DNA of 64,000 bases from Eutreptiella sp. 'Long Island Sound 2002' (lineage: Eukaryota; Protista; Euglenida). The DNA lies in the NCBI GenBank assembly GCA_964036045.1, contig OZ038379.1:26102001-26166000 (forward strand). The letters run 5' to 3'. Shown piece by piece: positions 1 through 64,000 of this stretch. Positions within the stretch are counted from its first letter, which is position 1. Each line of letters begins with the position of its first letter. A program made the position numbers and the translations under genes. The notes beneath the pieces are model-generated. The model was not told the DNA's origin. It searched no databases and was given only the letters and a program-made list of their open reading frames with translations.

Positions 1-578
1 TTTTGAGCATTTCTAGTATACACATTTGGAGTGAAAGCGAAATTTTACTCCCCGCCAAATGCTAGGAAAAAAACCCGGCACCTTTGGCACCAAATTGGGA
101 CCAACTGTGGTCGGGACCTTCTAAACATCTTGGCCATTTTGAGGGGGAAAGGGGTTGGAGGTGGGCCGGAAGTAGGTCACAAAGCGCTCCACACATGCAC
201 GTCCTCGTGTCAAGCTTGTAAGCTGACAGCCACCACACTCACCCACTCATCACAGGAGCTCCACATCACGGGCAAACGGGGCGAAAGGATGTAAAATGGT
301 GCAAAACGGTGCACAATGGTGCAAAACGGGAGAAAAACAGGAGGAAAATGGGTGGGGGGACAAAAGGGAACACAGTGAAATGGTGTTGGGATAGTGGGGT
401 TGTGTTGGATGACAACATTCACAAGCCTTCACAAGCCCAAAAATTTGCATGCACAAAGCAACATGATAGACATCAATTCTCCTTTCGCAATGAGGCGGTT
501 ATGGGGCATGCATGATGCCGTTGAATCCAAATGAGACATACGCTTTGTAACGCATGTTGCATATAGTATTACTTCTCA

Positions 579-2750
579 CGGGGAACCCCTGCGCTGTGCG
601 CCACTTTTAGATTGGATTCTCCTGTGAAGAATCCCCCACTGACCCCTTCCAAACACCCTCACAATTAAGCCACCCTAGCTACCCAAATGCCCCTAAATTT
701 AAGTCACTCAAACTACCCTAGCTCAAGACAAATGCAAGCTACCTTTTTTTTTATCAAATCGGCCGGTTCAGAAAGTGCCAGGGCCCGTAGGCCAGAGTGC
801 AGAGTCTCTTGCTAAATACAGATTTCGGCAGTGCCAGGGTAAGCACGCGAGTCTCAGCTCCGGGCTGGACCCCCGTGGGTTCCCTAAGTTGGGGTCAGCT
901 GGTTCTGTTATGCTGGCGTGTGATGTGTTGCCGTGTTGTGTTCGTCTGGGTCCATGAGTGGTAACTCCCATTCTGTTGGGTCCCAGTGTGGTTTGTGCCG
1001 TTTGGGTAATGGGAGTAGTGGGATTTCCCACAATGTGGGGTCCCACTCTTCCCTTGGTCGCTTGCGCGTGAAGTATAGTTGTCGGCGTATGGGCACTGTT
1101 TCTGTTGTGTATAGTTCCTGTTTTGTCCTGTATGCCTTTTGTTCCAGGAGTAGGCGCTGGTGCCAGAGTTTCAGCGGTCGGTAAAACCACTGTAAGTGTC
1201 GATGGTGTATTTCGTGTAGTTGGTGGTAGTACTGTATGTGTATCGTATGGCGTCGTGTGAGGCGTAAGTAGTTGTACCCGTCCTCGTATAGCTGGCAAAC
1301 ATAGCAGACAAATGCAAGCTACCTTCACTTTATATAACACATCATGCAAAATGTGGAAAGCCACGCAAATATCCTCTTTTCGGTTCAATTGAAAGGTCAC
1401 TCACCCTACCAGCTAGTCCCAAAGCCGCGTATGTGTCCACCCCATCCTCAACTATACCGGCGGGCAAAGTTTCTTGCAAGAGGGAATCCACGATTTCCCT
1501 CCCTGGATTCTGGCCTCACAAGCACAACACAAACTCAAGCACGTGCTCCATCACTGGCCGCTGGTGGGCTGTGGGTTCAGTATTGTGTGAGTGTCCGTGA
1601 GTGTACCTCCCCACCCCCCGAGGGACAACAGTTTCCCCCCACCCCGGGGGGGGACCGTTGCCAAGTGACCCCCCCCCCCCGGGGGATAGACACCATCGCC
1701 AACAAAGAAATTACCGCCGCATTACCGCCGCATACTACGCAGAATTTATGACCGATTAGTTGCTGCACGTCGCCCAAGGCTCTGAAATACACACTGACAT
1801 ACAAAGATCGAATGGTGCCATGCAAATGATGCAAAGAAGCAAAATTCTCAATACAATGCATCAGTCCATCAGTTTGCTGCATGCCCCTACTGCTGAACAA
1901 GGACAGTGTCAAACTTCTTTTTCCGGTCCCACATAGTCCTGAACAACTGCACATGCTGCCCATCAGCCACAGGGATGGACGAACTAGCTGCAGCAGGCTT
2001 CGTTGCATGCTGCTTTCCACGTTTGGGTGTAGGTTTTGGTGCAGGTTTGGCAACTATTGGTGCCTCCAGCTTTTTGGGGATCCACTTTTCCTCCGAGGTG
2101 TGGCCTAACCCCCAGGTTCCCTGTGCAATATGGCACTGTTGCGGTTTTTTTTTGGCAGCAGCCGGTGACGGTTCCCCCCCCCCGGGGAGGGACACGGGGG
2201 GGGGGGGGGGGGAGGTATGGAAACAACTTGTCATATAGGGCGGGCGGGCGGGCGGGCAGTAACCACCCAAATATAAAAATATTCTGAAATCAGATATGGA
2301 CATGATTGGGAAATCTGGCGATTCCCTACCGTGAATCCTTGATCAACCTTTGTTTTCAACTTGTGGTACAACCACACTTCCTCATCAGCAGGGATGCGGC
2401 CTCGCATAGGGCATTCAACTGTGGTCATGCAAAAACCGGGCAGTCCGTCACGTCAACTCGATGGGCCACGCCAAAGCGAGGGAGTCCATCACCCCAACTC
2501 AAGGGCCCACACCAAAGTGTGGGAGTCCACAGTGAAGTTGCGGAAAAAAATGTGAAAAGGGGTGGAAATAGGTGAAAGTGGGTGAAAATCCAAAAATGCC
2601 ATATCCCCCATGTGGAAGAAGCATCAAAACCTGTGCCACGGGCAACCATGATGCCCCTAGTATCACAAAGTATGGGTCTCCAGTACGGCTAGGCGCCCAA
2701 ATAGTTGCAATGTGCCCGCACTGCGCGCGCACTGCGCTAAGGGCGCCCCC
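579..2750 (-). mobile_element. Non-autonomous PIF/Harbinger-like derivative (E1), candidate 3-bp TSD TCA
   Basis: The left end (CGGGGAA...CACTTTTAGATT...) matches the family end seen at 9016, 22195 and 28357. The right end GCACTGCGCGCGCACTGCGCTAAGGGCGCCCCC matches 22861-22893 and 48077-48106. TCA lies at 576-578 and 2751-2753. Degenerate coding remnants on the minus strand (..DGQHVQLFRTMWDRKKKF..). Confidence 0.6.
746..1305 (-). mobile_element. 5'-truncated non-LTR retrotransposon 3' fragment with poly(A) tail and 20-bp TSD
   Basis: AGACAAATGCAAGCTACCTT occurs at 726-745 and 1306-1325, and a T-run at 744-752 is the minus-strand poly(A). Removing the insert restores sequence matching the homologous uninterrupted end at 22313-22362. 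Confidence 0.85.
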
Positions 2751-3451
2751 TCAGAGCGCACATTCTTCCACATGGAAAAACAGCACTCGGCGTCATGGAA
2801 ACATGTCAACTTCCGTGAGGCATCATAACTAGCCCACCACTGGTGTTTGTTTCACTGTCCAACTGTTGGTTGTCAAGGGCACCCACATCCCAGGCACGGG
2901 TCGAATTCAAACTGTGCATTTGGGGTCAGCGAGCCACGGCCACAATAATCAAACCATTGTGTGCACAAAAACTTGGGTGATCCATTGTGCTACACAAAAG
3001 GGAAGAAACATGAGAAGCCTGAACCATTGCGTGTTTGCCAGAGTCTGAGCCTGAACCCAAATACAACATCAGCCGCCATCCAAAAAACACACGCAGGACA
3101 AGTCCTCTTCCCACTGCGCCGTTATCAAAACCTGCTCACCACCCCTCACCAACACCGGCAAAATGGGAACTCACCGAACCCACCAAAAAGTCGGTGAGCT
3201 TGCCTCCCTGTGGTATGCAGAAGCAGCAATTCAGCAGTCCATCATGCTTGGCCACAGTATCAGCATACCGATCATTTCACCTTGCTTTCGCCTACTTAGA
3301 CTACGCATTGTGTCGGTAGGGTGGGGGGGTTGGTGTCATGGCCTGCAGCTGGGCACCCCCAAGTGACCCCTGTGCAAGGAGAAATGGTTGGGACATATGA
3401 CATACAACAGATAGTAAGGAGAGCAACTGAAGCAGCGCACGCACATGTGCG

Positions 3452-3454
<3 letters not shown>

Positions 3455-3494
<40 letters not shown>

Positions 3495-3500
3495 AACAAA
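3455..3500. repeat. (CA)n microsatellite
   Basis: Direct reading of the sequence. Confidence 0.95.
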
Positions 3501-4330
3501 CACGGTATGCAGATATTTGCGCTGACAAACCCAAATTGATGCACAGAAGTGCACTTAGGATCATCGGAACGTGCCTTGCGGCGAATTTCCTACCAGGTTG
3601 GAGTATGGAAAACAAGGAATCGGCACACAGCACACACATGGCGCACATTGCACTCTTTTTGAGGAGTGCAGGCTCAGGTACGCCAGCAAAGCCCTGTTAC
3701 CAGATGGTGCTCAAGAACACTCTTGGAATCAAGGATCAGAGTTATCCAATGCTGCGATTGACCCACAAAGCAATGTCGTAACAGACACGTACCCTCCCCC
3801 CCTTGAAATCTCCCCCCATAGCGCATGACGGTCTCCACCTCCGGGGGGGGGGGGGGACGGTCGCCAAGTGACGGTCTCCCCCCTGCCCCCTGGGGGGGGG
3901 GGAATGCAAGGGTATTCCAAGGCACACTGTGGTACCCTCCACTGATGCAAGCAAACAGAACACAAGTGAAGTGGGCTGTGTGGGCTGTGCCGGCGTTTGG
4001 GGTTGCAAAGACATGGGGGTATTGTTCGGCGACTCTCGAGGCTTGGGTGATGCATCCACCACAGCCTCAAGCCTTGAGAGTTGAGCACTCTCATGATCCA
4101 CTGGAGTGGCCCCACCAGGGCATATGTACCGAATGTGGCAAAACTGCGGCCCATTTGGCGAAGGCCCCACAACAGTGGCCACCGCATGTGCACATGTGCA
4201 CATGTGCGTGAGTGGTACCATACACGGTCACTGGAAAAACAAGGGGCACCAGCAAAGGAAGAACAAGGGAGCGCATCAGAAAAAACTTTTGTCAAGGTGA
4301 CGGTTCCCCGAAGCCCCCACAGAGCTACAC

Positions 4331-4500
4331 CCAGGGTTCCAATTTCTGCACCCTGCAGCCCTTGCTGGCATACCAGGAATTTTTATTTTTGCCCTGATGC
4401 TTGTCACAGGTCCCAGGGTCATAATTTCTGTACCTTGCAGCTCTTGCTGGTATACTAGGACTTTTTATTTTTTAGCGTGATGCCTGTCGCAGGTTCCAGC
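4331..4500. repeat. Degenerate tandem duplication, about 82-bp unit
   Basis: CCCAGGGT..AATTTCTG.ACC.TGCAGC.CTTGCTGG.ATAC.AGGA.TTTTATTTTT occurs twice, at about 4331 and about 4413. Confidence 0.7.
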
Positions 4501-6601
4501 CCGTCAGAACTGCTGCATCATCACCCTGTCAGGGGGAATCACCAGTGAGTTGTCCACCACGCTCTCTCAGATTCTGTGAGTGCCACGGCATCGTCTCGCA
4601 CCCCCTTTCTGGGCGAAGGACCCCTCCCCTCTTACCGTAGCACTCAGCCAACAGAATGCACCATTTAATAGAAAGAAAGGAACTTTTGGAAAGGAAAATT
4701 TCAGAAAGGGTGCAATCTGTGGCCCCCCATATCATTGTTTAATACCCAAATTCTGTTTACCGGATGACTCGAAGCAAACAGGCAACCAACAGTCAACCAA
4801 CAGCTGAATAGCTGTCCTGCATCCACAACAACCATGAAGAACCCAATTCTGTGGAAGAAAATTCATGTGTTCTGGATCTGGGTAATACAACAATACCCAA
4901 AAGTATGCACGGTGCGCGCACCGATCAAGCAACACCCCCAGTGAAGATGCCAGCAAAGAATGGGGAGTGATCTGGCCCTTGCAGAAAGCAACCATTTGAA
5001 TGACCATGCTACCCTTCCCTCCCCCTTGAGAAATACCCGGCTGTGCACAACGGTTTCCATACACACACACCACACACCCCTCGTGGAACGTGGCCAAAGT
5101 GACGGTTGTCCAGCCAACTTGGGGGAAAGACAACAGGCCTGTCACACGAAGCAAGACATGCAACCACGGGGGGCCCCACTGGTGGATATTTCTCAAGAAA
5201 GAGGGGGAACCAGGGGGGGGGGGGGCAGAGTGGGTACAGAACTCAGGCATAGCCACTGTCACAGTCACAGGAGCTGTCACCTGGGTGCTCCGTGTGGGCG
5301 TGGAGCTGCTTTTTTTTTTAAACAACAGGCCTGCGCTGAATAGCAGATAGGCTCTCAGGCTGTCCGCCGGGTCTCTGCGCCAGTGCTGCAGGCCCCAGTG
5401 ATGTCACTCGATATGCGCGTGTGCTGGAGGGAAGAACAGGACTGAACCTGCAGCATACTCTGGTGCATCGGGGTGAAGCTTCCAGCAAAAAAGAGAATAA
5501 ACGCACAGATGCGAAATCAGTGAAACAAGAGAAGGCAAAACAGCATCAATTCACAAGCCTGAAATAAACACTAGTCAACGGCCATCCTAAAATCCGGTGT
5601 TTCGGTATAAACTTGTTTATTTTTGATTCGACCAATGGCATGACCAGCGTTCAGTTAATGGGTGTCCATTCATATCATTTTGATGTGGCCGTGTGGCCGT
5701 GCTGCTCGCATGTCCTGGGATGCATATGCAGCAAAAGCATTAGTTCTTGCGGGTGGGGCACAAAACGAGTTCCCCTTTCGCATCAGCACTGCCTCATCTA
5801 CACAGATCGAACCCAAGACTCTGACGTGCCAGCCAGGGGTGCTATCTGCTATGCTCTGCTGACAATGTTGAAAAACTGAGTCCAGAACCACCAGGGTGGA
5901 GGATACAAAGGACGTTTTTTGCAGCCTCTCACCTTCCCCAGGGCCGGTCATCACCTGTGTAAAAGACGCGAAGTGACCGTTTCTGCCAATTATGGCTTAC
6001 ATGGGTGCATGGAGTGGTACACAACATGCGTATGCAGCTTTCACCGTGTACAGCTCAAGAATCGAAGTCAGAGGTTGTTAGACCAAAGCCAGGTGGGCCC
6101 GTATATATGGGAAAACGCCACAAACTCCGAAAAGTCTATTAAAATTCTCAGTATTCACCAACATCACTGGGTGCAGGCGGGTCACCACTCACTTCGGCTC
6201 CGCCGCCAACAACAAGGATAGCGCCTCCAAAATGGAGGGCCGGCCAGGTGTATTTCTGCGATGCTTTGCAGACATTTACCCCTGACCCCCCAGCCCAAAT
6301 GGTGGGCACACTGGGCACACACATCCGTATGGGCGTGTAGCTTCCCCATAGGGGTCGTATCGGCACAGCATGCACATGACATGGAGAAATTGGGTTTTTT
6401 TTTGGCTCAGACCAAGATGAGCTGGTGTAGCCTGCCCACTTCACAGTACTCGAGGTAACCCCTCGGGATCAAGGTTCACAGCTGTCCAGTGCTACGATGA
6501 TCCTACAATGACTGTGGTAGCGCATCTGACACAAGGTGATGATTAGGTGAGTCTGAAACCAGGATGTGCAGTGGGCGACTGCCAGGCCCCATAGGCTTCC
6601 C

Positions 6602-6899
6602 AGGGGAAGTTCTTGCACTGCGTGCGCACTGTGTGCGCACTGCGTGGGCACTGCGTGCATACTGCGCACGCAGAGGCTGGGATACTCACCCAAGTAATAT
6701 GGTTGGTGGTGACCGTATTATTTCCTCGGAATCCATTTCAGAAAAATGAACAATCCAAAAATATTTGACTATTTATGGAAGTACTTTTCCTTTATAGGAA
6801 ACCAAGGGCACAGGATCAATGTTCTACCACCAAAAGGTGGCTAGGGTGAGAGTATTTGCCGACATCCAAAACTTCGCACTGCGTGCACGGCATTCCCCC
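6602..6899. mobile_element. About 300-bp MITE-like element of the same Harbinger-type family
   Basis: Ends are AGGGGAA..TTGCACTGCGTGCGCACTG and GCACTGCGTGCACGGCATTCCCCC. It interrupts a dispersed repeat whose apparently uninterrupted copy is at about 7450-7640. The TSD is not clean. Confidence 0.45.
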
Positions 6900-8451
6900 A
6901 GTGTGCATGATGCTGAAGGCTGAAAAGGCCAGCAGAGTATAGGGGCCCCATAAAATATAGTTGAGGGGCGTGAAGTACTAGGAACAGGAAGGTAGTGAAC
7001 ACACATGTCTTTTGGATCAACATGAATCAACATCCGAGGCCCTACGTGAAGCAATGGCTGCATGTGAAAACATTGACCTCACCCATTTATGCCACCAAAG
7101 GTACAACATTGAGCTGGGGACACACATCCATGCAGACGCTCACCTAAATCGCGGACTTTTGCAAGAGGGCTGGTCCTCTAGAGAGGATCTTTACAAAGCT
7201 GCCGCTGCCCCTGTGCACAAACTTCGAAAACGCTCCAGTACAAGTCTGTCTGATTCAAGGCGATTATGCACACGGCCCACCTCAGCTGAGGGACCTGCTA
7301 CATGCTAGCGCCCCCCGCCTGCCACCCCCATGATGGTTGCAGTCAGCATCCCCTACCCCCTGATCCTGAAGACATTGCACTGTGTGTCGTACTTGGTGGG
7401 ATTCTTTTTCTTTGGTTCAGACCTGGCTAGGCTGGCAAAGCCCTCTTACCAAACAGTACTCGAGGGAGCTCTCCCAATCAGAGCAGTCCAGTGCTACGAT
7501 TGTCTCACAGCTCACTGTGGCAGCGGGCATGACACGTAGGTAGGGCAAGCTAAATCTGAAACCAGAAGATGCAGCGTGAACTGCCAGGCCGGTAGGCATC
7601 TCAAGGTGCCACTGGAGCATGTAGAAAACTGAAAGCCAAGATTAATCAGTGGGTGTATCGCAATTGGTGGGATATTGGGGAAGGTCCAGTGAGGAGATTT
7701 CCAAAACATCATCGCTGAAAGTGTCTAAGGTCTGGCGGTTTCATCTTGCTAGATTGGCAAGGATGCCTGCATTGGGCGAAATATCGCATTTAGGAGGGCA
7801 GCAGGCTGATATGATCCAGGGTGATGGTTCGGTAGGGGTTATTTCTTTTTTAACTGCTTACCACCCACCCCCCATGTCGTTGGCCCGGGCCATAATTCTC
7901 ACTTCTGAAAGGGGGGGGGCAGCGGCTAGGGTGGCCCTGTTTCTTCATTCCAGGTGGGGGGGGCAACGACATGCCCCGGGGTACCATTCCAAGGCCTTCC
8001 AAGAGTTTACAGCCATAGCCCTCTCAGAATTGACACCTGTCATCTCAAACCCTCAACAATACACTTCTACACATTCAGTATCAATTGTACGAGCAAGATT
8101 ATTTTGCATGCACATCCTCTAACAATGTGGAGCCAAGAAATGCACGGTGTTGGCTGCTTTTAGGCAAAAAGCCCCGGGGGGGGGGGGGCATGATTCTCAC
8201 TTCTGAAGGGGGGGGGGCAGCGGCTAGGGGGGCCATGTTTCTTTGTTCTGCAAGGGGGGGCCAGCGACAAGGGGGGGACCAGCAACATGGTGGGGGGGGG
8301 GGGGGGGTAGCGACATGGTGGGGGGGGGGGGGTACCAAAGTTCCACCAAGTCAATCAAGAGTACACAAAGCAGGTCAACGGTCCGTGACAGGGCCCGGTT
8401 CAGGTTAGGCAGCCTGTGGGCTGGCCCCAATTCCCTTCTCATGTTCAAATC

Positions 8452-8500
8452 GATCGCACAAAATGGACGATCGCACAAAATGGACGATCGCACAAAATTG
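8452..8500. repeat. 17-bp tandem repeat (CGATCGCACAAAATGGA) x3
   Basis: Direct reading. Confidence 0.9.
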
Positions 8501-9015
8501 CAAGGCAGCGCATGGCCCTTGAGGGCGGAATCCCCCCTCTTGCGAGAGCAACACTGAAAGTCCAAAATTTGACGGAAACAACATCTAGCGTTGCTCTGAC
8601 AACGGCGTTGTTTGTGCGCGCCATGAGATGACACAAGAGGTAACTATTGCACCATGAATGCACAAATTGTCAGGTGATTCCCCAATCTCCACCTCCAAAG
8701 GACAAGAGGCGGTGAAAGTGGGTGGCAAGGCAGCAACCAATATCCCTACGCCTTAAATCACCAAAAAAAACGTGATCTTCATGGACGACCAGAAAATGGA
8801 ACCGCCACACTCCAAGGTTCCAAAAGTTGCGGAAACAACACCTGCTGTCGCTGCTCTTGCAAAGGTGCAATCATCATTCACACTGCATCAGTTCTGGTGT
8901 CCAAAGGGGATATGCTATGAACAATCCATATCCTCTTGCAAGGGGGGGGGGGGGGTTAAGGGTGGAATAAGGACACCCAGTCAGCGGCTGGAGCCCATAT
9001 GCCACCCAACCCCCA

Positions 9016-9150
9016 AGGGGATTCCTTGCACTGCGCGGGCACTGCGCGCTACTTTTAGACTAGATTCCCCCTGAAGAGCCCCTAGGCATGCCCCTTTCAA
9101 ACGCCCTTAAAATTAGGTGACCCCAACTACCCGAGCCTTGGGGGTGCAAA
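9016..9150. mobile_element. Orphan terminus of the Harbinger-type family
   Basis: GGGGATTCCTTGCACTGCGCGGGCACTGCGCGCTACTTTTAGACT...AATTAGGTGACCC..AACTACCC, homologous to 22195-22320. No partner end was found. Confidence 0.6.
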
Positions 9151-9414
9151 GTAGCTAAGGGGTGTAAAAATTGCAATCTAACATGGAAAATTTTTCTCGT
9201 TTTTTTCACTGAAAACTGTTGCATCCAATTTTGATGGGGTTTACTCCACTGAAACTTGAAACTTGTGTGCGCTAGAATTCCTTGGACCTCGGAATTGCAC
9301 CTTGCGATTTGCAACCAACATATAAAAAAGTTGTTAGGTATTGTCAAGGGACAAAAATATTTCATGCCGAGGGGATTTGCGACATGTGTAGGTTTGTTTT
9401 GCGGCTGCCAATAA

Positions 9415-9632
9415 TTACCGGAGGCTTTTGAGTAGTTTTTGGTCTTTCTTGGAGGCCTCTTGATGGCTGTAGTTATCACTGGGAGGCTCTTGGATGGTTG
9501 CACTTACCTGCAGCCTTTTGGATGGTTGCTGTTATTTCTTGGAGGCTTCTCAATGGTTGCTATTGTTTCCTAGAGGCTTCTAGATGGTCACTGTTTTTTC
9601 TTAGAGCCTTCTGGATGGTTGTTGCCATTTCC
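9415..9632. repeat. Degenerate minisatellite, about 31-bp unit x7
   Basis: Recurrent (G/A)GAGGC(T/C)T(T/C)T..ATGGT(T/C)G motif at about 30-bp spacing. Confidence 0.65.
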
Positions 9633-11710
9633 GAGAGGGTGCTTGTGCACAGCGCGCGCTCAGCGCGGGCACAGCACGCACGGCGCGGGCACAGCGCGCA
9701 AATTACAAGGATAAATTGAGGATTTTTTGCTGCCATTGACAACATTCTTGCCTCTGTGGACCCTACTACACCCCTCACAATGTTGCACAACCTGATGTTT
9801 GACGCCAACCCACAGTCATGGGCGGAACCCATCCAAATGTCTCGAATGACCTTCCAATGCCATAGATGGGCAAATCGGTCAAACGGTAGTGTTGCGCTCC
9901 TTCTCGTTCTGACGGGAGTGTGCCGTAGTCTTCGGAGAGCGCCCTCTTTTGGGCCTCGGCTTTGACGTTGAGCATTGAAGCGATCTGCCCCGTGTGCGTG
10001 AATGTCCCAACCCCGGTGCCGACTGCGAATGTGACGTCCGCTGGGCCGGTAGAGATGGACTACTGGCGGTCGAAGCGGAGGGGGGACCGTGCCGGCCGGC
10101 TTGCCGCGCCTAGCGGTGACACCGACATAGACGGCGTATTTGACCACCGCAATGGCGGGGGATCGCGCCGCGTAGCCTCTAGCGATGCGAGGAGACTACG
10201 GGCTGACTGGGAGAGGGTGGCAGTGCCTGCAGAGAATACTAATGCATGGTAGTGCAGTGGGTACTGCCACGCCGAAGCAACCCAAAAGTTCGGGGGTTCA
10301 TGGATTCAACAGGTATGCATTGGAGGTCTTAGTTTCGTACTTTCATATGTGACGGTTATACGCAAACATGTCTATTGTCTTCTAGCTGTAACTTCAAGCA
10401 AGCGGCATGGCATTCCACGTACCGGGTTAGTGATCTCAACAGTGCAGCTACAGTACAGGCGATGGGGGACAATTGACTGACCTGACTGTCACCCCACACT
10501 TGCCCTGGGTGGCTTGGTGGGGGTCAGTGGTTCGCAGGAGCGGTTTCTGGCGGCGTGCTGCAGCGGCTGTGCAGCCGGCTGCAGCCCTAAAGACCCGAGT
10601 TCGATTCCTCTTCCGCAGGCAAGCGGAAGAGGAATATGAGGAGGACACGCGCCACCCGGCGGGCGGCGGTACCAGTGACGGAGGGCACTGCTGCAGGTGT
10701 GCCGTGCTTGGTGCCTTGCTTTTACTTTTTCATGATGATATACCTGACATTAGACACACTGACAACACAAATAAAAACTATCAGGACGAGACACGCCACC
10801 CATCCATCGGCGGTACCGATGGTGGAGGGGGATGCTGAAGGGGGCGGTGGCGGGGACCTCACCGGCGGGCCCCTGGACGGACAGACGAACCGGGGTTCGA
10901 ACCCCCGACGACGACGAGCGCCAGCCATGGCGCATACCACTAGACCGTCCATGCCTCTTACCCTATATGGCGCAAAATTGGTACAAAAAGGCCGAACTGC
11001 TATAGGGGTTCGAACCTGACTAGTCCTTTCCATATGGGGCGGAGGTCCAGTGCAAGCATATGAAACCAGACAGACCAGACATCCAAGGGCCCGGACCTAA
11101 CCAGTGCATACTCCTGGTGCGGGGGTTCAGTGAAGTCAGCACACGCCAGTGGCGGTTGAGCTTGACCGGTGACATCGCAAGGGGGAGGGGAGGGGCACAG
11201 CATTGGGTCCATTGTCGTCCATGTTAGCGTCCATTGAAAACTTGTCGCCAGCGCCAGCCTATCATGTAGGCGGCAAGGCCGCCGGAGAAGGACGCCAAAC
11301 AGATAGGCATCCAAAGGGTTCGAGCCTGACCAGTCCTGTCCACAGGAGGGGGGGTGGGGTGATGATAGCACATGCAGAGAGGGGTGTGAGTCTGACCAGG
11401 CCCCACCCCGGGTGTGGGGTTTCAACGTTGGAACCGGCGTCGCTCTCTTTGATAAGCATCAAAGATTTGCTGCCAATGCCGGCCAAGCAGGAAGGTGACA
11501 TGGCTGCAGATGGCCGCCATACTCGCATGTCTGTGGGCTCGCATTGTTCGGGCATGGTAGGCAGAGAATAGAGTGTGTGCACGGGTGGGCCGTCTCCTCG
11601 GTCCAGGTACGCGACTCCCCCCCCCCCCTCCGGGCCCTCCGGGCCCACTTAGTTACCAAGGGTCAATGGCTACTAGCCATACATAGGGTGGCGCCAAAGG
11701 CGCCCGAAAA

Positions 11711-12345
11711 TTTTGTCCCCTTTGCTGGGGACCCCCGAGAATGCAGGGGTGATGTACCATTTCCGCCCTCTTTTGGGCCCCAACCGTCCGGTGCTATTGA
11801 CGAAACCGGGACAATCTTTGAATCCACGCTTTGTTGTGTGGTGCATCATGGTGACCCCCGGCTTAGGTTTTGAGTTTTGATTTTGTTCCCTTTGTTGGGG
11901 ACCCCCGAAAATGCAGGGGTGATGTAGCATTTCCGCCCTCTTTTGGGCCCCAACCGTCCGGTGCTATTGACGAAACCGGGACAATCTTTGAATCCACGCT
12001 TTGTTGTGTGGTGCATCATGGTGACCCCCGGCTTAGGTTTTGAGTTTTGATTTTGTTCCCTTTGTTGGGGACCCCCGAGAATGCAGGGGTGATGTAGCAT
12101 TTCCGCCCTCTTTTGGGCCCCAACCGTCCGGTGCTATTGAGGAAACCGGGACAATCTTTGAATCCACGCTTTGTTGCGTGGTGCGTCATGGTGACCCCCG
12201 GCGTAGGTTTTGACTTCCGATTTTGTTCCCTTTGTTGGGGACCCCCGAGAATGCAGGGGTGATGTAGCATTTCCGCCCTCTTTTGGGCCCCAACCGTCCG
12301 GTGCTATTGAGGAAACCGGGACAATCTTTGAATCCACGCTTTGCT
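11711..12345 (+). repeat. 170-bp tandem array (about 3.7 units) inside element K
   Basis: Units start at 11711, 11881, 12051 and 12221. They are the reverse complement of the array at 26815-27690. Confidence 0.95.
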
Positions 12346-12908
12346 GCTTGTGTTGTTTGTGTTGTTTGTTGTTTGTGTCCAATTCGCCGATACCGGCATC
12401 TGAAGATCCCTGCCTCGAGCTTTAATACCCCGGCTCGAGGAGGAGGCAATCAGGGGTCTGGAGATCCCTGCCTCGAGCTTTTCCCCGGCTCGAGAAGGAG
12501 GCAAAAAGGGGCTTTCTTTCTTTCTTTGCTTTCTCGTGCTTTGCTTTGCGTTGCATTGCGTTGTGTTTTGTTGCGTAGTTCCGTTTTTCCGCGTTTTTTT
12601 AGGTAAGTGCGGCAAGGGGCGGTTCCCCGTATCACAAAACTTCCACCCAGCACAGTGCCCAAACCCAAACCCGTGTGTGCCGAAACCTAAACCAATACCA
12701 ATGCACTCGCCGCAGAGCGATGGAAGTAGGCACCCGGGAAAGCATTCGCCGCAGAGCGACGGGAGTAGGCACTGTCTGGGTGGCATGGTCATTAAGAATT
12801 GCGAATACAGGAGTTGCATTAGATACGTCTTTGCCGTGTTTCTTGCCTGTGTTCCACGGAATCCCGCATGTGTTTCCCTGTTTCCTGCGTGCAGTTCTTT
12901 CTCGCCCC

Positions 12909-13520
12909 ATGAGTGCAGCGAAGAAGGAAAAGAAGAAGTTACTCCAAACCGCTTGCCACATCTGCAACAAGAAGGGGTGCCAAGCTGCATGTTTGCTTTG
13001 CAACGTTGCGTTCCATACGCTTTGCGATCCTCACGATCCGTGCCCCAGTGCACCCGAATCCGCGGGCATCGATTTTGGTATTCAACCCAGACTTGCACCT
13101 TGCGAAGGACAATGCGGGAGTGAGCATGCCAAAACGGGTGATTGTGGTTGCACAGATGAAGTGTGTGGCTGTGGGTATCGCTTCAATGCTGTTCCCGAAT
13201 TTTTTCAGCGTACACAACATTTCACCAGCAGACAACACCAAGCTTGGCTTCAACCAGCCCCCCCCCAGGGTGTGCAAACCGCCATCACCTCTTCGTCTAC
13301 CTCCTCCTCCTCCTCCTCCTCCTCCTCCTCCTCCTCCTCCTCCTCCTCCTCCTCCTCCTCCTCCTCCACAGAGGCGTCATCAGGTGCAGAGCGCACACGC
13401 CCTTTGGAGAGTGTAGGACAGCGCAGGAAAGTGGAGTTGTCATGGACACGGCCCCGAAAGCGGCGAAATATAAGTGTCTCTGATTCCGACTCATCGTCGG
13501 AGGGAGAGCTTTTTAAGTGA
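12909..13520 (+). CDS. Cys/His-rich (PHD/B-box-like finger) protein with poly-Ser tract, carried by element K
   Basis: ATG at 12909 follows a pyrimidine tract and CAG. Motif C-x2-C-x8-C-x2-C-x4-H-x2-C-x2-H-x2-C (CHICNKKGCQAACLLCNVAFHTLCDPHDPC), further Cys clusters, (CCT)n encoding poly-Ser and a basic NLS-like RPRKRR. Confidence 0.55.
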   Translation: MSAAKKEKKKLLQTACHICNKKGCQAACLLCNVAFHTLCDPHDPCPSAPESAGIDFGIQPRLAPCEGQCGSEHAKTGDCGCTDEVCGCGYRFNAVPEFFQRTQHFTSRQHQAWLQPAPPQGVQTAITSSSTSSSSSSSSSSSSSSSSSSSSSSTEASSGAERTRPLESVGQRRKVELSWTRPRKRRNISVSDSDSSSEGELFK

Positions 13521-13524
13521 GCCG

Positions 13525-13695
13525 TGGGCGAAATGGAAAAAAAAAGGGACGGAACGAGCTGTGTTTGTGTATATGGCGAAGGAAAAAAAAACCTACTACT
13601 ATAGAGCAGTACTTGTGTGTACGGCGAAGGAAAAAAAAAACTGATTGCCATAGAGCAGTACTTGTGTGTACGGCGAAGGAAAAAAAAAACTAATC
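13525..13695. repeat. About 48-bp tandem repeat (3-4 units), GGCGAAGG(A)n...TAGAGCAGTACTTGTGTGTA
   Basis: Units at about 13526 (degenerate), 13575, 13623 and 13672, immediately after the stop codon of the K ORF. Confidence 0.85.
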
Positions 13696-14793
13696 GGGTG
13701 CCTCGTAGGCCTGGGCAACCTGCCAGGCACCCAGCTGCTCTCCGGTGTGACGGGCCGTGTCGGAGAGGACAGCATATATAAACGGCCCTCCCCAGGCAGG
13801 GGGTGTGGGCGCCTACAACCACCTTTGCATTGGTGAGGAGGTAGAGTGGAGGCCTCCGTTGTTGTAGAGTAACCCCTTAGGCCACCGCGTCTCTGCCAAA
13901 CTGAACTAGACCTTTGCTAACCCCCTCCCCTAGCCCCCCTCCCCCCCCGGCAACTAGCAGCGACTAGCAAGTCCCTTAGAGAAGCCCTCCTCGGCGGCTA
14001 GCCCCCCCCCCCAAAAAAGCCCCCCCCCCTAGGGGCCTTCGGCCCACTTCTACTGGGGGGGGAGTCGCGTCTAAAAGCGAGGGGACGGCCCACCCGTGAG
14101 TGTGTGTAGCGCGGTGGTGTGCCGCTGCCGCATGTTCCATAAAAAAATTTTCTTTGGCCGTGAACACTGCATGTGCATGATGTTGCTGCCACCCTTGGCA
14201 CACTTTCCGGGCGGCCGCCAGGTACATTTTGGTGGCTCGTCCCATCGCCTGGTCACGTTGCCCCAACGCATATTGCAGGTATGTGCTCAATCGTGCTCCC
14301 CAATGTGTGATGAGATGACACTGTTCCAGCGACTGTGCTGCCACCAGCTGAGAATTGTGCACCATGATTGCCACCTCTGTGCAGTGTTCTAGTAGGAGGA
14401 CAGGTCGGGGGGGGGGGGGGCGTGGAGGGCAGCGGGTCGGCCGCGCGCAGGTGATCCAACAACTGTAGTTTTATGGCGTGGTCGCACACTTGGACGAGAC
14501 GGAGAATGCGTGATTTACTCGCGGCGGTCACGGGTACTTTGAGGAGCTCATTCGCATGTTTAGTCGGGCACTTTGTCTGTGGCGTGCGTACGGGCTGCCG
14601 TTTTCGCTTAGCTTGATGGTATCGGACTTGCTCGCTTAAATTCTTTTCAGTAGGATTAGGTTGGATGACCCGACCGCGGAGTTTTCCATATCACGGACTG
14701 ACTGATGTAGAGGTAGGAATGAGTTGCCCTGGGACACGTGGCGGCATGGGCAGCATGCCCCGTAGCGCCGCAACTCCCAATAGGGCATGGTAT

Positions 14794-14836
14794 TGTTTGC
14801 ACAAGCAGAGCACAAGAAAACTGCACAGGACTTGGG
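14794..14836 (-). repeat. Split direct repeat B2 (terminal)
   Basis: 43 bp identical to 15139-15181. Confidence 0.95.
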
Positions 14837-15074
14837 ATGGCAGTACTGAAGTATCACCAAGGCCGGAATACCGGCGGTTGTATGGACGGGTGCGCTGCGG
14901 ACCACTCCGCTGGATGCGGGACCCCACTCTGAAACGGACCCTGACCCTATACCCTGGTCCACACGCTGCAGCACGGTTAGATCCCCCACTCTACCCGAGG
15001 GAATCGGTTTCAAAAGGGAAAGGAAAGGGCAGGTGCTCTCAGGGGGTCAGCCGGTCAGTGGGTGGGTGGGCGGG

Positions 15075-15181
15075 CAAAGACAGGAAAACTGCCTAAACAT
15101 TGGAGACGCAAACAAAAGTTGAGACGAGGCACAACTAGTGTTTGCACAAGCAGAGCACAAGAAAACTGCACAGGACTTGGG
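15075..15181 (-). repeat. Internal B1-A2 junction (copy of the predicted circle junction)
   Basis: 15075-15140 equals 21170-21235 and 15139-15181 equals 14794-14836; the two overlap at TG. Confidence 0.95.
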
Positions 15182-16722
15182 TATTCATTCTCCGCCGTAC
15201 CCAGTTCCCACACCACAGGTCCCACATCCGGATCCCAGCTCCTGAGGAATGTGAACTGAGGTAGTAATCAAGCAAAAGGCAAAGCAACAGAAGCAACCCC
15301 CCCCCCCCACGACAACCAGGGGACCCGCCACCGTGCACTGTTGACCCGCATCTTCCCGAGACACGGCGCCGCGCTCAATGGCAGAGGCCAGAGGCTGAAG
15401 TGGAGGGAGGGCAGGATTCTTGTCTTGCACCGGGCCCAAATCAGCAACGCCACCCCCGGCGGACCCCTCCAGCGGCCGCGCCGCACGGACTGTCACCACA
15501 GTGGACAGACCCAGGTGGTCCCGGCGGTCTTCGTGCCCCACGTACAAATAAGGCGGGTAAATCGCACCAACCGGCCGTCAGCCCCAGCCGGACGCGGAGT
15601 GAGGCCGGCCCAAAAAGGTCTCCGCCATACCCAGGTATCCACCACAGGGTCCACAACCTAACCCCGGCGGACTCCTCCAGCGGCCATGCCGCCCCGGCCA
15701 GCCACCACAGCGGGGAGATACAGGCGATTACGACGGTCGCCGTGCCCTGCGGTCAAAGAGGCGGGCAAATCGCACCAACCGGCCGTCAGTCCCAGCCGGA
15801 CGCGGAGTGAGGCTGGTCCAAACAGGTGAATAAATAAAGCACCCAGCGGCCGCGCCACCAACCAAGTAAAAAGACAACACAACAGGTGCTCCCAGCGGCC
15901 ACGCCGTCGGAGTCTAGCTCTGCAGAGGGCAGACACAGGCGAACACGACTGTCGCTGAGTCTCACTGACGGTAAAAGGCGGTCAGTCCCAGCACCCGGCC
16001 GCCAGCTCCAGTGGAACGCGGACCGACGCGGCCCAGGAACACAAAACCAAATCAGCACCCAGCGGCCAAGCCGTCAGGGACACCCACTGCACTGGGCAGG
16101 CACAGACGACGACGACAGTCGTCAGACCTCACGGGTTGAAGAGGCGGGCAAATTGCAACACCAGCCCACATCGGGCCTGGATCCATATATAGGGTACAGC
16201 AACCCTGCGTCCCTGGTTCCAGTCCGTTAGGGAGACCACAGCGACTCCCTCCGGCAGCCTTATCTCCCAGACCTGGCAGCAGGCATGCCGCCCTGGGGGC
16301 TTGACGCTGCGGCCGTCGGGGGTCGTGCGGCGGTGCGGCGTGCCTCCCACGCGTGCGGCCACGTCCCGGACCGCCCGTTCCAAAAATCCCTCCCTGTCGT
16401 CAGGGAGGGGGCACTGGGGGCACAGGCGCACCCCGTTGCCGAGCAGCACCCGGCGGATGGGCAGGCATGCCAACCTGCCGCGAAGGCGGGTGCGGAGCAC
16501 GCTGCCCCACTTCGCCGCCCGGCGCGGCTGCGCGTCCGCGGATCGCTGGTGCCGCTGTCCGCCATGGCGGGCCTTCCGGTGGGCTCCACGGGAACCGCGC
16601 CGCTTGTGGGCCCCACGCGAGCCCCGACGCTTGGTCATAGGTGCGGATAGCAAAAGAAAAAAGGTTGCTACATCGAGGGCGCATACTCTGCCGCCGCTGG
16701 TCTGCTGGGGGGGGGGGGGGGG

Positions 16723-19051
16723 CTAGCATCCCCGGAGACACACCACCCCCCTCACCCGAGCCTCGCCCAGATTCTCCAGCAATGCATCCCACGTGCACCA
16801 AGCCTCGACTTCCGCTCTGGCCTGTGAGCCTCCGAACACTGACGTCACCCTGGACATAGGGTCCCCCGGCTGAAGCGCCGAGGGCACCCACACGAGGCGG
16901 AGCACGATCCCTGATACCCACAGGATTCTAGCCAACGACCGAAGGACCGTTTGGTGGTGGGTCAGGTGGCTAGTCGCGCGCAGTCTGAGGACCTGAGCAA
17001 TGGCCGCCTCACTGTCGCTACAGACCGTAACAGATCGGTGTCCCGTCCGGACTGCAAACCTGACAGCCCACGCCACTCCCCTCAGCTCCGTGGTTTGCTG
17101 GCTGGCGAAGCGGGCAGGAGGTGTCACATGCGTACGCACACCCACTCCCGGCACGAGCGCCCCAACCCTCCAACACCCCGCATCGCGCGCTCCATCGACA
17201 CAGACGACGACGCCCCCGCACCACAGAGATGATCGCGAAAGCCTATCCTCAGTCCCAAACTGGAGGGTCCTCAATTGCCGCCAGGCCTCCCCGCCCGGCG
17301 CCCGCCAGGGCTCGGCCGCCACCGCCGCCAATGTTGCAAGGCTGCCCAGCATTTTCAGGGGGAAGCCCTGGGCCGGCTGTTTGACCCCCCCCACCGTCCT
17401 ACCCCAGCGCAACCAGCAGTAGGCGCCCGCCGCGAAAGGGCAACCCAATCCCCTCGGACGCACATGCCAATTCAGCAAACCCAGGAAGCTTTGGAGGTGC
17501 TGGTCGTTGCCTGCGCCAACCGCCAGCCTCAGCCATCCCGCCCACAACTGGAGCAGAGCTTGTTCATGGCTCCTGATCTGCCTAGCCTGCAAGTCGAGCT
17601 CCTTCCCCAGGAATGACGCCACAGGCACCGGGTCCAGGACACTCTTAGGACTTATGAGGAACCCAGCCTCGATCAGGGCACGCACTGCCACTCGTCCCGC
17701 CTCCCTGAGCACCTCCCTATCAGTGAAGACGAGCAAAAAGTCATCGAGGTAGTGCACAAGGAGTATCTCGGGGGGCAGTACCCCCTGGAGAATGCGAGCC
17801 AAACTCGTTTGGCACATATGGGGGCTGTATTTCCAGCCAAACGGTAGTCGCGACAGCGCCACAGGCGGAGCCCCGGGGGCGGGCCGGAAGCGAAAAACCT
17901 GGCGCGCACCCTGGGGCAAGCAAAAGCTCCAGAACGCATTCTTGAGGTCAATGTGGAGGCCGTAGAGGTCCACATCAGGCGGGAATGTCGACAAGGACCT
18001 AGCCAAATCCTCCCAGGAATCCAATCTAAAAGTGGGGGGCTTGCCCCCGTCACTCTTGTTGATCTTGACGCAACTCAAGATCAAGGATACCTTCTCGGAT
18101 GATTTGGGGATGAGGAAGGGGTAACACGTGGGGGGGGGGGGGGTCAGCCGGCTCCTCGTAGACCCCCGCCCCCCTCAACGCCTGCACTATCCTCTGGACC
18201 TGCTGCGACACCCACCTGGTTGCCCCTCGGACCACCCTATCCCCGTCCTGCCACTCCCGCTCGACGTCAAAATCCTGGATCCCTCCGTGGTAGAAGGGCG
18301 GTACGACAGCGTCCCACAGATCGTCCGGTAGCTGGTGGGAGCCTACCGGTCCCAATCCCCGGTCCAAAATGGCATCCTCGACCCCCCCCATGAATCGCGG
18401 AATGGGGGAGGTGTTGATATGGAGGCATGCCTCCCAGGCGTCCGGGTGGAGCTTGCGCAAGGCGCCCAGGAGAGCGGGTAAAGCCCCTTGCAAGCGGAAA
18501 TCCTCGGCTGTATCGAATACTCTATTCAACCACAAATCCACCCTCTTCACAACCATCCACAAGCCACAACGTTCCCGCTCGGCTATCCAGTGAAAATGGG
18601 GGGTGAGCGCCTGCATGAACTCGAGGAAGAGGGGGGGCTTTTCCTGCACCCTCCCACCCCTGTCGGGACCCTTACAGAGGGGGGGGGGGGGACGCCACTG
18701 GGCCCGCCCTCCCCCAAGCCTTGGCCTTGAGACGCTCAGCTGCAGCCACGAAGGCACCCTCCACCGGGCCTTGCGCCTCCGGCGTCCGGACATGCCCGCC
18801 CTGCCCGAGCTTGATGCGCTTGGGCTGCGGCGTTCCGATCTGCTGGGCCAAACGAGGTCTCCCAGCTTGACGGCGTGCGGGGGCTCGGGATCGCACGGCC
18901 TGCGTACCATCCAGGACCACCTTAGCGCGACGCGGCCCCGTGTATGTGCGGCGGACACGGCCCACCACTCCAGCTTTCGAGCCCGCTGCGGGCCCTCCTC
19001 TGACAGGGCCAACGGCTGCCCTGGAGGACCACGGCTTACGCTCCCGTCCAA
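16723..19051 (-). CDS. Reverse transcriptase / RNase H of the YR retrotransposon (one frameshift in the C-run at about 18129-18143)
   Basis: Motifs CYPFLIPKSSEKVSLILSC, HIDLKNAFW, LPFGWKYSP, HYLDDFLL and FLGKELD; RNase H VDGAR, QQTTEL, SDSE and WVPSALQPGDPMSR. ORFs 18050-19051 and 16723-18084 join through the homopolymer. Confidence 0.9.
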
Positions 19052-20388
19052 CGAACCTGGCCACTCCGGCCTGTCGACGCCCGGGGGGAGCCCCTGGCGC
19101 TGCCGACTGCGAATTCACCAGAGGGCTCGCTTCCGGAATCCTCGCTGTTGTCGTCGGTGTCCACGTCGGAATCGACATTGATGGGCCCGGCTGCCGTCCC
19201 TGGCCCGCACGCCCCCCCCCCCACGGCAACCAAAGGCCCCGCCACCGTGCACAGCTGACCCGCATCTTCCCGAGACACGGCGCCGCGCTCAATGGCAGAG
19301 GCCAAAGGCTGAAGTGGAGGGAGGGTAGGAGCCGTGTCAGGCCCCGGGCCCATCTCAGCAGAGCCATCCCCGGTGGACTCCTCCAGCTCGGTCGCGGCTT
19401 GGTCTCCGTCGCCTCCGCTCCCAACTGTGCCGCTCGCGGTGGACTCCAGTTCCTGACCTCGCGGACGCCTCGGCTTGCGCTTGGTCGGGGTGCTGAGGGC
19501 GCTCGCGATACTGGGGAACATCGGGGATCCCCACAGGGCCAGGACGCCCACGCGTTCCGGAGTCGGCAAAGGCCCCTGGTCACGGGACCATGCGGGCAGC
19601 ACCGTAGGGGCAACGACTCCCGGGTCTGACCATTTGGTGCCGTATTGCATCGCCACGGCCGTGCTCTGCCATCTGCCCCACCATTTGTAGTAGGCGAGGT
19701 CTGGTTTACGGGCCCAAGTCGCTGCGGCGCCTCCCCTGCGCAGGGCGTGCCACCTGGCTCGGAAGTGGGCGGTGCTCGCCAGGGTGTCGGCCATGCCTGC
19801 CTCCAACCCCGCTTCCCCTGACTGCCAGACGAGCATGTCTGCGGACCGGCCCAGCGAAACCATGTGGCCATGAAGCCACGCCCGGACGCCGTCCGCATAC
19901 CTGTACAGGGGGCGGGTGGTGTACCCCTCCTCCCCTGTCTTGGAGTTCCAAAACTGGACAAAGCCTGGCATAGCCAGGTCAGTAACCCTGATGCCAGCTG
20001 CTTCGCCCACCCGCAGGTAGCATACCCAGCTGATGATGGCCAATGCGCTGAACACCGCTCCGTGTCTGGAGTCTCTGGCCTTTTCGACCAGCTGGACCAA
20101 GCCTGCTGGGGACAGATAGGGCTGAGAGCCCGAAGATGCGGCTCCCGCCGCAATCCGTTTGTGCAAGGTGGTGACTGTTGGGGGCAGCCATTGGAGGTCC
20201 TCCACGGCTCTGACCGCGGAGGTAATACCCCGCAGGGCCGACGCTGTAGCGCCGGCTTGCGCCCGCTCTGCCAGGAGGCCTGCCAGTGCTGCGGCTGTAT
20301 CACGCGGGCCCGTGCGGTCCGCGTAAGCCGCCAAGGCCCGGAGTCGGGACGCGGACTGCGAGCGGGTTCTCGGTCTCCAGGACTGCAT
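19036..20388 (-). CDS. Tyrosine recombinase
   Basis: Catalytic set present: R (YLRVGEA), K (NSKTG), HxxR (WHALRRGGA), W (WGRW), Y (AMQY). It ends in a low-complexity C-terminal tail. Confidence 0.9.
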   Translation of the reverse strand: MQSWRPRTRSQSASRLRALAAYADRTGPRDTAAALAGLLAERAQAGATASALRGITSAVRAVEDLQWLPPTVTTLHKRIAAGAASSGSQPYLSPAGLVQLVEKARDSRHGAVFSALAIISWVCYLRVGEAAGIRVTDLAMPGFVQFWNSKTGEEGYTTRPLYRYADGVRAWLHGHMVSLGRSADMLVWQSGEAGLEAGMADTLASTAHFRARWHALRRGGAAATWARKPDLAYYKWWGRWQSTAVAMQYGTKWSDPGVVAPTVLPAWSRDQGPLPTPERVGVLALWGSPMFPSIASALSTPTKRKPRRPRGQELESTASGTVGSGGDGDQAATELEESTGDGSAEMGPGPDTAPTLPPLQPLASAIERGAVSREDAGQLCTVAGPLVAVGGGACGPGTAAGPINVDSDVDTDDNSEDSGSEPSGEFAVGSARGSPRASTGRSGQVRWTGA

Positions 20389-20523
20389 GGCACTTTCCTC
20401 CGGTGAGCAGGGGTCGTCTGACCGGGCTGCTGTCTCCCACCGGCGGGCGAGCGCCCGCAGCTCTGCCGCCGTGTCCGCAACGCCGGAGCCCGGGGCGGCC
20501 GGTCCGGGCTCCAGCCGGTCCTG

Positions 20524-21156
20524 TCAGGACCAGTGTGGGCATCTAAAGTGCCAGTGGCATTCGTCGGGGGAGCCCCGCTGCGCGCACCTCTGGCACCCTC
20601 CGCTCGGCGGCGAGTCCACAGGGATCCACTCGCCCTGCCTCGACTGCCATTGCAGTACTCCTCCCACCTCCCTGAATTTCACGCTCCGCCACGTGAACGC
20701 CGATCCTTGTTCCTTCCATGCCTCCTCCAGCGTGGTGTACTGGTTGGACTCGGAGCTGGTTTTTCCTTGCGTCCCTGCATACCTGCGGGCATACGCCGCC
20801 TGGGACTGGGACACACAGTCCCAGACCCTCCACGCCAGCTGCTCTCCTGGGTCGACTGCGGCCTCCGTCGCCTGGCCGCCAAACTCACTTGGTCGGGGGA
20901 TCTCCCCCACCTCCCCAGCTCTAAGGCGTACGTACGCCTTGATGTTGGACAGCATGAGTCTCATCCACTGTGCCAACTGAGGCTTCTCGAGGGCTCGGTT
21001 TACTTCTGGTACGCTCAGTGGGGGCAGGCGGGGCCCCTCCTTCACTGCCACTCGGGCGAGTTGCTCTCTGAGTTCTTGAATTTCTTTGGCTTGTGCCGCC
21101 AGCCGCTCCTCGGCTGACTCTTGCTGGTTCTGACTAGGCTGCTCAACCCCGTCCAT
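20524..21156 (-). CDS. Gag-like protein of the YR retrotransposon
   Basis: First ORF after repeat A1, with an N-terminal coiled-coil-like segment and a C-terminal PP..C-x2-C...HW..C zinc-knuckle-like motif. Confidence 0.7.
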   Translation of the reverse strand: MDGVEQPSQNQQESAEERLAAQAKEIQELREQLARVAVKEGPRLPPLSVPEVNRALEKPQLAQWMRLMLSNIKAYVRLRAGEVGEIPRPSEFGGQATEAAVDPGEQLAWRVWDCVSQSQAAYARRYAGTQGKTSSESNQYTTLEEAWKEQGSAFTWRSVKFREVGGVLQWQSRQGEWIPVDSPPSGGCQRCAQRGSPDECHWHFRCPHWS

Positions 21157-21169
21157 GGGTCAACAAAAA

Positions 21170-21235
21170 CAAAGACAGGAAAACTGCCTAAACATTGGAG
21201 ACGCAAACAAAAGTTGAGACGAGGCACAACTAGTG
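21170..21235 (-). repeat. Split direct repeat A1 (terminal)
   Basis: 66 bp identical to 15075-15140. Confidence 0.95.
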
Positions 21236-22194
21236 AAACCATGCCACCCGATACCGGATGTTCGCCATAGCCTTGAGGGGGATTGTGTCAATGAAGGTGC
21301 TAGGGATGCGGAGACAGGATATCTGCTTGAGGTCGTTGGTTGTCGCTGTAAGGAGCCAGTCGTGGGCCTGTTGGTGCCACTCGCCCCAAGAGTGGGTCCA
21401 TAGATTGATGAAAGAGGGCCGCCATCGAGGGCAAGAAACGAGGCGCCGATGTGCAGTGGTGCCGTGGTGCTGCCCACATAGCTGGCACTTTAGAACTTGC
21501 CTTTCCCATGGTGCGCCACAGGCTTCCCATCGCACGCTGCCCCAGAGCCAAGGGTGCCTAAGGCGTCGGCGCTTGCCCTTCAGAGGTAACCAGGTTGTCC
21601 AATGTGCCCCGCGGAACCCAAGGATACTCCGACAGTCCAGGATCCATTTGTGTGCAGGGGTAGGCGCATGCCCCCCCCCAATAACGACGTGACTGACATC
21701 AGTGGGGTCAACATCTGGGAGTGGAAGACCTGCTGCTTTTTTGGCCCATCTGTCAACTTCGTTGTTGTGCCGGATGTCCTCTCGGTCCTGCTTGGTACAC
21801 GCCTGAGTGAGTTCCCGGTGCCCTGGTATCCACCGCACGGGGATCGGATTGCCTTGTGTGTGGTTGTAGATAAAGTCCCGGAGATCGCGGTCTGCACATT
21901 CCCGGTGTGGCTCCGTTTGACACCACCGCACAATGCCTGGTTGTCAAGCGTAAGCGTGTCATCTGCACCTCGTAATTGGGTGAGCATTGCTGGTGGCTGG
22001 AGCTCGGCCCTGTACCGGTAGGACGTTTGTGGTCCCGTAATGCGGGCAATGACAATGAGTGGGCCGCAAATCAGAGAACAGCCTGCTCGGGAGTGATCAC
22101 CGTGATCAGCGTGGCTGATGAGTTTGCTACCATCGCTGTGCCACTCGTTGCCACTGCGGGCTTTGTTGTTGGCGTACGCCTCATGGCCCGCTAT

Positions 22195-22893
22195 GGGGGA
22201 ATCTTTGCACTGCACGTGCACTGCGCGCTACTTTTAGACTATGTTCCCCCCGAAGAGCCCCCAAGCAAACCCCTTGGAAATGCCCTTAGAATTAGGTGAC
22301 CCAAACTACCCCGGCTCAAGAAAGTTGCAAACTACCTTCCCTTCACATAACACACATCATGCACAACTGGAAAAGCCATGAACAGCGCGTTGGTCGCCAC
22401 CCTCAAGAATACAGAACTGTCTTTCTGTTCCATTGTCTACTAAGTACACATGGACTCCATCTTGCATTGGCGATTTACCACCCGTAGTGCATCTTGGTAG
22501 TACTCCAAGTGGATGAGCCCATCTCCCGCCATCCCAACCACCGTGGCAGGAACTCGCACGCTGTTGGAGCGGGTGTAGAACACCCGATCGCCAAGACTCA
22601 AATCCATGAAGAAAGTGTTTCTAAGAAAGGAGGAGGGGGGTATGAAGTCGTGTAGCATATGTGCAAGCACGATAGATCAATGTGTGCACACGAGCATTGC
22701 GCCTTGCCATGCCTTGACACAACCATGCTACGCCTTGCCATGCCTTGACCCAAACGTGCTACACCTTGCAAAACCTCCGCTAGGGGTCACCATGATGCCC
22801 CTAGGGGCCCCTAGTATCTCAAAGTGTGGGTCTCTAGTACGGCCAGACACCCAAATAGTTGCACTGCGCGCGCACTGCGCTTGAGGCTCCCCC
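22195..22893 (-). mobile_element. Harbinger-type deletion derivative (E3), TSD TAT, carrying a Tudor/SH3-like coding remnant
   Basis: TAT|GGGGGA ... TCCCCC|TAT. The segment MDLSLGDRVFYTRSNSVRVPATVVG (ATG at 22607) is homologous to the transposase N-terminus at 26479. Excision restores the LINE frame. Confidence 0.85.
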
Positions 22894-23510
22894 TATGACA
22901 CATTTGGTGGAGCCAGGCGGGACCTCTCCATCCGCTGGAATGGGCGTGGTACATTCTGTTGCGATGTATTTTCGTGACAGTAACTCGTCTCCGACAGCAG
23001 GTTGCTGGCTGTGTATTTGTATCCCGTCGTCAGAGGACTCTTCATCGAAGAGTGTGGGGCCCCCGCGTGGGGCCCGATACTCGCAAAGCTGGATGGAAGT
23101 CCGTGCACCCAATTGGCGGAGCATGGTAACATAGTCCCGAATGGGTGTCATCTTCCGGTCCACGGGGCGCTGGGCAATTGCCCAGACTCGGCTGTGGCGA
23201 TCGCGGAGTGCAGTTTGCAGCAGGGAGATGTAGCGGCAGCGGAACGCCCAGTACATTTGGTGCGGCCCTGTGCCTCCCCGATGGATCGGGTCGGTGAGAT
23301 GGAGTGCATGGGATGCCTGCGATGAGTACAAGGGATACAAGTGGCGGTGCCCCACAACACAGTCACCCACACAACAACACAGTGAGCCGCAACGAAAAAT
23401 TTTGGGTTGACCAAGTGACCCCCCCCCCCCCCCAGGGAACGACAAGGGGGGAACGTTAGCGCGCCGGGCGCGCGCCGGGCATCTTTTGTGACCCGTGCCC
23501 TGCCGGTGGA

Positions 23511-23665
23511 CTGTTGTTGTTGATATGTTGGGCAACATTATATGGATTTGCCCCTTGGCCCCCGGGACATCAGCAGATGTTTTGATTTGGGATGGGTATG
23601 GACCTTCTCGTACCCGAGGTGATTTCTTTGATTTCGAAGTTGGGGGCCATGATGGTGCTTATAAG
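23511..23665 (+). pseudogene. Transposase remnant of D, 5' piece
   Basis: [49 protein letters not shown], near-identical to the G transposase. Confidence 0.85.
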
Positions 23666-23829
23666 GGGGGAATGTTTGCCCGGCGCGCGCCCGGCGCGCT
23701 ACTTTTGTATTAACTATCCCGACTTCAGCCCCAGATTTACCCTCCCATGGATAAGCCCCCCAAATAGACCACATTGCACTGCACACCTTTCCTAAAAGCA
23801 CGTTGCAAAATAAAGCAAAATCTGTGACT

Positions 23830-26479
23830 TCAACCCCTCCAACTGTCATTTGTGTTGCACTTAACAAACAACATTGGTCCCACAAGTGTGGGTGTCAATA
23901 CATTCATTACAATAATGCTCCTTGCACTCATCACAAACTGCGACGGTGGAGCGTTCTGGCAACACAAAACACACACTTCCGCCTCATCCTCTGCCTCATC
24001 TTGCGTGGCGGCCGAGTTGCTTTGGTCAGTCCAAACCTGAGGCGGGACATGCTCCCATGGTCCGTAGGGGGGGTGACGGACTTGCCTCCGGATGCAAAAC
24101 TGAGTGAAATGCAACAAAATGCGGACTGACTGGTGCAACTCATTGGGGCCGCCACGCCAGATGTTCCTAACCAAATCCCAATGCCACAACCGAGCAAACA
24201 GCTGCTCAATGCGTGCCCTGTACCACCCATGGACATCATTGTAACCTTGTTGGCGGGCTGTCATTGTGCCATTCTTTCTTCCAATGAATGGCACAATGAC
24301 ATGAATCCGGCCTTTATAAGCGCCATCATGGCCCCCAACTTCAAAATCAAAGAAATCCCCTCGGGTACGAGAAGGTCCGTACCCATCCCAAATCAAAACA
24401 TCTGCTGATGTCCCGGGGGCCAAGGGGCAAATCCATACAATGTTGCCCAACATATCAACGGCAACAGTGACCTTGTAAACATGCGACGCATACTTAGGAT
24501 TCCACATGTCTGCACTCCATATCCCGCCAATGGAACTGATGGGCATGGAGTCTGTGAAATGCGTCATAAAGAATGGAAAATGGGGACAATGGTTGAAAGG
24601 ATTCAACCTGTCGGCCCATCGAATCTCTTGAACAACATGGTTAAGGTATTCGCGAGCACGGGCAACACTCTGCCGCCAGGCAACCTCCGAACCTTCTGCG
24701 TGAGACATGAAAGCACCGCTCTGTGCCGGTGGGGTGTGCTTCATCCAGAAAAAAAATTGAAACAATGACTCACGGTCGAGGAGCTCGTGGTGCCCGTACT
24801 TCATCCAAAATTCCTCCATTGTTTCGGCATCTGCACCCATCCGTGCAACTTGGGTACACACACAGGTGGACTTACACCGTTTCACCCACCATTGGACACC
24901 ACCACCCTTGCCATCGTCGTAGACGGGGTGCAAAGGGTGTGCCAAGTTCTTAGACACGGCGAGGAGATATTCCAAAATCTCATCCTCTGTCTTTTTGTTC
25001 TCCCTCGCAACCTCTTCCGCTGTGTACTCTCTTTCCGTGGAGGGTTCGACAGGGTTGGGCTGGGGCTTGGGTTTGCCTTTCGCGGACTTAGATTTGCGTT
25101 GAGGTTTGGGTTGGGGTTTGGGTTCAGGGTTGGGTTGAGGTTTGGGTTCAGGTTTGGGTTGAGGTTTGGGTTGAGGTTTGGGTTGAGGTTTGGGTTGAGG
25201 TTTGGGCTGGGCATAAAAAGCGGCAGGGGCCACAGTTCCCCCCTCCAGATGCTCCGTGTCCTTTGGTAGGTGGTGGCCTTTGCCAAAGGTGAGGATTTGT
25301 TGGACTATCTTAGGCACGGCAATGTCCTGTTCTATATAGTGGGGATGCTCCTTCGCCCAAAAATCAATGTGCGCTGTTCGAAACCGGCGCATGAAAATAG
25401 TGCGTTCCAGGGGCCCACATTTTTCCAGGGTCAGTTGGTTAGGTGTTGCAGACTTCGGGAACCGTTCCTTTAGTTGATCCAAAAAAGCAGTTTCCCGGCG
25501 ATGCAAGTCACCAATCTTCTTCTGGATGTGGTCCATGTACTGCAAAACCGGCGTGGCATGTAGGGTACCACTGCCGGCGGGGATCTTCGCCTGCCGCACG
25601 CGATGAGACCCGCCCGCCTTGAACGCTCCCTTGGACTGCTTCAGCTTCGTGTCCGCGAGAACTTGAAACCGGCGGCGGTATGCGACCCAATGCTGGTGGC
25701 GATTTGTTGCTATCCCAAAGCGGGGGAGGAAGCGGCTGGCCGCATTGTTAAATGGCCTGTGACAGACAGACACACACAACATATATGCATTGCATAGTAA
25801 TTGGGAAGACGGACACGATATATCCGACAGCCGTGACATCATCATGGAGCGTGAGGGCTGGCGAATACCTGCGACCCGTTGAAGGGGTGTTGTCTTCCAG
25901 CCATGCGCAGACTTCAGCCCATTGCTCGTTTGATAATTGCACGGGTAAAGTCTTCGCCAGCTGGCGAATTTCTTTATCACGCGCACGAGCCTTTGCTGAT
26001 GTTTGCGATTCACGCCTTCCTCGCCGTACCTCTTGGTCTTCATCATCCGAAAGTAGCCCAGGGGGCGCCGGAGAGGCGGAGCGCGATGGGGCATGGCTGC
26101 GTGATGGGGACCGCGATGATGTTCGTAGCGGGGAGCGGCCACGGAGAGGGGTGCCACCACTCGTGTCATCAAGGATGTCGGCGGCCGGTGGACTTGAGGG
26201 GGGTGGTGTGGGTGAACGGCCACGGAGATAGCTACCACCAGTCGCATCACCGGGGACGTCGGCGGCTGGTGGACTTGAGGGGGTTGGTGGGGGTGAGTCC
26301 CAACTCGGGATACCGAAGGAGAGGGCGTCGATGGGGCAATGATGGTTGATGACGCGCACCCCATCTTGCAGGTACTCCAACTCCACGTACCCTTCGTCCG
26401 TATGGCCAGCTACCTTCGCAGGTACGCGAAGCCCAGTCGACCGAGTGTAAAAGACGCTGTCCCCAATCTTCAAATCCAT
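23830..26479 (-). CDS. DDE transposase (DDE_Tnp_4 / Harbinger type) with N-terminal Tudor/SH3-like domain; 2 exons (26479-25869, 25756-23830), 845 aa
   Basis: A phase-2 GT-AG intron at 25868-25757 joins ORF 25748-26491 to ORF 23830-26364 in frame (611+1927 nt = 846 codons including the stop). Catalytic motifs FTDSMP, HDGAYKG and [11 protein letters not shown]; a (KPQP)n linker. Confidence 0.85.
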
Positions 26480-26814
26480 ATCGAAAAGCAAAAGAGGTCT
26501 GAGGACGCGAACAGCAAAAATTGATCTCCCGCAGCAGACACGCTGAATGTATCACCATATTACCAGCTCAGCGTGCCCGTTTCAAAGTGCACATGCACGC
26601 ATTTCAGGAACTACGCAACAAAACACAACGCAACGCAACGCAAAGAAGAAAGAAAGAAAGCCCCTTTTTGCCTCCTTCTCGAGCCGGGGAAAAGCTCGAG
26701 GCAGGGATCTTCAAGCCCCTGATTGCCTCCTCCTCAAGCCGGGGTATGAAAGCTCGAGGCAGGGATCTTCAAGTGCCGGTATCGGCGAATTGGACACAAA
26801 CAACAACACAAGCA

Positions 26815-27690
26815 ACAAAGCGTGGATTCAAAGATCGTCCCGGTTTCCTCAATAGCACCGGACGGTTGGGGCCCAAAAGAGGGCGGAAATGCTACATCAC
26901 CCCTGCATTCTCGGGGGTCCCCAACAAAGGGAACAAAATCGGAAGTCAAAACCTACGCCGGGGGTCACCATGACGCACCAGGCAACAAAGCGTGGATTCA
27001 AAGATTGTCCCGGTTTCCTCAATAGCACCGGACGGTTGGGGCCCAAAAGAGGGCGGAAATGCTACATCACCCGTGCATTCTCGGGGGTCCCCAACAAAGG
27101 GAACAAAATCAAAACTCAAAACCTACGCCGGGGGTCACCATGATGCACCACGCAACAAAGCGTGGATTCAAAGATTGTCCCGGTTTCGTCAATAGCATCA
27201 GACGGTTGGGGCCCAAAAGAGGGCGGAAATGGTACATCACCCCTGCATTCTCGGGGGTCCCCAACAAAGGGAACAAAATCGGAAGTCAAAACCTACGCCG
27301 GGGGTCACCATGACGCACCACGCAACAAAGCGTGGATTCAAAGATTGTCCCGGTTTCCTCAATAGCACCGGACGGTTGGGGCCCAAAAGAGGGCGGAAAT
27401 GCTACATCACCCCTGCATTCTCGGGGGTCCCCAACAAAGGGAACAAAATCAAAACTCAAAACCTACGCCGGGGGTCACCATGATGCACCACGCAACAAAG
27501 CGTGGATTCAAAGATTGTCCAGGTTTCGTCAATAGCACCAGACGGTTGGGGCCCAAAAGAGGGCGGAAATGGTACATCACCCCTGCATTCTCGGGGGTCC
27601 CCAACAAAGGGAACAAAATCGGAAGTCAAAACCTACGCCGGGGGTCACCATGATGTAGCACGCAACGAAGCGTGGATTCAAAGATTGTCC
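26815..27690 (-). repeat. 170-bp tandem array (about 5 units) in the 5' region of G
   Basis: GGGGTCCCCAACAAAGGGAACAAAATC recurs every 170 bp (about 26914, 27084, 27254, 27424, 27594). Confidence 0.95.
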
Positions 27691-27789
27691 TAAGTGCGCC
27701 CCCTTAGCGCACCCCCTAAAAGGTCACCGGTGGGGCACGGGTCCAAAAAGATGCCCGGCGCGCGCCCGGCGCGCTAACGTTCCCCCAAG

Positions 27790-28065
27790 GGCCGGATTCA
27801 TGTCATTGTGCCTCTCATTGGAAGAAAGAATGGCACTTTGACAGCCCGCCAACAATGTTACAATGACGTGCACGGGTGGTATAGGGCACACATTGAGCAG
27901 CTGTTTGCTCGGTTGTGGCACGCAAGATGAGGCAGAGGATGAGGCAGAAGTGTGTGTGTTGTGTTGCCAGAACGCTCCACCGTCGCAGTTTGTGATGAGT
28001 GTAAGGAGCACCATTGTACTGAATGTATTGACACCCACACTTGTGGGACCAATGTTATGATGCAG
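27790..28065 (+). pseudogene. Transposase remnant of D, 3' piece (further internal deletion), including the Cys-finger segment
   Basis: [43 protein letters not shown], then [15 protein letters not shown] and [24 protein letters not shown]. Confidence 0.85.
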
Positions 28066-29429
28066 CTCTACTGTTCGCGACACCTCAATAACGCCTATCG
28101 CTTCTACTGGAGATCGATGCGGTTGTGCTATCCTAACCCCCCATTCTCCCAACTTGCTTGTTGACCAAGATCGCCCTAAAAGGAGCGAGAGTGGTACTGT
28201 GTACCCCAGTTTGCAACTTTCTTGAGCTGGGGCAGTTTGGGTCACCTAATTCTAAGGGCGTTTCCAAGGGGTGTGCTTGGGGGCTCTTCGGGGGGAACAT
28301 AGTCTAAAAGTAGCGCGCCGGGCGCGTGCAGGGCGCGCGCCATGCAAACATTCCCCCAAGGGGTGGGGGACGACAAGGCGGGGTGAGGGTATGTTAGAAA
28401 TGTGCCAAACCGCCCACTATCCCCTCTTTAGCAATCCCTACACTTAATGGAAACATCCGTGGTGTCTGCGGCACATTTCGCACCCGCGCGCCCCGCGTTT
28501 ATGGCGCTACGTGTGCGCACATGGCACCCCAAGATGTTTGCCCCTGCAAACATCTTAGTGCGTGCACCCTGTACACACACTGCACACCACTTTCAGCGCA
28601 TGTAATGCAAGAAATGCCCCCAGATGAATTGGCCCCAACAAGGTATCCTCCATGAAACACAACGCAGGCATAGGCTTTCGCATGGCAGCCCGTTTGATTG
28701 CAAGCACCCACATCCACACAGCGGCAAACAGACTGTATGGTGCGACCGTCAGGTGGCCTCCTTCTGCACTGCATGCAGTGCGCACACACCCTGTGCTCAA
28801 AGGTTCTCTCTGTAACTCAAAGGTTCTCTCTGTAACAGACATCCGAACTCAAAAAAACTGCATCCAGTACAATCCTCACACATTGTTGCCATCAGCCATG
28901 CTTGAGAAAAGGCTTTAAACGAGATCTGGCTCCTGTTTTGGAATGTACTGTCTTTCCCTGCTCCTGGAGATGAGGAGGGCGCAAGCATTAGAGCAATGCA
29001 TATAGGGGGGGCATTCCAACGCAGCAGGTATCTGTGACCTTGCCAGCCTTGCTCATTCGTCATTTTGGGGGTGTGGCTGCAGACGTACAGTGCACTTAAC
29101 ATCTGTTTCCCTATTAAGGAACCTGAAGTGAGCTTGCTGGGGAGTGAATCCCTAATGCTACAGGTGGAAGCAGTTTCCGGCTGAATCGGACCCCTCCCCC
29201 CCCCCCCGTCCAAGGAGGCCAAAAGTCAGAAAAACAACGGTCAGACGGGCTCATGTGCTTGGACAAGCCCATGCTTGCGCGTGACACGCGGTACCAAAAG
29301 AACGTATATCGCCGAACACCTGCCCGTACCTCACCCTAATCACAATTGTTGCAACAGGGCACTACAACACTATGTGCAGGCAAATTTCAGCATGTTCTGG
29401 AGGTCCTCACTGCCCATCAGGGGCATCAG

Positions 29430-29950
29430 GAGCTGTGGAATAGAAGCCCTTTCCAACCTTGTGCCTCATCTTGAGCAATTGCACATGCTTGCCCTGACCG
29501 CCCTCATGCCGGGGAGGCCTCTGAAGGTTCGGGGGAAGGGCTGCGGATCGCGAATAGGACACGGTCCATAGGAGCATGATGCTCAAGCTCATGCCCATTC
29601 TGCATGTACTTCACGTGAAAGAAACCATCCCCACGAGTAGAAGGACCAGCAATTGTGGCAGGCACATGTCCACCGGTGGACCAGACGTACGCAACAGCCA
29701 TGCCGGGAGTGGCAACATCAACCATGGCTGAAAATCACACCAAAACAGACAGCATTGGGTTGCAGTTGCAAGTGGAATGTTGGTATGAGCAGGAGGAACT
29801 ACCAGAAGCATGATCCAGCTCCCCTTTCCCTCTACAATCAAAGCACAACCCCGTAACGTCACATTTCTGACCAGAAAAGCCGTGGTCAGAAGAATCCAGA
29901 AAAACGACGGTCAGACGGGCTCATGTGCTTGGACAAGACAGTGCTTGGAC
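29430..29950 (-). pseudogene. Diverged Tudor/SH3-like coding remnant, duplicated at about 32370-32940
   Basis: VAYVWSTGGHVPATIAGPSTRGDGFFHVKY resembles [25 protein letters not shown]. The nucleotide block is shared with 32370-32940 (for example GGTCAGACGGGCTCATGTGCTTGGACAAG). Confidence 0.55.
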
Positions 29951-32369
29951 AAGGGGGGGAAGGTAGTACAGATCTCTGGTTGGGTTTCATAAAACAACTC
30001 TGACCCTAGGGACGCAAAGTGTTGCTTGTAAGAAGGGCAGAGTAGTGGCAAACAAGCCAGCTAAATTGAGTCGCGCATGTCCTGATGGAGAGGCAAGAAA
30101 TGACAATTCACAGTTGTGACATTGCAGAAGAGTTTCAGCATGATTGTTCCAACAGAAATCAAACAGGTGTTGGAACCAGAACGGTGCCCAGGAGGAGTGG
30201 GAACATTCTGGGTCAGTGGCTATGGACCTGAATGTCGAGCATGCCACAACAATTTGCACTGTAGATTCTGCACACACTTGTTGAACTTCATGGAAGGTGA
30301 GACTGCGCAGTGAATGAAAGTGGTGCTGTCAAAGATGAACCATGCTGGGTTCCTGAGTTGGGGATGTGGTCAACAGGTGGATACGTAGGTAAGATTAGGG
30401 AGAAGAGCGAAATGCCATGGAATGCCATTTGTTTACACTCTGGGGTCTGTAAAAATGGCAAAAAAATGGCAAACACCAAAAACGAAAACCAAAATGCTAC
30501 CCTCAACTAAAATTCTGGGGGTGGGCTGATTCGTCATTCCAGAGCAATGGGCAGCTATCCACCTACCCTGCCCTCCCCCCTTGTATAAGCTACGCCAAAA
30601 TCCCAAATTAATACGGTCCCTACGCCTACTGTAGCTTGGACACGGGTGTAGCTTGCGCGCGACACATACAACTACCAACACCGGGCACCCAGGCCCAAAA
30701 AGAGAGGATTGCATGGTGAGCTGGTGCAAGCAAGGGGAATACAATGCACAAGGATACCAAAAATCAGAGCTATGTGGGTTCAAGTGGGCAAACACTCACA
30801 ACAAATGTGTCCATGACTCTATGTGACTCGCAAATTCGTCACCAAACCCATGTCTTATTTGGCTGCACTATGTTTGGTACCGAATTAAAATCAGGTCCCA
30901 AATTAATATGGTCCCTACGCCTACTGTAGCTTGGACAAGGGCGTAGCTTATCTGCAGAACGGTGGAAAGTCCAGCAATAGGTCCCCACCGACAGACCTAT
31001 GCCCTCATCAAGTACCTCGCGGCGCAGCCGCGGCACAAATTGTTCATACTGTCCATCAAGGCGCCGTTAGGCGCCAACACCACTTGTTCACAGGTCCAGC
31101 AAGGCGCCGTTAGGCGCCGTCACAGATTGGGTTTCAGGTCAGGGTCGTGCCTTTAGGTCACGTCAGGTACACTCTTGATTACCCTCCTGGTCACGGATCA
31201 AGGGCGTAGCTTATCTGCAGAGCGGTGGAAAGTCCAGCATTACGTCCCCACTGACAGACGTATGCCCTCAACATGTATCGTGCGGCGAGGCCGCTGGCAA
31301 ATGTCGGAAACGGCGCCGTCAGGCGCCAACACAATGTGCTCAGAAGTCCAGGAAGGCGCCGCCAGGCGCCAGCACAGATGGTTCAAGGGCGTAGCTTATA
31401 CAAGGGGGGGGGGGGGACCAATTTGTTCTGGAGTTCCCCTCCACTCAGTGGCATCCTCAAGTGGGCGTGTCGTGCAGGAGACTCTGAATGTCATGTTGAG
31501 AGTGTTGGCGGCTGTGTCCCATTGATGATGTGATCCCCACTTTTTAGGGCTGTCGGATAGTGGGCCATTGGCAAAGGGGGGCCATGTTTCTTACTTCCAG
31601 AGGGGGGTCCATTGATGTCGGGGGGCATTGGCGTAGGGACAGGGTGGCGGGTAATTCCAGCCATGAGCAGTGTAATGCAAGCATGTGCAGTGTTCCGTTT
31701 CTGGTTGGGATGGCATGCCATCCAATGCACCATCATATGCTGCAAGGCAAGGAAGATCTGTGTGCATCAGATAGCAGTCCTGGCATCTATGCTGCCACAG
31801 AGAACACGTCAGAAAAAAGTAGCCCCCTTGTCCTAGCACAGGCCAGGTTCTGGTTTGTGGGGCAAAAGTGCAGAAACATGGGGTTGCCGTGTTTGGACAG
31901 CCTGTGTTACCGCATGGCACGCAACATGGAACACATGTTACAGACATAAGCCAACCCTTGTTCATGACTGAAAAAAGGTGTCCAACAGGCCAGCATACAT
32001 CTTTTGTTGGGGGGGGGTCCTTTGCCAGTCCTCAGTACGGCCCCTTTCAGGGAGCGGAACAAGAGCACATGGAATTACAGCTACACCAACACTTTGACAC
32101 CCATATGGACCCTTCCTGCAGCCTGCACAAAAGATGCAAACCACATTCTCTACTGGATTGGAACCACAAAACGGGTGGTTCCAAAAAGGGCCCAAAAGTG
32201 CGAAAACACCGGGTCGCCGTGTTTGAACAAGCGGGTGTGAGGACGGGGGGGGGGGGGGGGAGCACAGACATGACAGCACAAACTAAGAGGCTGCAAGCAA
32301 ACATGGCACTAGAACATGATGTGTAGGCAAAATTCTGTATGGTCCTCATGTAGTTACTGCCCATCAACA

Positions 32370-32940
32370 GGTGTGGAATAGAAGCCCTTTCCAACCTTGC
32401 GCTTCATCATAAACAGTTGCACATGCTTCCCCTTTGGGGCACGCTTCGGAGCATGCTTGGCTGCAGGTTGTGCCGCCCTCGTGTTGGTGAGGCCTCCAAA
32501 CCTGCCTCTGATGGTGATGGGGATGGGCTGCGAATTGGGAAGCAAACACGATCAAAAAGGGCATGATGCTCAAGGTCATGCCCATTCCTCGTGTACTTCG
32601 AATGAAGTCATCCCCATGCGTAGAAGGACCAACATTAGTGGCAGTGACATGCTCACCAGTGGATTGGATGTATGTGACACGCAAGCCAGCGATAGCAACT
32701 TTATTCATGATTGGAAACCACAGCAAAACAGATAGCATTGGGTTGCAGTACCAATCAAATGTTGTTGTGAGCAAGAGGAACCATCACAAAACATGAAACC
32801 ACCCCCTCTTCCCCTCTACAATCAGTACACAATCACCAAGTGTTGGATGTGTGACCATAAAACCATGGTCAGAAAAAACCATCAAAACAACGGTCACACG
32901 GGGTCTTCGTGCTTGGACAAGCCCATGCTTGGACAGGGAG
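32370..32940 (-). pseudogene. Second copy of the diverged Tudor/SH3-like remnant
   Basis: LRVTYIQSTGEHVTATNVGPSTHGDDF ... KGKHVQLFMMKRKVGKGFYS. Confidence 0.5.
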
Positions 32941-35900
32941 GGGGGGGGTATGGTACTCGAGACAACCTCTCGGATTCAAGATTCACAGCAGTCCCATGAT
33001 TTGTTTTGACGTTGGGGGGGGGGGGGCATCGCCATGGGCAGGGAGTGGTGGGTACTTCCAGCCAGTAGTAATGCAATGCGAGCACATGCAGTGTTCCCTT
33101 CTTGGTTGGAAGGGCATGCCATCCAATGCACCATCATTACTGCAAAGGAAGGAGGTTCTGTGTCCATCAGATATCAGGCCTGGCATCCATGACGCCACAG
33201 AGAAGCTGTTAGAAATGAAGCACAAACACGACACCAGAAACTAAGACTGAGGCTGCAAGCATGGCACTCATTGGGAAAAGGCACATCTGCACCCATTGAG
33301 GAAAAACACTGTTCGGTGTGTTTGCTGGCATCAGTGTAAGGGACTGCACTGTGGCTGAGACCCTGTCTGAGATGAGGGAGACGCAAATACTACGTTTTTT
33401 TGGCATGAAGAAGCTGTATCTTAGACAAGGGGGACGGGGGTAAAAAATTCCAGAAAATGCAGTGGCGGACATGGCACGTCGTGAAGTAACACCAAATCCA
33501 AATCCGTTCTCTTTTAGTGCAGTGACCTGCAGGCAACCCAAAGCCCGAGACTGAGTGATCCAATCTTGGTTTGCTTCTGGCACATCATCTTTCCAGATGT
33601 GCAGCATGGCCAGAAAATTTCAGTCGTAGCTCGTTGCCTGCACGTCTGCAACTGTCTACGAAACCCATCTGCCCTGCTGACTGCAACCTAATGTATCACA
33701 GTGCACAACGATCTGCTACGCTGCAAGAACAGCAGATACGTGAGGGCATTATTAAATTATTAAGTGTCTGGCACGCATGACAGCAATCCAACGAAAGCAG
33801 CTTTCAGTGCCTTGCTATATGTGCCTTGCTATATTCGCAACTGCACCATGGCACTCAAACACAGCAGGACACTGTGAGACTAGATCATTGCACTCGAATA
33901 CATATTTATACCTTGGCTCAGTGAATGAGGTACTGAGGGGCAGCACACCGCAACAGTGCAGGTAATCACTGTGCACATATTGCCTGATCCTAATACCAGA
34001 AACATATGTAAATGCATACGCATGCGTATCGTGAGGCCAGGGGCCAAGACATATCAACAAGAAGAAAATGTATTATCTCTCAGCTGTATGAACCCCCCCA
34101 CCTTGCGCAAGGACTGTCAATGTTATGCTGCTTGACCAGCAGGCGGTTGTTGGACATTGCTCTCAGGCCAAAAAGCGCCGTTTCACAAAGGGTTGGTCGG
34201 GGATAATGCACATTAAGGTGCATAGCCCTTGGGCTTTAGGGCGTCCCCCTCTTGTGCTATCCTGGATCAGACGGCGTGAGAGAAGATGCCATCCTTGCTA
34301 ACAGAGCAATAGGCTCACACAAAGGTCGTTACACAAGGTGGGGTACAACCCAGGGGAACAATACAAAAAGCATCTGGGAAGGGAATCCTGGACTGTACAT
34401 CAGCAGGATCGCCTGGAATGCTCTCTGTGCTGTGATCCCAGAGGCTCGATCCACGCTGCTTTTGTTTGTACTGCTATGTTTTTGTGAAGGCTTCTAAACT
34501 GATGTGGCAGTAACATTGTGAGCGGGTATGGCAGAATGGAAAAGGTGTGTATTGCAGCACCTGTTTGTACGGATATGCGAAAACTGTCACAATCTGAGAA
34601 AAACAGGTGAATGACTGGCATTGAGCCGGATACTGGCCACCGAACACCCCTGCTCACTGTGAAAAAAACAGGTGAATAGGACAGTGGGAAAAGGGAAAAC
34701 TGGGGAAGGAAAGGGGCAAAAATGGTGAATGGAATGCATCTCTGCAGAATATCTTGCCTGTATGCATCACCCCAACTGAACCGCACATCCTTGGAGCATA
34801 TCTGCTACCATGTGCATGGTCAACTTTTGTCTTCAATGGACTCCACAAACACTGCGTTTCGTTTCATGACAGGTCATCCCCTCCCTCCCCTGCCATGAGG
34901 TAGGAGCACTCATTTGGGGCTTAAAACTTGAAACAAAGAAACAAAGCGTAGTATCACTGTAGCAACCGTAGCAACCGCCCCTGGATACAATGCTTCACTA
35001 TGTGATCAATGACACAAAACAACAGGAAACTGCCGCGCTCTGACGTAGGGCATCCTGAGAGTGAGAGGAGTGAGAGAGAATCCTAAATCCTGAATCCTAA
35101 GAGAGACTTTTGGAAAAAAATTTTCGACAGTATTACCACTAAGACGCAGTGCACGATTGTTTGCTCATAAAGCCTTTGGTGCACAGTAGACAATGTATTC
35201 ATGGCCGGCACGGCAAGAAATTATACATTCCTCAGTCTTTGGTGCAGATTGAGTCATGCTTTTCCTTCCAATCTGTGTCCTCTCTGGCACCAACACTAAG
35301 CATATTCAAAAAGATATGACGGCTCCTGCAACTTCAGTGCAAAAAGAAAGATGGTATTTTGAGCACGGGGAGTACCAGTGATCCTTGGTGTGTGCAGACA
35401 AGAAGGAAAACGGGCAAACCCACAGCAGCAGCACCTGAAGGCTCCGGGTTCCGATGTGATAGCATCGTTTTGTGCACATGCAAACATAACGATGTTGGGA
35501 CTCCCTGCACTGCAAAATATCCCATGCACTCGGGCGGCAAGGGGGTGAGGGCAAATGAGTACCCGGTTGCTTCTGACAGAAACAACCAAGCAGGGCTCCG
35601 GCAGGGAAAAGGTGGCTGGGCAATACTGCAAAAAATTCAAACAGAAATGGCTGATGATTTGCCGCTAGGCCACTTGCTTCCACAAAAGCGGTAGCTTATC
35701 AGTCGCTCAAAGGGAGGCAAATGAAGTGCGGGCCCGGCATATCACACTTGGGGTGCATAATTGCAAGTGTCCCCAGGGATGCACGTGCAGCAGGGGGGAG
35801 GGGGCCTAGGAAGCGGCTGAATAGCCACATCACACTTTGATGCCAAAGCAGGCACCCCCTCCCACTCCAAAAAAACATTATTAATGCACACCCCTGGGGG

Positions 35901-37394
35901 CGGGGAGGGGGGGGTGCAAAAGCCCACAGTGCCAAACTGCACATCAACGCAAATCATGCCATGCTGCTGCGCTGCACACCCGCTGATCGAGAGCAAAAAC
36001 GGGAGTCACCCACGATTTTTTCATCATCAACAGTTCTTTCGTCTTCCTTCCATTCGAGAATGAGTACGGGACTTGTGCATGGGGAACTGAGGCAGGCACG
36101 AAAAGGGCCTGTTTCACTGCCGTACACGGCACGCAAAATTATGATGGGAACTAAAACAACCCATCCAAACTCTCCACTGCCAATTGCTTATGCCTGCTGT
36201 TGCTTTCTGGTTTGTCAAAGCGGAGGGCCAAGGAGAGGGCTGCACTGAAGCTTCACAAACTCCGTACTGCGATATTGGTCTATCGGATCAAATCACGAGA
36301 GACCACGAGCACCACGGCACGGTGGTATGCACGGGAGATGCAATTCTGCGGATGACTTCATGCAACCATGGACTGTTGGGGGTGGCCTGCCATCCATGAT
36401 GCGCACATCATAGCAACACCCTTGGGGAGGCAGTACACTTCAAGGCATGTGAAAACTGGTGCGCATGGAACGCTCAGTCACATCGGTGTGATTCGCATTG
36501 TGGCCTGCCCTTGCACGCCCTGGTGCTTCTTGATGTCGCCCAAGGAAGACTTCCATGAGGGAGCTCGGAATTTCTGAGGCCTCTTGTCGATGGCCTGTAC
36601 ATACAATGGCCCTTTGTGGCTGTTCTATTGCCAATTGGCATATAGCAGGGGGAGGGCAAGAGGGTAAGTGGAGCCCTGCAGGTCATGCAAACATTGCAGA
36701 GGGGTCCTGTGGTTGCAGGCAGCAGCAGTTTGGACTAAGGCTGCAGCAGACACTAACAGGCAAGCCCAAAGGGTCGCTGTATAATTCTGCGCCACCTCCT
36801 ACTGCGTTAAATCACGATGCAGCATATCACGGGAGGTGTGCAGAGGGTTAGGCCATTGAGGCAACCACATGAATCTGGCGTATACTGCCCGCCGTCTGTT
36901 AGTGCAAATGGTGGGCTGACAGACGAACAAAATGAAGAAATGCTGGTTGTCTGACATCACCCAGACTTTTGCAATTACTCTTGACTCAGGGTCTCTACAG
37001 GATGCATCAGCCATTTTACTCTAATGTTGATCAACTATGGGGAGCCCACTCAGACTCCGACTAGCTGATCTTGGAATAACCATGCGGCAAGTGTGTCAGT
37101 AGATAGCACGTGTTGTTCAGCTTGCGGTCAATGCGGCCATCCGCATGAGGCGCTGCATAAATCAGGCCTTAATGTAACTGAATCCCATGGACAGAAGGCC
37201 TGTTTGCCAGTTGTGAGGATCCCCTGCACAACCTTTGCGACCACTGCATGGGTGTACATATGGCACAAAGCCAATAGTGGTGGCTGGAACAGTGATTGGG
37301 GTATAGCAGTAATGGGCGGTTGTTTGGGCAATTGGAGGGCGGTTCACACCAGACGGAACGGGTGGGACCCCTATGGGGATGGTGCAAGACCCTT

Positions 37395-38240
37395 TCAGTC
37401 TAAACTGGTGGGGCAATGCATACCAGGGGTAGCAGTCGCAGGATCGACTCCACCCGAGCTGTCTGCTTTCTGTGTTGCATTCGCACGTGCATTTGAATGC
37501 TTTGCCCTCGTTCTCTTGGGCCTCAGCTGCCGCCACTTCACACCGCACAAGGTGCAGGTATAGTAGGTGTATTGCTGCTTGGCTCGGAGGTGCTTCCAAT
37601 GTGTCCGATGCTTGCATTTGCCGTGTGGGTGTAGCTCCCACTTGGGGGCGTTGGGATCCTCCTCCGGCAGCTGGGGATCAGGGGCAGAGTACGTAGACGC
37701 ATTGAGAGGCGTCTGCTCGGATGCATCCTCGGACTCTGTAGGATCCTGCCATGCACCCGTGTCTTCGGAATACGACTCCAAGGAGGACCTGGAAACACCG
37801 AAGAAGGTGGAGGGAGAAGGAGGCAAAAGGAGGAAGGGGCACGCAGACAGACACAAACACACATGTGCGCGCGCACACACACACATAGAGAGAGAGAGAG
37901 AGAGAGCGAGCGAGAGAGCGCGTGCGCGCATGCACAACGGAAACAGCACACGTGAGGACGAGGACGGACAGAGACACCGTGGACACAGCAGGAACGGCTT
38001 GACGAACAGCGAGTCGGATTCAGTCCATGGGCCACTCGAAGAGGCCTGAGCAGGTGTATCCAACTCTGCAAAGTGTGGAAACTGCTCAGAGGTGCTGCGG
38101 TATGATTCCTCTTTCACATATGAGGCCAGAGGGGCGGACAAGCTGAGAAAGGGCTCCTGACGAGTGCAGCTGTGGAGGTCTGGGAAAAGGCGTTGCCATG
38201 AGAAGAGATCACTGCTTGATGATCCACGGCGATTGTCCAT
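37395..38240 (-). CDS. Small orphan protein with C-x-H...C-x2-C zinc-finger-like motif; probable intron 37977-37789
   Basis: A pyrimidine tract and CAG lie 6 nt before ATG 38240. Motif HPHGKCKHRTHWKHLRAKQQYTYYTCTLCGVKWRQ. A phase-2 GTGTCT...TTCCAG intron (189 nt, microsatellite-rich) would remove the low-complexity middle. Confidence 0.6.
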   Translation of the reverse strand: MDNRRGSSSSDLFSWQRLFPDLHSCTRQEPFLSLSAPLASYVKEESYRSTSEQFPHFAELDTPAQASSSGPWTESDSLFVKPFLLCPRCLCPSSSSRVLFPLCMRARALSLALSLSLSMCVCARAHVCLCLSACPFLLLPPSPSTFFGVSRSSLESYSEDTGAWQDPTESEDASEQTPLNASTYSAPDPQLPEEDPNAPKWELHPHGKCKHRTHWKHLRAKQQYTYYTCTLCGVKWRQLRPKRTRAKHSNARANATQKADSSGGVDPATATPGMHCPTSLD

Positions 38241-38976
38241 CGGGCACTGGGTAAAGAATACAAAAAAAGCAACAGGTGTGCACACACATGTGCAGCAACT
38301 AACATGTCACATTACCATTATCATCGTCATCATTAAGATCATAGAAGGGACATAAGCGTTCCTATAAAGTCCTCCTGTTTCAACTCCTCCATCCCTCCCC
38401 CCCCCCCTCCTCTTTGGGACCTGTAGTCATTGGGCTGTGAAGCCTGGCCCTGATACAGACAGGGAGACGTGGCCATCTATCCATCTTCCATTTTTGATGA
38501 TTTGACAGACCCTGAGACGGCCAGGGAAGGCCAATTCCAACCCATCATTGGAATAGGGTTGACCCTTATACAGCAGGGGATATGTAGCCACTGTCCCAAT
38601 GATTGTTGAAACAAATGGGCTGGTGCTTGCAAATGGTGCAAAACACGTCTCCATCCTAAATTCTCAGGTTGAAACCAGACCATGCATCCCGTTTTTCCGC
38701 AACGGATTTTCTCCGCGTCGCCCATGAGGTGCACGTTGCCATCATCTTTTGGGACGGGGTTTTGTGCACTCAGCTGCACCTGTGGGAGCTTGTGCGAAGA
38801 TTTGGGATGCCCTTTGTAGGAAAGCAGGGCAGGTGTGGTGTGGGACGGCGGGGAAGATCCCCATTCAGATGATGGTCTCCAACAGGGTTAGGGTTGGGGA
38901 CACCAAGCTGGTGGAACCAGTCTTGGTTTTATAACCCTCTTTAGTGTCTAGGGTGGACCTAACAGGTTTAGCAAGC

Positions 38977-39011
<35 letters not shown>

Positions 39012-39569
39012 CGCGCGAAATGGGCAAAAATCACAGCTCCGTTGTGGTGCTTCGGATTCAGCCAAAATTTTGGTGGATGGTACCTATGGGTGTGAGGGAC
39101 AACCACACAAAGTATAAGCCAGAAACTCAACAGTGGCGGCCGGGAACGGGCGTCGCAAGTACCAGACCTCCATTTCAAAATCTGCAATTTAGGGCCAAAA
39201 TCAGCCTTTTTTTGCCCAAAAGCGCCCTAGAACCTGCTGAAAGCGGCCAAATGAAGGGAAATAGTGGCTACTCCACACATGCAGCTAGACTTCCTTGTGC
39301 CGAAGGGCTCTTTAGGGCCCTCAAACTCCACACTATGTCCACGAACCGCCCCCACAAGGCCCCCGAAAGCCCAAGAATTTGTGCACATTGGCCGCTGACA
39401 GCCCCAAACCAAAAGCAGACCATATCTTGGGCTACGTGGCTCAAAACGCGATTTGGAGCGCACCTAATCCACCCGCAACCACCCACTTTTGGTGGTTTCC
39501 AGCCCTCAAAATTGCCCTAACCGACGCCTAGACCCCTGTACCTAGGCCCAGTGGGCTGCGGCAAGCTGC

Positions 39570-39886
39570 AGGAGACACATACACACACACACCCTTCCCG
39601 CACCTCACACCAACACGCGCGCACACACAAACACACACAACCACACACAACTACACATGGACTCACCGACCCACCCACACACACACACACACACACATCT
39701 GCACAAACCCATCCACACACACAGGGAGACACACACACACAGAGAGAACCCCCCCCCCTAAACATTTAACCGTGACACATCCGCTGTCCAGGTACGTATG
39801 AGGGTGTGTGGGCAAGCGGTGTGTGGGTCTGGGTCGAGTGGGGGGCTGTTTGCTTTCATTGAGGGTATGTGTGGGTTTGTGCATGG

Positions 39887-39919
<33 letters not shown>

Positions 39920-40577
39920 TGATCTGTACTTTGAGAGGTGGATCCTTGTGCAGCGATGGGCAGGACGCCCCATTTGGCTCAGGTCTGCTGAGGCCTCTGT
40001 GGAACGTTGGACCCCCCCCTTCTGCGGAATCAGAACCTCTTTGGTTTGCTGGCTAAGTATCCAGTGTGTTTGCTCTCCCATGTCTTGTCAGAAAAGGCGG
40101 GCGGGCGACGTCATCTGCTACGGCCTCCTCCAGTCCCTGTGGGACAGGTACTGGGGGGGACTGCGGCGGCGGTGTTTTAGGCCTCCTACGCTTGGGGGCT
40201 GGAGGGGTGACGGGTTGGTGTGGGGACCTCAGCAGACCTGGTGGGTGCCGTGTGGGCCTGTGCAGGCATGGTTTTTTGTGGGGCAGGGGCGATAGTGCGG
40301 GTAGGGCGCGTTTCCGGTGCGCCGGCACTGGTGTGCACACTTTGTGGTGTCCCCTTTGGCAGCAGTGGCGTACCCCTCTCTGTTTGAGGGTGCGTCGGGG
40401 GCATGGGGGCAAGCTATGCAGTGGGCATAGTTGCAGTTGGGGTCTCCGAGCTATGTGCTCGTCCGCATGGTGGCCCAATTTGCAGCAGTCTTCGGCTGTT
40501 CGCCGTAGTCGCTTGCACGTCATACATGCCGAGGCCGAGTGTGCAGTGCATTGCGTCTGGCCAGACAGTGGCACGGG

Positions 40578-40651
<74 letters not shown>

Positions 40652-41154
40652 TCTGTACTTTTAGAGGTGGATCCTTGTGCAGCGTTGGGCTGGACGCCTC
40701 ATTTGGCTCAGGTCTGCTGAGGCCTCTTTGTGACGTTGTTTCCCTCCCTTCTGCGGAATCAGAACCTCTGTATTTTGCTGGCTAGGTATCCAGAGTGTTT
40801 GCTCTCCCGTGCCTCGTCACGAAAAGCGGGCGGGCGACATCTCGGCCACGGTCTCCTCCAGCCCCCGTGGAACTGGGGCTGGTGGGGACGGAGGGGGGGG
40901 TGTTTTCGGCCTCCTGCGTTTGGGGGCTGGAGGGGTGGGGGGTTGGTGTGGGGACCTCAGCAGACCCGTAGAGATACGTGCAGGCCCTTGCAGGCGTGGT
41001 CGTTTGTTGGGCAGTTGTGCACGTGCAGCAAGTGGGCGCTTCCGGCGCGCAGGCACTGGGGTGCACACTTTATGGTGTCCCCGCTGGCAGCAGTGGCGCA
41101 CTCCCCTTTGCTTGAGTGTGCACCTCGGGCACGGTGGCAGACCATGCAGTGGGC

Positions 41155-41204
<50 letters not shown>

Positions 41205-42351
41205 TGTGTGTGCCGGAGGGGGGGGGGGGTAAAGGGAAATGTGTGTGGGTGTGGGGACTTCGGTGCATGCTTAGGTGGTGTTGGTGTGGCTTTTCTGCCA
41301 GTGTCCTGCAAAAATGGTACGAAATTCGTACGAAATTCGCACGAATTTCGTACGAATTTCGTCCTCAAAGTGCCTTAGATACAGGCAGTTTGAATGTGGT
41401 TGTTACGAATTTCGTACGAAGTTCGAACAATTTGCAAAAATGTGCAGCATTTTTGTGCAGAACCGGCAGGAAAGCCACCCCGGCACAAGCCCCACACCTA
41501 CATGTACATATACGCAAGCCCAAGGACAAACACACACAGCCCCACAATTACAGGAGCCCCCTTGATACATTTCAAGCACCCTTCCTACACAAACACAGGC
41601 CCAAACACCAACACATAGATACCTTTAGTTAAATGAGCCCTCTTCCTAAGATCCCTAGCTGCTTGCATGCCCCTCCCCCCCCCCCAACTCGTGGCAAACC
41701 GGCCCCTCCGCCCATAGCACACAACACAGCAACACAACAACAACACAGAAGAACAACACACATGTCCTCATGACCGGACCCCACCCACCCAAACATACAT
41801 GCACGCACGCATGCACACAAGCACACCCACACCCACACGCACACCCATTCATCCATGAGCCCATCCACCCATCCAACCATCCACACCCAACCACACCCAG
41901 ACACCCACAACCCAAGAACCACCAATGCATGCACTTATCACCCACGCATGCACACACCATCCACCCATGCCCACACAAACAACAACCCCTCCTCCGACCA
42001 CGCGCACACACACACAGATAGACACAAACGCATGATTGAGGGTATGTGTGTATTTTTGTTCTGCACGAAAATGATACAAACTCGTGAAAATTGTTCGAAC
42101 TTCGTGCGAAATTCGTACGAACTTCCTACAAACTTCCTACAAACTTCCTACGAAATTCCTACGAAATTCGTAACAACCACATTCACGGTACCTATGTATG
42201 AGGCACTTCGGGGACGAAATTCGTGCGAATTTCGTATGAATTTCGCACCATTTTTGCACGACACTGGCAGAAAAGCCACACCAACACCACCGATGCATGC
42301 ACCGAAGTCCCCACACACACACACACACATTTCCCTACACCTGCCCCCCCG

Positions 42352-42387
<36 letters not shown>

Positions 42388-42508
42388 ACAAACCCACAAA
42401 CATTTCCCTATACTTGCCCCCCCGGCACACTGACACACAGACACACACACGCACACACAGAGACACCCACACACCCACACACATTTCCCTATACCTGCCC
42501 CCCCCCCG

Positions 42509-42574
<66 letters not shown>

Positions 42575-42810
42575 ATACACAAACACACACATACCCTCAA
42601 TGAAAGCAAACAGCCCCCCACTCGACCCACCAACACCAACACCACCGATGCATGCACCGAAGTCCCCGCACCCACACACATTTCCCTATACCTGCCCCCC
42701 CGGCACACATACACACACACAGACACAGACACACCCACGGACACACACACACCCACCCACACACGTTTCCCTATACCTACCCCCACAGCACACACACACA
42801 CACACACAGA
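39570..42810. repeat. (CA)n/(TG)n-rich composite repeat: about 730-bp tandem duplication plus inverted arms
   Basis: The block at 39921 is repeated at 40650; 41233-41432 is inverted against 42089-42335 and 39835-39900 against 42565-42630. Confidence 0.8.
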
Positions 42811-45000
42811 GGTAGCCATGTGACCTAGTGGACCCCCGGATGGGTCGGGTACGGGCGCAGTGTTGCAATCCACTTCGTGGCCGGTGTGGGCGCTTCGATG
42901 CCTCCTAGGGAGTTGCTGGCGGGGAAGGTCGGGGTGTAGAGCGGCAAGGGCAGGGTGGTGGCCAATTCGGCCAGCCGGTCGACTTCATTGTTTCACATGA
43001 TGTCGGCATGTTGTTGCACATCGCGCGCGTCAGACGGCTGTCGGTGTCCAGGAATCCAACGCACTGTGATCGACTTGCGTTGTGTGACTTGGGCAGCCAT
43101 CTGTCGGAGGTCAATATCGGATGCCTCACGATGGGGATTCTGGGGGCCATAGTCCACCACGGCTTTGTTGTCAAGGGTGACAGTAGATTCTGGGTTCAGC
43201 CGCCACGCACAGTCCCATCAGTTCCGCCCGGTAAGAGGTTTGAGGGCCATGTACACGCGCGATGAGATGGAATCCGCCGCATCTGATACCCATGCCCGCC
43301 CGCGGACCCCCGTGAACATCAACATACTCTATTTGCACAACCGATTTACTGCCATCGTTGTGCCATTCCCCGTTAGACGGTGGCAGGCCCCGGGTGGAGA
43401 CCTCGAAACCGGATACCTGAGTCTTTGCCCACCCTTCTAGCACGTCTCCATAGTCTGGCACCGCTGTGGCAGAGGAGTAAGAGTGATACTTTCTAGCCAC
43501 ATTGGGCTGGCCTACCGTGGGTTGTTGGGTGGCACGCAGACAGCCATCTTCAGTGTCTTCACTATTGTACATGTTAGGTCCTCCGGGGCGTCATTGCATG
43601 GGCTGAAGGGAGATCCCCGGCATCGCTCCCATAGATTGCAGGAGGGCAACATACGTAAGTATGGGCGTCTGGGTGCGGGGGACTGGTGCATCTAGGGGAA
43701 AGGGAAACAGTTCCGGGTGCGCATGCATTGCTTGCCGCATGCTGGTCACGTATTTACGTATGTAAGCCCGGTATATCTGCCGCACCCCCATGCCTGCTTC
43801 CTCGGGTGGAGTTCCCAATAGGTGATGGTTCTTAGTGGCCTCCATGCCCTTTGGTGCGCGTACGAAGTCGGCAGGAAGACTGTCTATTCGGTGTAGCGTT
43901 TTGTCGGAAGGTAAGAGGACAAGGCGGTGAAGCCGGCGGGGGAGGAGCACAAAATTGACTAGCTGGGCCCGTTCCCAACCGTTCAGGGGCACCGATTGGT
44001 ACTGGGCCAAGTCTGACTGTACAAGGCCCAAGTAGTCACCCCTGGCCTTGTGGGCCCAAGAGGGATGAGCCATGAGGTGCCCCAGGTATCGAAGGATGGG
44101 TGGACAGACCTTGTGGGGCACTCCGTCCCAAAGCACGGTTTCATGGCTAGTGGACGGGGCCCATTTGTATATTTGTGTCTTTGTGGTGTTGACGCGGAAG
44201 CCAAGGACTGCGCTGATGCGGGAAACTTGAGACAGCACTTGTTGGGTGGTGCCAGCATCAAGGGAGATGAATGCGATGTCGTCCATATACACAAAAAACT
44301 TCACCGTTGGGAACCGCCGCGACAAGGTACGGTGGAAACATTCATACACGACGCATAAAAGGAGTGGGGAAAGAGGGCAGCCTCTTTGACCCCCCCGTTT
44401 TTGGTGGTACGTGTGTTGTTGGCCTTTCGCCGTGAAGCAGCACTAGGTGTGTTCATATGCATGCCGAGGATGGAGATCATGGTAGGCGGGACCCCTGGAG
44501 TGTACATAGTTTCCCATAGGAGCGGGTGAGGAGTGCTCGGGAAGGCTTTAGCAATGTCAAGCAGGACGATATATCCATCGCCTTCGAATTGCAGGGTGTT
44601 GCTCCAGAGGGCTAGTGCCTGGGTCACCGTGGTGTGACCCTTACGCCCCCCTGTCTGTTGGGGGGACAAAGCGTCTGTCGGTGGTTTTTTCAGGCGAAGG
44701 AGGATCAGCTTGCACGGTGTTTGGTACATGCAGGAGGAGACGGCTATGGGCCTGTAGTTGCTGTCGTCCCTGGGGTCGCCCTTTTTGTATAGCAGTGTGA
44801 TGCGGCTGTCACTCCAGGTCCGTGCTGATATAGGGTCCATGGCGCCTTTTCGGGGAGACCAAGAGGTACGGTGGTACATGGTCCATTCCTACCGCCTTTC
44901 CTTTCGGGGCGTTAAGGCAAGAAACAAACTCCGTCCAGGTTGGAGGTTCACCGAATATGTGGGGGTGCTCCTTGTACGTGTCCCGGAGCAATTTCGAGGC
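42808..45000 (-). mobile_element. Degenerate non-LTR retrotransposon (RT + RNase H), truncated at both ends
   Basis: RITLLYKKGDPRDDSNYRPIAV, LDIAKAF, GVKEGCPLSP, VYMDDIAF, YLG; RNase H WHNDGSK and GPQTSYRAEL. It carries frameshifts and stops. Confidence 0.9.
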
Positions 45001-45384
45001 TCCCTTGGGGTCCCACAGGGGGTCCCCGGCAAAAATTATCCAAGACCATTTGGGGTGCTCAAGCGGGATAATTCCGCCCATTTTGAGCCCATTTTGACCT
45101 AGTTTAGCCCATCTAACCACATGAATGCACGAAGTCGTACAGCTCTCGCGTACCTTACAGCTCCGTTGTGGAGCCGAGTGGGGTGGGGAGAGGAGTGTAG
45201 ATAGAGTATATATACGGAAAAATGATGGCAATAATGAAATGTATGGGGGGTGGGGTGGGGTGCAGAACATATCCTGCAGGGGGGGCTTTTTCACTCACCG
45301 ACAGGGTGAGTAACGAACTTGGCCAAAAAAGTGCCAGAAAAAAAGTGAAAATTAGAAAACGGGGAGCACTTGATGTGGCGTGCG

Positions 45385-45545
45385 AACGACACAACTATTT
45401 GGTGGCACCTATGGGAAAAATGATGTGTTGTTGGTTGGGTTGTCCTCTTGCGCCGGGCGCCTGTGTGGATGTACTTATTTGGGACTGCGAAATGCCACAA
45501 CGGACCAAGGGTAATTTCAAATAGTGTGAAGTGGGTGCCAATTGT
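45385..45545 (+). pseudogene. Diverged Harbinger-type transposase remnant
   Basis: WLGCPLAPGACVDVLIWDCEMPQRTKGNF resembles [28 protein letters not shown]. Confidence 0.7.
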
Positions 45546-47451
45546 ATTGTGTTCTTGATTGTGCTATGTTTGTGGGACGGAGGGGTGCTATGAATTGCTA
45601 AGTGTTTCCTCGAATGGCCCTACCAGGGGACAAGAGACGTAGGGCAATCAAAACTTCCATCACCTTGGGGTGCACTATGCACATGGTCAGTGCCATAAAC
45701 GTGGTGCACATAGCGCAAAAATTGCACCCAAACACCCAAACCCAGTAGAAGTATTTTCGATTGGAAAGCGGTGAAAGGGGGGCTATCACACAAATGGCAA
45801 AAATGCATTGTACACATTGACGGGGCAGGCGCCGTAACTTGGGAGGGGTGTCGCAAACAAAGCAATGGGTGCACCTCGGGAGAGGGGGTTCCCCCACTCT
45901 GAGAAGAGGTCCTAACCCCCCTATCCCTTTCATCATCTCACCTCAAAGGGACATGTGAAAGCAGAATGACAAAAGGGGACAAACCCCGAAAGGATGAGGC
46001 CCCCTTGGGGGGGGGGGGGGGGGCTGTTGTGCATTCAGGGTTGGTGAAAGGGCAGAGATGGGCGATGGTATGGGGAATGGGTCCGCATATTCTAGGGGGG
46101 ATTCTCAAGGGGGCCAATGGTTAATTTGGCAGGCACTGGCTGGCTGTGCTTCAGACTGCTGCGTGCGCAAAAAAAATGTGGTGGCAACGCTATAGGCTGT
46201 CATCATAACACCTCTTTTTGGTGGATGAATAAAAAGGCGCGACAAATACCCCAAAAATTTACGGCACTACTGCCGTAAATTGTACGTAGGCAGTAGTCTA
46301 AAACCCGACCTGTAATAGACTCAAGTCCAAGGGGACAACGTTGATTTGAAGGTTCATACCACTTGTATTTTCACAAAAATCTGCAGTTGCACATTCTTGT
46401 TACCTGGTACAATTGTTCTATGGTTACCCAAAGGGATGGGGAAGAATTCTGTAGTGGGGAAAAATTTATGGCGCCACCGCCGTAAAAGTGACAGTGTTGG
46501 CACCATAAATGAGTTGTGAGGGGAGTGCCACTTCGAGGCAATTCAAACAAAGGTGTATAGTTGGTAAGCAAAATCCCCCAAAAAAAATTGTGGTTGCATG
46601 TTTGCAGGTTTGGGGGGGGGTCCTACATTTGAGCTCCCCCACACAACCCCTGCCTGCTTGTTTTGTTTGCTTGCCGCTAGTACATGTGATTTTGACTATT
46701 TATTGCCCCACCCCTCACTTCTCGTTGTGCAACATTTTCCCTTACACATGGGCGGCTCTGTTGCATGTGTTCGACGCGCAAAAGTCGAGAGTAGTTGCAA
46801 AAATGCATGGCTAGCCCAGCAGGCAACCACTGAAGGTTGTTTGGCCAACCCCCAATTTTTGAGGCCTCTGGTATGATGTATCCCAAATTGGATGAGTTCA
46901 AAATGGGCTAAATATACCCTCTTTACCAATTTCACACATAATGACGGACACTCTGCACATATGCTCTCGCTGACATCAGTGATGGCTTGCATACAGCACG
47001 TCAACGAATTTTCGGGGTGTCCAAGGCTACATGGACCTTTGTGGTGTGAAACGCACTACGTAAAATCCATCGCGTGTGACGCAGTGCACTTTGCGGTCGT
47101 AAAATGTCCCCGGCACAGGTTGCCATATCTGCAGCACTGCCAAAGTAGGGTAGTGCAAAACACCTCCTTCATGCATGCCTGCATTCATATGTGTGCTCCC
47201 CTAGGTTGTCCAAAAGGCATCTCACTGACTTTAGTGATAGGGCACCATGCACGTGCGGATGCATGTTTGGACCTGTTGTGCAGGCACAGGTGCATGTTGT
47301 CGCTGATGTAGCGAGAGGTTGCACCCCTTACACAGAAAATAGCGATGTTCAAATCCACAACCAGATCCCTTAGGGGCACTGGCTGCCCCTCAGGGGAAGG
47401 GAGTGGTGCAAACTGAATCGGGTTGAAGGGAGATCAAAACACGGGTCCCTA

Positions 47452-48106
47452 GGGGGAATCCTTGCACTGCGCGCGCACGTCGCGCACACAGAGTCCATTG
47501 CGAGTTGTGGTAGCCTGTTTTTGCGTTGGCAGAAGCTCCTGAAGGACTTGAAGGACTTGAATATTGGCACTTAGAAGCGAAATAGCCGGACACACAAATG
47601 CGCATCGTTGGCATTTTCCTGACTACTAGGTCCGCTAACCCCGATACCGGGCATTTCCCCACCCACTCTTCTTGATGACAACGTGGCTTCCGCACTGTTG
47701 TTCAGTGCCACGCCACCTCTCTTGTAGTCTACCTTTGTTGCTGCCGAAAGGGAACACCACACAATATTCTTCACTGCTTTGCAAGGGGTCACTTGGTGTC
47801 TGTATGTATGTATGTATGTATGGCCATAAGTGAACACCATGCCTTGCAAATGAGAACTCAAGGGCCCACATCAAAGTGTGGGAGTCCATGGTGGAGATGA
47901 GCAAAAAAGTGTGAAAGGGGGTGGGAATGGGTGAAAGTGGGTGAAAATCCAAAAATGCCATATCCCCATGTGGAAGAAGCATCAAAACCGACGCCAGGGG
48001 CAACAATGATGCCCCTAGTATCACAAAGTATGGGTCTCCAGTACAGCTAGGCGCCCAAATAGTTGCCCCGCGCCCACACTGCGTGCGCACTGCGCTTAAG
48101 GCCCCC
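47452..48106 (-). mobile_element. Harbinger-type non-autonomous element carrying a 367-bp copy of 53569-53935; candidate TSD CTA
   Basis: Left end GGGGGAATCCTTGCACTGCGCGCGCAC. The right about 250 bp matches 2497-2750. CTA lies at 47449-47451 and 48107-48109. Confidence 0.75.
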
Positions 48107-49614
48107 CTATGAGGGTGACAGTGGGGGCAATCCCAAACGTCCTCATTGGGAGCAGCCTCCATTGGCGTGGAATGGGCTCCTCAATATTACACATACGCCA
48201 ACCAAGGCCACGCCAACCATTTGGGGATGACATTTATGAGACCATTGAACCAAAAGGTACGAAAAAACCCCCAAAATATCAACTTTTAACGTGTTGCACT
48301 GGACATTTGCTGCAAAATACTCTCCCTGATAACAAATCCCTTGTTGGCCCAACAGACAGCAACACAAGTCTCATGAAAGAAGCATGAAAGGCGCATGGAC
48401 ATGTTCCAAAACTGAGACAGCACAGGCAGCATGCCTCCTGTTGTGTCATTACAGCACAGTAAAACCAGCGTGTGTGATACAGGTTTCAGGAGGCACAGGG
48501 ATGCAACTTTACCATACTCCACGGCAAGAGCATTGGCAATTTGATGTGATCTGATGTGGGATCTCAATTCCTGCGCAAAACGTTCTCTTTAGTACAAAAT
48601 TGACAAAAGATCTGCCATTGGCTGCTGGACACAGAAGTCTCTAATGCACAATCATATCCGCGGTGAATCAGCCTTCTGCCCTGCTTCGGCTGCAACTGTC
48701 CCTTTGGCCTCTTGGCCATCTGACTGCGGAAAAGAAGTTGGGACCCCTTACCAACCAGGCCCAGCAAGTCAGAGGCTTGTACGTCAACTTGGGCATGCAT
48801 GAGAGCACCATTGCTCTACATGGCTCAAATTATTCTGGAAGGCGACTTCACGGAGTAAGGGGATACCATTCTACCCTGAGTCAGTTGTAAAAAGGCTGGA
48901 ACTGGTCTCGGTGCCCATTGCGTCCCAGGAGTTTAGACTCAGGTGCAGCTTCTGGGGTTTGCTATGAGCAACCGCATTCAATTGTGTTTGTGCCTTTGCG
49001 GCAGCCACAACATGTGATGGAAGCGCAGTGCACTACACAATCCATGGCTGGTCTGTAATAATATGTAAATGCACATTCGTCCCTTGAACACAATCAAAAC
49101 TTAACGACAGCAAAACAGGCACCACAGCAATCCTGGTTCAGTGAAAAACAAATGATACTTCTCCAGCCCCCCTGCAGAAACAATGGGGATATTTCAAGGG
49201 GTTGGGGGTGGGTACACTGAAGTACACGGAAAGGGAAAACAACAAACATGTTCAACAGTAACCACGTTCGGCATGGATCAGCCTGGATTGGCTGCTGCAG
49301 TGGATATATTGGGTGCCCACACTTCATCTCTCGTATTTGCTTGATTTGCACAGACCGAATGCTCACGTCCCAATACACGAGATTACTATGACCACCCTAC
49401 AATGTGCCAATATTACTCTGCGGACAAGCAGGACACACGCTGTTCAATCTGCAATATCTGACCACTGTATGTGACGCAGACTTGTGGAGTTTTAATGGCA
49501 GTGCTCACGTGTCAGATATGTACGTATATGCGCGTATACGCATGTACATGTATATGCGCATGCGTATACGCGACGTATACGCGTGTATGTATTGTCATAG
49601 TCATGGTCATAGTC

Positions 49615-50220
49615 ATTCTCAGGAATGGAGGATCATTTATGCTACCAATAAAGGATTTTCCAAATCTCAAAACGGGGCTGCTCAGATGGCGGGCATCACC
49701 TTTCATGCAATGCGAAGTTTACTACTCGGTTGTGTGCTCAGCACTAGCCTGGACCCTATTTTGGCGGCAAGTGGCCAAAGAAAAGGTGCTCTTACGATGT
49801 ATCCTGCCATCCCAACACCCCTTTTTAGGAAATGGAGGATCATTTACACTCCCAATAAAGCATTTTCTAAATCTCAAAAAGCGGTGCTCGGCTGGCGGAC
49901 ATCACCTTTCATGCAAAGCGAAGTTTACTACTTGGTTGTGTGCTCAGCACTAGCCTAGACCCTCATCATGCTGTCTGCTGCATTTACGCATGCATGTCCA
50001 GTCTGTGGACATTGTGCATATTTTGTAGACACTGTGCAAAAGACATGCAGTTACGCATGCATGTCCGGTCTGTGGACACCGTGCATATTTTGTAGACACT
50101 GTGCAAAGACATGTCTACCTGAGTATAGTCTGTAGAGACTGTGCATAGTTTGTAGACACTGTGCACCACAAATAGACGCGGCCTGCTAATTGTAGACACT
50201 GTCGGCATGTTGTAGACACA
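49615..50220. repeat. Tandem duplication (about 207 bp x2) followed by an about 55-60-bp minisatellite
   Basis: AGGA(A)ATGGAGGATCATTTA...GTGTGCTCAGCACTAGCCT at about 49621 and 49828; repeated TTTTGTAGACACTGTGCA units. Confidence 0.8.
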
Positions 50221-51737
50221 AAGAGACAATATTTGGGATCTACTTTGGCCCCCTTCCCTAAAAAATGGTCCGCTAACGGCCTTTACCCGTGCACAAAGGC
50301 ATGAATACGCGTACACCCGTATACGTATGCACGGCGTATACGTGTATAGGTGTATCCACGCGTATACGTACAGTCCTCTCATGTGTAGGCATCTGCTGCC
50401 TATGTGCACAAATGCGTATGCTCAAAGTGTGCAAATATATGGGGTGGCAGGCAGGCAGCTGGTTCTGAAGCGTGTGCTGCGCAGAAACGCACCCCTGAGC
50501 CCACACGACATGTAGACTGATGGCCATTTTTGGCCCAATCTAAATCTCTGAGGCTCATGCATTGTGCGTGGGCAGTTTCAGCCCCTAATGTCTGAAAACC
50601 AGCCCAGAAGCGGGCAGTGCATGGAAGCATAACTGGCACGCAGGTCCCAGAAAAAGATCTGGTTGATTCTTTGCGCCACTTTTCTCGCTTGCGAGTACTG
50701 TGCACTTGTCACAAAATGCACATGCGGCAGAATATTAGATGTGCTACCAGTTCAGACTTGTTGAGCGCTTCCTACATTTTCCCTGGGCTATGGCTTTGCG
50801 GCTTGAGCAATTTGCCATCACTGGGCTGACCATCAAAGTAAAAGCCCAAGCCGCTGCAGAGTGCTGGAAATACGCCGCACAGCCCACGGTGGAGAGCGCC
50901 AGCTGGAGCACTCTCCCTTTCTCCTGGAGGGACATGCGGTGTCCCACATACTATGGCCACCAGATTCAGCATAGCCTGTGATCCTGTATGCAATCTGACC
51001 CCGTTAACCCATGCTGCCGTCCATCCATAATATGGTTCGTCCCTAAACACCCCCCCCCAACACACACACAGACCAGGCAGGACAATGCCATGTCAAGACA
51101 ATGCGGACTGATTGGGAGAGTGAATCAACCCATGCAGTGGGGCACGTGGCATTTGGCACACAGACGATATGCCCATCATTCACATACCACGAATGTGTTG
51201 TGCAATCCCATCATAGTCCCATGGTTGTGCATAGCAAATCCATGATTATGCAGTGCATTCCAACAATGGTGCAGATGACGGCAGCACTGGAGTGGGTGGA
51301 AACACCACCAACGGGGGCATGGATCCCTATGGGAACGCAGACAAGTTTCCTGACAAGTCTCCTGATGGACCCTGCGCTCAATTTTGAGGCCTTTGCTCCT
51401 TGCTGACCCTTCCCCAGCCCCAGCCCCAAGCGGTTGAGGGAAAAACATTGGTTCATTTGTGGCACTGGCAGTACTGACAGCACTAGTGGCAAGAAGTCCG
51501 TGCCCCACTTCCAGTACCTCCGCAGTCGCCCACCACTGGGACCGCTGTGCCCTGTGGGCTGTGGGCGTAGGTGGTGCCTCGGGCACATCTCTGCGTGCAG
51601 ACGCCGGTGCCCGCAGGGAAGCGGATGGCTGTCTCATAATACGCAGCCCACTCTGTCATGATGGTGCGCGCTGAAAATGCTGCTCAGCTGCTGATTGCAT
51701 TACCCCTGCCCCCCCCCCCCCCCTGGGGAGGCGGATA

Positions 51738-52971
51738 GTGTTTTTTTTTTTTGGGAAAAAAAGCCGGGGTGGTTACTGGAAACCTGTAGCCAGAAAAACT
51801 TCCCTTCTGGTGTGCACAAGAGATGACAAATGTGCCTGCTGGCCTGCTGACAACTACGTTGTCGGGATATATCTTGGACACAACAATCTTGTGCAGATTG
51901 CATGGAAAGGTGGGGGCACACAGCTGACAGTGAGGTCATCAGTGAGGACAGTGATATCAGAAGGACCCCAACTACCCCCTGCAGTGCAGAAAACCTGGGT
52001 GCAGGCAGACAATGCTTTTAGCTTGCTGCACACTTTAGCGATGGAGTGCACAGCGACGGATGAAGGATTTCCAATCCGTCTTCTTGGCCTTTCCTATGGC
52101 CCTTGCGAGGCCATTCCCCAGGGGCTGACAGGAAGGTGCCGCGTGTGGGAAACCCAATTCCTTGTTTCAACCCAGTTGATTGTGTTCGTGTGTGGGACTG
52201 GGGGCTGGGAACGTCCCGAACAGACGTGATGCAGAACTGGTGGATGCGGTGAATTCCGGAGCTGACGTGCTGTTTTGCCAGGAAGAGAAGAAACTTGCGA
52301 ATACCAGCTCAGCCAGAAGAGCAATGAGAACAAAGGACACAATTACTTCTCATCCTGGAAAAACAGCATGGCAGCTCCGGGTGTGTCCAGCTGCGGACGT
52401 CGCTAGTCCTGTTGTGCAAAGAACTGTGGGGGACCTTGCGTTGATACTCGGGACCACTGTGAACGGGATGGCAGTGGGGAATAGACACGTGGATTCCCAC
52501 TACCTGTGTCAAAGAAATGGACAAAGTGCGGTGGTGTGGGCACTCCCGACAACACTCGATCGCAAGATTGCAAAAGCAATAATTTTGTTTTACAGATGGT
52601 GGGAATCTGGCAGAGGATGGAGAGTGACCCCAGGAGCCTGAAGTAGGCCCCGCAGAACGCAAATCCGTGTCAGTTTCTAGATTCAAACTGAGATGGATAT
52701 CCCTTGAATGAGTGCTGAGCGTCCAGCCACGTGTGCTGTGTCGAATGGACAGGAATGGATGGGCCGAAGCTGTTCCCACGGTTCCCAAGAGAGTTTAGCA
52801 CGAAGCGTTTGCCCAGCTGTCCGTCATTGGATGCACTGGTTGCTCCCGGATTGCTCTACGCATACCATCATTACACAACACGGAGACTGGAGCAGATCGG
52901 ACGAAGATCGAGTACACCACCCCGAAACGCTTTGGTTTCTGACGGTATGGGACGAATTCATGACAGCATGA
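51738..52971 (+). other. Possible exons of an unidentified gene or TE protein
   Basis: Three adjacent non-repetitive ORFs (51738-52229, 52180-52641, 52708-52971) with protein-like composition and some AG acceptors. No recognisable motif, and splicing was not resolved. Confidence 0.25.
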
Positions 52972-53733
52972 ATTCAGGAATTGACGGTTGCCGGCCCTTA
53001 GCTGTCGGTTGACGTCTGCTCCTGCTTGCTTTCACATTCAGAGCTCGCCGTGCCCATGGCAGAGCTACATTTTAGGGGGGCCATTGAAAGCATGACCGTG
53101 TGGCTTTTATGATTTGGCATTTTCTATCTACGCACGGCATCTACTGCTTCTTTCCACATCATTTTTAACAAATTCTTTGTCAATTACTAAATATGACTGT
53201 GTGCAATACTCTGATGGGCTCAAAACTCCAACCAAAGTGAGCATGGGGATTGGGTGAGTCAGCAAAACTGCCAGCTGGCGCCAAGATGCTTACTCCATGG
53301 AATTGAAAAAGATCTGTGCTCAAGAATTGGACTTGCTTGGGGATTGTGTGGACTCGGGCACTGAACACAGCTGCTTTCACTGTCACAGCAGTGATCAACA
53401 GTTTGGAAGAACCGAGCACTGTGAAAGCGTGGAAACCATAGGAGTTGCAGGGTAGATCGCAGAGGAGTTGCGCTTGTTCAGATGGGCAAATAGTGGGGGC
53501 CACAAAAGTCCTAACAACATCCTGTTCTTCTTGATTGTAACACAGAAACTCACACGCGTGAGGGAGTTAGAGTCCATTGCGAGTTGTGGTAGCCTGTTTT
53601 TGCGTTGGCAGAAGCTCCCAAAGGACTTGAAGGACTTGAATATTGGCACTTAGAAGCGAAATAGCCGGACACGCAAATGCGCATCATTGGCATTTTCCTG
53701 ACTACTAGCATTCTCCTTACTGCTGCTGGTCCG

Positions 53734-54351
53734 CTAACCCCGATACCGGGCATTTCCCCACCCACTCTTCTTGATGACAACGTGGCTTCCGCACCCTCTC
53801 TTGTAGTCTACCTTTGTTGCTGCCGAAAGGGACCACCGCACAATATTCTTTACTGCTTTGCAAGGGGTCACTTGATGTCTGTATGTATGTATGTATGTAT
53901 GGCCATAAGTGAACACCATGCCTTGCAAATGAGAATCGATGAACACGCGACGATTAGACATTTGCCGTTTGCATTTGCAATCATAAGTGCACGTGCCTTT
54001 CAAGACTCTCCAAATTCACACCGGCCGATGAGACAAACATGGGTAAACGCGGAGAGGGAAGCGACAAGCCGCTTGGCCCCAAGCGTACCGATTTCGCACC
54101 CATAGAGCTCGACGGTGTTGACGGTGTGTAGTAAAAGCGCACACTTCTTTGGATGGAAAATGCGAAGGTGGAGAGTGTCGAGAAATCCTTCATTCCCTCC
54201 ACAATGTCGACGTCGGTGAGGTGCCTGCCATTAATGGTGGGAGTGCGCGCCACCACAAGGTTTGCCGTCAAGCGCGAGATATTCTTTTGCGTGACCGTGC
54301 ATTTCAAATGATGCGGTTGTAGCAAGTTCCACGCCCTCGAGCTAACGTGAC
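53734..54351 (-). CDS. Last two exons of an unidentified gene divergent from importin-alpha (54351-54022, 53921-53734)
   Basis: An open, AG/GT-bounded 330-nt exon; a 100-nt GTGTGA...GCAAG intron of compatible phase 1; a second exon reading to TAG at 53734. Upstream exons were not resolved. Confidence 0.45.
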
Positions 54352-55624
54352 CTAGCAATGAAGGAGATGTCGGTCAAATATGAGAGTATGGAAGTTTTTC
54401 TTTCCACCAATCTACACCCAAAAGTCTCTTGAACCTAGCATTGCTTTTGTTTGCGTGGGGCGCGTTATTCCCATAGTAGCAACACCACAAGAAAGTATGT
54501 AGTGCTTTGCGCAACGGTTCACGGACTTGAGACTCTTCGCAAGCGGCATATGGAGGTGAGGTGAGGGCTACTGGGGCCGGCAAGATAGACGTAAATGATT
54601 GCCGGTTGTCATATTTGTCGCATGACATGTCAAGGTGTTGCTTGCCAACCGATTATCCTTTGTCGCTTTTGGCTACCTTCGGGATGGTGCGGGTACAACG
54701 AAAAGTTGAAAAAGCCGTGCAACAAAAAGAGAGGGAAGGGTAAAGGATAAGAATTTGGGGTGAAATCCCATTTGTACAAAACGAAGTAGAAGCGCCCCTT
54801 GCTCCCATCGCCGTCAACGCATACCAAATTGGATGCTCGTCAAGTTTGTCGCGACTTTGCGTTTCCCGTAAACGACACGGTACACGGCTTGGAAGGGAAA
54901 ACTTCTGTGGAATGGAGGATCGTTTAACACGTAGCATGCACTTTGTGAGAATCTACATTGAGAGTAAAACAACACAACAAGTGTGGTTGACGAAGCTGAT
55001 GTTGACCACCCGCTCGAGTCGCCCAACCACACGGGAAAGAAGTCGCTTGCCCCTCCTCTACTTTTTTTGGGAATCCGGCATGAGCGTTCGAACGTTATAA
55101 AGCCCTTGGTTCTCGCAACTGGATTGTGCCCACCGTATTATTCGCGAATTTGTCACGACTACCATTCTTAAGCTTCCCATGTGCTCAGTAGATTTGAAGT
55201 TGAACGTTGCCGCTTTATCGTGGCGGTTGGAGGCATGGCGGATCGAAACGGTTGAAATTGGGTTGGGGCAAGGTGCAAATATGCATAGTTTTGAGTATAC
55301 CCCGGCAAAAAGAACAGGAATGGTACAACGCGAGCACTTACCCACACTGGTCGAGTTCACCTAGCACGAAGCTAGCCACATGTTTGCGTGCCATGTGCAA
55401 ATTCCAGCCTTGGACGAACGCAAAGAAATCCGCATGTATCAACATGGAGGTGGGCAAAAATATATTTTGATCACACTTGGTTGACTTACGATTGCACGCG
55501 GCTTTCAATCTCTTGTCCGTCGTTGCAAAATGGAGGTGCAGCACACAACATGCAGATTTTTCCGATTGTATCCACGATTATTCTTGCCCCAACGTACTTG
55601 CCTTTTTGTCACAAAAGTTTAAAC

Positions 55625-55905
55625 TTTGATTTGAAGTGTGCAGTGTTGCACTAAATCGTCAAATTTCACGCCTTTATTTCCGTACTATTTTGCAAACTTT
55701 CGCACTTTTGCTAGTGTCGAAACCGTGGGACTTTTGTTTCACGGTTTTCTCGCGAATGTGTAAAATTTTGTGTGAAGTGTACAATTTTGCACTAAATCGT
55801 CACATTTAACGCTTTCCTTTGAACCGTGGCACTTTTTTTCGCAATTTGTCACGCGACAGCGTAAAACTTCGCACTCTCGGTTAGGTCCGAAACAAGTGGA
55901 CACGA
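55625..55905. repeat. Degenerate tandem duplication (about 140-170 bp) between the divergent genes
   Basis: GAAGTGT.CA.T.TTGCACTAAATCGTCA.ATTT.ACGC at about 55633 and about 55774. Confidence 0.65.
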
Positions 55906-56704
55906 TGGTTTTTCGCATTGCGACCTTCCATGATCCCCCAATCTTCCCAAACTCAAATTTTCCTCAAACTGGTACGACAACTCGTTAGTTGGGCTTTGCA
56001 CGCGAGCACAAATTCAATTCATGCCAAGAGACCGAGAGAAGCAATGAGTACATGGCGACCGCTTGGTGTTTTCTCATGTAAAAACACAAGTGTATTCTCT
56101 CCCTCGGGCTCCCACAAGGCCCACTCGAGGTGGGCCCCCGGTTGTCAGGACCACTCTGGCTGTCTCATCCCCGTCTTTCGTTGCTTGGACTTTCCCTATC
56201 GTCTGAGGCTGGGTTGCAGCAGGACTGCCTAATGGCTGTCGTCACAAGTGGAGGTCCGGCTACAGACGCGATTCGCTACTGCATCTGACATTGTAGAGAA
56301 ACGAAGATGCAAATGCATGTTTATCTTTACAATCTTCACCATTGAGCCATACGTGGCCAACATTTTGGGGCCTTTTTGCGTCATGTTTGGGCCACCGGCC
56401 TTCAAATTTGGTGTGCAACTCCGTCTAACACTTTGTGAAGTGCACAAGCGTGCACGCAAACAGCAGTGCCGGGCATCTAGCAACTCACTGTGTATGGCGG
56501 TGTGTTGCCACAAGCAATCGCACTTCAATGTGTGTGTACGATAAACACATATTCGGTGTAAATGTGACACAAGGTAAATATCACCCCTCCCTGTGGGGAG
56601 GCCGAAGAGCAACTTCGAAACAGTCGCGCGTGCTACAGGCTTTTGCCTTTGTGGATCAGTTTTACTCAGTTTTTGTGCACATCTCAGTTCTACATGGGCC
56701 TGAC

Positions 56705-56719
56705 ATCTTTTGTTCCTAG
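56705..56719 (+). promoter_or_regulatory. Splice acceptor (pyrimidine tract + TAG) 13 nt upstream of the importin-alpha ATG; 5'-UTR cis- or trans-splice site
   Basis: ATCTTTTGTTCCTAG|TACCTTCTGAAACATG. Confidence 0.5.
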
Positions 56720-56732
56720 TACCTTCTGAAAC

Positions 56733-59700
56733 ATGTACCAAGACCAGGATGGCAAAAAAGGAGGGCGCCAATTCAAGCAAGCTACCAATTTAGACGAAGC
56801 CAAGAAAAGGAGAGAAGAGGCTAGCATTACCCTGAGGACAAAGAATAGGTGCGTGCATCCTTCCAGGACACATGTGCGTTAAGAAGGGAGGGTTGCAGCG
56901 TTAAAGGCGAGGACCTGCTCACCCTCCCTGCCACAGGGATGCCTTGCTGACCAAAAAGCGTCAGACGACAACCTCAGACGTTGCAGAATCTTCGCTCGAT
57001 GGAAAGAAGGACACCGTCATCCTGCAGCAGGTCTGAATGCAACTTCCAACCAAACTCACTGCACCCCGACGTTAAGGCGACCGCTATTCTGACTGCTTCG
57101 TGCGGTTGTTTGCAGCTGCAAAATCTTCCACAACTCGTGCAAGCAATTAACTCTGATGACCAACAAGCTCAACTACAAGCGGCGCTGCACTTCCGTAAGT
57201 TACTGTCCATAGGTTTGTTTTGATTCACTCGTGGCTTCGCCTCGCCTCGTGGGTTGTCAAACGTTCGAGACGACAACGAGGCATATGCCCTTCCTTTACT
57301 AGAGCACAATCCTCCCATCGACGAAGTGATTGCCACCGGTGTGGTACCAAGGCTGATACAATTCTTGAAGTGTGGAGAAAATGCCACCCTGCAGTTTGAA
57401 TCCGCCTGGGCACTGACAAACATCGCGTCCGGAACATCCGAGCACACGCATGTCGTGATTCAAGAGGGCGCGGTTCCAGTTTTCGTCCAACTGTTGAGCT
57501 CCAATTCAGACGAAGTGAAAGAGCAAGTGTGTTTCTGACAGTGTAGCGTTGTGGCAGCTCCTCAGGACGAACGAATTTCCTGGGGCACCTTCTACCATCT
57601 GCGACAGGCGGTCTGGGCGTTAGGGAATATCGCCGGAGACTCCGCTAAGTGCAGAGATTTCGTGCTGTCCTTGGGAGTGCTGGAACCTTTGATTTGCATA
57701 ATTCAATCAAGCCGAAACATAACCATGCTGAGGAATGCAACCTGGACCATGTCCAATTTGTGCCGTGGTAAGCCGATTCCGGATTTCAACCAGGTAAGTC
57801 CTACACCGTACTGCGTGTGCGTCTTTCTGCAGTTGAGAAGCGCAGTTCTTCAGTTTCGGTCCACGACGCAGTTTGCATATTTGTCGCTAAGTTTGAGTGA
57901 TGGAACCCTTGCCTTGTTTTCCGCCACTCATCGAAACCGCCGCACTAAATTTCATTGGACCACTGTCACAGGTGGCGCCGGGCCTTCCCATTTTGGCTCA
58001 GCTGCTGTGGCACCCTGATGAAGAGGTTCTGACGGATGCTTGCTGGGCAATCTCGTACCTCTCAGGTCGACGTTCTCTCCCGTTGCTTGGCCGTGACAAC
58101 ACACCAAACATAGACCTGCCTGCCTGTCTCTTCTTATCCGCTGCTCCTCTGTCGGCACAGCTTGCTGGCGCCGTGGTTTTTTGTTCCTCGGAGAACGCAC
58201 CGTGGTCGAAAAACATTTGTGGTGTCCCGAGAACACGACGTGTCGCAACAGTGAAAGACACGCAACATGTGTCCGCCATGTTTGAGTTGGGTTGGGTTGG
58301 GTCTAGAAGACCCTGCTCTTTTTGAAACAGGGTCACACCAAGTATCTTTCCGTAAAGCCTTTTTTGTGTGCACAATGTTGCGTGTTTTCGTTTTCGTTGG
58401 TGTGGAGCGTTCTGGGGGGAGTATCGGTTGGTAACCCGTCGGGTTGGCGTGTTGATGGTTTACCAACGTGGTTTCTCTCTTGACGCCAAAATGTCTCGTT
58501 GCGTGTCACCATAGATGGTCCCAATGACCGCATCCAAGCCGTGTTGAATGCCAACGTCGCACCAAGACTAATTGAGCTACTCATGTATGTGGCATGCTAG
58601 ATTCGGTGGACTGGCGTGGTAGGAATCTCGGTTCGGTTGTTGTAATTCCATTGCGCTTTTGCATGTTCTGAATATTTCACAGGTCGGCCCACACGTCTGT
58701 TCAAACTCCAGCGTTGCGGACCATTGGCAACATCGTCACAGGGAATGACAAACAGACACAGGTGGTGATTAATGGCGGCACGCTGCCATGTTTGCACTTC
58801 TTGTTGTCCCACCCCAAGAAAAGCATCCGGAAGGAAAGTTGTTGGACTATTTCAAACATTACTGCAGGCAACCAAGAACAGATTCAGGTACATTCTGCTG
58901 TTTCATTGACATGTACGAAGGGGTGTGATTCATCATCTGTCACGCCGCATGTTGCAACGTGGTTGCCCCAAAGAGTCAGAGTCGTGGATGCCGAAAAGGC
59001 GGACAGCGTTCACGTTCATCCGTTTTGTGCAGAGCATCATCAATGCCCATCTCATTCCTCCGTTGATTCAACTTCTTTCGACTGCCGAGTTTGAAGTGCG
59101 CAAAGAGGCTGCTTGGGCAATCAGCAATGCGACGTCGGGCGGTTCGCCTGAACAGATCAAGTGTGTCACAAAATTCCGGAACTGCACATTGCCCCACGTG
59201 GAACATGTTTGTTTTACTGTGGGTTGCGGACGCTTTTATCCAAAAGCCCTGCACAACCGCAAGTGAATCGGCTGTGCATTTGTTGCTTGTTTTGATGCAT
59301 GCAGGTATTTGGTGGAACAGGGCTGCATTCTCCCACTGTGCGAATTGTTGAGCGTTCCTGACGCAAAGATGATCAACGTGGCGCTCGAAGGCCTGGAGAA
59401 CATTCTCAGAATGGTGTGCCCAACCCGTTCAGTGGAGCTTCATACAAATCCATTTTGGCCCCTCCGTTCTGGGCTCCGAATTCTCCTATCCGTTTTGCCA
59501 TACGTGTTTGCATGGCAACTTTCCCAACAGTTTCTCAACCCAATTTTGCGTCCATCGATGTGGGGGGTGCTCGGTGAAACAAAGGTTTTCAGAGCCCTGA
59601 ACTTTTTTGCTGGTCTTGGTATCAAGGTTGCGACGGGCAATGCGGGTGTTCTGAAGCTGTTCTCCTGCTCGTCACGTTTTTTTTCTTTTTTGCAGGGTGA

Positions 59701-60213
59701 GGACGAAAAGACAAAATTGAATGCGCCAGTCAATCAATTTGCACAATTGGTCCAAGAAGCCGGTGGTCTGGATAAGATTGAAAGTTTGCAAAACCATTCG
59801 AACAACGAGATCTACGAGCACGCTGTAACAATATTGGACCAGTTCTTCGAGGTGGAGGTATGCATTATCTCTTTGCATTGCGCGTGACGCCAAAGAGATT
59901 TTTTTCTTTTCAATGACGATGTCGCGCTGTGGTGCATGTCCCAGCTGGATTGCAGTAGTCCCCCGCTTGATTATTTGTCAAGAATTGGCACTGCCCTTCG
60001 GAGCAGTGCATTTAGAACATTCCAACTCAAATTTGCACCGCTTTGTGCATTTGTGGACCTTTGTTTCCTGCATGTAACAATTGTGACAGCCACGCCGCTT
60101 CCATTTCCTTGCAGGATGAAGATACTGCTGTCGCAGCAGAGACTAACCCATCTGGCAGTGCATTCCAGTTCGGTCAACCAGGAGGTGGCCAGCAGCCATT
60201 TTCATTCACTTAA
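56733..60213 (+). CDS. IMPA: Importin subunit alpha (karyopherin alpha), 12 exons, 527 aa
   Basis: Exons 56733-56848, 56937-57030, 57116-57212, 57303-57526, 57608-57793, 57972-58065, 58515-58584, 58683-58887, 59033-59160, 59305-59413, 59696-59857 and 60115-60213 total 1584 nt in one frame, with all introns GT-AG. IBB motifs (KKRREE..LR, LLTKKR) and ARM repeats ([75 protein letters not shown]). Confidence 0.97.
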
Positions 60214-63200
60214 TCTGATTGCACCCACATAGTAGGTGGTAGGGTTTTTTATTTTCAACGGGCTCTGTGCTCACTTTGTGCTTCACAAAGACTGCCCATA
60301 TATTGTCAGGGTTTGGCTAACAGGGTACGGGTGATAACAGCCAGGAATTGCTGTTTTTTTTTCTTTTTCCTTTTTTCCTTTTTTTGCGAGAGTGCTCTTG
60401 CCAGCGCTGGCATCAGTCTTTGGTGTTCAGATATGGGCAACAATTTCTGTGTATGCGCCATTGAGGCGAATGCTGCTCGGAAACAAAGGCTGTGGTACAT
60501 GGCCCAAGTTTCGTGTTCGTGTGTAAATTGTTTGCTGAAAACCTGGTTTTTTGCATGATAGCATGTGGAAATGGGTGTTGCACATGTCTCAACCTGACAC
60601 TTTTGAGATATTTCTCTGACACTCTTCTGACACTCAGGTTTGCAAAGATTTGCAGTTTGAGGAGGTTTGGCATGATACAGTCAAGATATTCTGCCAAACT
60701 ATGCACAGTACATTGGATATCCCAGACAAAAAGCCTGAAATGGTTGACCACATGCATCATTTTGTTCTCGCTTGTTGTCCTGCGTGTCCTGTGTGTCCTG
60801 TGTTGCTGAGTGCTGCAAAATGTTGCTGATGTTTTCGAAAAAATACATTTTAAATTGCAGAAGTGGTTTTGCTAGGTGCGCTAGGTATTAGTGAGCAATC
60901 GTCATCTGAAAATTGCATTGAGACAGTTTTTTTTGGCATGCAAGCCTATGTGGGGTAAGTGTTAGGTCTACTCGGGTTGGAGACAGATGTGATATTTTGA
61001 CAGGAAATGTGTATCACAAATGCCCCCATTTCATGAACCACAGCTCCTCCCCATGGGACCCACGCATTTGATATTGCCCAATTTTGATTCCCATTAAGTA
61101 CCCAAAAAGATGTTTCACCACACACATAGTTATAGTGATTAAACCACCCCGAACTGGCTATGAAACTAACCCCGTTCCCCATTTGTGGCCATTTTGGACC
61201 CCGAGGGGGTTTTTGTTCCATGTGGAGGTGGTTTTGTCACTACATTGGGGGCGGTTTTATCTAGCTTTTTTTTGTGGGGGGTTTATTACTTTTGGGGGTG
61301 GGTTTATCACCCCATTAAGAGGATATGGCCCATCTCCACATGAATTAGAACGGTAAGAGGTGAAGACAGGGGTTGCTGGGTGTCAATATGTTTTGCAGCG
61401 AACCATGTTTGCAAGTTATGCAATTGGATAATAATAACTGTGCATGTGTGCATGTTTTCAAAGCATTTTTGAATACAGCAAAGCAAATTTCCGCTTGCTA
61501 GTGTCATTTGATGCGGTTATGCGCCTACACTGCTTGTTGCCTATGGTAAGGACACTTTGTGTTCAGAGGGGGTTGGTGATGGCATAAAGGATGGTGTTGT
61601 GATGCTCTTGGGTCCCCGTTCATTATGGGGAACCTCATTTTTGGTGAGTGTATTCAACCTTTTCTCCTGCTCTCGACTACTGCTCCGATTTTTGTTGAAC
61701 AGATCGTTGATGCCCAACCAGGGATGTCATGTTAAGTTGAGGACATCATAAGTAGTTTCTTTTCAATTTTTTTTTTCTGGTTTAAATGACGTGATCTAGA
61801 GGACCGGTGGCATGGGTAGACACAAGAGTGTTTTAACCGGCAAAGGAGTGGGTGAGAGAACACTTTGGCCTTTAGGGAATCAATGAGAGCAAAGAAGTCT
61901 GACGTGTTCTCAAACTGCTCATTATTTAGGGTTGTCCATGAATTCATGTTTACTTGAGGTGCTGTTCTTTTTTTTACAACTTGCTGTAGCATACATTGGT
62001 AGGCGTAGTTGCAATGTGCTTTTTGGTTATACGGCTGGGTGTTCTTGAGGGACGACCAACAACAAAACAATATGTGATTGAAAGTAGCTGTACAAAAGGC
62101 AGCAACATGGGGTTTGTTTAATTGTTATTCCCAGGCCAATCCATTGTAGCACACAAGTTTGAAAGCAGGCACGCTTTGGAGGTGACCGTTAGTTTTTTTT
62201 TCTTCACTTTTGTACAAGATTTGCTGCCTTTTGGTTTTCACTTGGAATGGTTGTTATTCAACCGTTTCGATATCGTCGGATATGCACTGCAATTGCAAAT
62301 TTTGTTCTATTTGTTTGTTGGCCCAGAGTTGTTTGGTCTGTTCTATTCATTATCATGCCGTTTTAGCCGCACATACATTTCGGGTTCAGAGAAAAGTGTG
62401 TTTTCGGGATCGTCAATGCATTAGGCAACCATGGTAAGCACCATGCCATAGCCAATCGGGGTGGTTGTTCCCATCAATAACAATGACAACATCATATAGG
62501 TTTAGTGTAGGTTGTCTGATCGGCAGATCACTCTTATTGCATTACTTTTGGCAAAGTTTTTTTGTTTGGATAAACCACTTCATGACCAAAAAAATGCTAC
62601 CTCTGCTCAAAAGAGGTAACCTCTTAAATCTTCTTATCTCCGAAAGGTGTACCTTCCTGTAGAAAAGGGACGTTTTTACCAGAGGATGCGAGACTTATCT
62701 CTTCCAAGGAGTGCGTCTATTTTGTACACTCAGATAGTATGATCCATCCTCAAATAGTTGATGTTTTTGGCCCTCAAGCCTACAATAAAACCGCGTTAAG
62801 CGTTTGGAACAGTGATTTTATCACTTGTGGGCGAGAGTTTTTGTTGCCACTACCACGCAAACACAACACATACACATGGAGCTCAAATAATTGACCTTAG
62901 GGCATGGTACTTTTTTCAAAAGTTGGAACCTCTTATCTGTTACGGAAGAAGGTAAGAGGTTTTAACAAAATTTCATCCTGGAGCTTATAAAAAACTTGGT
63001 TCAAAACGGAAATGATTACTTGTTTTCAAAAGGGGTAACCTCTTAAAGCCTCTTACGTCCACAACCTTTGCCGTGCCCTAATCCGCGCACATGTACGGCA
63101 ACATGTATTGGGCAATCAGGGAAGAAATAGAATGACCCATGCACAATGGACCAACCTTTAGCACATGAACGTAGCGCAAGGTGGTGTTGTAGCTTGGTAT

Positions 63201-64000
63201 AGTGCTACACGGCGTATGCGAATATGCCTCTTGGCACTACGAATACTCCGTTTTGGGATCCGGTCAATCTGTTTGATAAAATCTTCAAGGACAGAAAGTG
63301 CAGCAATCGGCCACTGGAAGTGCAATCCATCGCTGAAAGTCAAAATAAGGTAAAATTACCGGTTTGTAAACCATTCGCCTGTGTGTATACCACCTAAACC
63401 TAAACCTAAACCTAAGTATTTTGTGTTCCAAAGTCTTTTGCAGCATGTATTACACTCAGGTACAAAGGGCACACATTTTCCTCATTTTTCCGTACCTTTG
63501 TTTGCCCCTCTCATGTCATACTATGCCGTTGGTATTCAAAGCTTCCCGCTTGCACCAAAAAATTTTCACATAAACCTGTTTTTTTCTTTAAATTTTTTCG
63601 ATGAAAGAAGAGATGACTTTAAAACAGCACTGTTTTTGCAGTGAAGTTCAAGCTCCACGCACGAACAGCAACAAAACCGAAAATTTCAAAAGCATTGTGT
63701 CGTGCGAGGTTGCGCTCTGCTCACAGTGTCAACTCATAACATCGAACAAAAAACTCCGCGTTAACAAACATAAAATCTACACCTCACCGTAGCACGGCGA
63801 ATAGAAATCAAAGTGAGCAGTTACAAAGGGTAGGGCAGGTAATGTTTTGATTCCTCTTTTTGAACATATCAAACTAGTTATGACCCGTTTTCATTTTAGC
63901 ACCCCCAAGACCGCCAAATTTCTACCTTTGTGGAGACCTCGTGCTTGGTTAAGAACTTGTGGTTGCGGAAGAACTGGGAATGGATGGAGAGCTCGTACTT

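Follow-up and report, generated by a model that had tools for sequence, protein, structure and literature searches.

A single insertion in the window, by which we mean the whole stretch of 64,000 nucleotides that was analyzed, raises the question whether the recombinase of a tyrosine-recombinase (YR) retrotransposon recognizes an att-like site in its target. When the host DNA on either side of the element is joined, two 8-nt arms are perfect reverse complements of each other around a 6-nt spacer (14792-14795 plus 21236-21237), with the insertion at the exact center, and the arms described in an earlier sequence-only reading could be verified at their positions (Table 1). The dinucleotide TG, said there to be common to both element ends and to the internal B1/A2 junction, was located at all three places in the window copy, at the left end, at the right end (21234-21235) and at the internal junction (15139-15140), and the shared TG forms the center of the spacer. 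Because a perfect 8/8 match in the register of 8-nt arms and 6-nt spacer is seen at only 0.011% of TG sites (n = 18,183 in sampled DNA), the palindrome at this single window site is well beyond chance. Calculated with DNA parameters, the rebuilt joined site forms a hairpin of −7.5 kcal/mol, whose stem has 8 bp and whose loop has 6 nt. The target choice of tyrosine-recombinase retrotransposons is still very poorly understood, and a full-text literature search found no paper tying such retrotransposons to palindromic targets. A preference for symmetry, if true, would link the chemistry of integration with site-specific recombination in bacteria and suggest an engineerable target rule, and the element would be a eukaryotic retroelement that finds its targets by DNA symmetry or a cruciform.

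The 6.4-kb element occupies window positions 14794-21235 and is coded on the minus strand, where a gag-like frame is followed by the recombinase frame and then by a stretch (19051-16723) ending in RT/RNase H. Its earlier naming as a YR retrotransposon is borne out by the RVT_1 match and by the catalytic residues of the recombinase. Among 13 homologues, down to 26% identity, R126, K150, H214, R217 and W240 are invariant and Y249 is nearly so. The recombinase gave no direct match to Pfam or PDB, and in a profile search the best rows were XerA and XerD with E about 1; Phage_int_SAM_1 matched 4 of the 13 homologues (best E 9e-4) and Phage_integrase is carried by Atlas neighbors of the recombinase. 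The AlphaFold model of this protein, with a pLDDT of 34, was too low for use, and an Rfam scan of the window gave no match.

Table 1. Window coordinates of the element, its repeats and frames, the interrupted host repeat and the sites compared
Feature	Position	Strand	Remarks
Left part of interrupted host repeat	14100-14793		Joined flanks colinear with paralogues
Left 8-nt arm of target palindrome, host DNA	14784-14791	+	Most paralogues differ at 2/8 positions
TG at left junction	14794-14795	+	T from target; only G common to all copies
Terminal repeat A1	14796-14838	+	Equals A2, about 43 nt
Internal repeat B1	15073-15140	+	Identical to B2 (68 nt, 100%); with A2 mimics circle junction
Internal repeat A2	15141-15183	+	Equals A1
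RT/RNase H frame	16723-18084	-	Pfam RVT_1 E 3.6e-12; RVT_3 weak
Frame just upstream of RT frame	18050-19051	-	Overlaps RT and recombinase frames; no family match
Tyrosine recombinase frame, 450 aa	19036-20388	-	Catalytic residues conserved in homologues
First, gag-like frame, 210 aa	20524-21156	-	Coiled-coil hints only
Terminal repeat B2	21168-21235	+	Last two letters TG; equals B1
Right part of interrupted host repeat	21236-22195		Joined flanks colinear with paralogues
Right 8-nt arm of target palindrome, host DNA	21238-21245	+	Joined flanks
Empty counterpart of L050 insertion place	21824-21825	+	Not symmetric, 2/8
Empty paralogue of second palindromic site	24591-24608	+	Perfect 7-nt arms, 4-nt spacer; site used by contig C25 copy

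The repeats of the element are split direct repeats in the pattern A1 ... B1 A2 ... B2. The internal copies B1 and A2 abut at 15140/15141, and this internal copy is equal to the joined ends of the element. The description of this junction as asymmetric, with direct GCACAA repeats, was confirmed: three copies of the motif were found, at 15129, 15144 and 15155, and the sole 6-bp palindrome, ACTAGT (15134-15139), lies off-center from the crossover. About 300 copies at 96-99% identity are present, together with about 262 exact internal junctions and at least 940 B2-type right ends genome-wide. The family is young, high in copy number and well defined, and its practical value lies in its suitability for the question of target choice. 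The RT domain, the catalytic residues, insertion without a target-site duplication (TSD) and internal repeats that reproduce the joined ends were all found, and the element is a tyrosine-recombinase retrotransposon of the DIRS order. In Ngaro and PAT-like elements, which belong to the same order, the recombinase follows RT/RNase H. These elements resemble the present one in their split direct repeats, in an internal copy that mimics the circle junction and in the lack of a TSD, whereas here the recombinase precedes RT/RNase H. By this gene order, the element is putatively of VIPER type. VIPER and TATE of kinetoplastids likewise have a gag-like frame, then the tyrosine recombinase, then RT/RNase H, and the split direct repeats of VIPER follow the same A1 ... 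B1 A2 ... B2 pattern (PMC6681497), a likeness that is one of gene order and repeats. Unlike VIPER/TATE, the element here resides in a 2.28-Gb genome, and its internal junction is separated from the outer repeat by 238 nt. That VIPER/TATE study (PMC6681497) does not deal with target choice, and the terms 'target site', 'insertion site' and 'palindrom' do not occur in its text.

The insertion interrupts a host repeat. The joined flanks are colinear across the site with nine uninterrupted paralogues, at 81-93% identity over 300-1670 nt, and when compared with these nine empty copies the insertion is clean, with no duplication and no base gained or lost; integration without a TSD, which the sequence-only reading gave as established for DIRS-order elements, is thereby supported for this insertion. 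In the paralogues the palindrome scores mostly 6/8, with one at 7/8 whose left arm is the same as in the window, and all of them are empty. We therefore attribute the palindrome to the host repeat and not to the insertion. At least nine paralogous copies of the window palindrome are unoccupied. In the paralogue L050 the palindrome is empty as well, but the element has inserted 590 nt from it, where the sequence is not symmetric. A reading frame in the host repeat had no Pfam match, and its interpretation by eye as an RNase H was dropped.

Symmetry was compared at 16 further insertion sites of the family: 14 showed no mirror symmetry, one showed moderate and one strong symmetry. This site sample is small, its left flanks were mostly derived from paralogues that are 71-96% identical (96.3% in the case of L027/L018), and the ranking of the 30 copies considered somewhat favored those resembling the right flank of the window. 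At six other proxy-rebuilt sites with mirror strings, the strong site left out, mirrored matches amounted to 25%, which is the chance level, and no palindromes offset by up to 5 nt from the crossover rose above background in the other sites. The lack of symmetry at 14 of the 16 sites shows that the enzyme does not depend on a palindrome. Of the earlier interpretation, the position of the crossover at the center of the window palindrome is supported; the proposed recognition of an att-like site or a cruciform is not supported as a rule, in view of the asymmetric sites and the empty palindrome copies.

The strong site is a second palindrome centered on the crossover, for which the real left junction of the occupying copy was recovered. 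Perfect 7-nt arms around a 4-nt spacer occur at 0.088% (about 0.09%) of TG sites, and the probability of finding at least one in 16 sites is therefore about 0.014, a post hoc value since the 7/4 measure was picked after this site was seen. In the 8/6 register of the sequence-only reading the same site scores 6/8, and the probability of at least one in 16 becomes about 0.11. As to the expected enrichment of centered inverted arms, the 14 sites without symmetry speak against it and the one strong site leaves room for a preference. With the discovery site included, perfect centered palindromes with 7-8 nt arms are found at 2 of 17 sites, and set against the 0.09% background this argues against a short core as the whole explanation and indicates that there may be a mild preference. 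Such a preference would be non-obligatory and directed at symmetric or cruciform-prone DNA, and a site would become many times likelier to be used when a dimer is seated on its inverted arms or a hairpin is extruded. We regard this as possible though doubtful: the centered crossover with its recovered junction, the low background and the fold of the joined window site argue for it, and against it stand the post hoc choice of measure, the remaining sites, which lack even graded symmetry, the difference of the two palindromes in both arm sequence and spacer length, and the fact that identical copies of the second palindromic site stay empty (at least 36 among 779 candidates, with only one locus filled). 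It is rather unlikely that the recombinase favors the exact center of perfect short palindromes of any sequence, which by a rough estimate would amount to about a hundred-fold per site and would make the short-core sites a low-efficiency fallback.

The core had been read as TG. Since 57 copies have GG at the left junction, only G, and not TG, is shared family-wide; GG was also read at the left junctions of L008 and L010. Of 28 right flanks, 27 have A or T at +3 and 22 have it at +4. A conserved right arm was ruled out, an A/T-rich triplet being all that the right flanks of these 28 copies have in common. The symmetry of the window site could also reflect sequence-specific half-sites, each recombinase monomer preferring an inverted ATGG three bases from the core, with both present in the window and one or none at most sites. 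Across the approximately 300 copies, CCAT at +5 to +8 (three bases from the core) was found in 6 right junctions, versus 1 in the non-inverted control and about 1.2 expected, and ATGG at the mirrored place, −7 to −4, in 5 left junctions, versus about 1.2 expected. The motif, however, covers only about 3% of the copies, 3 of the 5 left and 2 of the 6 right matches fall in one host repeat family each, and the second palindrome has no such motif at that spacing; we consider half-sites of this kind very improbable. In the first copy list, an excess of CCAT proved to be an artifact, as that list had been ordered by likeness to the flank of the window copy itself. The paralogue proxies also hinted at a general left-hand ATGG motif, which was rejected, as only 5 copies genome-wide carry it at that spacing.

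Comparison with the lambda att core, loxP and dif gave a likeness at the window site alone, namely inverted arms, a 6-nt spacer and a crossover inside the spacer. Unlike in those systems, arms are missing from 14 of the 16 other sites, the junction of the element itself is not built of inverted arms, and in place of an identical overlap of 6-8 bp the partners share one base, TG being shared in the window and only G throughout the family. Integrases of the Tn916/CTnDOT type recombine partners with little or no overlap identity, and the junctions then differ between the two ends. The copies L008 and L010, with GG at the left end and TG at the right end, may be analogous to these bacterial DNA elements, from which the present family differs in kind, the likeness being one of junction letters alone.

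On present evidence, what this family displays is for the most part the familiar pattern of insertion without a TSD at a core of one base, with no palindrome required. We consider it probable that this VIPER-type retrotransposon integrates at a short core without a TSD and does not require the palindrome, because 14 of the 16 sites are asymmetric, the paralogue palindromes are empty and L050 was hit at a non-symmetric place. Judging from the split repeats, the cDNA would be circularized, which would bring the B2 and A1 ends together as in the internal B1/A2 copy. The comparison with the empty paralogues shows that the recombinase then makes its crossover between this junction and the host DNA within a very short core and causes no duplication. 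Target choice would need only a G, which often has a T or G before it, and an A/T-rich triplet after it. The window palindrome would be a feature of the host repeat that is not needed for integration, either a coincidence or at most facilitating. Some local sequence taste probably adds to this, because some positions in host repeats received more than one insertion: non-palindromic places were used repeatedly, the flanks of L002 and L027 being 90% alike and their element parts 96.5% alike, and one flank is common to three left junctions.

The element at 14794-21235 lies at the exact centre of a perfect palindrome, as the sequence-only reading had described: its 8-nt arms are perfect reverse complements and TG is at the centre of the spacer. 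The host repeat that it interrupts also confirmed the absence of a target-site duplication. The joined empty site, assembled from slices of the window, is colinear with nine paralogues of this repeat at 81-93% identity, with no base gained or lost, and the element boundaries as well as the lack of duplication are thereby directly shown. In the register of the window site (8-nt inverted arms around a 6-nt spacer centred on TG), perfect 8/8 mirroring was found at 0.011% of TG sites (background n = 18,183). Most host-repeat paralogues score 6/8 and one locus, L039, which shares the left arm of the window, scores 7/8; the palindromic site is empty in all scored paralogues. The palindrome is older than the insertion.

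Positions of the element, its insertion site and related features in the window
Feature	Positions	Strand	Remarks
Host repeat	14100-14793 and 21236-22195		1.65 kb
Palindrome arms	14784-14791 and 21238-21245
Spacer	14792-14795 and 21236-21237
Gag-like frame	21156-20524	minus
450-aa frame	20388-19036	minus	recombinase
Frame overlapping the 450-aa frame	19051-18050	minus
RT frame	18084-16723	minus	Pfam RVT_1, E 3.6e-12; RNase H-like match weak
Repeat A1 = A2	14796-14838 = 15141-15183	plus
Repeat B1 = B2	15073-15140 = 21168-21235	plus	100% identical
GCACAA	15129, 15144, 15155		three copies, direct order
ACTAGT	15134-15139
Degenerate direct repeats	15543-16170		three, about 210 nt, 62-93% alike; non-coding, between RT frame and internal junction
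G or C runs of 11-16	14398-14420, 15296-15308, 16699-16721, 18122-18144, 19210-19222		within the element and just left of it; pair as imperfect inverted repeats
Empty paralogue of L008 site	24591-24608
Empty paralogue of L009 site	22369-22370		not symmetric
Empty paralogue of L007 site	39093-39094		not symmetric
Place equal to L050 insertion	21824-21825

The element is one member of a high-copy retrotransposon family. Counts in the 2.28 Gb genome were at least 940 for right ends, 570 for exact right-end words and about 262 for exact internal junctions, corresponding to roughly 300 well-kept copies. VIPER has the same layout with split direct repeats (PMC6681497), and by layout we assign the element as a VIPER-type tyrosine-recombinase retrotransposon. 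The degenerate repeats between the RT frame and the internal junction were not reported by Tandem Repeats Finder.

The 450-aa frame gave no direct match in Pfam or the PDB. In an alignment with 12 homologues, with identity down to 26%, R126, K150, H214, R217 and W240 were invariant and Y249 nearly so; these residues constitute the catalytic set of tyrosine recombinases. The top PDB rows for the profile were XerA and XerD, at E values of only about 1, Phage_int_SAM_1 was matched by 4 of the 13 sequences (the frame and its homologues), and Phage_integrase was present in the nearest named Atlas clusters. The AlphaFold model (mean pLDDT 34) was too low in confidence for use.

Since B1 equals B2 and A1 equals A2, the internal B1|A2 copy carries the joined-ends sequence. 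This junction proved asymmetric, as had been proposed: GCACAA is repeated around it in direct order, and the sole palindrome there, ACTAGT, lies beside the crossover and not around it.

Recognition of an att-like palindrome, suggested from the window site, did not hold as a rule. Symmetry was scored at 16 further sites, reached by three partial routes out of the approximately 300 well-kept copies; 14 were without symmetry. For eight sites, the real right flank was combined with a paralogous empty copy to rebuild the target: L002/L027, L007, L009, L013, L022 and L030 scored 0-3/8, L006 scored 5/8 and L008 showed a perfect mirrored run of 7. Without L008 and L002/L027, mirrored matches over the six other sites rebuilt by proxy amounted to 25%, which is the chance level. 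For seven copies (L005, L010, L011, L012, L014, L017, L019), a genome search requiring at least 6/9 mirrored bases found no palindrome-predicted left junction at the expected place. The internal junctions of L005, L010, L017 and L019 were in place, so that these copies are complete on the left-junction side, and the real left flank of L010, which could be recovered, is not symmetric. Finally, in L050, a paralogue of the host repeat interrupted in the window, the element is absent from the palindrome and another copy occupies a different place, scoring 2/8. Shifting the palindrome centre by up to 5 nt from the crossover revealed no further symmetry at other sites.

In L022 the insertion adjoins, but is not centred on, another perfect inverted repeat of 10 nt (proxy L013, ~2570-2600), from which the insertion point is 4 nt to the right; one arm of this repeat resembles the window's left arm at 7/8, shifted by one. 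On contig C5 (~131463974), the left flank of a copy equals the reverse complement of the right flank of L011, on contig C25, at 8/9. No right junction with this flank was found on C5, and the match may be due to chance (about 3% per search).

L008, on C25, is the one further centred palindrome. Its predicted left junction was found in real sequence with one mismatch, GG for TG. Perfect arms of 7 nt flank a 4-nt spacer at this site, and the crossover is central. Of the background sites, 0.088% have a TG-centred run of at least 7, giving a probability of about 0.014 for one or more in 16, for a measure picked after the site was seen. In the 8/6 register it scores 6/8 (background 0.74%; P about 0.11). 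For a 121-nt stretch of the site, 779 candidates included at least 36 identical copies that are empty, and the C25 locus alone is filled. Two identical L008 left junctions (C25 ~24891731 and 24894726) lie 2,995 bp apart upstream of one right end, which suggests a partial duplication covering the host flank and the left part of the element. Att-like palindrome recognition is neither a requirement nor the usual mode of the family; a facultative bias towards sites of perfect symmetry is possible, if rather unlikely.

Integration of the element creates no duplication; the core is a single base, with an A/T-rich triplet after it. The proposed TG core is central at the window site but not constant, as 57 copies have GG at the left junction. 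GG is likewise present in the empty paralogue of L008; the first base there is therefore target-derived, and element and target have just the G in common. On the right flank, 27 of 28 copies had A/T at +3 and 22 of 28 had it at +4. CCAT occurred six times three bases right of the core, against one for the non-inverted control, and ATGG five times at the mirrored left place (about 1.2 expected for each); this excess is small and partly reflects repeated hits in one host family.

In two host-repeat families, diverged copies of the repeat were hit independently at one identical position, by two element copies in the first family and by three in the second. L002 and L027 (flanks 90% and element parts 96.5% alike) share a non-symmetric host position, and three left junctions on C4, C5 and C8 share one flank at a non-palindromic site. 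Such repeated insertion at non-symmetric places argues that the enzyme has some sequence taste, which is not for a palindrome. The L002 and L027 insertions are both at locus position 1636, and L018, a third copy of this host family, carries an insertion 17 nt away. The L002 insertion (L002:1492-1636) is a truncated copy or a fragment consisting of just the final 145 nt of the element, and its end shares one host position with that of the full L027 copy.

Follow-up and report, generated by a model that had tools for sequence, protein, structure and literature searches.

A probable single-gene Harbinger-type transposon of Eutreptiella whose spliced transposase begins with a predicted Tudor/SH3-like barrel

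The window considered here, a 64,000-nucleotide stretch of contig OZ038379.1 from Eutreptiella sp. 'Long Island Sound 2002', contains a 4121-bp transposon (positions 23666-27786) with inverted ends of about 40 bp and a 3-bp target duplication (AAG). The terminal inverted repeat on the 3' side of the gene (23666..23706) begins GGGGGAATGTTTGC, is delimited by inverted-repeat pairs I5-I8 and recurs in other copies; its counterpart on the 5' side of the gene (27746..27786) was located by inverted-repeat analysis. The left AAG (23663..23665) pairs with a right AAG (27787..27789), so that the duplication flanks the insert at both ends. Between the start codon and the 5' inverted repeat lies an array of about five subterminal direct repeats of 170 bp (26809..27700, repeat family D1), the number of units differing among copies. 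The repeats and duplications carry no strand assignment. A search of the window against Rfam returned nothing.

The gene occupies the minus strand, with its start ATG at 26479 and its stop codon at 23830-23832. Exon 1 (25869..26479) encodes the barrel, a Pro/Ser-rich linker and a basic/helical stretch, and ends in the split codon AG|G; exon 2 (23830..25756), delimited by its open reading frame, a Pfam DDE_Tnp_4 match and alignments to P0001, L022 and L008, contains in order the continuation of the exon 1 region, a clade-specific helical domain, a KPQP spacer, a pre-core region, the DDE core and an out-of-frame tail. The two are separated by a 112-nt GT-AG intron (25757..25868, minus strand; GT at 25868-25867, AG at 25758-25757, with a pyrimidine-rich tract upstream of the AG) that is called from the sequence and from comparison of copies. 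The lengths of exon 1 (611 nt) and exon 2 (1927 nt) place the intron in phase 2 and, by simple arithmetic, give a spliced frame of 846 codons. Both the Pro/Ser-rich linker and the (KPQP)n spacer that had been predicted are present: the former includes a direct repeat of 2 x 81 nt at 26130-26291 (2 x 27 residues), and the latter is a repeat of 12-nt period at 25078..25230 (minus strand; repeat family D2, alignment A4). The DDE core was likewise recovered, as a match to PF13359 (DDE_Tnp_4; E 3.9e-7, 30.3 bits vs a cutoff of 24.8) at 24118..24513 on the minus strand, corresponding to exon-2 residues 415-546; the relatives P0001, P0104, P0118 and P0120 match the same model. The catalytic triad is intact, with D402 (24550-24552, just upstream of the Pfam match), D477 (24325-24327) and E517 (24205-24207) all invariant in alignment A4 with L008 and P0001.

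The exon lengths agree with the single 845-aa frame of the original prediction; in this copy that frame is not complete. Relative to 15 other copies, which have one extra base, the window copy has suffered a 1-nt deletion at 23954..23955 (minus strand) that throws a C-terminal Cys/His finger out of frame and replaces it with about 42 unrelated residues. The extra base also appears in public-run contigs for part of the copies. In addition, the window copy lacks 57 conserved residues that other copies and the relative P0001 have; the gap follows exon-2 residue 182, at the upstream edge of the KPQP repeat (about 25209). In other copies the finger has the pattern CxxC...CxxC...CxxC...HxC, and it is conserved in relatives 47-53% identical; Pfam B-box models reach only E ~1 on it. 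Pfam found nothing significant on the tails of more distant relatives, of which P0104 looks chromodomain-like and P0118 PHD-like by eye only. Judged by its sequence, the window copy is dead or crippled, merely a broken example of its family.

The proposal that removal of a phase-compatible intron unites the N-terminal module and the DDE protein in one frame is supported by colinearity with an intronless paralogue (L053/P0090); L053 lacks the intron at precisely the 25757..25868 point. In this paralogue, residues 5-22 match the final 18 whole codons of exon 1 (E 0.003) and residue 24 matches the opening residue of exon 2 (E 2e-66), leaving exactly one residue for the split codon. L053 is a decayed copy itself, with a stop and a frameshift upstream; another relative, L021, also has an acceptor-like site, and shows conserved residues upstream of its first Met. 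Other copies carry intron indels of 7+10, 7 and 1 nt, and, clearly decayed copies aside, frame-breaking indels are restricted to the intron, where shared substitutions are densest. Within exon 1, shared substitutions fall 25/25/44 by codon position, a third-position excess (p = 0.02); the codon-position test over all variable sites is not significant. The RNA-seq check proposed for the 25868-25757 junction did not confirm it, as none of the contigs from four public runs mapped onto the element bridges that point. Two estuary metatranscriptomes provide thin contigs on both exons, among them a 199-nt exon-1 contig with an exact match, although these contigs might derive from contaminating DNA.

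Two other gene structures have to be weighed against these observations. Under the first, the element would hold two genes in the manner of canonical PHIS elements (PMC4482050; PMC2836001): the upstream frame, which without splicing would encode 243 residues comprising barrel, linker and basic stretch, would supply a distinct helper protein in place of the Myb/SANT partner, and translation of the transposase would start independently at residue 74 of exon 2, its first Met. The unspliced exon-1 frame does end shortly past the acceptor, gene callers choose the internal Met as the start of relatives, and the four RNA runs gave no evidence of the splice. However, in L053 the counterparts of the exon 1 end and of exon 2 follow each other colinearly with neither stop nor gap at the junction, the 73 residues ahead of Met residue 74 are 56% identical in L053 and partly kept in L021, and in copies that are otherwise well preserved, for instance L024, intron indels shift the frame that read-through would use; we regard this arrangement as very unlikely. 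Under the second, there would be no intron, and the transposase would be the uninterrupted 844-residue frame that starts at ATG 26364 and stays open to 23830 across exon 1 (in another frame), intron and exon 2, with the barrel frame overlapping it by chance. We argue instead that the 844-residue frame is the one open by chance, because intron indels of 17, 7 and 1 nt occur in other copies, the 17-nt and 7-nt ones disrupting this frame, and the region is rich in G+C with few stop codons. The barrel frame, in contrast, folds confidently, is conserved over divergent families and is the frame whose third positions the shared substitutions favour, making a structure lacking the intron highly improbable.

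In textbooks, Harbinger-type transposons exemplify a transposase dependent on a separate DNA-binding partner. For the element as a whole, the absence of a Myb/SANT gene claimed in the original prediction is corroborated by the ORF survey, by Pfam and by the sampled copies. Between the inverted ends there is no further plausible gene, the remainder being the 170-bp tandem array and the only extra ORFs being frames inside that array; Pfam detects no Myb domain in exon 1 or exon 2 at E values up to 1; and none of about 50 copies sampled holds a second gene, the sole extra sequence being an in-frame insert of 171-185 nt. Nor was a Myb fold seen across the exon junction in the folded intronless paralogue (L053, alignment A3), at a junction pLDDT of just 34-67; the sole confident part of the tested region in that model is a helical hairpin at residues 88-158. 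The element thus contains no helper, and one may be encoded elsewhere in the genome.

Taken together, these observations make it probable that the stretch is the sole gene of a 4.1-kb cut-and-paste PIF/Harbinger (PHIS) transposon, spliced once and with no Myb/SANT helper. Its product would begin with an acidic Tudor/SH3-like barrel of about 55 residues, followed by a disordered Pro/Ser linker and a basic/helical stretch spanning the exon junction, and would continue through the clade-specific helical domain and the KPQP spacer to the DDE core and, in intact members, a B-box-like zinc finger. We infer that this one protein would itself cover the roles otherwise filled by a helper (end recognition, nuclear import, assembly), using its long N-terminal region and its zinc finger. 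The enzyme would cut at the GGGGGAA... inverted ends and leave 3-bp duplications of variable sequence, tending toward targets with C ahead of the duplication and G behind it.

The target sites of individual copies bear on this last point. An uninterrupted family member provides the empty site of the window insertion, reading ...TATAAG|GGCCGG... with a single AAG, vs AAG at both ends of the insert. Matching 3-bp flanks were found in 13 independent copies, and the nested insertion shows its empty site directly. The duplications observed across copies are AAG (three times), ATA (twice), GTT, TAT, TGA, AGT, AAA, AGG, TCT and TCA, with C before the duplication in 9/15 sites and G after it in 13/15; they depart from TWA, the duplication that defines the PIF/Harbinger group proper. 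A 5-bp duplication (CNNNG) was also considered, and is rejected because T, not C, precedes AAG at the nested insertion.

The first 55 residues (26315..26479, minus strand) were predicted by AlphaFold2 to form a five-stranded beta-barrel (pLDDT 86, pTM 0.69), with strands at residues 8-12, 18-26, 31-38, 41-49 and 53-55. The original prediction had called this region a Tudor/SH3 beta-barrel, and the fold is upheld, with Tudor domains first in both fold searches: the top Foldseek matches of the barrel model are Tudor domains at TM 0.65-0.73, and the best VIA-align match is the PHF19 Tudor domain (Z 9.1, rmsd 1.4 over 55 residues). Next after the Tudor domains among the structural matches come PWWP and KOW domains. 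The shape is a generic one for small barrels, and unrelated models typically reach a best Z of 7-8. At the level of sequence, the barrel has no Pfam match at E up to 1 (Tudor, Agenet, chromo, PWWP and MBT included), a profile search of PDB sequences returned chance matches only (E 1.5), and a word-based protein search recovered close copies only. Divergent families retain it at their N-terminus with 34-49% identity, and a second barrel variant has at least 5,500 candidate places in the genome and is represented by transcripts in Eutreptiella gymnastica transcriptomes; the evidence tying the most divergent barrels to DDE genes comes from the window copy and L053. The barrel is acidic (pI ~5.3), as are nearly all of its variants (pI 4.7-6.7, net charge ~-3). 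Its best-conserved residues are Y11 and Y36, and strand register in the predicted model puts Arg/His18 and Asp/Asn39 at the remaining two of the usual cage positions. By this assignment, the aromatic cage that the original prediction proposed to look for would be half present at best, with two of its four usual positions aromatic.

The original prediction went on from the fold to a chromatin-reader-like role, but the fold does not show a chromatin reader, because KOW, PWWP and integrase-type barrels match about as well as Tudor domains, and chromatin reading by the barrel is unsupported. That it is a true methyl-lysine/methyl-arginine reader steering integration to marked chromatin, as suggested there, would fit the identity of its top structural matches, which read histones or methylarginine (PHF19, MTF2, PHF1, SMN, TDRD3), as well as its acidic surface, the conservation of Y11 and Y36 and the known capture of reader domains by transposons (bioRxiv 10.1101/2021.11.30.470311; PMC12477816). 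We nonetheless consider this unlikely given the non-aromatic residues at the remaining cage positions (assigned by strand register) and the lack of any sequence match between the barrel and Tudor families. Alternatively, the barrel could bind nucleic acid in the manner of the C-terminal SH3-like domain of retroviral integrases, KOW or the PSHCP Tudor. It would then contact either target DNA or the 170-bp subterminal repeats, as a direct substitute for the Myb partner. KOW, ssDNA-binding PWWP, PSHCP and RSV integrase barrels are indeed among the structural and feature matches, and the repeat array adjoins the gene; against this, the barrel is acidic in nearly all variants and the basic stretches lie elsewhere in the protein, so that direct nucleic-acid binding appears quite improbable. 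Our own, purely inferential and tentative suggestion is that the barrel may serve for tethering to proteins or chromatin, or for assembly, and not for binding DNA. A broader version would have a working tether or reader barrel common to a radiation of euglenid DNA transposons comprising several Harbinger-like families, replacing the Myb/SANT helper by docking onto chromatin marks or host proteins. We regard it as unlikely; if true, these would be the first DNA transposons known to select sites via a Tudor-type domain.

To our knowledge, the mobile elements of euglenids are almost undescribed. With PIF/Harbinger transposons the present family shares a DDE_Tnp_4 domain with a D/D/E triad, inverted repeats beginning with G, a 3-bp duplication, an autonomous size of about 4 kb and many short non-autonomous derivatives; it differs in having no second Myb/SANT gene, a variable duplication rather than TWA, and a transposase with further parts: the barrel at its N-terminus, a long linker, and a zinc finger at its C-terminus. 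A single-gene PHIS lineage, as the original prediction framed it, is not in itself new, as Spy, in the same superfamily, already has one transposase gene and no helper (PMC4482050); Spy, however, inserts into AAATTT without target duplication, whereas the present family makes 3-bp duplications at G+C-rich sites. NuwaII, also of the PHIS superfamily, resembles it in a 3-bp duplication with C preferred before and G after, but duplicates TNA and has a Myb/SANT second gene, in contrast to the three variable central bases and lone gene seen here. The barrel itself is predicted to be equal in size and topology to the five-stranded barrels of the Tudor 'royal family' (PHF1/PHF19/MTF2, SMN, TDRD3), yet identity is only 10-22%, no HMM matches, and just two cage-position aromatics are conserved.

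Fusion of a small barrel or reader domain to an integrating enzyme also has precedents in transposon-captured readers (chromoviruses; Ectocarpus Gypsy-10, with a C-terminal Tudor domain; hAT-Chromo), but those are mostly retrotransposon integrases with C-terminal chromodomains, whereas here a DNA transposase carries the barrel at its extreme N-terminus. The Gypsy element of PMC12477816 is termed there the first TE with a Tudor domain, and in the literature searched we found one report of a Tudor domain on a mobile element (Ectocarpus Gypsy, 2025) and none for a Harbinger-type element. The family represents an alternative way of building a Harbinger-type element, a partner-less one with barrel and finger on one spliced protein, in a very abundant and successful lineage with tens of thousands of candidate copies. 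In a genome of roughly 2.3 Gb, more than 19,000 candidate places were counted for the DDE core and more than 4,000 for the barrel. The family also offers a testable case for the tethering of a DNA transposase to chromatin or for its assembly.

Finally, the element sits inside another. The host, whose left part lies at 23447..23662 (plus strand; inverted-repeat pairs I1, I3 and I5) and whose right part lies at 27790..28357 (plus strand; inverted-repeat analysis), is a same-family copy on the plus strand, internally deleted and with an AAG duplication of its own. Targeting by the barrel had been offered as an explanation for this nesting, a suggestion we do not find supported because one insertion within a family of more than 19,000 candidate copies carries no weight. 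The deletion joint of the host (24468>27725) is frequent in the public runs.

Within window positions 23830-26479 lie two minus-strand ORFs: the first starts with an ATG at 26479, stays open to 25748, and encodes a short beta-rich module followed by a Pro/Ser-rich stretch, and the second, longer one is open from 26364 to a stop at 23830. The exon coordinates and arithmetic of the original prediction, which joined the two by splicing, are right. Exon 1 (26479-25869, 611 nt) and exon 2 (25756-23830, 1927 nt) are separated by an intron with GT at 25868-25867 and AG at 25758-25757, the latter preceded by a T/G/C-rich tract. These lengths give a phase 2 intron, a split codon AG|G and 846 codons in total, a figure that is the sum of the exon lengths, each exon having been analysed separately.

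Comparative evidence for the splice comes from the placement of indels in 16 copies, from colinearity with a paralogue on contig L053, and from a metagenome relative, L021. From the start codon to the KPQP repeat of exon 2, frame-breaking indels fall in the intron only, clearly decayed copies apart (7+10 nt in L024 and L033, which are otherwise well kept, 7 nt in L041, and 1 nt in L029 and L031), and shared substitutions are densest there. An exhaustive protein search returned P0090, encoded on L053, a genomic contig from a related assembly; it represents a divergent, intronless sister family (56% identity), and L053 retains barrel remnants upstream and the DDE core downstream. Residues 5-22 of L053 match the last 18 whole codons of exon 1 (E 0.003) and residue 24 is aligned to the first residue of exon 2 (E 2e-66), leaving exactly one residue for the split codon (Lys in L053, Arg from AG|G in the window copy). 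L021, 54% identical, has an acceptor-like site, and its conserved residues extend upstream of the first Met. Low-depth contigs from two metatranscriptomes lie on both exons, possibly through DNA carry-over, and at this low depth none of those on the element bridges the intron. Given the copy indels, L053 and L021, it is unlikely that the ORFs are two separate genes, or that an intronless ORF of 844 residues is the gene; at the sequence level, a single spliced gene is well supported. On L053 (assembly ERZ25074135, contig positions 5537-7244), the order is barrel remnant, linker, junction region, helical domain and DDE, and this shared order of parts without the intron implies that the transposon lineage gained or lost it.

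The N-terminal module has no match in Pfam, and a profile search against PDB sequences gave chance matches only. From an alignment of 16 natural variants of the module, three of them 34-49% identical and from other elements, AlphaFold2 produced a confident model (pLDDT 86, pTM 0.69) with predicted strands at residues 8-12, 18-26, 31-38 and 41-49 and, after a short turn, 53-55. Foldseek matches in the PDB were nearly all Tudor domains (PHF20, SMN, SND1, TDRD3, PHF1/19; TM 0.65-0.73, probability 1.00), with E values no better than 0.014, which is normal for a 55-residue domain. An independent all-against-all structure search placed the PHF19 Tudor first (Z 9.1, rmsd 1.4 over 55 residues), followed by a PWWP domain (8.9), the NusG KOW (8.8) and the MTF2 Tudor (8.4), and ESM Atlas searches added PSHCP, DsrB, KOW, the SMN Tudor and an LTR-integrase barrel. 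The Tudor/SH3-like fold proposed for the N-terminus is thus borne out by modelling; the predicted module is a small barrel of Tudor/SH3/KOW type, a fold that does not by itself tell which kind and does not establish the chromatin-reading role suggested earlier. Its best-conserved residues, Y11 and Y36, would by strand register occupy two of the four cage positions of SMN- or PHF1-type Tudors, the other two probably being held by Arg/His18 and Asp/Asn39. The barrel is acidic (pI ~5.3), a charge that counts against binding to DNA and suits a peptide or protein as ligand.

Exon 2 encodes a DDE_Tnp_4 domain in which D402, D477 and E517 are invariant relative to related proteins, preceded by a helical domain common even to the relatives P0104, P0118 and P0120 (31-33% identity), which are without the barrel. 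No Myb-like bundle appears in the junction region in a low-confidence fold of the natural intronless paralogue. In the relatives and 15 other copies, the C-terminal end is a conserved CxxC...CxxC...CxxC...HxC finger, weakly resembling a B-box. By eye, the last ~80 residues of P0104 are chromodomain-like and the last ~90 of P0118 PHD-like, with no significant Pfam match; if these tails are real, the clade would repeatedly attach reader-type domains.

The earlier interpretation holds for the splice, the fold and the absence of a helper gene, but not for the "complete" 845-aa protein. Compared with all 15 other copies, the window copy is one base short at 23954/23955, which puts the finger out of frame and leaves ~42 unrelated residues to 23830; the same variant occurs in short, high-copy derivatives. 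In addition, 57 residues including a conserved basic motif are absent in frame after exon-2 residue 182; they are present in L008, another copy, and homologous to the relative P0001. We designate no copy as intact.

Repeat analysis and direct reading place the gene within a 4121-bp element (23666-27786) whose ends are imperfect inverted repeats of ~40 bp starting GGGGGAA, adjoined at either end by AAG. The insertion splits another family member (23447-23662 and 27790-28357), a plus-strand copy with an internal deletion and an AAG duplication of its own. The intact gene supplies the uninterrupted reading of this host copy (...TATAAGGGCCGG...), so the empty site can be read off directly and gives a duplication of 3 bp. 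One of 5 bp is ruled out, as the base before AAG is T and not C. Among 13 independent copies at other loci the duplications vary (AAG, ATA, GTT, TAT, TGA, AGT, AAA, AGG, TCT, TCA), with a preference for C before them (9 of 15 sites) and G after (13 of 15). An array of ~5 direct 170-bp repeats separates the start codon from the 5' end, with neither trace of nor room for a second gene, in line with the lack of a Myb/SANT gene noted originally. Serial 67- and 84-residue ORFs at 26521-27693 (+) are artefacts of this array, not genes. At 11710-12582, outside any family copy, both the array and the sequence immediately preceding the start codon recur at 93-96% identity.

Elements of the PIF/Harbinger, Pangu, NuwaI and NuwaII groups carry a Myb/SANT gene besides that for the transposase; in ISL2EU the partner is YqaJ, and Spy, which leaves no duplication, encodes the transposase alone (PMC4482050). 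The window family resembles PIF/Harbinger in core, ends and 3-bp duplication, but fails the TWA and two-gene rules; its C...G flank preference is reminiscent of NuwaII, but the central three bases differ. Transposons are documented to have captured chromo and PHD readers (bioRxiv 10.1101/2021.11.30.470311), and a Gypsy element with a Tudor domain was reported in 2025 as the first on a transposable element (PMC12477816). Our literature searches turned up no account of a Tudor-like N-terminus on a Harbinger-type transposase.

The 2.28-Gb genome holds >19,000 candidate places for the DDE part and >4,000 for the N-terminal module; most copies are internal-deletion derivatives, whose commonest joints also occur in contigs of public runs. 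With a family this abundant and other fragments in the window, one nested insertion needs no special targeting of the kind originally envisaged. Parts of the element are present in estuary metatranscriptomes, and MMETSP transcriptome matches to a sister variant of the barrel are named Eutreptiella gymnastica, which identifies the host as a euglenid alga. A 73-residue ORF at 29504-29725 (-) opens with a divergent barrel variant (~40% identity), which has at least 5,500 candidate genome places and is also found in MMETSP Eutreptiella gymnastica transcripts. At 22195-22900, a third variant (22443-22607, -; 49-51% identical) sits in a short element whose ends are related (GGGGGAATC...) and which has one unit resembling the 170-bp repeat; this element appears to have arisen by deletion from a sister family. 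Elsewhere in the window, 39840-42619 is a 2.8-kb stretch between long identical inverted repeats including GGGGGGCTGTTTGC, whose 239- and 300-residue ORFs have no Pfam match, and 43594-44349 (-) is a reverse transcriptase fragment (RVT_1, E 1.3e-6, just under the Pfam cutoff).
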